DNA of 64,000 nt from Octopus sinensis (taxonomy: Eukaryota): assembly GCF_006345805.1 (NCBI RefSeq), contig NC_043006.1:86738001-86802000 (forward strand), in the 5' to 3' direction. Positions within the stretch are counted from its first letter, which is position 1, and each line of letters opens with the position of its first letter. This document shows positions 1-64,000 of this stretch, piece after piece. The translations under genes and the position numbers were made by a program. Below the pieces are notes generated by a model. That model was not told the origin of the DNA, did not search any database, and was given only the letters and a program-made list of their open reading frames with translations.

Positions 1-1096
1 AAGGGGTTGCTGAACAACAAGCTGAAAACTACTGGTATATGATTACAGGCGAGTTCCCCACACCCGACCCTTTTTTAATTGAAGTGAATATGTTAACATT
101 ATTGATCTGCATCATCCTAAAGGGTATTACTTATTTGATTTGCTAGCTAGCAAATAATGAATAGTAGAACTGCTGTTTTTCAATTTCAGCCATAAATTGG
201 CATAAGAGATAAGTTGTTTTGATAAAGGTCAAAAAGAAATAAAAAGGTCAATTCATAAATAGGGTGAAAATGGGTTGATGAAAGCAACTGAGAGAAAAGC
301 TGGTGAGAAAGTGGCAATTATTAGAAAGGACAGGAACTCAATCAAATAAAAGGAGGATTGGATCTGCTAAGGAGCTCTGGAGAGAAGATATAAAGGCTGG
401 CAGAAATAACCAATTAGCTAAATGAGAGAGAGAGAGAGTAAGAGGTAGGAGAGAATACTTTTATATATAGAGGGAATGACAGATAGAGAGAGAGAGGTAA
501 ACGTTTATGCATGCATGCATGCATGCGTGCACACACATACACACACACATACATATAATGAGAGAGAAGGGGAAAAAGAGAGAAAGGGTGGGGAGCCTTT
601 AGATCATTTAAACTATAATTTTCACTGTGAAAGTTACTCAAAAATTGCTTCTAAAAAAATAGAGCATCTATAATATACATTTTAGATACATGTGTATAGT
701 TGTATTGCAACTACAAACATTTTATGAAGCTTTTGAAGATAACATTGAAACAAAAAGGAATTATAGTAATTTTTCTATTAATTGTTTATGAAAGGATGGC
801 TGGCATCCGTGATCTTTGGTGGCCATTTCTGATGTTTGAGCATAATATTGCTATTGTTGTCTAGTTTGAACTTTTATAAGTTGATGCCATTAGAAATAGA
901 AGCAGTCAGATTGAGGAGTTCCATAGCATTAAAACTGTGTGAAGTCCTCAAATTGTCAAAGATTAAGGGTTAGAACCTATAGCAAGTTGGAGGGATTTAG
1001 TTCTGCATGGTATATGTTTTAACATACAAAGGAAGAAAAAAGAGAAAGAACAAAAGACTTTAAAATCAATAAAAGGGTTAAGACACAAAGCAAGAT

Positions 1097-1129
<33 letters not shown>

Positions 1130-2437
1130 GATACACACACACATATGTATAAACTATAGCCTGTCCATCCATCATATCATCTTTTCTTTCACTCATATCT
1201 CGAAGCATGAAAATATGATTGTAGTGAAACATTCTTGTTTTGAAAATAAATGACCTATTATTTCAGGAAAGAGAGACTGCAATTCATATCTTAACATTAA
1301 AATGTGAGACAATTTTCTTTTGGATAGAATGTTATTCAACTGAAGAAAAATATTTCCCACCCTTCTGCTGCAAATAAATAAATAAAAAAAATAAATATGG
1401 AACAAATTCCTAGCAACAAGCCTTTACTGGAGCATATTGAACCACTGCTTTTATAATGTAATTCCCATTGCAAATATGTGTTCCTGTGGAATTGAAGACT
1501 AATTTGTCATGCCTCCTATTGAAGAATATCCTTGAGGTTTTCTGCTTCTGTAAATGGTACAGATCTGGTATAAGGTATCAGGATGATGACATCTGTGTGT
1601 GGAAAATGGCTAAGGAGATATGAAAAGGGCAGCCATCTGTACAGGAGTGACCACATGGTTAGAAATAACAGCAAGTATGTTTTTAATAGTGCAGCAATAA
1701 TTGTTTCCCCCCCCCTTTTTTTTTGGTGGTGAGGATAGAATAGGAATATATTATTTTATGTTTCCTGCTATGTATTGTGATGGAAAGTTGTAATTTGGAG
1801 GTGATTTAGTTGCCATTTCTTGCATGCTGAGCAACTACATAGTGCTTGTAAGCATTATGTTTCTCAGTTAAGGTGAGAGTAACAGGGCAGCATTGTGTAG
1901 GTTCCCCTTTTCATAAGTGGGACAACTGCAAGATAATAACTATCTAGATGATTGAATATTTGAAGTATAGCTCTGTGTGACTGCTTTTAATGCAGTCACA
2001 GAGCTACACTTCAATGGTCACTCATCTAAATAGTCATTATCTTGTAGTTGTCGCATCAGAACTATAGCATCAATAGTTCTATATCAATAAATAATGTCCA
2101 ATAAATGTATCCTATATCAAATGGATCCATTAGATCAGTTTGTTGACAATACAGGCTGCAGTTACACTTTACTTTCACTTGATCAGCAATTTCAAATGAG
2201 ATTCCTCTAGCATTGGTTATGGGAGAAGTCATAGATAGCTGTGTGGTTAAGAGGTTTGTTATGCAACTAGGTTATTTGGATTCAAGCCCATAGTATAATG
2301 CCTTAGATGCTTTTTACCAGAGACTCAGCTGAACATAACCTCATAACAGAATGTTAGTATAAGCTGTGTGGAAGTCTACTTGAAGTTTTACTACTGTTCT
2401 TCGGTAGACTTATACTTTGGCAGGCATCTGTGACTTA

Positions 2438-2652
2438 CATAGGGATGCTGAAATGTTTTTGGCTTTAAGGATGTCATGAAAGGCCTGATTGGAAGCCGAA
2501 ATTTCCAAGTTCGTTTACAGGGCTTAGAGAAACCGAAGGTCTGCTGCAATAGGTGTGTGAATCTGAGAGGGGAATATGTTGAATAAAATCATAATTTACT
2601 GATCCTCCTGTGTTTTCTTTTACCCAAAGCCAGGAATTTTTCATCCCCCTTC
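2438..2652. mobile_element. Tc1/mariner-like MITE
   Basis: Imperfect terminal inverted repeats catagggatgctgaaatgtttttggcttt / aaagccaggaatttttcatcccccttc; left TA flank; no coding capacity. Confidence 0.55.
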
Positions 2653-2658
2653 CACACA

Positions 2659-2698
2659 TGCATACATACATACATACATACATACATACATACATACA

Positions 2699-2728
<30 letters not shown>
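2659..2728 (+). repeat. (CATA)n microsatellite
   Basis: Direct reading. Many other (TA)n, (CA)n and (GA)n tracts occur, e.g. 40800-40960, 54816-54885, 53665-53702. Confidence 0.95.
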
Positions 2729-2731
<3 letters not shown>

Positions 2732-3133
2732 TAGTTCAAAACAATGAGAATGTAGTAGCTTTGAGCTTCACAAGTAAGTTTGGATTAAAATACATAGAAA
2801 GATATATTTCAGTGAAATGTACCTGAACTGTGCCAGACTGACAAAAGAACAGTAAAACAATGGTGATGGTCACATATAGTTTGATAAGTGATATAGGTTA
2901 AAAATGCAGTAAGTCATGTGATTTGTTTTGTTTATGTTGCAATCTCCATTCTATAGAGATAGCATCAAATAGAATATAATTTCAATTGTTTGGACAGCAC
3001 AAATTGAATGGTGCATTTTGGACACAGACACATCAAGTGGAAATGATACAGCTTTGTTTAAAAGTGTACACATAATTATATGTACAGATTATTTCTTTAA
3101 TTGTTTCTAAATATATGTGTATGTATACACACA

Positions 3134-3181
<48 letters not shown>

Positions 3182-4582
3182 TACATACATAAACACAAAC
3201 ATATATAGATAAATACATACAGATGTGTATAATTTTATAAATATATATATACAGATACATGTACATGTATGTGTGTATAATATTATATACACACGCACAT
3301 ACATACACATGTGCATGTGTGTGTAATTTAATATCTATTAAATTTTATATATAGATTATAAATCTCTGTGTGTGTGTTTGCGAGAAAGAGAGGCTCACAC
3401 ACACATGCACACACACACACATGTACACACTAATGCATGCACACATACTCACAGAAAGGGAAAAAAGAGAACAAGAAATATCAGAATGTATTGAATTCTT
3501 TCAAGCATTCCATTCTGGAATATTTCAACTAGATTATAGGTTTCACTGTAGTAATGGCCAGCAGTGTTAAAAGAAATTTTATATTCAAGATTATAGAGAA
3601 TTAACAAGACTGTCTTGTTTTCGTTGAATCATTTACAAGGAAACATCTATAATTATTGGAAACTCTGAAATTTCATTGAAGACAAACTTTTAAAAAATCT
3701 ATTCCTAAATTGCTGATGTGATAGAATTTTTCAATGGAAGAGTGTAGCTTGATAAAGAAGGCAGGGCCAGTAGGTAGAGAAAATCATATGTATTCCTGTA
3801 TGTGTATGTATGATTTATATGGTGAGAAAGAAGCAGAGAGGTTGGATTGCACTTGGAGTGACAGCAGAATACAAACAGGTGAAATAAACTAAAATAAAGA
3901 ATATATATATAAGCAATATGCAGAATATAACACAGAAGTCAGCAATGAAGTGTCTACATTACCTCCCTATTATTTCCACTACAGGAAAGGAATATAAATT
4001 ACGGTAGAGAAGAAATAAGGGTTATAGTGGTGGTATTAATAACATTGGAAGAGAAGAGAAAGAAAAAAGAATGAAAGAAAGACGTTAAAATCAATAAATG
4101 GGCTAAAATGTGAAATGAACAAACTCAGGGGAGAAAACACACACTTTTATATATATATATATATATAAACTATAGCCAATCTACCCATCACTTCATCTTT
4201 TCTTTTACTCATGTCTAGAAACAGAAGTATGATGATGGTGAAATGTTCTTGTTTTGATAATAAATGTTCTATTATTTCAGGAAAAACAGACACTATTACA
4301 CATTTTAGCATGAAGGAGGTGAGAGACAAGTTCTCTTTGATAGTGTGTTAATCAACAAGAGAAACATATCTCCTTCCCGACCACTACAAAAAGGAAAAAA
4401 GACAAAAACAGAACTAAGTCCCTGCAATATATTTCTGAAGATGTATACTGAATCGAGAAATATAATGAAAATTCCTGTAGCAAATATAAATATTCTGTAA
4501 GGTGGAACTCCAGTACCTTGTAAATGGGATCATTTAGTATAAACACAATATCTTATACTTCCTATAATGTAGATTTATTTCA

Positions 4583-4933
4583 TTTTTACTTGTTTCAGTC
4601 ATTGGACTGTAACCATGCTTTAGTACAGCCTCAAAAGGTTTAGTCAAACCAATCACCCCAGGACTCGTTTTTAAGCCTGGTACTTATTCTATCAGTTAAG
4701 TTACAGGGATGTAAACAAACCAGCAATGGGTGACAAACACCTATACAAAGATACATGAGTATAGACATTTATGTATACAAGGGTTTTGTCAGTTTCCTTC
4801 AACCAAATCAACTCACAATTTTTTGTTGGCCCAGGACTACAGTAGAGGATACATGCCAAAGGCACCATGCAGTGGAACTGAAACCAGAACCATGTGGGTT
4901 AGAAGCAAGCCTCTTACCACACAGCCATGCCTA
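4583..4933 (-). mobile_element. SINE family 1, minus strand
   Basis: Reverse complement of the family-1 body; lies head-to-head with the plus copy at ~5173-5495. Confidence 0.75.
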
Positions 4934-5172
4934 ATCTAATACATAGGTACAATATAATAACTGATATTTTATATCTATGAACATTAAATTGGTATTTCAA
5001 ATCTATTTACATTAAATAATTATAATTAATGATGTTTAGAAAAGTAAACAAAAAAATTAGATTAAAATCGAATATCTGTTATCACATTTCCAGCTTGTCC
5101 AACGTTAAATTATTTAGAACATTGACCAAACATTGAGATACACAGTATCTTAGCAGTTGATTTGAACACAAT

Positions 5173-5495
5173 GGTGCAGACATGGTTATATGATAAGAAG
5201 TTTGCTTCATAACCATATGGTTCTGGCTCCCACCGCATGGCATTTTAGGTGTCTTCTACTACAGCCTTGACCAACAAAAACCTTGTGAGTGGATTCGGAA
5301 GATGGAAACTGGAAGAAGCCCATCATATGTGTTTGTGTACTTATACCCCACCACTGCTTGACAGCTGGTGTTGGTATGTTCTTGTAACTAAGTGGTTCAG
5401 GAAAAGAGACTAATGAAATAAGTACCAGGCTTACCAACAAATTTAAGTACTGAGGTCGATTAGTTCAAATGACTGAAACAAGTGAAAAATAAAGG
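5173..5495 (+). mobile_element. SINE family 1, degenerate
   Basis: Colinear with other family-1 copies; ends aaatgactgaaacaagtgaaaa. Confidence 0.7.
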
Positions 5496-7474
5496 ATAAC
5501 CTGCTTGCAGTAAAACAAATTCAGCTATTGTGGAGGTATTTCATGTATAATATAGAGGAATTTAAAAGCAACTAAAAACAGTTAGAGAGCTTATGGCACA
5601 ACCTGTGGGAAAGTGGTCAAGTGTCCATCATTGACAAGACCAAGGAAGATTCAAATCTTGTGATGTGGTGGTCTTGGTGCTGGAGGTGGAAGGAATTTTT
5701 CTCCATGCTAGCGATATAAACAAGAGTGTATTTTCACCAAAGCCAATATGAGAGTTTCTCTCATGGCATCAATCACAGTATAGTTTGTTCTAACAGAACA
5801 TTCATGTTTAAGTGGGGATAAATATTTCATTTCAGTATTAATACTGCTCCTGTCACTTATGTAGATTTTAAAATAGATATTTCTTGAGCTTTGAGGAGGT
5901 TCATTTGATTGAAGCAGTTTCCCACTTCAAACACAATGCTCAGCCTTTGGAAGATAGTTTCGCAATGTGTCACCAAACTAAATTAAAGATTATTATTAAA
6001 GCATTATATTTCGTTTTTGGATTTGGTTTACAAGATTCTTTATTTGAGTTCATGTGTTGAAGCATATTCTGTTGTGTCTGGGGAGAGTCATTTTCTTTTT
6101 GTGCCTTATAATGTAACACACTCACCGGTAAAATTTCCACTTATTTCTTATTTTTATTTTCCTAAAATTTTTGTTGTGTCTTGCAACCTTTTCAATAGTC
6201 TTGACTATTATTTTACAGCTATACACTGTAAGAATCAAATCATTATTTTACAGCTATACGCCCTTCCCAAAACTGGATATGGATTACCAACTGGAAGGGC
6301 ATCTTTCATAAACTAATACATCAATAACAGTCATCCAACCAATCTTAGCATGGAAAAACTTATGTAAAATTAACAAATGAAAGAGCAAATTGTTGTCATA
6401 TGCCTAGTATTTATAGCAATTTGTGAATTTTTAGCTGTAAGTTTTTCATGAGTACAGAGGTATGGTATTGCAAGACTGGTTTCTTTATATCAATTGTGAC
6501 TGTGCTTTGGTGATGTTGATGAAAAACTAGTTTATGTTCTCATTGAAGTATCATTCTAAGGTCTAAGTTTATAGAAGCAGTGTAGGCTAGGCATGAAGTT
6601 TTTAGTTTCAGTGAAAGCCTAGGCAGTATGATGGGCAAACTACCAGCAGAAAAAAGTATGTGAGTGTGCACACTCATTTGTGTGTGCCTTTGTGTGTATG
6701 TATGTGTGTATTGTTAGAAGTAAATAACAACTAACCCATTAGTGTTCAGAAGGGCAGTGAAAACATGGCTGAAGTTAGTGTTTATTATTGCTGATTTGAA
6801 TTAGAGTGGGCATGCTGCTATAGAACAGTCTGACAAGAGATGTTTGTTCAAAGAAACAAGATATGGACTGACTTCACAGACAGGCAATTTAATTTAAGAT
6901 GTTATTATGCCAGTCATAAGCAAGGGGTTTCGTCAATGACAAAGATGATGCTGCTGCTTTCAGCAAAGTTTCAAAGATATAAATGTGTGTAATGTATGTA
7001 TGCAGAAGTAGACCTTGCTCTATGGTAGAGGGAGCTACTGAGAAGGAAAAAATGACGGAAGTTAATACAGAAGGTAGTCGTTTGTGACAGTCTTTATCAG
7101 TTTTATAGCACTGGAAGAGGGGGTGATAAAACAGTATAGTAGGACCAGGACAGTTGTTATGAGACCCATTTTTACATGTTTCACAAATCTGGAGCAGATT
7201 CCTGTGAAGAAGAACCTATTGAAGATGTAGCAATTTGCCTACAAATATTTTAGTGAACATGAACCTGCTTAAATATGACTGTGCAAACAACTGTTTCATT
7301 CAACATTATAATGTGTACCTCTAGTCAGATATTTCCAGCACATCAGCAATGTACTGTTTACTGTTCTTCATATATATATATATATCACCATGATCACAGT
7401 GACCAACCAAGCTATCAGATGTTGCCAGACATCACTGGTCACAAAGCGCTTGGCATTGTTTTAGCTGTCAAATG

Positions 7475-7697
7475 ATGCCACCCCAATGGCTAAGCGAGCA
7501 GGCCAACAGAAGAAAGAGTGAGAGAAAGTTGTGGAGAAAGAGTACAGCAGGGATTGCCACCCACCCCACTGCTGGAGCCTCGTGGAGCTTTTAGGCATTT
7601 TCACTCAATAAACACTCACAACGCCTGGTCTGGGAATCGAAACTGCGATCCTACTCCCGCAAGTCCGCTGCCCTAACCATTGGACCATTGCACCTCC
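7475..7697 (-). mobile_element. tRNA-derived SINE family 3
   Basis: Minus strand ggaggtgcaatggtccaatggttagggcagcggac...gtttcgattcccagacc (A/B boxes); related to 16393-16687. Confidence 0.75.
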
Positions 7698-8357
7698 ACT
7701 CATATATATATATATATGTATGAAGAACCATCCTTACAGGGCTGTGAAGGAATGATTTGGTATTCATTACAGCCAAAGAATAACAATGCAAAACCACATA
7801 TATTCCACAATATTCTGACAGCATTCATAGTCCAATGATGTGCTTTTATACATGCTATGATGAGAATTTTCACCTGAGACTAGTCTGCAGTAAAAGGTCT
7901 TCCCTCATCTGAGTGTGCACAAATATGTGCTAAATATGATCGTAAAATATAGTATGGGTCGGGGGAATTACGGGAGGGAAATGGGCTCATATAAAAAAGA
8001 GAGAGGGAAATTGTCCAATTTGCAAAGATAGTTATTATAGAATGAATGCAACCAATAAAATTACTTATTTTCATCAAATTTTTATATATTAGATTTTGCC
8101 GACATATCATTATTTCTCGAATAATATTTTATCTCTCTATTTTTTATTTATTTTTTATTTTTTTTATTATTATTTTTGTTCTTTTCTTTTCTTTTTTATG
8201 CTTGTTTCTTAATATAAGCTCCAGTTATAATCAAAAACTTCCTCTCATCCTCACTACCATCAACTCATTCACTCATCTAACCATGTGATTGTGTGTATTA
8301 AATATGAAATGCACACATGCACACACACACAAACATGCATAACTGAAAGTATATACT

Positions 8358-8393
<36 letters not shown>

Positions 8394-9205
8394 AACGCAC
8401 CCACATTTTAGTACATCATAGATTTCCTGGAAATTATAAACTCATATATATAGACATGCAGGGATGTATGTATACATGTATGAGTGTGTGTATGTTGCAG
8501 ATAAAGATGGTAGTACTTGTGTTGGTGGTATAGGGGGGTAACTTGTGTTATTGGTATAGCAGGGGGTGGGGGCTGTAATAGCACTTTTTGTGGTGGTCAT
8601 AGTAGTGTTACATAGTAACAATTTACTTGGTGGTAATAGGAGAACAAACATTATAGAGGATGGGTTGTCAAACCACTAACATCCATTTCCATTCAGGGGA
8701 ATGTAAGATTGAGTTCATTTCCAGAACATTTATTCCAATTTGAAATTTTAGTTCTATAAAAAATAACAATATCTTTGAATTGCTGTACTAATTTTGTTCA
8801 TTAGCTTTTTGCTTTTGTGATATATTTGTTTTCTTAATAATATTTTGTCTCCTATATTTATTCCTTATGCAGTTCTACATCATTTATATTATTATTATTA
8901 TTGATTTTGTTTTTGTTTTTGTTGCTGCTATTATCATTGTTATTTTTATTATTCTTAACATCATCATTACCAATCATTGCTGCTGTTATATATTCTTCAT
9001 GCATTTTATCTCGTATATTTGTTTGCATGATTTTATTCACCATATTTTATACATCCTATTTATTTGGTGTAAAAACAACAACAGCAGTAGCAGAAAATAT
9101 TATTATTAATATAAAGGAAAATGTAGACTGCACTTCTGAGTTTTCAATGTAGAAGGTAAGTTTCTTGGGGTTTACTGCCTTATATATGATACATACATAC
9201 ATACA

Positions 9206-9245
<40 letters not shown>

Positions 9246-10032
9246 CACACATTCACATATATACATACACACACACACATATACAGGAAAATATAGGGAG
9301 AGAGAAAGAGAGAGAGAGAGAGTAAACTAAACTAATCTTTCTTTTTTTCATTCTGGAACAAAATTGGAGTTTTGAAATAAATATAATTTCTAAAGACACA
9401 AGGCAATTTGAAATATTGCTATTGATGATGACAGCAATGATGACGGTTAAACAATTGCAAATAAAATCAACAGTATTATTTATTTGGTTGCCACAATGTG
9501 TTTTGCTTCATCATTTTATTTTTTTATATTGAAGATACATACTTGTTCAAGGATGCTGAAATCTAAGGTCATTTACAAAACCTCATGGTAGATAAAATTT
9601 ATGGTTTTCTGTTTTTACAAATGATCATAGATGATATAGATTATAGGCTGGGTCTCTCTCCTTTGGATTATTAATAAAGACTTCTTTCCCCACATCTTTC
9701 AGTAGTGCTCTCTTGGATTTGAAAATTTAATAAAAATCCTAATCTTGGAAATGTTTTCTGCTTATTGGACTCCATTTATCTTACATCTCTTGGATTATAG
9801 TTGCAGTTATTGTGTTCTGTCTGTGAACAAGATACATAACTCTGAGATACATAAGTCTGCCTGGATAACATCGGAAGGTTCCACTGTCAATGGTTAGAAG
9901 TAGAAAGGATGCTATCTGTTGGGAATATTAATTATTCCATAGATTGCAGTGAGCAATCTATGGTATAAGTGGGAGTAACATTGGTGACTGCCTGGGCACA
10001 AATTTCAAAAGAAAAACTGAAATAGTAGTATA

Positions 10033-10439
10033 GGCGCAGGAGTAGCTTTGTGGTAAGTAGCATTCTTACCAACCACATAGTTCTGGGTTTATTCCCACTG
10101 TGTGGCACCTTGGGCAAGTGTCTTCTACTATAGCTTCGGGCCAACCAAAGCCTTGTGAGTAGATTTGATAGACAGAAACTGAAAGAAGCCCATCGTGTAT
10201 ATGTATATATATGTGTGTGTTTGTGTGTCTGTGTTTGTCTCCCCTCCCCCCAACATCGCTTGAAAACCGATTCTGGTGTGTCTACGTCCCTGTAACTTAA
10301 CAGTTCGGCAAAAGGGACTGATAGAATAAGTACTAGGCTTACAAAGAATAAGTCTTAGGGTCGATTTGCCCGACTAAAGGCAGTGCTCCAGCATGGCCAC
10401 AGTCAAATGACTGAAACAAGTAAAAGAGTAAAAAAGAGT
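10033..10439 (+). mobile_element. tRNA-derived SINE family 1
   Basis: Head ggcgcaggagtagctttgtggtaag with A/B-box-like motifs, internal (TA/TG)n, tail ...aaatgactgaaacaagtaaaagagta; near-identical body at 46784-47222. Confidence 0.85.
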
Positions 10440-12823
10440 AGTAATAATAAATAAAAAATAGCATGTATTTCCCATGAATCTTGCCTTGCCCAGACACTGG
10501 CAACCCATGCTGTTTCACTGGCAGTGAGTGCTTTTGTGAAAGATTTTATGATAATCAGTTGAGTGCTCTTTCTTTGAATATGATCTAGGATTTCTATGTG
10601 TGTAGAAGTATTGTTTCAGAAGTTGGACAGCAGTTCATTGGGAGCTTCACCATAGCTTTTGTAGTAGGTTAACAGTTGTTGGGAGCCCGAAGTATTTTCT
10701 GGTTAGAACTGAATGATTTCCTACATTTAAAAAGAAATCCCAATGTTTGGGATGTAGTCTTGTCAATCAAAATAATGTGTTGTCTTCATAGTAAGGCATC
10801 AGATATTGTAAGGCAAAACATTAGTAAAGTGAGTGAAGGAGTTAGCTATGAATTTTTTGAAATTGTTTTTGCCAGCTTTCTTGATATGTATATTGAAGTG
10901 GTTCAAAGCAGCAGAATGGCATTATTATATTGTTGGATGTTATTGAGTTCTTGGTTCACAAAATTCATACATGTCTGATAAGAGACATTTCAGTTGCATG
11001 TGTGGAAAGAAGGAGACTTGAAGGTTAGGGAGAGGTGGGCTGCAATGTCATTTGTATAAGAATGCTTCATTAAATATAACAGCCAGTTGGTTGTCAGTCT
11101 ACAGAAGAAGCGCAAAATTAGATATATAATCAATCCCAGGTACAACAACTTAATTAACAGTATGTACATAAAAGTATGATCTACCAATATACAACAGTGT
11201 TATCTAACTAAAACTTATAATCTAAGAGATAAAAGGATTATCAAAGGTTGATATGCAGACAAGTTTCTCAGGCATTTGTTTGATCAATCACAACTGAAAG
11301 CAGTTGCTAGACCTATCACAGCTGAAGGTAATTGTTAAGCTAATTATAGCTGAAGGCAGTTATTAGACCAAACCCAGCTGAAGAATTTTATTGAAATTTT
11401 AAAATTCACTAGATCCCATGTAGTGGATGTAGGAAAAGAATATATTTATTAATAGCAAATCCAAGAGAGAGACTGAAGATGATAAGCATTTGTGAAAACA
11501 ACCATAGACTGGTCTACTAAGAAATTTGGTAGATGACTTTGAATATTTTAGCAGCTCTGAATTACATGAAAACCAGTCTTTATATGACATCATCATCAAA
11601 CAAACAGATGCTTTCTGATTGATTCGGTAATGCATTTCAGCTGTTTGCTACACGTCAGTCAAAGTCTAGATATAATCAAAGCTATTCAATGTTTCAGTCT
11701 TTGAGTAAAACAGCATTAACTTATGTAAAGCAGTAGCTTTAAATATTTAATCAAGAAATAAATATATAGTAAAAACAAAAAATTATATTGGCCATGATTA
11801 TTATTGTTGTCTATTTTCATTTCTCTTCCAAGTTCCCTGCAGTGGACCAGCATTTGGTATAGAGAAGGGAGTTGTAAACTCAGTCACTTTTATGCAATGG
11901 AAACCTAGGTATCATGACAGACTTAAGTCTAAGTCTTGCTAAGTTCTGGAGATTAACTAGATATGTTTTGGTATTATTCTGACCTCATCAGCAAATTCCA
12001 ACCATCCCATACTTGCTGATGTCATGGCTTTTTGTATGCAGAAAGAAAATTGAATTGTTTAAAGATAAAATAATTCAGAAATGTTTCTTGTGTAAGAAAC
12101 TACATTTCACTTAATATTAACATATTTAATAAAAGTAACACCTACTTTACAATCTTAAACTAATCTTTCAGTCGTATGGGTGCCTCCAAGGATTCTGAAT
12201 ATTTCCATTTTCTTCTGATTACATTACAAAAGAAGTTTAAAGGAAAAAATGACATTTGTTTAATATATCTCCAGCTAGTGCATAGTATGTTCTCCAGTTT
12301 CATATCAGCAACCACTAGCAGCAGTCTTGCTTTGTGTCACTGTGGTTTGCACCTGAGGGACTTGTCATTATTGATTTCACTACTGTCTGCTATTTACTTT
12401 TTCTTTTACTTTATTTTTTTTCCTACAGTTATCGGAACATTTCAAAATATTTCTCATCTCATACTATTTTCTTTTTTATTATACCACACTTTTGAAGTAG
12501 AGAGCTGGCAGGATCATTATCACACTGGGAAAAGTGCTTAGAAGCATTTCCTCTTGCTTTATGCTCTGAGTTCAAATTCCATCAAGGCTAACTTTGCATT
12601 TCATCATTTTAGGGTTGATAAAATAAGTAACTGGGGTTGATGCAATTAACTAGGCCCCACTTATCTAAATTTTGGGGCATTTTGCCTTCAGTAGAAAGAA
12701 TTATGTCATTGTGTTGCACTTTCATTTCCATGATTTATATTTGAAACACAAAGGCATTATTTTCACTGCCATAATAAAATAAATATATACAAATTATAAA
12801 AATAAAAAAAAAAATATACAGTA

Positions 12824-12905
12824 CAGTACTCTTTCTACTTTGCAAATTTTCACCTATCACGGGTGGTTTCGGAACATAACACCTGCAGTAGTTGAGGAAT
12901 TACTG
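12824..12905. mobile_element. Tiny pogo/Tigger-like MITE
   Basis: TA|cagtactc...gaggaattactg|TA termini; degenerate. Confidence 0.4.
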
Positions 12906-14003
12906 TACACATTAAGATCTACTGCAATGGCCTCAAACTATTCTTCTGTGGAGTATGCCCTAGCTGGGAGAGATCGATCCATACCAAAAAACTTGACTTA
13001 GTATTGAACAACACTTGCTGTCTCATCAGTGGATGCATGAAATCCACCAATACAAACACAAACAACTAGCATCTCCGTGATGATGAAGATGATGAAGATG
13101 ATGACAATGACGATGATAACAGTTATGTTGATCTGCCAATAGCATTTACCTCTCACTTTTAAAGTCAAATTAATCACATATAGAAATGCACAGTTAATTA
13201 ATGTAAGCAGTTAATTGTACAGCTGGAGGAGTATTTTCCTACTAAGCTTAGACTATTTTCTTGGGGTTCTTGTGTAAGCAATGAGAAACTACTTAAGTTA
13301 TAGAAAACAATAGCCTCAAAACTCATAAAATATTCCTTGTCCAGAACTTTTTCTAGTCTCATCATTTTATATAAACGACTTCAGAGCTCTATATGTTTAG
13401 TAAGTGACTATCTGAAACACTGTACTGAAACAGATAATAGACTGCAGAAAAATATTTTTAGCCATTTTAAAACATACAGAAACTTATATTTTACTAAACG
13501 TTAAGTTTTTAAAAATACTCTTTATTATAAAGTGCTTAAAATGATTTGTTACCCTACTATAGCATGGTCACTGATGCAATTACACTGCATAGTTTAGTGT
13601 CTAGTGACCAAATTATGCAAGGACAACAGAAATTCTCCACACTTCTATACTGTTGACTGTATTATATAACAGTTTTTCTGAGTTCTTACATGGTTGAAAT
13701 GGCTCTTCTATGGTGTAATTTCAGTATAAAAGATGTAAATCATGGCATTTTAATACCACTTCCACTTTATGTTACATAAAAGATTAAAGATAAAAAAATT
13801 ATGAAATTGTTATTTTATTAATGATTAAAAATTATGATTTTATTACATATATTTATATTATTATTTTACTATGTATTTTATTTTAAATTTAAAACATTGC
13901 TTGGGTTACAGGAAAATTCTAATTCCCAAAACTCTAGCTTTGTTATCTCCAATTTCATCTGGTAAAAAGTCAATAGATTGATATAAAATGATAAGCTACT
14001 TAC

Positions 14004-14086
14004 TTGATGTCATATTTAACCATACTGTTTCTGAGGAATTTGGTTTCATCGATGTTACGTAAGTTAATGGAATGTACCATTTATAA
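14004..14086 (-). CDS. Internal exon of M1 aminopeptidase, phase 2-1 (YxWxIPLTY motif)
   Basis: Acceptor tctatttccag|T, donor A|gtaagt; 83 nt = (N)YKWYIPLTYVTSMKPNSSETVWLNMTS. The phase joins the previous exon (AA|T = Asn). Confidence 0.88.
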
Positions 14087-15479
14087 CTGGAAATAGAAGA
14101 ATTGTTTTCGAAACTAATAGACAAGAGAAAAAAAATAGTAAAAATAATAAAAACTGCACAAATTGATAAAGATTTTATTGAATAGGATTGATATAAACAC
14201 ACATAATCACATAATCACTTACCAATATACATATATACACAAGCATATGAACATACATAAATTAACAAACAAGTTTGTGTAAATGTTTGTGTGTGAGTTT
14301 GTATACACACACACACACACACATATACAGTTCTCAAAGCTATAAATATTCTTAACTTATATTTGTTAAAATGGTATGTCTCTTATACACACACATTCTC
14401 TCTCTCTCTCTCTCTCTCTCTTTATCACACACACACACAACGTTTTTGTTTCAGATTTCATAATAAATAAATAGAATTGTATATATCTACACAAATAAGC
14501 ATTTACCACCAAAAATGCATGTAAACACGTCCTGAAGTACACATGCATATCTAGACATATAAGAGGCACATTATTGATGTGCAGAAATACATACAGATCA
14601 ATAAACCAATACACATACACACACACACACAGAAGTGTCACCAATTCACGCACACACAATGGAGATTACTGAATGATTTGTGTCAAGTATTTTCATCGGA
14701 AAGTTTTAATGACAATAATTTTGAGAAGTTTCTTGCATGTGACATGCTCTTCAAATTGATCTGTTTTGGTTTGTGGAACTCATGGTCGTTATTATTGTTG
14801 TTGTAGTGTTAGGTCGTGGTGCTGTTGTAGTAACAATACTGATAGTAGAGGCAGTAAAGCAGGAAAATAATTTGATAGGCTGTCAGAAAGCAGGAAATAT
14901 TTACAAAAGTGTGAGGAAAAAAACCAAGTTAATTATAATGGCTTCCCAGGAATTTGAATAAACTTAATCACAGACGGTGCTACTGCTTTGCTTCAGCAGG
15001 AAAATGTGTTTTTGTACTTAGCTTAATAAAAATGACAGTAGCTTAAACAGAAAGAAATCAATCACAATAGAACTTTCTTTAAATCTACCTAACCTGTCAC
15101 ACACTGACTTCCTCTAAAGCATTTTGGCTTGTTTGCATGACATATTCAAAATCTGATTTCCTTGCTATAAAACTATAAAATCACTGAATAAAACTGTTTG
15201 TTCTTGTTACTGTTGTTGAGTAGCTCTATAACGATCCAATAGCATAACTGTGACTTTTTGAAATGAAACAACATATCCATCACTTGACACATTCAGGCAT
15301 ATATAAGTTTAAGATAACCTTAGAAATCTTATCTGTTTTCCAGTCGTAGATATTGTAGCCCTCACAGTAAGATGGGAGGGAGTTTATTGTAGAAGATTTA
15401 ACTGATACATTCAGTATGGTGAGCAACGGGTTGGGTAATCCCATTTTATGTTTAGTTTCATGTCAAGTCTGAACCAGTA

Positions 15480-16330
15480 GACTTATGAGCAAGGATTTTT
15501 CCTGTTGTGACCACTTCGTTGCTTCATTTAGGGCAATACATATGAAGCAAGGCACAAGAAGCCGGCTCCATTTTGTACGAGATCTTGCCGGTTGCCATTA
15601 CCATGTCCGACACAGGAGCAAGATCTCGCCTGCAACCATTTGCCATGCACGAGACGGCAGTGAGACTCTCTTCGGTAATGACTATAAAAGCAGGAGAATT
15701 AAGACATTCACTCTTTTTCTTCCTTCTCACCTGCAAGAAACACTGCAAGCTGGCAGCTCACAGCGGATTCTTATCCTGCTCTAACTTCACCTGTTATCTC
15801 CTGAGGTAATGAACCTCACATGAGCAGAGCTATAACGGACCACACACTACCATAAAGATGGTCACTGAGAATGAGTCACACGAACAAGAACTAAAATAAA
15901 CAATTATTGAATTGCACTCTGTTTGTAAGCATCTTCTTTGAGTTCCAGATCCTTAAGACTACAGAAATAATTGCAATGGGAGAAGGAGATACGCCACAGT
16001 TATCAGAAGCCTTCAATTCCATTATACATATTTCGCATAGGAATGAATATTTTATAGGAATAGAGGTTAAATACAACAAGGAAAAGGATGTGCTCTGACA
16101 GTGGAAGCTACTATAACAGATAATAATAAAGGAAGGCATGGGAGAAAGACAGTGAAGTCAAATTTCAGGATGCTAGCTATCATGGATGGGACAAGACTGA
16201 GACAAATGGGAACATTTTGTGGCAGATTAATGAAATCTTGGACAATGTGGTAAAATGTGTCTGGTAATGTAAGACAGCTAAGATCCTCCAAGAAACTCTT
16301 CCAAATGGTATCTAGAATCTAAAACCAAGC
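15480..16330 (+). pseudogene. Possible very old RTE-like LINE relic
   Basis: Weak motif echoes only: SCCDHFVASFRA (end of APE) and QQGKGCAL...HFVAD (QG / YADD regions); many stops. Confidence 0.3.
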
Positions 16331-16392
16331 TGACAGCTTTGATAAGATCAGTCAATCAAAATATTTGAACAATATAGACAATACAGAGTTTG

Positions 16393-16687
16393 TTCCTTCT
16401 CGAGCCATGCCTGGCTCATAAGGGCCAGTTTCCCGGTTTCCTTGGCGTATAGGTTCCCCACCTGGACGGGACGCCGGTCCATCACAGGTGAGCTGCAAGG
16501 TGCAGGAGGAAAGGGTGAGAGAAAGTTGTGGCAAAAGACTCAGCAGAAGTTCACCATTACCTTCTGCCGCAGTCGAGTGGAGCTTAGGCGTTTCACTCAT
16601 AAACACACACATCGCCCGGTCTGAGATTCAAACCCGCAATCCCTTGACCGCGAGTCTGCTGCTCTAACCACCAGGCCATGTGCCTCC
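16393..16687 (-). mobile_element. tRNA-derived SINE family 3 with gatggaccggcgtcccgtccagg domain
   Basis: tRNA-like head shared with 7475-7697 but a different 3' half. Confidence 0.7.
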
Positions 16688-17281
16688 ATACAATACAGAG
16701 AGTGGAGTGAATCAGGTCTTTAATGTCAACTGGTAGAAGTAACAGACATGTTTCAAACTTATCAGACCTTCTCAGAAAATCACATTTTACCTACTTAGCA
16801 AGATTAAGAATTATATATATATTTTATCACACACACACACACACAGACACACATAAATTATAAGCAATAGAAGGTGTATCAGGAGCAGTATGGCCGAATG
16901 GTTAGGAAGTTTGCTTTGCAATTATGAAGTCCCTGATTGAATTCTATTGTATGCCATCTTGAGCAAATGTAATTTTTCATAGCTTTGGGCTGGCCCATAA
17001 CTTGAGAGTGTAACTGGGTAGACAGAAACTGTGTAGATTCTGAAGGGACAGATTCCACCTGTAATTCAAATGGACAATCTTGTCACACTTTAGGTCTTGG
17101 TGATCACACCTGAGTATTGTATTAAGGATACATGTGCCTGTGGAATACTCAGTCATGTACATGTTAATTTCACAAGTTAGTAGTATCTCAGTCAATTGAA
17201 CACTGATTACATATCATTAAGCTAAACTATGGCCTGCTGCTACTGCTGCTGCTGCTGCTACTGCTGCTGCTGCTGCTACCT

Positions 17282-17312
<31 letters not shown>

Positions 17313-19270
17313 TGTGAGGTGTGTGTGTGTCTGTCTGCATGCACACGCACGTGTGTGTTTATAGATCTAAATAAAATAAATTTGGCTTCTTACTAGCAAA
17401 TAGGTAAAATATAAGAATTTAGATTTGTTTACAATGCTCTTACTGTGACTGACTGAGCATTGTTCAAATATCATAAGAGTTTTGAGACTTTAAACTGTTC
17501 TTGCACCAGTTCTCCTCTGAAATTTGGATATTACTGTGGAATGTAGTTTTTTGGATTAAACACGATTTCTCTTATAATCACTTTTTTCACCCTTGCTTTG
17601 TTTCAGACACTGGTCTAGAGGGTTTTAATCCAATAACCATTACGATAAACCTAAAATATTTACTTTGAATATTGCAGCTCTATATTTCTCATGAGTGATT
17701 AATAGTTCTTGGATATTTTTCTGCCAATATTGATATCATGTGAGAAAATTTAAAGAATGTGCTATCCTAATAAATCTCTCTCTTTTTTTTTAAGCAACAC
17801 TCAACTTGGGAACATTTCTTTCTCTTCTTGACCCACCTTAAATGCTGCTAATAATTTTGAATTCTATTTATTTTAAAAGATTTGTGGTTTTGGTTTAATT
17901 CTGCTTTACATTTAAATGTGCCCTCAAACTCACACAAAGCCTACTTACTTACTAACCTACCTACCAGCCTACCTACATATATACATACAGACCAATCCAT
18001 TTACCTATCTGCTAATCTAACTCCCTACCTATCCATTTACCCATCATCACTAAAATCAACATACCTATCAACCTGCTTACTTACCTAAATAACCACCAGC
18101 CTACTCATATTTGTAAACACCAACCTACCTACTGATCTACGATTTACAATCATTATCATAATCATTAACATCAGCTTTATATTCAAACTGAATGGACAAT
18201 AATAAAGCTGGGTCAATTCTTAGTGCCCTGTGAAATAGGTAAGGACCATCTGTCCCCTATACCTTCCATTTTTGGCATGATTTATGTGGCTGGATGTTCT
18301 TCCTACAGCTTGCTACTTAAAGTATACTAGGCACATTTTATCATGGCACCATCCCTTGAGAGGTAGTCAAGCCCTCAAAAGACCATTGAATCTTCACCTC
18401 CCTATGATTTCTTGATTTCTCCGTACATTGACCGAAACCTTTACATGCCACCTAAACCCACTATCAAGCCAATGCCTCTATCATTGTGAGTCCAAAACCC
18501 TAGATACTCAACCACACACTTTTATTGAAATAAAGTCATAATATATAAACAAAAATATTGTATCCACATTCAATTTTCATTCACAAACATTCTATGTCTC
18601 CTCTAGTCATTCTAAGGTAAGGCAATATAGTTAAACTAAGCCTTGCCAATGAACTCACACACAACAGGAACATGTCTGAGGCTGTCACATATACTGCCGA
18701 AGATCAGACTCACCCACTTTCCACTGCATTCTGTATTAGATTATGATGAATTTAAATCACAGTTATCTTCCATGCCTTCCTTGAAAAGAATTAGTCATTA
18801 AAACAATGAATTTTTTCTTCTCACTCAGAATGTAACAGCAGTTGATTAAAATTTCATGCCTCAAAAATGTTAGCATTTAATTTACAGCATGTGTGTGTGT
18901 GTGAGAGAGAGCATGACTGTGCATAGATGAGTGTGTATGGCTGTGTGAGTGAATGTGATGAGCATGTATGTATGTATGCTTGAATGTATGTTTATATGTT
19001 TGTGTGTGTAACTATATATATATATATATATATATATTGGTGTGTATGTATTCAGGTGTGTATGTGCATCTATATAAATGCATGTGTGCATGCACATGTG
19101 TGTTTATGCAAGTGTGAGCTCCTAGCTCAACTAAGACAATACCGGGTGTAGTTTTTTTTTTCCTATAGACACAACATACAAATTGGAAATCAACAAAAGT
19201 TCATGGGAAAATGTTTGAACATTAGAAGAAATAATCACGAACATGAGACAGAGTGATCGGTTGAACTTAC

Positions 19271-19434
19271 TTGTATGGTGAAGGTTTCAGATGAGAAATA
19301 TTTGCGCTATGAAGAAATATTTCCTGAGTAGCTGTAACTGTGGTACCCTTAAGTTTTAATGTTACAAGGGGATGTCCTTTTTGCTTTGTCCAAGTATCCA
19401 TTACTGTTGCCACTGGGAAATCTGGCTCTGTTGG
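19271..19434 (-). CDS. Internal exon of M1 aminopeptidase, phase 0-2 (MDTWTxQxGxP motif)
   Basis: Acceptor tatttatag|CCA, donor AA|gtaagt; 164 nt = PTEPDFPVATVMDTWTKQKGHPLVTLKLKGTTVTATQEIFLHSANISHLKPSPY+AA. Not in the ORF track. Confidence 0.92.
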
Positions 19435-20250
19435 CTATAAATATAAAATACACACACACACACACATATATATATATACATATAATTGAAATTTAAAGAA
19501 AAGCAAAGGACAAAGATAGGTGTATGAACAACAAGCAGGTGTATTAGTTTGATGCACGGGAAAATGAAAAGGTCTTTTATGTTTCAAGACTATCCTCTTC
19601 AATACAAAGGAATAAGAGAAAATAAACAGAGAGAGAATGAAAAAAACTTGTAGATTTAGCGGTCAAGCATGGCAAATGATTAGAAAAAATGTTAGAAAGA
19701 AAAGGTTGAAGGAAAGGGAGGTAATCAAGCTGACCATATATGATCAGCTTTTTACACAATTTCTGTGTTTATAGTACAAGACACTTGCCTAAGATGTCAT
19801 GCAGGGAAACTGAACCTGAAATCATGAAATCACATAGCTGCTTAACCACAAGGCCATGACTGCATCAACATAGAATGTTAGTGGAAACGTATTCAATAAC
19901 TGGGTAATTTAAAAGAATATTGTTAAGTGGAAATAAGCTATATGCTGCAATCAGCAAGAATGAATCTTAACTTCATGAAATCTTGAGAATAGATTTGATA
20001 TCTTTGACTTTGGTTTAGTCTGAAATATTACAGTTTTGCTGCAAGGCTAAATATGCTGGTAGCATATTGACAGATTATAAATATTAAATATGGTTCTACA
20101 TACAGGGATATTTCATACTAAAATCTGTATTTAATATAATCTAGTCAAAAACTAAATAATGAAATAATGTACCTATCTATCTGTCTGTCTGTCTATCTAT
20201 CTATCTTCCTAGCTAGTAACTTACTAACCTACCCACCAATCTATCTAACG

Positions 20251-20428
20251 AACACTCTAGCTATCCATGTACCCACCTCCCCAAACACTCTAGCTATCCA
20301 TGTACCCACCTCCCCAAACACTAGCTATCCATGTACCCACCTCCCCAAACACTCTAGCTATCCATGTACCCACCTCCCCAAACATTCTAGCTATCCATGT
20401 ACCCACATCCACAAACACCTAGCTACCT
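20251..20428 (+). repeat. 33-bp minisatellite, ~5.5 units
   Basis: Unit aacactctagctatccatgtacccacctcccca. Confidence 0.9.
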
Positions 20429-20485
20429 GCTTACTAACCTATGTAACCACCAACCTACCCACCTGTGTACCCAATAACCTACCTG

Positions 20486-21392
20486 CGAGGTGGTACCAGA
20501 AAGTGCCCAGATTTTAAAGCTTAATAAGAAATAACTTATTTACCTAAGTTTTAACATCATCTCCTTTGAAATACTCACCTTGGCAGCAATACACCAGTCC
20601 TAGTGTTGCTGCCAGTTTTGGAATCTGACCTGGAAGTTGTTTTCTGTAAGCAAGTCAAGAACATTCTGCAATTCGTTCTTGATTTCGACAATGTTATAAT
20701 GCTGACCATTGAGCTGCCTTTTCATCTTGGGAAAGAGATGGAAGTATACAGGAGCTAAATCTGGCGAATAGGGTGGCTGCAGAAGTGATACCATACAGTT
20801 TTTGGTGAAAAACTCACAAGTGAGGAAAGCTTGGTGACAGGGTGCATAGATGTGAAGAATCCAATTCGTCATGCTCCACAGATCTCATTGATTTTGTCAA
20901 CCGTCCCCACTCAAACACTTTAAAACATTGTTGATTATCCACTGACAATCTTCATGCACAAACTGAAGAATTTTCCCTACGTTTCCAGAGGCAACACTCA
21001 TGGGAGGCCTTCGGGATTGCTCATTGTCTTCCAGGGACTTTCTTCCATTTTGAAGCACCTGTGTTACTTGAAACATTGCATACAACTCAATCATTGCCTC
21101 ATCACTATAACCTTGCTGAAGCATACTTAATGTCTCTGTAGCAGACTTCCTGTGTTTTACGCAAAATTTCATGTTGGCTCTTTGTTCCAACTTTCTGTCC
21201 ACGGCAAATATTGTACACTACACCATACATGTGATCACAGAAACATAAATTTCACAAGTTGTGATGTAGACACAGTGATATCACTGGAACATTGCCTCAT
21301 GAAGATCACTGTTACCTCTCACTCTGCAAGAATGAGCTGTCATCTGTTGGTGTGCTACAGAACTAGTCTGGGAACGTTTTGATGCCACCTAG
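20486..21392 (-). mobile_element. Internally deleted mariner of a second subfamily (EQRANxKFC type)
   Basis: TIRs cgaggtggtaccagaaagtgcccaga / tctgggaacgttttgatgccacctag+TA. N-terminal MDRKLEQRANMKFCVK...SATET and C-terminal PPYSPDLAP.YFHLFPKMK; the central catalytic part is missing. Confidence 0.9.
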
Positions 21393-21672
21393 TACCTACA
21401 TATAAATCAATCTATTCACTTACCTATCACTCTAACTCCTAAACTATCCATCTACAAAATTACCCACCTACCTACGTAATCACCTACCTATCTCTTTATC
21501 TAACTACCACTGGTATTGGTAAGAAAGTAGAGTGGTAGGTAGATGATAACATAGGTGGGTAGGCAAATTTGTGTGTAGATGAGTAAGGACTTAGTTAGGC
21601 AGATGAGTGAATAGGTTAATGTGTAGGCATGTATATGTATATTTAGGTAGATAGAAGGTAGATTGATATATG

Positions 21673-21709
<37 letters not shown>

Positions 21710-21746
21710 ATGCATGTATTATGTGTGTATATATATATTTATATAT

Positions 21747-24092
21747 GCAAGACAGTGTGTGAGAGAGAATCGTGATGTGGTAGGAGAGAAGTGTGTTCGC
21801 ATGGATGATGGTTCACTTGCGCTAAATGAGGATGCAAAGAGAGAGGTTTGGAGATGCCACTATGAAAGGTTGCTGAATAAAGAAAATGAATGGGATAAAG
21901 AGAGTCTGCCGAATGTTGACCCAACAGAGGGACCAGCTATCTGAGTTGATAGTTCCGTGGTAGCTAAGGCAATTAGAAGCATGAAGACAAGGAAAGCCCC
22001 AGGCCCATCAGGAATTACTGCAGAGATGCTCAAAATATCTGGCAGTGTCGGCTATAACCTAGTCACCCGTATAGTCAACCAGGTGATACACGAAGGAGTC
22101 ATACCCAATGACTGGTGCAGCAGCATACTAGTCAACTGCTACAAAGGTAAAGGTGATGCCCTAGATACAAATAATTACAGAGGTATCAAGCTGTTGGATC
22201 AAGTAATGAAGGTTACGGAGAGGGTCATAGCCCAACTAATTAGAGAGAGAGTTAGTTTAGATGAGATGCAGTTTGGGTTCGTGCCAGGGAAAAGTATCAC
22301 TGATGCTATATTCCTGGTAAGGCAGCTGCAGGAGAAATACCTAGCCAAAGATAAGCCCCTGTACCTGGCTTTCGTTGACATGGAGAAAGCTTTTGATAGG
22401 GTCCCCTGATCCCTTATCTGGTGGTCAATGAGGAAACTAGGGATAGATGAATGGCTGGTGAGGACTGTGCAAGCCATGTACAGAGATGCCGTAAGTAAGG
22501 TTAGGGTTGGCAACATGTACACAGAAGAATTCAAAGTAGAGGTTGGGGTCCACCAGGGTTCAGTACTCAGCCCCCTCCTATTTATCATAGTACTCCAGGC
22601 AATTACGGAGGAATTCAAGACAGGCTGTCCTTGGGAGCTCCTCTACGCTGACGACCTTGCTCTTATTGCTGAGTCACTATCAGAACTGGAGGAGAAGTTC
22701 CAGGTGTGGAAGGAGGGTTTAGAATCGAGGGGCCTTAGAGTCAACCTAGCTAAAACCAAAGTACTAATAAGTAGGAAGGTAGACAATCCACAAATGTCTT
22801 CAGGAAGATGGCCCTGCTCGATCTGTAGAAAAGGTGTAGGTAGAAACTCTATAAGATGTACCCAGTGTAAGCTATGGACACATAAGAGGTGCAGCAATGT
22901 CAAAGGTAGGCTAACTGGGAAGATAGTTTTTGTATGTGGCAGATGCTCGGGAGCATTAACCTCCGAAAATCTGCAGAAAACAACTTCCGTCACTTTCCAG
23001 GGGGAAAAACTAGAAGTAGTTGATAGCTTCTGTTATCTAGGTGACCAAGTCAGTAGTGGGGGTGGGTGCGCTGAAAGTGTAACTGCTAGAATAAGAATAG
23101 CCTGGGCAAAGTTTAGGGAGCTCTTACCTCTGCTGGTGACTAAAGGCCTCTCGCTCAGAGTAAAAGGCAGACTGTATGATGCGTGTGTACGAACAGCCAT
23201 GCTACATGGCAGTGAAACATGGGCCGTGACTGCTGAGGACATGCGTAAGCTCGTGAGGAATGAAGCCAGTATGCTCCGATGGATGTGTAATGTTAGTGTA
23301 CATACTCGACAGAGCGTTAGCACCTTGAGAGAAATGTTGTACCTAAGAAGCATCAGTTGTGGTGTGCAAGAGAGATGATTGCGCTGGTATGGTCATGTGG
23401 CGAGAATGGATGAAGATAGGTGTGTGAGAAAGTGCCAATCCCTAGCAGTTGAGGGAAACTGTGGAAGAGGTAGACCCAGGAAAACCTGGGACGAGGTGGT
23501 GAAGCACGACCTTCGAACTTTAGGCCTCACTGAGGAAATGACCAGCGACCGAGACCTTTGGAAATATTCTGTACGTGAGAAGACCAGGCAGGACAAGTGA
23601 GCCCAGCCCACTTATGAATGCCTTTCCTCCCTTGGACACAAAGACCTGTTGAGGCAAGCGAAGTCGATATAGAACCTCATCCGACGACAGACACCCATGC
23701 CAACCCCCTCTGCTTGCGAAGACATGTTGGGGCAAGCGAAATCGAAACAGAATTGAACCAGCCAGGATCCCTGGTCTGGTGGTACGTAAAAAGCACTATC
23801 CGACTCATGGCCGATGCCAGCGCCGCTTCGACTGGCCTCCGTGCCGGTGGCACATAAAATACACCAATCCGACCGTGGCCGTTGCCAGCCCCGCCTGGCA
23901 CCTGTGCAGGTGGCACGTAAAAAGCACCCACTACACTCACAGAGTGGTTGGCGTTAGGAAGGGCATCCAGCTGTAGAAACATTGCCAGATTAGACTGGAG
24001 CCTGGTGCAGCCTTCTGGCTTCCCAGAACGCCGGTCGAACCGTCCAACCCATGCTAGCATGGAGAACGGACGATGATGATGATGATGATGAT
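21747..24092 (+). mobile_element. 5'-truncated RTE-clade LINE (RT domain, PHD-like insert, 3'UTR, (GAT)n tail)
   Basis: ORFs 21663, 21957, 22428 and 23379 are all in one frame, broken only by three TGA stops. RT motifs KAPGPSG, QFGF, DMEKAFDRVP, GVHQGSVLSPLLF, YADD, YLG and LRWYGHV are present; ends in GATGAT repeats. Confidence 0.95.
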
Positions 24093-24156
24093 TATATATA
24101 TATATATATGATATGTATGTATTATGTGTATATATATATATGATATGTATGCATTA

Positions 24157-24217
<61 letters not shown>

Positions 24218-24248
24218 ATGTATGTATTATGTGTGTATATATATATAT

Positions 24249-24477
24249 ATATCAAAACTAAAGTTATTGAACAAACAAAGGCAAGGTCAACCGCATATCA
24301 TTTCATAATTCGAACATTTAATCACAGAATATACATATAAACATCCCGCAAGATGGAACATAATTCATCTGTACAAGCATACAAGCATATAATAATAATA
24401 AGGTGCGACAAAAAAATTTCTAAACGATGAACTTTTATTTTATTTTCATGATATATATTTTATATTTTTTATATGCT

Positions 24478-24525
<48 letters not shown>

Positions 24526-24803
24526 ATATTTTTTATATACCTATATATTTTTATATGTTACTTTATATTATATTTTTACTTTCTAGATATTTTTCTGAAT
24601 CGCTAAAATATTAACTCTAAACTGTGATGAAAAAATTTTTTCCTCGCACCTTATTATTATTATATGCTTGTATGCTTGTACAGATGAATTATGTTCCATC
24701 TTGGGGGATGTTTATATGTATATTCTGTGATTAAATGTTCGAATTATGAAATGATATGCGAATGACCTTACCTTTGTTTGTTCAATAACTTTAGTTTTGA
24801 TAT
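24249..24803. repeat. ~170-bp near-perfect inverted repeat around an AT-rich spacer
   Basis: atcaaaactaaagttattgaacaaacaaagg...aggtgcgac (24251-24420) versus its reverse complement at ~24630-24803. Confidence 0.85.
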
Positions 24804-24944
24804 TTTTGTCTCTTTCAATAGAGCACTTCTATAGCAGTCCTATTAATCTTTGTGTTCCTGACAAGAAGCAATCACTGTATTATTCATAATGATATATATA
24901 TATATACATATATATATATATGTATATATCATATATATATATAC

Positions 24945-25826
24945 AAATTTACAGAATGAGATAAAAATCCAAGGCTGTGAAAGATTTCAGAACATTTATA
25001 AATAGAAGGTCTTACAGCTGTTTCCAGTATATTTTATATATCCCTTCATTGGAGACGGTGTGAGAAAATGGTTAAGCAATACTTATTCTGGATAAGATAT
25101 GAAATAGAGAGTGAAGTGGAGGAATGAAAATAGATGTGAGATATGCAGGGATATTGTATCTGCAGTTCCATTATTTAGGCAGAATTGTATACATATAAGA
25201 TTCCTGTACCTTGTGAGTAAGTTCCAATCGTATTTGAAATTAGTCATTCCAAGCATAGAGTTTGTGAACGGTGTTATTGAATGGAGGTTTTTTTTGAAGT
25301 GACTTAAAAGTTGGGAATGTGTTTGTAAGGTCAAATCAAAAACAAGAAGAGAGGAAAAAAGAAAAGAAAAAAGGATAAAGAAAAAGAAAAGCTGGGAGAG
25401 AGATAATAAAGAAATGGAGAGAGGAAAAGTGTACTGGTTAGTGGTCAGTCAGGATAATTTGATGGAAGGAATGGGGAGGTGAGGGTGATAGAAAGAGAAA
25501 GATATGAGAGTGTAAAAAGATGAGAGAGTAAAGAGTAAAGGAGTGACAGGTAGTTAGTGATAGAACCTAAGTGAGGGGCAGAGAGAGGGGGTAGTGGTAG
25601 TAAAATGGTGGAATGAAGAATTTGGGAATATAGGTTAGGTTGCTTAGTGGACAGGTCAGTGCTTAGTAGTAGAAGAAAATATATGTGAAGATGTATACAC
25701 ATGCATATATTAAACATGTATATAGATATTTATACACATCAGCACCTACATTATGCACATCAGCACCTACACATACAACATGTACTCATAAGTATATGTA
25801 TATATGCAGGTATATATACCTTGTAT

Positions 25827-25859
<33 letters not shown>

Positions 25860-26975
25860 GACACACACGTACATATGCACATACATACATACAAATACAA
25901 TTAAATGATTGTGATATTCAAGTATGAAAGAGAAATTAGATAGGGATTAGGAGTTAAAATGTAGATTTATAAGGTTATCGGGATTACCTAAGGGGTATTG
26001 TGGAAATATACTGCAGAAGATATAATGTAATTTACAAATGCACTGTCCTTAATCTATTACACAACCCTACAGCCATATTCATAGGATCAACCCAAACTTT
26101 TAAGCAATGATATACCACTCACCTCCATTCTTTTAGTTACAATAAACATAGCAAATCTACAACACTTGCCAACTACATACATCATCTCAAAAATACAAAT
26201 ATACCCTATACTTTATCATGGTCCATACTGGATTCAGGGCTTCCCTACCGAGGTTAATGGTCAACCTGAAAGTTTTGCCTGAAGGAAGCACTTCATGTAT
26301 TAAAGCACAACTCTCCAACACTGCTAAATAAACATAATGAGGCACTAAGCACATGCAACCACTGCTTTTTTTTACACATTCAAATTCTACCACAAATCCA
26401 AATGCCTAAATGACCATACAGTAATATTTCCACAATACCCCTTAGGTAATCCCAATAACCTTATAAATCTACATTTTAACTCCTAATTCCTATCTAATTC
26501 CTCTTTCATACTTGAATATCACAATCATTTAATTGTATTTGTATGTATGTGTGTACATACATATGTATGTGTGTGTGTGTGTGTTTGTGTGTGTGTGTAT
26601 GTGTGTGTGAGTGTGTGTGTCTATGTATGTATGCAAGTCACTTAAAAAAAACCTCCATTCAATAACAATGCTTGGAATGACTAATTTCAAATACGATTGG
26701 AACTTACTCACAAGGTACAGGAATCTTATATGTATACCATTCTGCCTAAATAATGGAACTGCAGATACAATATCCCTGCATGTCTCACATCTATTTTCAT
26801 TCCTCCACTTCACTCTCTATTTCATATCTTATCTACAATAAGTATTGCTTAACCATTTTCTCACACCGTCTCCGATAAAGAGATATAAAATATCCCGGAA
26901 ACAGATGTAAGACCTATTTATAAATGTTTGGAAATCTTTCACGGCCTTGGATTTTTATCTCATTCTGTAAATTTT
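24945..26975. repeat. Inverted pair of Penelope-like pseudo-LTRs (~350 bp arms) with degenerate hammerheads
   Basis: 24945-25305 is the reverse complement of 26636-26975. Both carry gtct-cc(g/a)at(a/g)a-a-g(a/g)gata...tat(ccc/act)-g-gaaa-cag(a/c)tgta-agac at 26868-26913 (+) and 25009-25056 (-). Confidence 0.7.
26024..26362 (+). pseudogene. Penelope-type GIY-YIG endonuclease relic inside an inverted repeat
   Basis: Single frame with 3 stops: NVIYKCTV...IFIGSTQTFKQ*YTTH...STTLANYIHHLK...YTLSWSIL...*KFCLKEALHVL...LLNKHNEALSTCNH. Flanked by inverted arms ~25840-26010 and ~26424-26630. Confidence 0.75.
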
Positions 26976-27180
26976 TTATATATATGTATGATGTTTGGGT
27001 CTTCTTGACACCATTACCTCTCATAACCTCAATATATATATATATACATAAATTAGAAAAAAACCACTATTATGCAATTCAAGTAATGATAGACATAAAC
27101 CAAATCATAAATAAAATATATTCTAAAACATATAATACTAAATTGAATTTTTCCCTGTAAGTTTGGAGTTATACTCCCTA

Positions 27181-27236
<56 letters not shown>

Positions 27237-28430
27237 GAGACAGAGAGAGAAAGCCAGATAGACAGACAGCTAGCTAGTTTTATAGACAGACAGAGAGACA
27301 GATATATGGACAGAAAGACAAGAGAAGACTGGCATGACAGACAGACAGACAGAGATATATAGCTACAGATATTTCCTGATCAGACCTTCATGCTCATTTG
27401 AATCATAAGTATTCTTAAATCCATTGCCCATTAATATTTCAAAACTAAATAAGCTCTTCCTCTGATGGATTGTGGAATAATATTTTCACATATCCTGCAC
27501 TGGGTTGTTAAGGATTTTGGGGCTGATTTCTCTAGCAAACTTGATTGTTGAATAAATTTTAAAACCACCACTGACAAAAGAAAATTAAAAAAGCACTTCC
27601 TTTAATCCTTTGTGACCCATGTCAGGGTATGTGAAAGCATGTCATTGTATTGATATTTGATTCTGGAACTGAGAAAGCTTTGAAAGTAAATGGATTTAGG
27701 AATGTTAATGTTACAAATTATACACAAAGGACTAATAAAATGATATGGGGAATCATTGATGGAAAGATCAGGCTCCAATATAGTCATGCCAGTAATACAA
27801 CATGTTTGAGTGATAGTTATTTCTAATCAACACAAATGTATACAGTGCTCATGCCGTGCACAAAGCATCCAGCACACCCAGTAAAATGGCTGGTGTTAGG
27901 AAAGGCATTCATCTATAGAAAGCTTGCTGAAGCTGATACTGAAGAACAGCTTGGTCTTTTAATTCATTTGCTTCAGTCCAACCTTGCAACCTATGCAAGC
28001 ATAGAAAACCAATGCTAAATAATGATAATAATGATGAGGATAACATTTTATATAGAGAGAGGTTTTTGATCTAATTTGGATTCTTTGCCATCAAATTTGA
28101 ATTCTTTGCAATCAAATTTGAATTTTTCAATTGGTGCTCAAGATTTGAAAAAAAAGAGAGTTAAACTACATCAGCCGCCAGGGAATACAGGTCTATCTTA
28201 TCTAGCTCATCCAGTAGAGCCCACCAATTGATACCTGAAAAGTTTGATGAAATAACTCATGAACACTGCTATAGCTTCTACCAAAAGATGCTCCATTACA
28301 TCACCAGTTTCCTGTCAAGCCATCTTACTCATGCCAACATGGTAAGTGGTGGATATTAAATGATGATGATAAATATATATATATATTTAAAGAGTATATG
28401 CAGAGTATATGAATGTTTATAAATCTAGTA

Positions 28431-29613
28431 CTGGGTTGGCAACTAAGTTTCTGCCGTTTTATAAAATTTTGGAATCTATTTTTTTTTTTGGTTAATTTTT
28501 GTTTATTTTCAGATCATTAAAATGGAATGTCAAGTTAAGAAAAACGAGCATTTTCAACACCTCCTTCTTTTTGCTTTTAATCAAGGTTCTAAGGCCTCAA
28601 AAGCTGCTCGCAAAATTTGTGCTGTGTATGGAGAGGGTACCATAGTGGAAAGAACCACTCGCGATTGGTATGCCAAATTCAAAAATGGAAATTTTGACCT
28701 CAAAGGCGCACCTCGTTTTGGCCGTCCAGTTGAGTTCGATGAAGAGCGATTAAACCAAATTTTTGCATGAAAATTCTTGTCAAACGGCAAGGGAACTAGC
28801 AGAGAAAATGGAATACCCCCCACACTGCTATAGAGAAGCATCTTCACTCGAAAGAAAAGGTTCAGAAATATGGAGCATGGATTCCGCATGCTTTAAGTGA
28901 CAACAACAAAAATCAACGAGCCACAATCTCCGCTGGTTTGCTTGCTTGTCACCGCTCAACTCATGGACACACACAACGATTTCTTTACTGATTTATTACT
29001 GGCGATGAAAAATGGTGTCTGTACATTAATATGAAGCAGTGTAAGGAATGGCTTAGCCCCGGTAAACAAGCGAAACCAGACATGAAACAAGATCTTTATC
29101 CGCGTAAAATAATGTGCATATGGTGCGACTGGGAAGGGCTTATCCATTATGAATTGCTTGAACGAAACCAAATGGTCAACATGGAATTCTATGTTCACCA
29201 GATGAAATGACTCAACATGGAGTTCTTCTGCTGTACGACAACGCCCAGCCTCATCGCCAATATGACCAAGGAAGCCATTCAAACACATGGCTGGGAAGTA
29301 CTGTCACACCCGCCATACTCTCCTGATTTGGCACCAATGGATTTCCATCTCTTTCGATCTCTTTCAAATGCTATGCGCAGAGTTTTGTTCAATACTGATG
29401 CAGAATTGAGAGCTTGGATGGATCAATTTTTCAAGTCAAAATTGGGTGATTTCTACCAATGAGGTATTGAAAATCTTGTTGAACGTTGGGAAGAAGTTGT
29501 AAACAACAAGGGTGAATATATTACTGATTAATTAGTTGTTATTTTTTTTTTTATTAAACCTTTTAAAAATATTTAATTTAAAAAAAACAGCGGGAACTTA
29601 GTTGCCAACCCAA
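28431..29613 (+). mobile_element. Mariner transposon relic (TIR resembles mellifera-type), internally deleted
   Basis: TA-flanked TIRs ctgggttggcaactaagtt / aacttagttgccaacccaa. Transposase fragments MECQVKKNEHF..., WIPHAL, IITGDEKW, YDNAQPH and YSPDLAPMDFHLF, with stops and frameshifts; 1183 bp. Confidence 0.95.
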
Positions 29614-29645
29614 TAGTTTTCAGAGTTGCTTACTGTGATTTTTAA

Positions 29646-29852
29646 ACCTTTAGCATTCAGATTACTCTGACAGATGTAATGCTCATTTATTCAGGTTGGT
29701 ATTAATTAATCATGCATCAGATTTCAATGATATGATACTTTATTCTTTAGAACAACATTGTAGAATAGATGTGAGAAGCCAGGTCTGGCTAGTTTGAACA
29801 TAAAATGGATAGAATATTTGGGTCTGATACAGCTGGTTTAAATGTTAAAGGG
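29646..29852 (+). mobile_element. piggyBac-like (TTAA-type) MITE
   Basis: Termini cctttagcatt / aatgttaaaggg with degenerate TTAA flanks; homologous inverted copy at 53782-53995. Confidence 0.55.
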
Positions 29853-31499
29853 TCAAGGCAGCAATAGCATAATCTAAAACCTCAGTTTTGTGAAGACTTG
29901 TATCAAATAAGAAACTCTAGGTAACAACAGAGTGAATCAGCAGTTTAGTACAAATATACAGGGTTCTTAGAAAGAATAATTCCCTAATGAGTATAGGGTT
30001 AAACATGTAAGGATGTGTGTATAAACATCAACAACAATAATATGAATATATCAAAGAGTATTATTCTTTTAAAATAAGATGAGAATGAAAATATAAATCT
30101 TAAAATATGAATCTGAAATGATCAATGTCAGACAAAGATCAACAGCAATACAAGAGATCAGAAAGAAGATAACTGAAATTATCTAATGAAAGTGTAAGGT
30201 TAACAGAGTCCTACAGTTTAAGAGGGAGTCAATGGTAGTATTCATTTGATCTTTGGTCAACTTTACAAATAAATTCGATTCTAAACTGGACATGTTTATG
30301 ATGCCAGGCATACTTCATTTTTACATTTAACATTGCTCTGAAGAATTTGGTAGTTCATTTCCATCAGAAGACAAACTACAAAACTTTCAAATACAATTTG
30401 GCTATTGAATTAACGGGTGCACAATTTTATATTTATCCGACAGTTTTAGTGGCAAATAGATGGAACCACTCAATAAATTCAGAATAAATATATGAGAGAC
30501 TGAAAATAGTATATAAGGTTAATTACATTTTGACACTGACACCAACAACTTTAACAACATGCAGCAAGCAAGCCGTAAAATTGTTGCTTCACATCCCAGT
30601 TACTCGATTAAGTGAATTCTCAATAATAAGAGAAGCAAAGAGACATCTAGCTACAAATTCTAGATACCCGTAGGCTAAAACTGTAGGACAAAGGTCAAGT
30701 TTTTAACGATTAAATTCAGATAAAGTAAGTTATTAAGTTCTGCCTTTAGATATCAATTCTAGTTGTAGACGCTTTATGACTGGATACTACAGCTTTGTAT
30801 GAAAGGTAAGACACACACCTCTAAGTCCATGAATTAGATATTCAACTCATGAGAAAATTTGAATGGATAAGATAGATTGGGAAAAGTCAATAAAAGTAGA
30901 AAAGTCTATGTCTACCTATATGTTTTGTTGTTGTTTGTTGTTATTTAGTCCCTGGCCAATCATGATCAAACAAATCAAAGATATTCATATCATGACCACA
31001 CTATCTTCTTTAAATGTGTAGGACTATGCCACCACCACTACCATGATCATGATTAGGCATATGTAGATGTGTGTCTTCTTCACTGAGTCAAAACAATAAA
31101 CATTTGACCTTTTACCCCCCCCCCCCCCACCACCACCACCATCACCATCATAATTAGTTTTATATCCATTTTCCATCCTGGTATGAACTAGACAAGTTAT
31201 TCTAGTCTGAATTGTTTATTAATTTGATTTAATTCTCACCTAGATGAGTTGCAGGATCATATCTCAATTGAATATCATAGTTTGGGCTTGGTTTCTACAC
31301 CCCAATGCCTTTCCTAACACCAACCACATTACAAGGTGTGTTGGGTGCATGTTATTATTGTATCGACACAAGAGAGGTTGTAAGTTTTTTTGAATTTTAA
31401 CTTTTAAGATGGTTGGGTGTGATGTTTTGGGATACTTGGTTGCTATGTCAAGAACATTGAATTTCTATACAGAAAATCAGAATCAAAATCAAATCAAGA

Positions 31500-31875
31500 T
31501 CGAAATCAAAAAGGATATTGTAGTTGTTGATGCCAGTGCCACCTGATTGGCACCCATCTGGTGGAATATAGCAAGCACCATTGAAGCATGGGTCAATGCT
31601 AGTGGAACTTGACTGGCTCCCTGTGCCAGTGGAATGTAGAAAGCATCATCCAAATGTGGTCAATGCCAGTGCTGCCTGACCAGTTCCCATGCTGGTGGCA
31701 TGTAAAAAGCACTCACTACACTCTCAGAGTGGTTGGCCTTAGGAAGGGCATCCAGCTATAGACCTTGCCAGATCAGATTGGAGCCTGGTGCAGCCTACTG
31801 GCTTGCCAATCTCCAGTCAAACCGTCCAATCCATGCCAGCATTGAAAACTGACGTTAAACGATGATGATGATGAG
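31500..31875 (+). mobile_element. RTE 3'UTR-only copy
   Basis: Shares ggtggcatgtaaaaagcac...ggaagggcatccagct...ccatgccagcat...gatgatg with the 23600-24092 tail. Confidence 0.8.
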
Positions 31876-33791
31876 ACTTTCCTGTTAGCTTAAGAGGCAT
31901 CTTTTGTAAAAGGTGAAGGTGCAGTAACTCCAGCTTATATGTTATACTGGGCTGTAGAAGGCCTAGGTGCTATATATGTACTAGTAACAACCTTCTAAGG
32001 GCCTTCTACCCACAACAGAGAGCAACAGACTGAAAGACTATTCTGTTGCCAATACTAAAATCAAAGTAACACCAAGAGTAATAATAATATCACCCATGGT
32101 GGTAGCACCTACAATGGTAGCTGCTGTGTTCCCGATTTTGGCCAGGTACTAGAAGTAGATACTTGTCATCAGTAGTGTGGCCAAGAAAAACAGGTTTCAC
32201 TTCATGTGGAACATTGTAATAAAGCTTGATTAAAATCTAGTTTTGGTCGGCAGCCAATCAACTTGGATCAGTTCAAAACTTTTAACAGGGCTAGGTATGG
32301 CAGCTCGTTCTGGTCCTGTTTTCAGATACTGGATTACCTCTATGTACATTGACATCTGCTTGGTTGTTACAGTAAATAGCTACTCATTGGAATTGTTTTG
32401 AATCATGCACTCACTCCATCAAGGATGTTCTCTCTCAATTTCTTTTTTAAGTAATTAATTTTTTTAACTAGCTCACTGGCTAATTTGGTACCAAAAGCCT
32501 ATATGAGAGTTTTCTTATGGTATCTACTACAGTAAAGTTCGTGCTATCAGGACACTCACATTTAAGTGGGAATAAACATTACCTCTCAGTATTAGTACTG
32601 CTTCTGTCACTAATGTATGTCTTTTGTATACAATGACACCCAAGTCACTAAAGGTAAAACCAAAGGTATTTAGACACATACCAGTAAAACTGGGACACAA
32701 GACAGTTATGTTGCAAAGGCAGAAGACATCACTGTAATAGTGTAAGACACCAAATAAATGAATGTATTTAGTTCATTCTAAAGATACACAAGACAGAAAT
32801 AGGAGTAAAGATTAAACTGGAAAATCCAGTACCTGGGGAGGCAACTCCATGTTGTATTAAGATCCTGGATAATTTATTTAAGTTGCTTGGAGCTTGTTTT
32901 GATCCACACCACCTGGTATTTAGGAAATGGAATGAGTTTACAAGCAGGGTTGCCAATCTCATCTAGAAATAAATACTTTCCTCCATTATAAATTATTGAC
33001 TGACTGCTTTTCTTGCACTAGTTTTCATCTGAACAGATGAGGTATCTGTTCTGTTACTTTGAGTGCATAGGACTCACTAATGCATGTCTCACTAATCAGG
33101 CAGTCTGTCTGCAGTCAGCTAGTTATGTGCAGAGGCTGATAATACCAAGAGATGCACTGAGGCTGCAATGTCTTCAGTGATCCCTGGTGTGGAGGTGTAA
33201 ATGCACTTCATCAGGTATGTTTTTCAACAGCTCAACACATTGATGGAACTGCAGTCCTGGACCAAAGACTAACACTGACTATTTGACCTCTTAAATGTCG
33301 CCAGGCACTCATATTTTTTCACCAGTTCAGCAATGGAGTCAATGGAACTTCCACATTAGCATTTCATAGAGCAATGGTGGAGGACAAATGTGATGCCTAT
33401 CTCTAGGAAACTCCAAATATTAATGAGAACCAACTTGCTGGTCAGTGTGGGTGCTGGCTCAATACAAAATTTACAAGAATGAAAAAACTGATATCCCAGC
33501 CTAAAATGAGCATGAAGTAAAGAAGAATCCATTCAGCATGCATTCTGGTTTTTGTTTTGTAGAACAGTAGTTGTTGTGTGTACTTGTTGACAGCTACTTG
33601 TTGATGCGATTGTGAAACTTATCTTATCACTTTTTTTTTGGCTAAGAAGAAGCAAGAGCAGGTTTTTCTGTGCACGAGACTGAAGATGGACATTTTTATC
33701 TTTAGTCAAGTCCTCACTGACCTCCTCCTCCTCCTCCTCCAGTTTCTTGCCAAATACAAGATATATTTTTATTGAAAATTTTAATCTATTT

Positions 33792-33835
<44 letters not shown>

Positions 33836-33901
33836 TTTAGAAGCAGATACAAAGATTAAAAAATGAAACACAAATTAAAAGAAAAAAAAAACAAATCTCA
33901 C

Positions 33902-33928
33902 CTGTGTATTGTTTTTATCAGGTAAATC
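33902..33928 (-). CDS. Probable 27-nt micro-exon of the same aminopeptidase (DLPDKNNTQ), phase 0-0
   Basis: Minus strand reads tttagttttttttattttgcag|GATTTACCTGATAAAAACAATACACAG|gtgaga. It is stop-free, frame-preserving and lies between two phase-0 boundaries of the gene. No transcript evidence available. Confidence 0.6.
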
Positions 33929-35896
33929 CTGCAAAATAAAAAAAACTAAATATTAAAATAATATCAAAGTGAATTTATTAGCTAAAAAAAAAGAATATAA
34001 AAATTATATCATATCCTTCATTTATTTGATACCTTTGCTGTGCCCAGAACATGTATTTGTAAAACCAAAATATTAAACTGATATGCAATGTCAATAAGTT
34101 ACAAATAGAGTACATAATTTGATATCAAATTTCACCAACTGAACAAAGTTATAAGGTAGGTGGTCAACACTTGATATTTGTTTAATATAAGCTACTTAGA
34201 GAAGGAGATGCAGTACTCTGACCAACAATACAAGTACTTACAGAATAGTGAGATGGGACCCAGTTGATGCCCAGCCCAAATATTGTTCATAGGGAAAAAC
34301 ATGGATGTTGCACTTCATGGAGATGCACTTCAAAAGCTTTGAACAGAGCAAACTTAGCTGAAGACACCCAAAAACCTGGTGGCAATGTGAAACAGGGGTA
34401 TATTAAATATTTCGCCTGATTTAAGCATGTCTGGTATCCAGTTGGTTTTCCTACAATAAAGAATCATCCAGCCTAAGTTGAAGTCAAATCAATTATAGAC
34501 TATTTTCTGACTTGGTTACCCAAGCCAACGATCCAAATATAGATGATATTAGTCACCAGGTTTGTAACAAGAAAAATCTTATTTGGTTTGTTGCCAGGTG
34601 AAGTAGATATAAAAAAATCTCACTCAGATCTCCCCAAAGATCAAAAACAACAATCTCAGATCTACTTATAACAAATCTATCACATATCTATTCAGATGTG
34701 AAGCTAATACCCATCAAATTAATTCTAATGTGAACCAATTCTACTCTAGATCTAAGACATGGAACAGAGACAACTTAAGGTAGGAATCAAACCAAAATAA
34801 GTATCAGATCAATGAGTTACATAATCAATCACAGGAAATTTATTAGCTTATATTTAGTCCTTTGTTATAATGAGAAATATATGTACCATGACTAATGTTT
34901 CCACAGGAATTAATAACTATTTCTCAAATTCCAGATAATTAGAATATTTATTGCAATTATATGCAATGAAACAGATTACAAAGTGTTTGAATTCCCAATC
35001 CATGGCACACAATCTAATACCCCTCATCTCGACCGCTCGGTTCAAAGTCTCTCTTGACCACAAATGGCCTGAACTCTTTGCATGAACACCACCCTGTACA
35101 TAACTCCATGTCCCCCTACATGGCCTTGCTTTTTGCTTTTTGAGCCAAAATATTAACTAACTGACTAACTAACATCTCTTTGTGTCAAAATAGTCAACAA
35201 TAGCCAAGTGGTAAGAAACCCACTTTACAATCATTTAGTTCCAGTTTGGTCTAATTGTACCACGTGGGTATTGTCTTCCAATGTACTCCAGGTTAACCCA
35301 TTAAGTCCCAGAGTACTTAGATTTCTGAATATTACTTTCAAATTTTTACAGATGATTGAAAATAGGTTAAAATGAAAACAAATAATGATTAAAACTCCTT
35401 TACTTCAAGTAAAAATGGAAATATTTGGTGTCCTATTTATAGGACACCAAGACAATGTGATATAGCTTATTTAATGTTCTCATAATCAATTCCTTGTGAG
35501 TGGAACTTGTCAGATGAAGCCTGTGTGTTGTGGGATGGTGATAAGAAGTTTGTCTAACCATAGAAAATCTGTTTCAACAAATTTTGTTTTACCCATGCAT
35601 GCATGAAATATTGGACATTAAAAGGGCAATGATAATGATGATGATGATGATATAGATTATGAAAGCGTTTGCCATCAGACAGATTGCAAGTGTGACAATT
35701 AGAGCTTTGCAATTTCCAATAACTTTGTCATTTCCAGAAAATCAGAAGTATAAAACAAAAATTCCTGCCTTATCAAGAATAGGCCACTAAAAACTATGTG
35801 TGTTTACTTGTATACAAAATGGTAAAAATTACAAAATACACACACACACACACAAAATGCTTTTCTTGAATATTAAAACTATTTCAGTCAGGTTGT

Positions 35897-36755
35897 TTCG
35901 AACATTAGGTCTCACCATGGAAATGACCAGAGACCGAGACCTATGGAAGTATGCTGTGCGTGAGAAGACCCTACCTGGGACCCGTGGCCCCTACCTGGGA
36001 CGTAGTCAGTCCGCCTGTGCATACCTTCCTGCTTGTGACACTTGAGAAGACCTGTTGAGGCAAATCAAATCAAAGTCAAATCGAATCAAGTCAAACCAAA
36101 TCAAAATAGATGAACATCAATGGAATTTGTATCCTTGTGGTACCAGTGCCGGTGGCACATAAGAAAACCATCCGAACGGGACCGTAGCCAGTACCGCATC
36201 GACTGGCCTCCGTGCTGTGGGCACGTAACAAACACCGTCCGAGCGTGGCCGTCTGCCAGCCTCGTCTGGCACCTGTGTCGGTGGCACATAAAAACACCAT
36301 CCGAGCGTGGCCGTCTGGCACCTGTGTCGGTGGCACATAAAAACACCATTCGAGCGTGGCCGTCTGCCAGCCTCGTCTGGCACCTGTGTTGGTGGCACAT
36401 AAAAACACCATCCGAGCGTGGCCGTCTGCCAGCCTCGTCTGGCACCTGTGTCGGTGGCACATAAAAACACCATCCGAGCGTGGCCGTCTGCCAGCCTCGT
36501 CTGGCACCTGTGTTGGTGGCACATAAAAACACCATCCGAGCGTGGCCGTTCGCCAGCCTTGTCTGGCACCTGTGTCGGTGGCACATAAAATCACCCACTA
36601 CACTCTCGGAGTGGTTGGCGTTAGGAAGGGCATCCAGCTGTAGAAACACTGCCAGATCTGACTGGCCTGGTGCAGCCTTCGGGCTCCCCAGACCCCAGTT
36701 GAACCGTCCAACCCATGCTAGCATGGAAAGCGGACGTTAAACGATGATGATGATG
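35897..36755 (+). mobile_element. Heavily 5'-truncated RTE copy (ORF end plus 3'UTR with expanded minisatellite)
   Basis: Starts with RTLGLTMEMTRDRDLWKYAVREKT as in the 23520-23600 copy; shares the 3' terminus ccatgctagcatggaaagcggacgttaaacgatgatg. Confidence 0.85.
36239..36590 (+). repeat. 62-bp GC-rich minisatellite, six units (one 49-bp deleted unit)
   Basis: Unit ccgagcgtggccgtctgccagcctcgtctggcacctgtgtcggtggcacataaaaacaccat starting at 36239, 36301, 36350, 36412, 36474 and 36536. Confidence 0.95.
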
Positions 36756-36779
36756 TTTGTGGTGTGTTGTCACTCAAAC

Positions 36780-38520
36780 TTGATGGTAATTTTGTTACTA
36801 AGAGTTCTCTGCAGTGAACAACATCTGTATTTTGACAGAACTTGAAAGAATATTACTGACGGCAAAGAACAGTTTCAGTAAGTTAACAGTTCTATGTCCC
36901 GTTTTTCAAATCCTTTCATCTCTTTGATTTTGTCTTTTTCCATGTAAAAAAATTAATGAATGTCATTTGATTTTTTTCAACAACTTCATTAATGAAACAT
37001 TTAATCCTTGTTGTAGGGACACTTTTTTTGACAGAATGGGTGCTTCATGGATTTAGATTCAGGGATTCTTCCAAGAAAGAGATGAATATTCATACTGTTT
37101 CTTTGTGATGTTTTGTAGTGAAATTTCTGATGGCAAAATTAGAAATTAGTCAAATACATCCAAAAATTAAAAGAGGATTATTTAAACAATTCATTAATTC
37201 ATTCAGAATTTTATTCCTTTTTTTGATAAATTATTTTCTGGATGCATTCATTGAGCAACAGGAATATTGACATATTCTGTTGATTCAATTCCAAAATGAA
37301 AGCAAATATGTGTTTTACAGAGATCAAGATTGTATTCTTTCCACCTAATTTCTCAACTCCAATTTTAATAGGTTCCAATCTGATACGACTACATGAACGG
37401 CATTAAATTCATTGACTGTAAGGTTGAGAAGATGCAACATTTCAATCGTAGCATTTGCAATACAACTTTTAAATAACAAGAATCATTCTATCACTGAAAA
37501 TAAACCATTCTATCTTTAGTAATTCATTAATTACTATTCATGACTATGCTCCTCTTTAACATATTTGTCTGAAATATCTCGTTTCTTTGTTGTTGAACTA
37601 TGAAATTAACTGACAATTGTTTTAATTTTTTTAATGACATCGTCAATGCTTGAATTTTCTTCTGTGGAAAAGTCTTGTCGTAGAAACTATTTCACTGAAT
37701 CCAATTTGATACAGATTGATATTATTGATTTCATCATCTTCAACTGTATGTTCAAACTCATCATCAACACTGCAAGGGTCATTTGTTGAATTAGCTTCAT
37801 CACTATTTGATTCACATCTTGTAAAGAACACTGCAAGTAGAGTCATGGTGCTCACAATTATTATTTTAACCAAATTCAACCATTACACTTGTTCCATCAG
37901 TTATAACTGAAACTATTCTTTTTTGCAAATCAAAGTTGAATTCAAAAAGTTTTTTTTTTCTAAACGTTCACTATATTTTTCTTTTTCGGCAGGTAAAGTT
38001 TCATAAATTCTGATCATTTCTAAATTCCAGAATTTACCAGATTAGTGTACATTTACATTCAAATTTCTACAATTACACAAAGCTATGCACTTAATATAAA
38101 GAAATGCAGAATTATCCAAAGTCCTTTCTTTATTTATTCTATGAATCACAATTATTCATCAGTACTATTGTTACTGAATCATCTGCATTAAATGAGCCAC
38201 TTTTTGGAAAAAGCAAAATTTTTTCTGTAATAGCTTTACAAAGAAAGCATTTTTAATTATTGCCTTCATGGAAAGTTTATCAGTTGCAATTAATTTGGAT
38301 ACTATTTCTTCTGCAGAGTTAGTCTGTATTTCAATAAAGAAGAGATTTTTGTTGATCAATTCTTTTTGAAGGAGATTTTTCTATTTTAATTGTAGTTTCT
38401 GAGAAAATTTCTTTGTGAGTAATCTTTAAATGGCATATAAGACTGCTTATTGAAGCACCTGAGCACTTGAAGATGGACTTGCAATTTGTAATTAGTTTTT
38501 AAATAATACAATCAGAAATT
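36780..38520 (-). mobile_element. Decayed hAT-superfamily transposase with N-terminal BED finger
   Basis: Minus-strand fragments: CKSIFKCSGASISSLICHLKITH (BED-like, ~38415-38490); SAEEIVSKLIATDKLSMKAI; NLVKIIIVST plus an acidic stretch; KLFFAVSNILSSSVK (dimerisation-domain-like, ~36800-36880). No TIRs recognised. Confidence 0.65.
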
Positions 38521-39469
38521 CTTGTGAAATAGAATACAATCCTAGGAATTCTCAATTCTTAGTTAATTTTGTGGAGAATTCAGGATATGAGAATCCTGAA
38601 AGAGAAGCTCTGTTAACAGTGTACATTCTATAAACTGCATGAGAAAACTGTTTTGTATCTTCTTATGTTACTCTTTTATTCTTTTATTAGTTTTTTAATA
38701 TTGGACTGGGTCCATACTGGAGTATTACCTTGAAGAGTTTTAGTTGAAAATATCAAATCTAGTATTAATGTGCATGTATATGTGTTTACAGGTGTCTGAA
38801 GGTGTCTCTTTATATCTATTGCATCTGGGCTGACCTGAGTTAACATAACAGTGCTACAGTTATAAGATGAACAGACTGAATATCATAGTTTATTTTTTCC
38901 TCAGAATACCAAAAAAATCCTTCATCACCTTTCCAGCATTGCAATATGATAGGGTAGTGTTATGATTGGAGCCTGGGAAAAGGTTTCTATGGTTTTGGCT
39001 CTGAGAATGAAGTGACTTTTCTCTGACTGGTCTTGTTCTGGAAATACCAGCTTCTGACACAAACTGTTGTCCACTTCCTCTCTCTGCCTTTCTAGGTCCT
39101 CTGAACATATTAAACCCTTAAACAGGTCTTTTACAGGTGTAACAAGTGGTGTTTCTGCTCTGTGCAGCAGTATTATTGACTTTCTCTCTCTCTCTCTGCA
39201 GTGAAAATGGGGAACATCTCCAGAATAATCCTATGGTCTTTAAGAGATATCAAGACCTGCACATTCCAGGAGTTCCTACAGACCTATATACCATTTTATG
39301 TCACTTCCACATTCACCACTTTCGCTACCTAACCATACAGTGTTACAAAAGTAGCAACAAGCCAAGGGTCACTGTTGCCACCAAAGTCCTTGTGATATAT
39401 GTGTTACATTTATCCATGTTTAAGTTAAACCTGGTTTCTTGTTTCATACTCAGTTTAAACACCAATCAC

Positions 39470-39625
39470 AAGGGCTGGCCCTAGGGCTGCTGGCACCCTG
39501 GGCAAGCTGAACTTCAGCGTGTCCAAGGTGAAGGTCATGGAAATTTCCTTGTCTTTGTCACACCTACCTTAGCATATGGCGCCCCAGGTGACTGCCTGGG
39601 TTATTGGTACCTTGAGCCAGCCCTG
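39470..39625. mobile_element. hAT-type MITE
   Basis: Imperfect TIRs (a)agggctggccctagg / ccttgagccagccctg flanked by an 8-bp duplication ccaatcac / tcaatcac. Confidence 0.75.
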
Positions 39626-40580
39626 TCAATCACATACTTCCTTATACCCTACTACTGTTTACAGAACACATATCAGGCCGCTTTGGCGTCTTTTAACTAT
39701 TTTTTGAAGGACATATGGAAACTTCTAGTTTTCTTGAAGCAGATGTATCTCACCTTCCTCCTTTCATATTCTCAAGCAAATTCTTAGGTCAAAAAAGCAC
39801 TTTTTTCTGCTAAATATTATTCTACTGTTAAATGGGTTTCACCTATGTTTAAAACCTCTCTTTGTTTTGTAATGCTAGCAAAGGAAAAGTTAAGTATTTT
39901 TGTTAATATACAAGATTGCAACCTTGTTGCTGTTAGTGCTTTTACTTATATTTCTGGGTATCAAATTGTGACTATCTGATTTTACATGTAACTGATTGTG
40001 TATTGCCATTTTCCCATTTTATTCTTTTTTTAATTTATCATTTTTCAAAATCAATTTTTGCTTTGTGTATTTGAAAATTGGTTTTCTTTTTTTTTGTTTT
40101 TAGTTGGTGGAAGCATATCAGAGCTATTTCCTTTATTTTTAGCCCCTCTTCCAACTTCTCCAGTAAGAAGAAGTATATTGAATTATTACATGTAAACACA
40201 GGAAAAATCTTTCCCCAAAATATAAATCACTGTCCAAAAGACTGACATTTTGTCTATCCCAGGGGTTGAAGTGGACATCCATACAGTCTAAAGGATTCAT
40301 ATTTGGAAAATAATCTAAAAGAGAAAAAACTCATTCAATAAAACTTAGTAATAATCCAATTTTCTCAGAGTTGTCTGAAACATTCTTTCACTGCAAAACA
40401 CAAAACTAGCAATTTTTTATTAGTCACTGGTACAAATTTTTCCTACCTGGACTTTCAAGATCAAGTCTTATCTAAATTTTATTCAACCAATTTGAATCAA
40501 CATTTAATTCTTTTAGCTGAAGAGAAAGAGCATTTCCAATAATAATAAAAATAAAAATAAATAAAAGATGTGGGACTTAC

Positions 40581-40712
40581 CGATGAGAGCATTTCCCATA
40601 AATCCTTAGTTTCTGCATTTAAATATGGAAATTTTTTCAGGTAATTACATACCCTTTTCCTGAAACGTTCCTTTCCCAAGAATTCTTGTAACATATTCAG
40701 AATACTAGCTCC
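40581..40712 (-). CDS. Internal exon of M1-family aminopeptidase (ERAP/LNPEP/APN-like), phase 0-0
   Basis: Acceptor ttcttag|GGA, donor TCG|gtaagt; 132 nt = GASILNMLQEFLGKERFRKRVCNYLKKFPYLNAETKDLWEMLSS, matching the M1 helix following SYxK (K-G-A-x-I-L-x-M-L...YL...Y.N....DLW). Confidence 0.92.
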
Positions 40713-40828
40713 CTAAGAAGAAACAATTGAAGAATTAAAGTATGAAATTTGCTTGTGATGACTTTCATATATTATAATGATAAATCACTTTATACAACAT
40801 ATGATATATATATATATATATAATATAT

Positions 40829-40879
<51 letters not shown>

Positions 40880-43054
40880 TTTATAATATATGCATATACA
40901 TATATATATATCCTTTATAATATATACATATACATACATATATACCTATGTATGATATATATATATATGTTTGTATAAATAATAAAGTATATGTTAATAA
41001 TACAGCTCTGCAAAAGACACAGAATTGTGAAATCATGATAGCTATAATAATGAATTCTTGGAAGAAGTTTAAGGAGTCATTGCTTTTGTATAAAGTTAAT
41101 TAACACTTTACATCACACCAGAGTTTTCCATTGATATATTGAAAGTTACAGAATATTTTGTTAGGTTTTCACATATTTCAGCTATCTGGTTGCAGGCTTC
41201 CTGGAGCACTACTCTCAAGGATTTTAGTCAATCATATTAACCCCCAGTACATGTATCACTCTTATATTTGTTTCATTGATCTGTATTTATTGAATTGCTA
41301 TGCTGTGTAATTTTACTTGAAGGGATACAACCTGAGACATTAGTAAACATAAACAGAGACATAAACTTGAACAAACAAACACTCACACACACACAAATGA
41401 ACACACACATACACATATACATACACACATACATAAACTCACATACATACAAACAAAGACATCCACAAAAAATACTTACATGCAATTTTTGCTTACTGAT
41501 GTCTACTCACAAGGTATCCACAGCAAAAAATACTTGCCTAAGGTGCTACACAATGATATGTTTACATTCTTTTAAAATGTTTAAGGTTTATGTTAAAATG
41601 CAATGTATTGCAATGATGTAAATATGTATTAATTTTTTCCATAAAATAATGTAGTATATATAAAAAATTAACATCTTTTAGCATTGCTGTACACATTGGC
41701 AGGAGGTGCAGATGAGGGCAGCTGCATCAAACTCTCTCATGCACCAAATGTCAATTGCTAAAAAGCATTTGTGAAGTAAAATCATGTAGCAACACCGAAT
41801 GGCGGTGCCCCAGCATGGCCACAGCTCGTGAGCTGAAACTAGATAAAATGAAAAAGATGATAAATGATATACTTTTAATGATAAATAGATTTTGTATTTT
41901 TATGATGCCATCATCACCATCATCATCATCATCATCGTTTACTGTTCACCTTCCATGTTGGCATGGGTAAAATAAGAATTATTTTGAATATATGAATATG
42001 CTATACCAGACACTCTGGTGTTGACTTCATGATCTTATATGTGTGGGTTAAACAGTTGTATTGAATCTAGAGATAAATAGGAACAACCTACTTCTCACTG
42101 AGAGTTATAATTATGGAAGAATATTTCATTGAATAATTTTGTCACTTTTTAGTCAATCATTTCTTTGTTCCCAAGAGGGAAGACAGTACCCATAATCCTT
42201 TACAGGGCTTCCAAGACAGGTGCAATGAAAGAAGAAATGTATCCTCAAATTCTGGTTTGGATACCTTATAGCAGAGTGGATTCCACTAAAGGTGCCTCTG
42301 GTGCCAGAAGGTGATGTTTTTAAACCAGATAACAAATTAAATCTGTTTATATAACTAGAGTAAGATCAGGAATCAAACCTAACATATTTCATTTGCTAGT
42401 TTGGAACACACATGGATCATGTTCTGATCTTGCAATGTGCCCTGATTATTAACCAATCAACTAACAGAGATATTATGCCATAAGATGGAACATTATCAAA
42501 TGTCCTTGAGGTCTGCGTGCTTTTCTCAGTATTAAAAGCATTTCTGCATCAAGAATAATGCCAGAAGTTTGAGAGAGAGCTATGAAGAATACACATACTC
42601 ACCTCTTGTCAAGCAATGCTTATTTTTCCTTACTAAATCCAGTTAGAAATTAAAAGAATTTGTCTTTATATTTGCAAGCCAATGCTTCCTGGAATCTCAA
42701 GCCTAATTTGTCATTGCTAGGTTCAGTTCTAATCTCCTACATTCTCTAACAGCAGTTATTAGAAGTTTATATTCAATTGTTCTGTTTGATAAACATTATA
42801 ATAAAAATATAGTTACATCTGCATCTGTTCATTATGATATAATGCACAACCAAAACAGTAACTAATAACAACACATCTGTGAACCTCCAAATATGGCAAT
42901 AAAAATGACAATAAAAATCTCTTTCCAGTACAACATATGTATAGACTCAGTGTTTAAAATCATTGTATGACATTTTAGGAAAGCTGTTTATTATAAGGCT
43001 TTTATAGCTATATCTTCAGCTGTTTTTTGTTTTTAAATACTTCTAAAAGATTAA

Positions 43055-43520
43055 GGTAGTGAATTGGCAGAGTCTTTGGCATGCTGGGAAAAAAATTCTA
43101 AGCAGCATTTTGTCCATTGGTTAATAGTATATTGTTCATGTTCTGAGTTCAAATTCTGATGAGGTCGACTTTGCCTTTCATTCCAGAGTTGACAAAATAA
43201 GTACTAGTTGAATACTGGGGTTGATGTAATTAACTATTCTCCCTCTCCCCAAATTAGTGACTTTATGTCAAAATTTGGAACCAATATTTTTAAGGATTAA
43301 GGCAGCAAGTTGGCAGACTTGTTAGCATGTGGGACAAAATGCTTAGTGGTATTTCATCTGTCTTTAAGTTCTGAGTTCAAATGCTGCTGGGGTTGACTTT
43401 GCATTTCATCTTTTTTGGGCAAATAAAACAAGTACCAGTTGAATATTGAGGTTGATGCAATTGACTTACTCACTCCCTGGAAACTGCTGACCTTGTGCCA
43501 AAATTTGAAGCCAATATTTT
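43055..43520 (+). mobile_element. Tandem pair of SINE family 2 copies
   Basis: Two consecutive units (t)ggcaga...ttctgagttcaaat...gactttgc...aagtac(c/t)agttgaata...gatgtaat; also at ~12495-12705 (+), ~46365-46570 (-) and ~60715-60870 (+). Confidence 0.75.
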
Positions 43521-45057
43521 TTAGGATACCATCATGGCCAGGATGCCAATATTGAGAAGATGCATAATTTCTGTCACTAGATTGTTAATAGAATGTTTCT
43601 AATTTAGGCACAAGGCAAACAAGTTTGAAAGGAAGAATGATGCATTATTTTATCAACCTTGGGTTTGATGGCGGGGACAGTGAAAAATACAGCTGTGCAA
43701 GAGTGATCTGAACTTGAGTATAAAAAGCCAGAACAAGTACTGCAAGGGTTTTTTTTCTAACACTAACAATTCTGAGAACAATGTCCCTGGCCAACAGATG
43801 GCAGTCTCTAACTGGAAATATTTCCACATGGCTGCTACTTATTCCTTGCACCAAGATATGAATTGAAGGAAGCAAAATTAAGTGTTCTATTGGTAACAAT
43901 TGCATTATATATAAATACTATAGCAACTCCATCTTCATACTGCAGTCACACAGAAGTTTGTTAGCATTTATTTTTGTTGTTATATTTAAAGTCTACATTT
44001 AAAAAAAAAATAATTGTTCACACTTGACTTATTTTTAACAATTTGTTACACTTTTTGATATTTTGATAACTTTTCCAACATAACTCATTCATCCATGAAC
44101 CTGAAATTATTCTTAGTTTTGCTGACAGGTTGACTGAGATCATCAGAGGTGAAAACTCAGATTATTATATGATTTAATATTTAAAAAAAACAAAAAACAA
44201 AAAAAAAATAATAATAAAATCCAAATATAAATGCCCACAAGGCTTGAAATTTGTGGCTAGGAGGTGAATCAATTAAAATGACCCCAGTACTTGACTGTTG
44301 CTATATTTTATCTAGGATGGAAGGATGAAATACAAAATTGGAAACAGGTGAAAGTTGGTGAAGAGAAAAGCAACCAGCCATAGAAAATCAATCCTCAACA
44401 AATTATCAGGCAAGGAAAAGAGGAAGTTAAAATGTTGTTGATGATGGTAGTGGTGTGACAGCCGACGTAAAGAAGGGCAAAAACCACACCTACTGAAGTC
44501 TACTGAATATAAAGTATAAAATATATAGGATCATATTATCCTGTATTCCCTCCCAATTTTAACGATGTGAGGCAGTATTTTAAGAGAAAATTGATTGTTA
44601 TTTCTAACAAACTAAATGATCATGTTAAGGTATTCTTATGCCTCAAGCAAGGAGAGAATTTGAAAGACAAGGCAAAAAATGTTTTGTGTAATATTTTTAC
44701 AGATTAGTCAGTGGGAAGAGTAGTGGTGGTGGTGGTAGGGAAGCAGCACCCTTGATCACTTTGAGATCTTCAAGATCGGTGGGAGTAAGAGAAGAAGTCC
44801 TTCTCAAACTGGGAAAATGACTCAAATGCTTGCAACAAAGTAGACTTGATTAAAGATAATCAAGGTTCAGGTGGTGGTGTTGAAACAGATGTCAGATTAT
44901 GTCTTACACCCAAGAGATGATACACAAAATGTATAAGTGAAAAAGAAGAGTCACATAGAGTGGGTGGGCCAGAGATGAGTTAGAACCCAGTTTACAGTTA
45001 CACAGAGCAGAAACTATTGTAATAGTGTTACAAGAGGTACAGGAGAAGAACTGACAT

Positions 45058-45462
45058 AGCTGCAGGCATGGTTGTGTGGAAAGAAGCTTGCTTCTCAACC
45101 ACATGGTTCTGGGTTCAGTCCTACTGCATGGCACCACAGGCAAGTGTCTTCTACTATAGCTTCAGGTTGACCAAAGCCTTGTGAGTGGATTTGGGAGATG
45201 GAAACTGAAAGGAGCCTTTCGTATGTGTACATATATGTATGTATTTATGTGTCTGTGCTTGATTCCTTACCATCATTTGAAAATCGATGCTGGTGTGTTT
45301 ATGGCCCCATAACTTAAAGGTTTGGCAAAAGAAACCCACAGAATAAGAACTAGGCTCTCAAAGAATAAGTCCTAGGATCAATTTCCTCAACTAAAACCCT
45401 ATAAGGCAGTGCTCCAGCATAGCTGCAATCAAATGACTGAAACAAGCCAAAGAATAAAAGAA
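45058..45462 (+). mobile_element. tRNA-derived SINE family 1
   Basis: Colinear with 46784-47222. Confidence 0.8.
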
Positions 45463-46783
45463 TATCTCCAGGATTGTTTTTGTCATATGTCGGTCAATGA
45501 ATCGTAAATGGCCAATTTTGTTATTTGAAATCCAGGTTATTTATATGAATACCTGCAGTACAATTGCAGTTTATTTTCTTTACCAAACTTTCATCCTCTC
45601 ATTCATCAACTGTATTGAATGTCATAACTTGCCAAGATTGTATATTGGTTGATTCATAAGATAAAAAGTGTCCTTTCTTCTTTTGTTCTGACTTGCTGTG
45701 TTGCAAGTTCAAATCCAACAGAGGTCACCTTTCCCTTCATCCTTCCAGGATCAATAAATCAAGTTTCAATCCTGGGTGATGGATTGGAAGAGGTATAAGA
45801 GAATTAGGGGAAATATATTGCAGTACCTTTACTAGCCCTTCACACTCTGATGACAAGGCCTGCATATGAACTTTTAAGAAAAAGCCCTTCCTTTAGAAAA
45901 TACTTAGTATGTAGATGGATCACAGGGATGCATGGGTAACTGCTGGTTTTGCACAGAAAATCTTTTCCCAGACCTGTACAAATAGGTACAGATATATGGT
46001 CAATCTTGACTGACAAGCTTAGGTGCCAAGGGAGTTCCAGTCTCCTCTTTAATCCAGGAAATAACCTGCAGACACTATATTTTGAACCCTGTTCACTTAC
46101 ATCAAAAATATTGTGTTAATATATTTGCACTTGGTTTTGTGTTTTTCTAGTCAGTATTTGTAGTAGTCACATTCCTTTCCTGGTAGATGTTAGCCAATTC
46201 AGCAACGAAAATAGGCAACAACCTACTATTGTCATTATCTTCCCTTTGCTGATATCATTTGTTGTTGCTTAACACTAGACCATACCTGATCAAGAAGATC
46301 TATGAACAAAGGCACTCCAGCCATAACCCTCCCATCTCTTTAGAAATATTGGTTTCAAATTTAGACACAAGGCCAGCAATTTCAGGAGAGGAGTAAGTCA
46401 ATTACATCAACCCCAGTACTCAAATGGTACTTGTTTTATTGATGCCCACCACCAAAGGGTAAAAGGTAAAGACAATCTTGGTGGAATTTGAACTCAACAC
46501 ATGAAGATGGACAGCATGCCCCTAAGCATTATGCTCGGTGTGCTAACAATTGTGCCAGCTCACCACCTTCGTCTCTTTAGAAATATTGTAGAAGTATGTC
46601 ATATAGTATGATCTTTCCCTTTTCCATATGGTTGGGTGTGATTTCAAGAATATTTGGCTGTTAGTTAGGAGGTTAAGTCCACACAAAGAAGCTCTCTTAA
46701 TAATAGAAGATGAAAGTAAAGAGAAAACCACCCTTAAGATATACACAACTATAATATATATTGCTTTAAAATAATTCATAACA

Positions 46784-46945
46784 GGCGCAGGAGTGGCTGT
46801 GTGGTAAGTAGCTTGCTTACTAACCACATGGTTCTGTGTTCAGTCCTACTGCGTAGCACCTTGGGCAAGTGTCTTCTACTATAGCCTTGGGCCAACCAAA
46901 GCCTTGTGAGTGGATTTGGTAGACGGAAACTGAAAGAGGCCTGTC

Positions 46946-47005
<60 letters not shown>

Positions 47006-47222
47006 ATATGTTTGTGTCTGTGTTTGTCCCCCCAACATCGCTTGACAACCGATGCTGGTGTGTTTACGTCCCTGTCACTTAGTGGTTCAGCAGGAGAGAC
47101 CAATAGGGTAAGTACTAGGCTTACAAAGAATAAGTCCTGGGGTCGATTTGCTCAACTAAAAGGCAGTGCTCCAGCATGGCCACAGTCAAATGACTGAAAC
47201 AAATAAAAGAAAAAGGAATAAA
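46784..47222 (+). mobile_element. tRNA-derived SINE family 1 (well preserved)
   Basis: ggcgcaggagtggctgtgtggtaag...gttcagtcct...aaatgactgaaacaaataaaag; homologous to 10033-10439. Confidence 0.85.
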
Positions 47223-50200
47223 AGAAAACTCTTCTTATGTTAATTTTTACTATTTTGATGACCAAGGATAACTTTATCTACTTAAAAGTGGAAATCTCAG
47301 CATTATTGCAGCTTTATATCAACCACTGAAACATCCATGAAGCAAATACCAAAAATACCAGCAATATTTCAAGTTAATGTTTCAATTAACTGATCGATTC
47401 ACCATCGAAAATAGTGAAAATCAAAGGTGGAAAGAAAATAGGGAATATGTCATAAGGAAAAATATGAACAGCCACTTAACAGTATAAAAAGAAAATATTA
47501 TCAAGATTGAAGATGGAGTATACAATGTTCACTTGTATACGGATATTTATAAAATCTTTCATATATATATATATATATATATATCTATATATATATTAGA
47601 AGAAATATATTTCTTCTAATATATAATACCTGTACATCATCTCCAAACCTTCCAATATATATATATAAATACATATATAAATATATATATATATATAAAA
47701 ATGTGTGTGTGTGTGTGTGTACATACATACAAATGTGTATGTATGTATATATGTATGCATGTATGTATATATGTATGATGCATATAATATTATTTTGCTT
47801 CTTTTTTCCAAGCTCATATGGGTTGGTGAGAAAAATCTGTGATATTTTAAGCAGTGAGTGCCATCAATGTCAAAAACTGATGCTTTTCTACATGGTGTAA
47901 GGGTAAAGATGGTGGAGAATATTAAAAAATATTACATCTTATCTGTAATAGAGAAAAACTTATATCGACATGTTGCATGGTTGTGTGTGAATATGTGAGC
48001 ATATGATATTTCTGAATATGGTTGCTGAGTAGATAAGAAAATCTATATGACAAATATAAATATGTCAGTAAGTGAATATATATATATATATATATACACA
48101 CAGATTATTATTTGTACACATACACACACATATTGGAAATAATGTGATTCTGAGATTAATATTTAAAAAGAGACAAAGAGGAGACAAAAGGCATACTCTA
48201 CTGACACTTTAAAATCGAAGATAGATTTTTCAGTTGCTTTTAATGACATTTTATCAACAACTCAAAGATTTTCAATACCAACTGGATTTATAGAAAGTGA
48301 ATGGATCTGACACAGAACAGTACAACATGCATTCTGGAGTTACCTACCCCAGCCTTTTCTGATGAGAATTAATCATTTAGATAACGACTGTTCTTATTAT
48401 TGAAAGGTAGTAATTAATTTTAATTTATTAAAATTTCTTGACTTACAACATCAAGTAGGCAGCTGGTTGGCAGAGTTGTTGGAGCATCGTGAATTCTAAG
48501 TTTGTGTCTCACTGAAGCCAGCTTATCCTTTTGTTATTCTGGAGTCTATAAAAGGTACTAGCCAAGAGCTAGAGCATGGGCAAATTACTAGAGCATGTGT
48601 TGGGATATTCAATGCTCTAGTGATTTTCTCAGGACCTTGTTCTGGTACTTAACATTCTAAGTTCAAATCTGCCAGGATTTAGTTGGGGGATAGACTCAAT
48701 TCCTCACCTAGTTTAAACCCCAACATCAGCACTCTGGGTGCTGCTAGCAGAGCCTGTCTGTGGCAAACATTTGGGTCAGATCTCTGGTTAATTTTCATCA
48801 AACTTGAAAGAATCTGTACACCATATACATAGCAAGCCAATGAGTGAGTTTCTGTATGATCACACGACATAGCAGACGTATCACTTTCTACTGCTTCAAA
48901 AATGAATGAATGGCAATAGCATAATCACCATTCACTACAATCAGAGATGACCTAGGCTAAACAACAACTGCAGTGGTTGTGGCAGCAACAATAACAACTT
49001 CTATGCTTTGGCCATATTATGTTGCCACCAGAATGAAGACACAACGTAATTCATGCAGTACCTGATAAAATAAGTATAATACTTGTATTGTAATACTGGT
49101 TAATATTGATGTCATATAAATTCAAATGATAAATAATAGTTCACATCTGATCAGTTTTATTCAAGTTGACACCAGACATTTTATTGACAAATTTCATCTC
49201 ATCTTGCATTTACTATTCCATTGGTTTCAGTCACAGATATGTAGGATTTACAAACTTAAGTACTTCCATCATTCATTTGGTAAATGGAAACTGAAACAAG
49301 CCAATTGTATATAAATGTGTATAAGAATACATGCACAAATGCTTGCATGTGCATGTGTGTGTGTGCTCATGTGCCTGTGTATTTGTGTTTCCTTGTCTTA
49401 ACATTTCATGGTAATTGCAAACGAGTGACACCATCATGCAAATTATGGTGTTTGTTTCCACTCTTTCATGAAAATGTGTCAGGCCAGTGGGAAATATTAC
49501 CTTGTTTTGAAAGAAGTGAAGGTTGGTGACAAGAAGGGCATCTGGTCATAGAAAATCTGCCTCTGAGAATTCTGTGTGACCCACACAGGTTGACATTAAA
49601 ATGATGATGACACATACACACACATGTACATATATGTCTATATGAATATACATGTATGTGTGTGTGTTTGTGTGCCTGTGTGGATGAGCATATATGCTCC
49701 CTTGTTTTGATGTACATCTTGAATATAAACAAAATATCATATAAACAATGTCATTTGGTGGCCAATCTGTTTTTTATGAAGCTGCAGGTTGTTTTCATGG
49801 TCTCAACTTGCCATTAATTTGTATTTTATGTAAGATGTTCCTAATTTACAGTGCTAATGTTCAAAAACTTAAGGTTGTCTTTTATGATATACAATCTCTG
49901 ATTTGGTTTGAACTGGGGTTGCTTTCAAAAAGCTGATTCACTATAAAGCAATTACTTCAGCAATTTGAAAGCACCAAGAAGCTTGATGTCATCATGACCA
50001 ATCCATTTCTTATGATACTTGAAAAGGTGAGCTTCTATATGGAGATAGCTTGCCCTTTCTAGTACTTTTATGTCAGGTGTGAAACATTTTCAACAGGTAT
50101 TTAGCATATACTTTAAACATTTCTAGCAAAAATGTTTTGAGTATTTTAATGTCCCATTGATATGGCACCCATGTTACAAATGAATATAAAAAGGATGTGA

Positions 50201-53200
50201 TGACAAACATCATAAATATAAAAGGTGGTCAAAAGTTTTAAGTCCCTGTCTGACTAGATTCATTTTTCAAGTGTCCCATACACAATTAAAGGCCTGCAGT
50301 TAATCTTGGACTCTAGGGGTCCATCCCAGGTGACAGAGGTGCCAAGATATACAAAAGAATCTACAACATGTTCTAGGTTTTGGTCCTTGGAACAAGTATA
50401 TTTAGTTCCACATATATGTAAACCTCTTAGTTTTTGTCAAAATCAGTACAGGCACTGAAGAAGGGGCCCATTATTTTTTGAATGGTTTGTTCTGAGTCAC
50501 AAGGTCACAGTCATCAAGGTTCTACAAATTATGAACAAGAGCTAGTAATTTATTTAGCTTTGAAATACTTCAAATCAGATGGTTTGGTTGTTCAACAGCA
50601 GACAAAGTAATCTAGAAGTCACTTTGCCTGCAATCTTAAAATACACAGGCAATTATAAGTGTAAAGTATATAGTGAATATAGCTAGTACAGCTATAAACC
50701 TCTACTTAATACCATTGTTCATAGAGATAAGTTCCATCAGAGCACTATTTGTGTTGTAGGTCTTTTTATAAGTGATTATTAAGATAAAGGTATGTAACCA
50801 AAGTTTTCTACCATTTCCCAAAGTGCCTTTCTATTCACTGTGTCAAAAGCTTTCAATAGAGCAATGAAAACTTGATAGAGGGAAATCTCTCTCCGATACT
50901 CATCTCTTGCAATCTATAATGCTATAGAATTATATATGTAGTGCTTTTACTTGAGATGATTTCACATTGAAACTCTGTTAAAATGATGAAATGTATGTTT
51001 ATCAGCAAACAGTTCAATGAAGTCTGGCTAACAGCTTACCAATAGTAAAAAATAAGGAAATAGTATGGAAGTCATTAATGTTACAGTAAACATCTTTTCC
51101 TTTGTATAGTGTAATCAGTATGGGATATTTCACCAATCTTATGGATTTCATGAACCATTCCACACCATGGCAATCAATGTGATCATAGGATATGCCACTA
51201 CATCCTAATCATGCTTAATAACCTCAGCTGTGATATAAGGAATACCTGCAGTCTTTTCTGAATTGATCTGTTTGATGGCAAATACCCTCATATATGCTAA
51301 CATATACTTACACACATACACACTCACACACAATATTATAACATAGACTACACACACACACACACAATATTATAGCAAAATTCCAATCTAAGAACCAAAC
51401 AACAAATCTAAGACCCTTATTGAAGATTTAAGTGCAAACCAGCTAATTTAAAGAAATGATGAAAAATGAAAAGGCACCAAAACTAAAATGATTATTGCTA
51501 ATTAATCCTCACTGACAGTTTTCCACTAATTACTTTTAAGAAAACCTGGCTGTAATTGGGATTCTTCAATCAACGTCAAAGATACAGCAGTAAACCTACT
51601 CATCTTAATCTCTAAGGTTAGTATATTCAGAATTAATTTTCAGTTTATTAAAGATCTTAACATCTCAATTATTAAAACTACTTATACAGATGGTTATCAA
51701 TTAGTATGAATACCGTTATAAATTGACTTTCCCTTAATTGTATTCATTCACATAAGTTAGACTATGAGTAATAAGTACTGACAGCTCAAAGTGGTAGACT
51801 TAATCTGTTTAATCATTCAGTGTTATGCCAGCTGTTACTCATATTCTCCCTTCAAATACGGTTATATTACAAGGGACGAGTTAAAAACCAACAGGGTTGG
51901 CAAAATCTCAGACAAAATGTCTTGTAGTATTAATTCTCCCTTTTTTCATTATTTTCATTTCTATTCTTTTTTGTTTATTTATTTGCATTCTGAGTCTAAA
52001 ACCTTGTATGGTCAATTTTCCATTCCTCCTTATCATAGACACCATCATCCTCATTGTTTTAATTTCCACTTACCCATGCTTGCATGGGTTGGATGGAATT
52101 TGTTGAGATGACTTTTTCACAGCTGGATGGCCTTCGTGTCACCAACCCTCACTTGTTTCCAAGTAAGGTGATATTTCCCCATGGCTGGATATGTCTCAGA
52201 AGGCCGGAAATAAAGGCTCTACTTACAAGTATTGCATTATGTCAAGACAAAGAGACAGTAACACACACTTTCTATCTCTCTCTCTCTTTCTCCCACTTGC
52301 GCTCATACATACGATAGTGGAGGTATGTGACTTAGTGGTTAGGGTGTTGCTTTCATAATCATGAGATTGGGATTTTGATTCCTAGACCAATTGATGCTTT
52401 GTGTTCTTGAGCAAAGCACCTCATTTCATATTGCTCCAGTTCACTCAGATGGTAAAAATGAGTAATCCCGAGATGGACTGGTGTCTCATCCAGGGTGGGG
52501 AATATAAATACCAATGAATCCAGGAAACTGGCTTTAAGAGCCTATGCCTCAGGAAGGACCTTTAATTTTTCTGTTTGTTTTGATATGTATGATGAATTTC
52601 TTTCAGTTTTTGTCAATGAAATCCACTCACAAAGCTTTGGTAGGCCCATGGCTATAGTAGAAGACACTTGCCCAAGGTACCATGCACCAGACTAGACCAA
52701 AAGCAACTTACCAAACTGGCATGCCTGTGACATTAAAATAAATTACCTGTGAAGTTCTGGAGTTAGTTTAATCAACTGCTTGATCTTCTCAAAAGAGTGA
52801 CCTTGTTATCAAAGATATATGATATTAAAACATATATGAGAAAATCAGTTATTATTTCTTTTTGCATATGAATGCTAATATCTATATAAGGAATTCTCAA
52901 TAATTAACCAATACATTCCAATATAGATACTTTGTGATCAAATGTTTTTGATTAATCATACCTGAAGCAAATTCTGCTCCACTAACTGTTACTTGTACTT
53001 AAAGTGGTGTAAAGTTATAGTGTTGAAGCAAAATTGCAGAACTGTTATATTCTATTTTATAATTTAGTGAAAAAAAAGAGAAACCATCATTACTGGTGGA
53101 AGGAAAGGGAAATGGAACCGCACTTAGAAAATTCTTCTACAAGATGCAGTTTTAGGCAAGGAATCATTTTCTTTTTTTTGTGATAGACTAGTAGTTGCTC

Positions 53201-53657
53201 ATGCACGCAAATCCTACCTCTTTACACCACCAGTATTGTCCACAGAAAAGTGATGTTAGACTGTATCAGCTAATGCTGATACAGTTTTGGATCAGTAGCA
53301 TCACAAATGTCGGTTAACAATTCCACCAATTCTTGTCACCCTGGATAAGTGCAGTTCCTCTAAGTATCAAGGTTGATGTTGATTATTATCGCAATAAAAG
53401 TAAGTATGTGAAGATATGGTGCTGTTCTTGGACTGGAAACCTGGTCCAAATGTTTGCAACAGACTCAATGCCACTGAAAGTATTCAATGGCTAAGTGGTT
53501 GTGTTAAATTAGATGATAGATTAGGTTTACTACTCAACATGGGATAAACGGTATTCATATTCAAACTTATGTGAAAGGATGTGATCAAATTATTATCTTA
53601 TAATCAGGTGGGAAGACAATACTCATGACACTTTATAGGACCTCTAGGGCTAGTAGA

Positions 53658-53708
<51 letters not shown>

Positions 53709-53781
53709 TATCTCGAAGCAGAATGTTTGCAACAGAATAGGAACTGTTAAACACACTCAAAGAGCCAGATGGTGGTGTTGA

Positions 53782-53995
53782 CCCTTTAGCATTTAAACAG
53801 GCTATATCTGGTCTAAATATTCTACCTTGTTTTATGTTCAAACTGGCCAGATTCAGCTTCCCATGTATGCTCTATAATGTCATTTTGAAAATTAACAATA
53901 ACATTATTGAAATCTACAAGATAATGCATGATTAATTCAAAATGATGGGAATAAACAAGCATTACATTTGACACAGTAACCTGAATGCTAAAGAG
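53782..53995 (-). mobile_element. piggyBac-like (TTAA-type) MITE, second copy
   Basis: ccctttagcatttaaac...ctgaatgctaaagag|ttaa; reverse-complement homolog of 29646-29852. Confidence 0.55.
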
Positions 53996-54817
53996 TTAAA
54001 CTGCATGAAAAATAATGCTTAGCAACAAGTAAAGCCTTGAACTCAGAATACAAAAGCTGGAACAAATACAAAAATGCATTCAGTATCTCAGTTTTACAGT
54101 CAAGTCATTCCATCATACTGGATTGTTACTTTGTTTTTTTATTTTTTTTATTAACTCCAAAAGAATGGAAGTCAAGGTTGATCTTGATGTGATTTGAACT
54201 CAGAATATAAAATATCAGATCTAATACCACAAAAGTGGTATTAGATCTGAAAGTGTCTATGTTGTGGTGCACCTGAGCACTGTATACAATAATTTCATAA
54301 TTATTATTTAAAACACTTTCTATGATGTTCTAATAACTCAGTCAATATCCACCAGTGAATTCTACAGTGGTGGTTCACTCTGATTAGTTTTATTAAATTT
54401 GTAAAGTACATATTATGAATTGCATCTTATTTTCTACATTTGTTTCAACAGTGTATTACTCAGCATATTTAGGTTTCATTTATCAATATCATTTTCAAAA
54501 TATTTCAATAGCAATGAATCACAAATTGCTGTTAAGGTTATCGTTAATGAAGACAAACAAAAACAGCTTGTACTTAGAAGTATAAGCTCAGCCTGCACTT
54601 CTAAGATTAGTAAGCAATTAAAGCAATCTAGAGAAAGTAATATTTTGAAACAGCCACTTGTGTCACTGAAACAACCACTTGTATCAAAGAACAACAACTC
54701 TAAAACCATAATAAGTTATGACTAAGTTTATAAAGAGACATGATTGCACAAGAATGATATTAAGAAGAGATTTTTGATTCTTCAAACAAACAACTATAAC
54801 TTTACAGAAATATAATA

Positions 54818-54890
<73 letters not shown>

Positions 54891-55543
54891 TCATAAGCAA
54901 AAAACTTCATTATAATCAATAAAACAATACTCCATTCCAGACATATTGTAATTATGGAACATAGCCAACAAAGAGAAGTCTACTTATGTACCTCAGCAGA
55001 TTTATGCAATGAATCCATATAACTAGATGGACACAAATTACATACAAAATATACACGCACAAATACACAAATAAACTCAATGATATTCACAATCTCACAC
55101 ACACATGCATATCATCATCATCATTTAATGTCTGTTCTCCATGCTGGCATGGGCTGGATGGTTTGAAAGAAGCTGGCCAGCTGAAGAGCTGCCTGGGTTC
55201 CATTAGTCTGTTTTGACATGGTTTCTATGGCTGGATGCTCTTCCTAACACCAACCGCTTTACAGAGTGTATTAAGTGCTTTTATGTGATACTGGCACAGG
55301 CACTTCTATATGGCACTAGCATGGGTGGTTTTACATGGCACCAGCACAGATGCTTTTACATGTCACAAGTACCTATGGGCCTGCAAGACTAGGATCTCTC
55401 AGCCAAGAGAGCAATGAAGAGGACATTTCTAGCCCTATTTGGGGCTAGAAATATTATGGAAAAATGTGAAATTTTTTGAGCAGGCATGTGTCTTATGCAA
55501 AATCTGTGATGACCTGAGTGATGCTGATGACCTGGAGTCACCT

Positions 55544-55585
<42 letters not shown>

Positions 55586-55637
55586 AGTATAGGAAAGAAT
55601 GGAGCTGAACGAAGATTTAACAAAATTCCTTTATTTT

Positions 55638-55723
55638 ATTTTCAACATATGTTTCGAAGTCTGCAAAATCCCTAATTCCGAATGAATAAGGAGTCCATTA
55701 TGCAGCTTTCTCTTCAGGAAAAT
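55638..55723 (-). ncRNA. Minimal type-I hammerhead ribozyme motif in Penelope pseudo-LTR (core intact)
   Basis: AUUUUC-CUGAAGA-G(AAAGCUGCA...UGCAGACUU)C-GAAA-C-AUAU-GUU-GAAAAU: 6-bp stem I, palindromic short stem III, GUU cleavage triplet. Confidence 0.7.
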
Positions 55724-57124
55724 CCAGGAACTTCTCAAATACTAAAAATCTCTCACAGATAATTGCCTCCCATAACAATAAGCTGCTAAATAAGGTCTCA
55801 TCACCCATGAGCAGAGACACCGCCCTGTCAAATTCCAACGTAACATATAGTAATAATAATAATAATAGAAATAGCACAGATATTAGCAGCCTTCATACCA
55901 GCATTGGCGTTAGCAATAGTAATAAGGATAAGAGCACTGGCCTGGACATTAACGGAGGTGGTCTCAACAATAATAGTAGCAGCATTCTTAACAACAGTAG
56001 TTTTACGGACAGTAACAATCACAGCATTCCCAGAAACAGGGAATGTGCAGGTGATATTGCCTTAAATAGGATGAATAGTATCGTGCCCAAATCCAGCAGT
56101 AATTTTTACACCCATCATAGAAATAAGAACGCTGTATTAGTATCGGAAACTAATCCCAATAGATTAAGGTTCTTATCAAATAACTCCAAAATTAGAAACA
56201 CCACTTACCAGTGCAAAATTTCTACTGGATCCGATGTCTACTTCTATATTGGCGCAACCTCCTCTAAATTAGCCACAAGAGTCTCAAATCATTTTTCCAT
56301 GTTCCGAGATAAGAGTAAACAGCACACCACGGGTCTAAGCAAATTAGTCTGGCGTTTGAAGAACGCAAATTCAACTTTTAAGTTGGAATGGTCAATATTA
56401 TCGGTGTCCTTACCGTTTGATAAGGGCAGAAAAATCTGCCCTCTGTAATTCCGAACTCTTTCATATTCTGTTTGCCCGAGGCCAAGTAATAAACTCGATT
56501 GTCGAGAGATCTTTCAGATGCTTACACTGGAAAAAGCATACCTTTCACTCATACCAATGAAGTCTAATATAGATAACCCCTGGATTTCCTACAAAATTAA
56601 TTTGTGATATCTCATCCCTTTAGTTTATAAGACTTTCTCATAATTGGTAAGAACTACTACCAATTCCAGTAGTACCCTTGTCTCTTGTCATTACTATTGT
56701 GGGCTCTTTCTGCCCACTCCCTCTTAAGTTGACACATTCGAACACACAGACACAGTCCTTTCACCTCCTGACCGTTAATTTTCTGTCTGCCTTCTACACA
56801 CACATTCATGCATTCACAGACACACACACACACACACATTAAGGCAATTATACACACTCATACATACGAGCACTCATTCATAAAATAAATCAAATATAAA
56901 CACCAGTCATACAGAATACATTCCCTCACCTTAATATTCTTTTACCTTCCTTCTCCAACCTCGATTGAACCCTTGAACTATTTTAACTGCCAGTTTCTCC
57001 TACTTTCAACCAATCTGACATCACCCCCTATAAATAGACATTATTTATCATTATCGCTATGGGCTCCTCGTGAGCAGTCATCGAAAAATTTGTTGTGCAT
57101 TTTGTTGGTGAAAGAAGTTCCTGG

Positions 57125-57210
57125 ATTTTCCTGAAGAGAAAGATGCATAATGGACTCCTTATTCATTCGGAATTAGGGATTTTGCAGACTTTGAAACATG
57201 TGTTGAAAAT
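57125..57210 (+). ncRNA. Second, slightly mutated copy of the hammerhead motif
   Basis: attttc-ctgaaga-gaaagatgca...tgcagacttt-gaaa-catgtgtt-gaaaat; substitutions in stem II and stem III relative to the minus-strand copy. Confidence 0.55.
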
Positions 57211-57419
57211 AAAATAAAGGAATTTTGTTAAATCTTCGTTCAGCTCCATTCTTTCCTATACTTATTATATTAAATTAAACTTCAAATTTCCACACTAAGG
57301 CACGGAGTTTATGCCCTATGGTTGTAACTTCAACCGTGCTCTTTCTGTTGTGAGTTTGCTACCCAGGTATCAGTTATCTTTCGAATTATCCGTAATAAGA
57401 TAATTCATTTATCTAATTA

Positions 57420-57612
57420 GATATATCATCATCATCATCATCATCATTTAGCGTCCGTTCTCCATGCTAGCATGGGTTGGACGGTTCAACTGGGGTCTGT
57501 GAAGCTGGAAGGCTTCATCAGGCCCAGTCAGATCTGGCAGTGTTTCTACGGCTGGATGCCCTTCCTAACGCCAACCACTCCGTGAGTGTAGTGGGTGCTT
57601 TTTACGTGCCAC
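57420..57612 (-). mobile_element. Young RTE 3'-tail copy, minus strand
   Basis: (CAT)n followed by the reverse complement of the RTE 3' terminus; close to 23910-24092. Confidence 0.85.
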
Positions 57613-57842
57613 CTATATATATATAGTTAAATAAGATTCTGGTAAAAACCTTGTAGAGTACTTTACAAAGCTAGTCTACAGTTATTGGCTACCTAATGTC
57701 ATCATACAGTGGAAATGCCACAATTACTGGATATACATCAGTGTAAAAATGTGCTGAAACAATTATAGTGAATTTAATTAATAGAGTATTTCATTTATTC
57801 CATTTTCTCTCATTTATATATCTATCTGTGTGTGTGTGTGTG

Positions 57843-57984
<142 letters not shown>

Positions 57985-59536
57985 CTTGGTGTACAAAACA
58001 AGAATTATCAAAATTTATGCTTCATGCACATACCAGCATGTCCAAAATCAGAATTCTTTATATATACATACATGCACACCCATACATATATATATATATT
58101 ATACATATATGTATTCAAGTTGTATATACATACACACATACCCAAAGATATATATATTATGTATATAGGTATTCAAGTAGTGTATACATACGCACACTCA
58201 CATATTTATGTACATTTTCATATATATGTAATCATCATTATCATCATGATATTTATGTCTATTTTTCCATGCTTGTGTGGATCAGATAAAACTTTCGACT
58301 AAAGCTTTCTGTAGCTGGATTCCCTTCCCCATGTCAAAGAGCCTGGACATACTTTCATGGTGGATTGCAAACAGAGACTACCATCTCTATCAACCGGGAG
58401 GCAAAAGTTGAGGGGAAGTATGAATTTATGTTCCTGTGAACACACAGCTAAAAGCTCAGACTAACAAGAAACTGATTCAACCAAAGTAAAATTAAAATAT
58501 CTTGAATTTCTATTATAGTATTGAATAGCTTTGACTGAAGAAACACAGTCAAGTCAATGAACTGGTGTCTCCAGGTCCTTTTATGTCAATGAATTCAGTG
58601 TACTGTGAAGACACAGCATCTGAAATGAGAAGATTTTCTCTGAGTGCAAAATACAACACAAATTAACATATTCACTTTCCAATTTGCCAGAATATATTAA
58701 GACTGAATATGTACATAATTTTGATTCTTGCTGTTTTATGAGCACAAAATTATTTATTATCAGTTTAGCATTTGCAAAAAAAAAAAGAAAAAAGAAAACG
58801 AAACAAAACAAGAACCACCTTTCTTGTTTAAATTTATTGATCTATGGGTATCTTTGACTGAAGTGACACAACCAGGTTGAAACACTGGTGTCTCAAAGTC
58901 CCCTTGTGTCAACGAATCATGTACATTGTCAACACACATTGTCTGAAACGAAAAAGTTTGTTTGAAGGCAAAATTCAACAACAAAATGTTTTAAGAATGA
59001 ATATGTACATCATCTTATTGATTCTCAGTTTTATATGCACATGATAAATTTATTAAATTTTACAGTCATTCTCAATTTAGCAGTTCCATATTTTAAGCTG
59101 AATCATGATGAACTTCTTCTGCCTGCACTTATTCATTTCATTTACATTCTTTTCCCTCACCTTTTCTTGAACTCAAGATTCTACCTTAATTCAATTACAT
59201 TGGCAGTTAAGTACTCTTTCTATTTCATTTGAGGCGATTATTATCTTGTTCCTCATTCACTTTGTATAGACTCCAGCTACTACTCTTTATCTTTCAATAG
59301 TACTAATACTCACTTAATTCATATCACATTTTTATCCTGTTCATGAAATTCACTTCCTATTTACCTGTCATATGACAGATCACCCCAATAATAAATAACG
59401 ACTCTTCATATCAAAAGTGTAACTTACCATAAACACACACATGTGCATAATCATGATTTGCCTCAGATAAATTTTGAAGTAAATGAAAGAGGAATAGCCT
59501 ACTAGGAAGCATTATGTTCATATATATATATATATA

Positions 59537-59810
59537 TATGTATAAAAAATATATATAAAAATACAAATTGGGACAAGAACACAAAACACTCAAATAGACA
59601 ACACAAAAAACGGACGGGTCATTCAAAGCCTCTAATCTTCAGTCAAGAACCGGATCATCCTTGCAATTTCGGCTGATTAATCTTGAGATTGCTCCGATCC
59701 TGCCAGCCCTAAGGAAAAACTGAATGACCTGTCCGTTTTTTTGTGTCGTCTATTTGAGTGTTTTGCGTTCTTGTCCCAATTTGTATTTTTATATATATTT
59801 TTTATACATA
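59537..59810. repeat. ~89-bp inverted repeat with 95-bp GC-richer spacer, in (TA)n
   Basis: tatgtataaaaaatatatataaaaatacaaattgggacaagaac...ggtcattca versus tgaatgacc...gttcttgtcccaatttgtatttttatatatattttttatacata. Confidence 0.85.
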
Positions 59811-59919
59811 CATTACTGCGGCGTAACGTACATCTTGTTCTCTTATGTATATATATATATATATATACATATATATGTGCGTGTGTGTGTGTGCATGTAT
59901 ACATAAAAGCGCACATGTC

Positions 59920-60700
59920 AGTGTCACATAAAAGTACCACTGCTGGTTTTTATGCAAAGGTGGCCATGTCAGTGCCATGTAAAAGTGACCATGTCAGTGT
60001 GTCATAAAACAGTCATGCCAATGCCACATAAAAGCACCCAGCACACTCTGTAAAGTGGTTGGCATTAGGAAGGGCATCTAGCCATAGAAGCCATGCCAAA
60101 ACAGACAACTGGAGCATAGGCAACTCTTCAGCTGACCAGCTCCTGTCAAACTATCCAACTCATGCCTGCATAGGTAAAGAGATATTGAAAGATGATGATG
60201 ATGATGGTATATAATCATCATCATCATCATCATCGTTGTCGTTTAACGTCTGCTTTTCATGCTAGCATGGGTTGGACGGTTTGACTGAGGGCTGGCAAGC
60301 CAGTAGCCTGCACCAGGCTCCAGTCTGATCTGGCAAAGTTTCTACAGCTGGATGCCCTTCCTAACACCAAGAGTGTAGTCAGTACATTTTATGTGCCACC
60401 AGCATAAGGGCCAGTCAGGCAGTACTGGCATCGACCACACTTGATTGGTGCTTTTTACGTGCTACCAGCTCAGGAGCCAAGCAGGCAGCACTGGCAATGA
60501 CCATGCTCAAAATGGTGCTTTTTATGTGCCACTAGCACGGGACCAGTCAGCCAGCAATGGCATTGACCATATTCGAATAGTGCTTTTTATGTGCCACTAG
60601 CACGGGACCAGTCAGCCAGCAATGGCATTGACCATATTCGAATAGTGCTTTTTATGTGCCCCCCCCCGGCATGGGAGCAAGTCAGGCAGCACTGGCATAT
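59920..60700. mobile_element. Tail-to-tail RTE 3' ends (plus copy ~59920-60205, minus copy ~60220-60700)
   Basis: (GAT)n tail directly followed by (CAT)n tail; the minus copy has a duplicated ~62-bp unit. Confidence 0.75.
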
Positions 60701-61089
60701 ATACATAAAAGCAGTAAGCTAGCAGAATCATTAGCATGCTGGGTGAAATACTCAGTGGTATTTTGCCTGTTGCTATGTTCTGAGTTCAAATTCTGCTGAG
60801 GTTAACTTTGCTTTCCATCTATTCGGGGTCAATTAGATAAGTACCAGTGACACACTGGGGTCGATGTAATATATATATATATATATAATCACACAAAATA
60901 TGGGGGTTTAGTTCACAGGTGATCTCAATGATTAGTTACACTAGGTAAGTGCTGTAATGGATTACAAGGGCTCCAAGGTCATAGCTGAGACTGGAGTTTT
61001 GGAAGCCATTGTAGATTTGCAATATAACAGATATATAACCAATACATTCATACATAGATGCGTGCATGTATGAATGCACATACATACAT

Positions 61090-62670
61090 ACATATATATA
61101 TATGTACCTTATAGTCCTCCAGACAATAACAGAGGAATTCAAGACAGGCTGCCACTGGGAGCTTCTCTGTGCTGATGACCTTGTTCTAATAGCTGAGTCA
61201 CTACCAGAACTAAAGAAAACGTTTCAGGTGTGGAAACAAGGTCTAGAATTAAAGGGCCTTAGGGTTAACCTAGCAAAAATCAAAGTCTTAGTAAGTAGGA
61301 AAGCAGACAAAATAAAAATCCCTTCAGTTAGATGGTCCTGCTTGATCTGTAGAAAAGATGTAAGCAGAAACTCCATAAGATGTACCTTGTGTAAGCTATG
61401 GACACATAAGAGATGCAGCAATATCAGAGGAAGGTTAACAGGGAAAATGGTTTCCATGTGTGGAAGGTACTAAAAATGTACAGAAAACAAATTCCACCAA
61501 ATGTCAGGGGAAAATGTTAGAAGTAGTGGATAGCTTCCGTTACCTAGGTGACCAAGTCAGTAGCTGGGGTGGATGGTCCGAGAGTGTAGCAACTAGAATA
61601 AGAATAGGCTGTGTAAAGTTCAGAGAACTACCTCTGCTGGTAACAAAAGGCCTCTCACTCAGAGTGAAAGGTAGACTGTATGATGCTTGTGCGCAAACAG
61701 CCATGTTACATGGCAGTGAAACATGGGCTGTAACCACCAAGGACATGTGTAAGTTTGTGAGAAAGGAAGCTTGTATGCGTCACTGAATGTGCAATGTCAG
61801 TGTTCATGCACAACTGTGTAAACATCTTAAGAGAAAAGTTGGGCATAAGAGGCATCAGATGTGGTGTGCAAGAGAGACGACTGTGTTGGTATGGTCATGT
61901 GATGCATATGGATGAAGATAGCTGTGTGAAGGAGTGTCACACTCTAATAGTGGAGAGAACCTGTGGAAGAGGTAAACCCAGGAAGACATGGGACAAAGTA
62001 AGGAAGCATGATCTTTGAATGTTGGGCCACACAAAAGCAATGACAAGTGACCGAGACCTTTGGTGATATGCTGTGCTTGAGAAGATCTGGTAAGTCAAGT
62101 GAGATTATAGTCATGGTCAATGCCAGTGTGAAGTAATTGGCTCATTAAAAGCACCCTTCAAATGTTGGGTGATTTTGGACATGCTGGTACGTGCATGAGG
62201 CATAACTTTTAATAATTATTGTTTTGTATACCAAGTTGGGTGATATGCTGTGCTTGTGAAGACCTGCCAAGTGAAATCATAGGCATGGTTGATGGCAGTG
62301 CTGTCTGACTGGCACCCATGCCGGTGACATGCAAAAAGCATCATTTGAGCATTGGGCCTCATGGAGTCAGTGACAGATGACTGAAACCTTTGGCAATATA
62401 GCATGCTTGTGTTGACCTGTCAAGCCAAGTGAAACTATAGTTGTAGCTGATGCCGGTGTCAGATCAATGGCACCCGTGCCAGTGGCACATAAAAAATACC
62501 CACTACATTCTCAGAGTGGTTGGCATTAGGAAGGGCATCCAACTGTAAAAACCTTGCCAAATCAGATCGGAACCTGGTGTAGCGTCCCAGCTTACCAGTT
62601 TTCAGTCAAACCATCCAACCCATGCCACTATGGAAAACAGATGTTAAATAATGAAGATGATGATGATGAA
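61090..62670 (+). mobile_element. Older, frameshifted RTE LINE copy of the same family
   Basis: LQTITEEFKTGCHWELLCADDLVLIAES..., CLICRKDVSRNSIRCTLCKLWTHKRC, LHGSETWAV and LCWYGHV, followed by a 3'UTR and (GAT)n. Confidence 0.9.
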
Positions 62671-63159
62671 GGTAGTTATATATGTACATTTAAACGTCTG
62701 CAATCAATAATGTTGATAAATGTTTATGATGCATAAATGCATTAAAAATGATAATGAAATATACTTAAATTACAGAAAACTGTTTAACTCTAATTACAGA
62801 CATTTACATACTTCAATATACTTTGCACTGAAAATGTGAGAACTTTTCAATATTTTTTAAGTGTTTATTTTAAAAAGTATGTTAGAAGAAACTGCAAAAG
62901 TTAAGTGCAACAGAAGAGTGTCATAGATTTACATCGTGACATATATATATATAGTTTTATACATATTCATGTGTATATAAATAAGGATAAGATCGTTAAT
63001 TTAAATATTGATCTTATCAAGTGGCCAGCATGGGAATAAAAACCTTCAAAGGTAATAATTATTATTAAAATTATAATTTAGGGTATCTAAATGCTGAAAA
63101 TAGTAGTCAAAACCAGCAGTCATAATTTTAATATTCATATGTATATATAGATAAAATGA

Positions 63160-63900
63160 TCAAGTTAGTCAGAGTGTGTGTGATAGGATTGTTAATCTAA
63201 GATTTGTATTTGATTATACAACAGTATAATCTCTGTTTATGCCCCACACGTTGGACTGACAGATGAACTGAAGGATCAATTCTGTAAGTCCCTTCTGCAG
63301 ATTACCTTAGTGACAGACAACAAAGATTTTATCGTTGTGGCTGATGATTTCAATGGACATGTTGGACAGTACTCGACTGGATCTCTTGTTGTACATGGAG
63401 GTTATAGCTTTAGTTCTAGAAATGAAGCAAGAACAAATCTGTTGGAGTACTGCAATGCTAATGACTTGTTGAATAGCAATAGAAACCTCAGAAAACCCAT
63501 CATCCACTCAATTACTTATGACTGGCTAAGCCAGACTGACTAGCGTCTCACCAGAAAATAGGATGGGTAGATACATGTGAATGCAAAGTCCTTTCATGGT
63601 GAACAATGTAGTTCCAATATGGGTTAGTTGTGACCTCAGAATTAGAGCTTGAAGGTCTTAAAAACACAAACCGATCTGGAAGTGGGAGCTCTTGAAGCTT
63701 AGAGTTCTTTTAAACATCTATAATTATAGTAAAGAACTTTTGCTATAGAGTTAATATAAGCCTTGAAGTTAAAACAGCTTCATAAAACGTTATCTGAGAG
63801 CTGGATGAGAAGGCTGTGAATAACATCCAACACAGTAAATTCCATCCTCCAGTATATAAAGGCAATCATTGAGAGCTCATCTAGATACACACAATGGAAT
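63160..63900 (+). mobile_element. APE-type endonuclease relic of an RTE-like LINE
   Basis: Translation IISVYAPHVGLTDELKDQF...IVVADDFNGHVG...RNEARTNLLEYC matches APE motifs (VYAP, GDFNxxVG). Confidence 0.75.
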
Positions 63901-64000
63901 ACTACCTGTACTAGATACTGGACTATGATTAGAAGCTGTAAGTAGTAAAATACAGTTCCACCAGTTTGCATTAAATGAAACCTATGACCATTAAGAAACT

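Follow-up and report, generated by a model that had tools for sequence, protein, structure and literature searches.

We propose that a segment of 27 nt, lying on the minus strand within an interval of 21 kb between two larger exons, is a genuine coding micro-exon of an M1 aminopeptidase gene of the ERAP/oxytocinase-like type in an octopod-like cephalopod. Together with the splicing, the surface loop and the glycan proposed below, we regard this reading as very likely correct. Two independent criteria, the strength of splice signals and the similarity to an insert in an orthologous protein of Argonauta hians, lead to the same 27 nt. The micro-exon and the neighbouring parts of its gene are situated in the window (the whole stretch of 64 kb that was analysed) as follows.

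40712..40581, minus strand: upstream exon of 132 nt and 44 aa, GASILNML...DLWEMLSS, i.e. GASILNMLQEFLGKERFRKRVCNYLKKFPYLNAETKDLWEMLSS, with a phase-0 end at TCG/gtaagt
33955..33929, minus strand: 3' splice region of the micro-exon, with candidate branch point ttaAt (A at -25), U-rich tract and ttgcag
33928..33902, minus strand: micro-exon of 27 nt, GATTTACCTGATAAAAACAATACACAG, encoding DLPDKNNTQ in phase 0-0 with an N-N-T sequon
33901..33896, minus strand: 5' splice site of the micro-exon, CAG/gtgaga, donor 7.9 bits
19434..19271, minus strand: downstream exon of 164 nt, PTEPDFPVATVMDTWTKQKGHPLVTLKLKGTTVTATQEIFLHSANISHLKPSPY.., with a phase-0 start
14086..14004, minus strand: next exon, ..N YKWYIPLTYVTSMKPNSSETVWLNMTS, its acceptor at 14086 agreeing with the A. 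hians protein

Micro-exons are defined by a length of at most 27 nt, or up to about 30 nt in some versions of the definition. In its minus-strand context the segment reads tttagttttttttattttgcag / GATTTACCTGATAAAAACAATACACAG / gtgagatt, that is, 27 open nucleotides bordered by ...ttttttttattttgcag on the 5' side and by gtgaga on the 3' side. It has the length of a micro-exon, the borders gcag/ and /gtgaga, no stop codon and a size that preserves the frame. Because the boundaries of both flanking exons are in phase 0, the reading frame stays intact whether the 27 nt are included or skipped. The introns on the two sides measure 6,652 nt (6.65 kb) and 14,467 nt (14.5 kb). The coordinates, frame, intron distances and sequon given in the earlier note all proved correct on re-reading of the minus strand. 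The candidate branch point ttaAt was picked out by eye from its fit to the yUnAy consensus, and an extra AG is present at -19/-18, 6-7 nt from it.

The identity of the host gene follows from the flanking exons. The upstream exon (40712..40581) represents the terminal part of the Peptidase_M1 catalytic domain, and the downstream exon (19434..19271) opens with tatag/CCA ACA (PTEPDFPVATVMDTWTKQKGHP) at its 5' end and translates as PTEPDFPVATVMDTWTKQKGHPLV.... When the exons are joined into a spliced window model of 135 aa, Pfam Peptidase_M1 (PF01433) matches it with 38.9 bits (cut-off 27.7) over profile positions 162-218 of 218. Among solved structures, the flanking exons score best with ERAP2 and ERAP1 (E ~2e-15), followed by PSA, APN and IRAP. 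No exons with GXMEN or HEXXH were found in the window upstream of 40712, and no exons past 14004 were found in the window using the C-terminal part of the Argonauta protein. A word-indexed protein search with the 108-aa spliced peptide gave no matches, the index being apparently too sparse for a short query.

In order to rate the splice signals, AG and GT sites were scored with a rough weight matrix, which was built from general consensus frequencies and not trained on cephalopods. On this scale the micro-exon reaches 7.5 bits for the acceptor and 7.9 bits for the donor, and three undoubted nearby exons score lower (acceptors -1.0 to 5.2, donors 4.7 to 4.9). The 21,146-nt interval contains three acceptors and three donors that score at least as high as those of the micro-exon, and the sole pair of them within 300 nt is the micro-exon itself. 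No other acceptor/donor pair in the whole 64 kb reaches such strength when both strands are considered (128 kb scanned). First-order Markov simulations of the intron yielded an equally strong pair in 1 out of 300.

In one alternative reading, the segment would be a pseudo-exon, an AG...GT pair enclosing an open frame by chance in a long AT-rich intron and never or rarely spliced in. Long introns are indeed rich in decoys, and at lax thresholds the same intron gives 253 acceptor/donor pairs, 19 of which are open and frame-preserving. With 19 such decoys at hand, the mere presence of signals does not count and only their strength does; it is in strength that the pair is unique in the 128 kb of scanned strand. 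A second argument against a pseudo-exon comes from the Argonauta protein described below.

The rough matrix also pointed to several other sites in the gene. The second-strongest pair on the gene strand (8.7 + 7.4 bits) encloses 31 nt at 16492..16462, minus strand, between the exons at 19.3 kb and 14.1 kb. It is not frame-preserving and is missing in the Argonauta protein; as far as the letters tell, it may be either a decoy or possibly a frame-breaking exon. Another fairly strong AG..GT pair, 20482..20463, is not frame-preserving either and adjoins a tandem array at 20251-20425 (33-nt unit, 5.4 copies, 93% matches). The exon at 14.1 kb possesses two in-frame acceptors, 14113 and 14086, exactly 27 nt apart. 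Acceptor 14113 (ctattag/T) outscores 14086 in the rough matrix (4.2 against -0.2), and its use would add FENNSSISS with further N-x-S sequons. The acceptor that agrees with the Argonauta protein is 14086, the downstream one. The two acceptors may constitute an alternative 3' splice site.

Of the proteins in the libraries searched, GAB1601075.1 from A. hians (hypothetical protein Ahia01_000385700, partial) is the closest; it was found by an exhaustive HMMER search in which the 44-aa upstream exon alone served as the query. It reads ...DLWEMLSL DGPEQNRSQ STEPDFPVATVMNTWTKQ..., with a 9-residue insert exactly at the micro-exon junction. The spliced window model including the micro-exon aligns with it over 135 aa without any gap at 73% identity, which divides by exon into 70% for the upstream exon, 44% for the micro-exon, 73% for the downstream exon and 89% for the next exon. 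The two inserts, DLPDKNNTQ and DGPEQNRSQ, are equal in length and position, with four of nine residues identical and seven of nine similar.

Such similarity between nonapeptides has to be judged against the number of competing segments. With a BLOSUM62 score of 24, DLPDKNNTQ is the single best counterpart of DGPEQNRSQ among all open 9-mers, which number 12,625 in the intron and 75,198 in the window (both strands). When only the 52 open candidates of the form AG..27nt..GT are compared with DGPEQNRSQ, the micro-exon scores 24 and the runner-up 6. The matches at D1 and Q9 are partly favoured by the splice consensus (ag/G.. and CAG/gt), but no such bias applies to the inner P, the acidic residue, N or S/T. 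The segment of the window that most resembles the Argonauta insert occurs at the same junction, with equal length and with the sequon kept. Together with the unique strength of the splice pair, this makes the chance pseudo-exon highly improbable in our view, and we retain the genuine micro-exon as the preferred reading.

The annotation of A. hians was produced by merging ab initio, RNA-seq and homology evidence (PMC12682272). Whichever of these sources supplied the insert, a segment matching it exists in the A. hians genome, where the gene ranges over 324 kb. To judge from the equal lengths of the segments, the insert would be encoded there by a separate 27-nt exon as well. The zinc motif of M1 aminopeptidases, HEXXH-X18-E, is intact in the ortholog (HEFAHQW...WLNEGFA), and its residues 50-55 read LAGMEN, i.e. 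the exopeptidase motif appears as AGMEN where GAMEN is usual. With the Argonauta protein as the query, no other cephalopod orthologs were found in the libraries, the next best match being 43% identical; the case for conservation accordingly draws on one relative. Within this scope, splice-signal statistics and the matching 9-residue insert of A. hians uphold what the earlier note had claimed, namely a real frame-preserving coding micro-exon, and show it to be conserved, with its sequon and as a peptide, in another cephalopod. Its further opinion that annotation pipelines would easily miss the exon is contradicted for the one relative checked, whose deposited protein already has the insert.

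The AlphaFold model of the A. hians fragment (81-sequence alignment) has a mean pLDDT of 93.5. Its sole low-confidence block, residues 221-230 with a mean of 52, spans most of the insert (residues 219-227) and the immediate continuation. The loop is flanked by one helix at 209-217 (DLWEMLS) and another at 235-243 (ATVMNTWTK), and the model thus places the insert where it had been expected, in a flexible loop linking the DLW and MxTWTxQ helices. The loop from W of DLW to M of MxTW comprises 14-25 residues in 80 homologs (mode 14) and about 40 in ERAP1/2. In the window gene it has 25 residues when the micro-exon is included and 16 when it is absent, and both lengths are structurally ordinary.

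The micro-exon carries an N-x-S/T sequon, as claimed initially, which reads NNT here and NRS in the A. hians ortholog. The position x is not P, and the sequon is located on an exposed segment, the lowest-confidence loop of the model. Sequons inside the loop between DLW and MxTW occur in 19 of the 80 homologs. The 135-aa model contains four sequons in total, and three of them are also found in A. hians, at positions 50 (NNT/NRS), 98 (NIS/NIT) and 132 (NMT/NMT); such a density of sequons, most of them common to both species, would fit a glycoprotein. The N-terminus lies beyond the window and is absent from the partial ortholog, so that a secretory-pathway topology, and with it glycosylation, is presumptive. 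Relatives of ERAP/APN type are luminal or extracellular.

A possible course of events can be outlined as follows. Amid the 21-kb interval, the exon would probably be recognized because the splice sites at both its ends, 3' and 5', are unusually strong. Branching at ttaAt at -25 is plausible, and the AG at -19 would stay unused because it is too near to the branch point. In-frame splicing would then connect the micro-exon with the 132-nt exon ...DLWEMLSS on one side and with the exon beginning PTEPDFPVATVMDTWT on the other, and we infer that the 27 nt are included in the octopus mRNA. As a result, the flexible surface loop that closes the catalytic domain would gain nine residues, growing from 16 to 25. 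An extra N-glycan at the asparagine of NNT would be the most likely effect, provided that the enzyme is luminal or extracellular.

The same exon could also be a regulated cassette, possibly tissue-specific and SRRM-type (eMIC) dependent, which switches the loop glycan. Several features are compatible with such a role: 27 nt is within the usual range of micro-exons, the symmetric phase 0-0 lets the frame survive skipping, and the loop of 16 residues left after skipping is within the family norm (mode 14). Further, a strong 5' splice site is combined with UGC immediately before the AG (ttUGCag), and a UGC placed between the branch point and the AG is a typical mark of micro-exons that depend on SRRM3/4 (bioRxiv 10.1101/2024.09.17.613571). 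This UGC, however, overlaps the ordinary CAG consensus of acceptors and therefore carries little information, and the compact and strong 3' site is unlike the weak, distant arrangement of regulated micro-exons (bioRxiv 10.1101/2024.09.17.613571). Moreover, the sole annotated ortholog includes the insert, and an aminopeptidase is an atypical host for a neural micro-exon. We therefore consider the regulated cassette possible, yet rather doubtful.

With animal micro-exons in general (3-27 nt) the octopus exon shares its size of 27 nt, preservation of the frame, a strong 5' splice site, location in a surface loop and long flanking introns. It differs from typical ones in its host, which is a peptidase and not a protein of neuronal signalling or trafficking, and in its strong compact 3' splice site.

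Other kinds of element were considered for the segment and rejected. A poison or decoy exon does not agree with a frame-preserving segment that is free of stop codons and whose peptide is conserved. A recursive-splicing site is rejected as well, the acceptor AG being followed by GATTTA and not by a GT donor motif. Structured RNA is rejected on the basis of zero Rfam matches across the window. Origin from a dispersed repeat or a transposon is rejected in turn, for only the (TA)n run at approximately 33797-33832 recurs elsewhere in the window.

The long introns harbor several further features. Inside the 14.5-kb intron, at 20603-21217 on the minus strand, there are open stretches (…PPYSPDLAPVYFHLFPKMKRQL…), which we take to resemble the C-terminal part of mariner/Tc1-type transposases. 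Pfam gives no match to this stretch at E<=0.01, so that any transposase there would be a degraded remnant. At 36263-36595 a unit of 62 nt is repeated in tandem (4.6 copies, 95% matches), and this array overlaps a row of 49-nt period; on the gene strand it has long open frames and several weak pseudo-exons. Between 22001 and 24000, within the long intron, GC content amounts to 0.49, compared with about 0.35 in other parts, and both GC skew and AT skew are positive.

The intron in which the micro-exon resides can be compared among relatives, since annotated proteins were aligned back onto their own genomic loci. In the ERAP gene of a fish (Aldrovandia), a 44-aa, 132-nt exon GACILNML...DLWNTIAN precedes a 23-aa, 69-nt exon of phase 0-0, TSSEREFSTGGFCYTFSQAEKRA, and then comes NGYTCENLDLREMMDTWT.... 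In the acorn worm Saccoglossus the same 44-aa exon is followed directly by SGENGEDKVIVKDVMDTWT. In the fish and Saccoglossus genes, this 44-aa exon has the boundaries of the upstream exon of the window. In the snail Bulinus, the intron is positioned about one codon later and the small exon is absent; in the APN-like genes of Haliotis (abalone), Limulus (horseshoe crab) and a spider, the intron is at the same place and no small exon was mapped there. Being common to the bilaterian M1 genes examined, the phase-0 intron is old and widely shared. Small symmetric exons within it are found only in vertebrate ERAP and in octopods among the sampled lineages.

The 'exon 10 loop' of ERAP1/2 is non-conserved and flexible, with 23 residues in ERAP2, and residues 486-513 were deleted in ERAP1 crystal constructs (PMC9065437). 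It is stabilised by a pair of cysteines and has been implicated in ER retention via ERp44 (PMC9065437). The literature (PMC9065437) and the map of the fish ERAP gene, with the same intron, agree with the earlier note, which had spoken of ERAP1, in that vertebrate ERAP1/2 have a short exon 10 loop at this very place, connected with ER retention. The octopus micro-exon is likewise a short phase 0-0 exon in the same intron, after a 44-aa exon that ends about 5 residues past DLW, and it likewise encodes a flexible loop after the same helix of domain II. The layout is also the same, for the small exon of fish ERAP follows the 44-aa exon and precedes the MDTWT exon. The size is different, 69 nt (23 aa) in vertebrate ERAP and 27 nt (9 aa) in octopus, and so is the content: whereas the vertebrate loop has a cysteine pair for the disulfide and ERp44, the octopus exon has a conserved N-x-S/T sequon and no cysteine. 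Cysteine is found neither in DLPDKNNTQ nor in DGPEQNRSQ. The ERp44-type mechanism of retention is thus not transferable to the octopus exon, and a retention role of that type is rejected for it.

One may ask whether the two small exons descend from a single ancestral exon that was lost in other lineages. They share the same phase-0 intron, 5 residues after W of DLW, both are of phase 0-0, and it is with ERAP2 and ERAP1 that the flanking exons of the window score best among solved structures. The exons themselves speak against it. No likeness of DLPDKNNTQ to the fish TSSEREFSTGGFCYTFSQAEKRA or to the ERAP2 loop is evident in the alignments and in exon sequences read by eye, the cysteine pair is missing, and the lengths are unequal (27 against 69 nt). 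In addition, the intron lacks a small exon in Saccoglossus, Bulinus, Haliotis, Limulus and the spider, and several independent losses would be needed. Common ancestry is thus improbable in our estimate. Because the small exons are dissimilar and none occurs in the other lineages examined, they are best read as parallel acquisitions; the octopus micro-exon and ERAP exon 10 are probably analogous and of independent origin.

Taken together, the micro-exon is a tidy but fairly ordinary detail of gene structure, and current knowledge of M1 aminopeptidases and of micro-exons is unchanged by it. An exon of 27 nt in an interval of 21 kb was found correctly by a tool-free reading of splice signals, and this gives a useful check on how cephalopod genes are annotated when their introns are very long. 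For the family, it means that the loop known from exon 10 of ERAP1/2 is extended in octopods too; the ancient intron is the same, but the small exon is a separate one, and a glycosylation motif replaces the cysteines. The idea that new small exons have remodelled one surface loop in parallel thereby becomes testable. As a speculation to which we give little weight, the old phase-0 intron behind DLW might be a recurrent birthplace of small symmetric exons, with the loop remodelled independently in ERAP1/2 (69 nt, cysteine) and in octopods (27 nt, glycan); in the same scenario, the octopod exon may also act as a cassette that switches the loop glycan and thus affects secretion, retention or partner binding of the enzyme.
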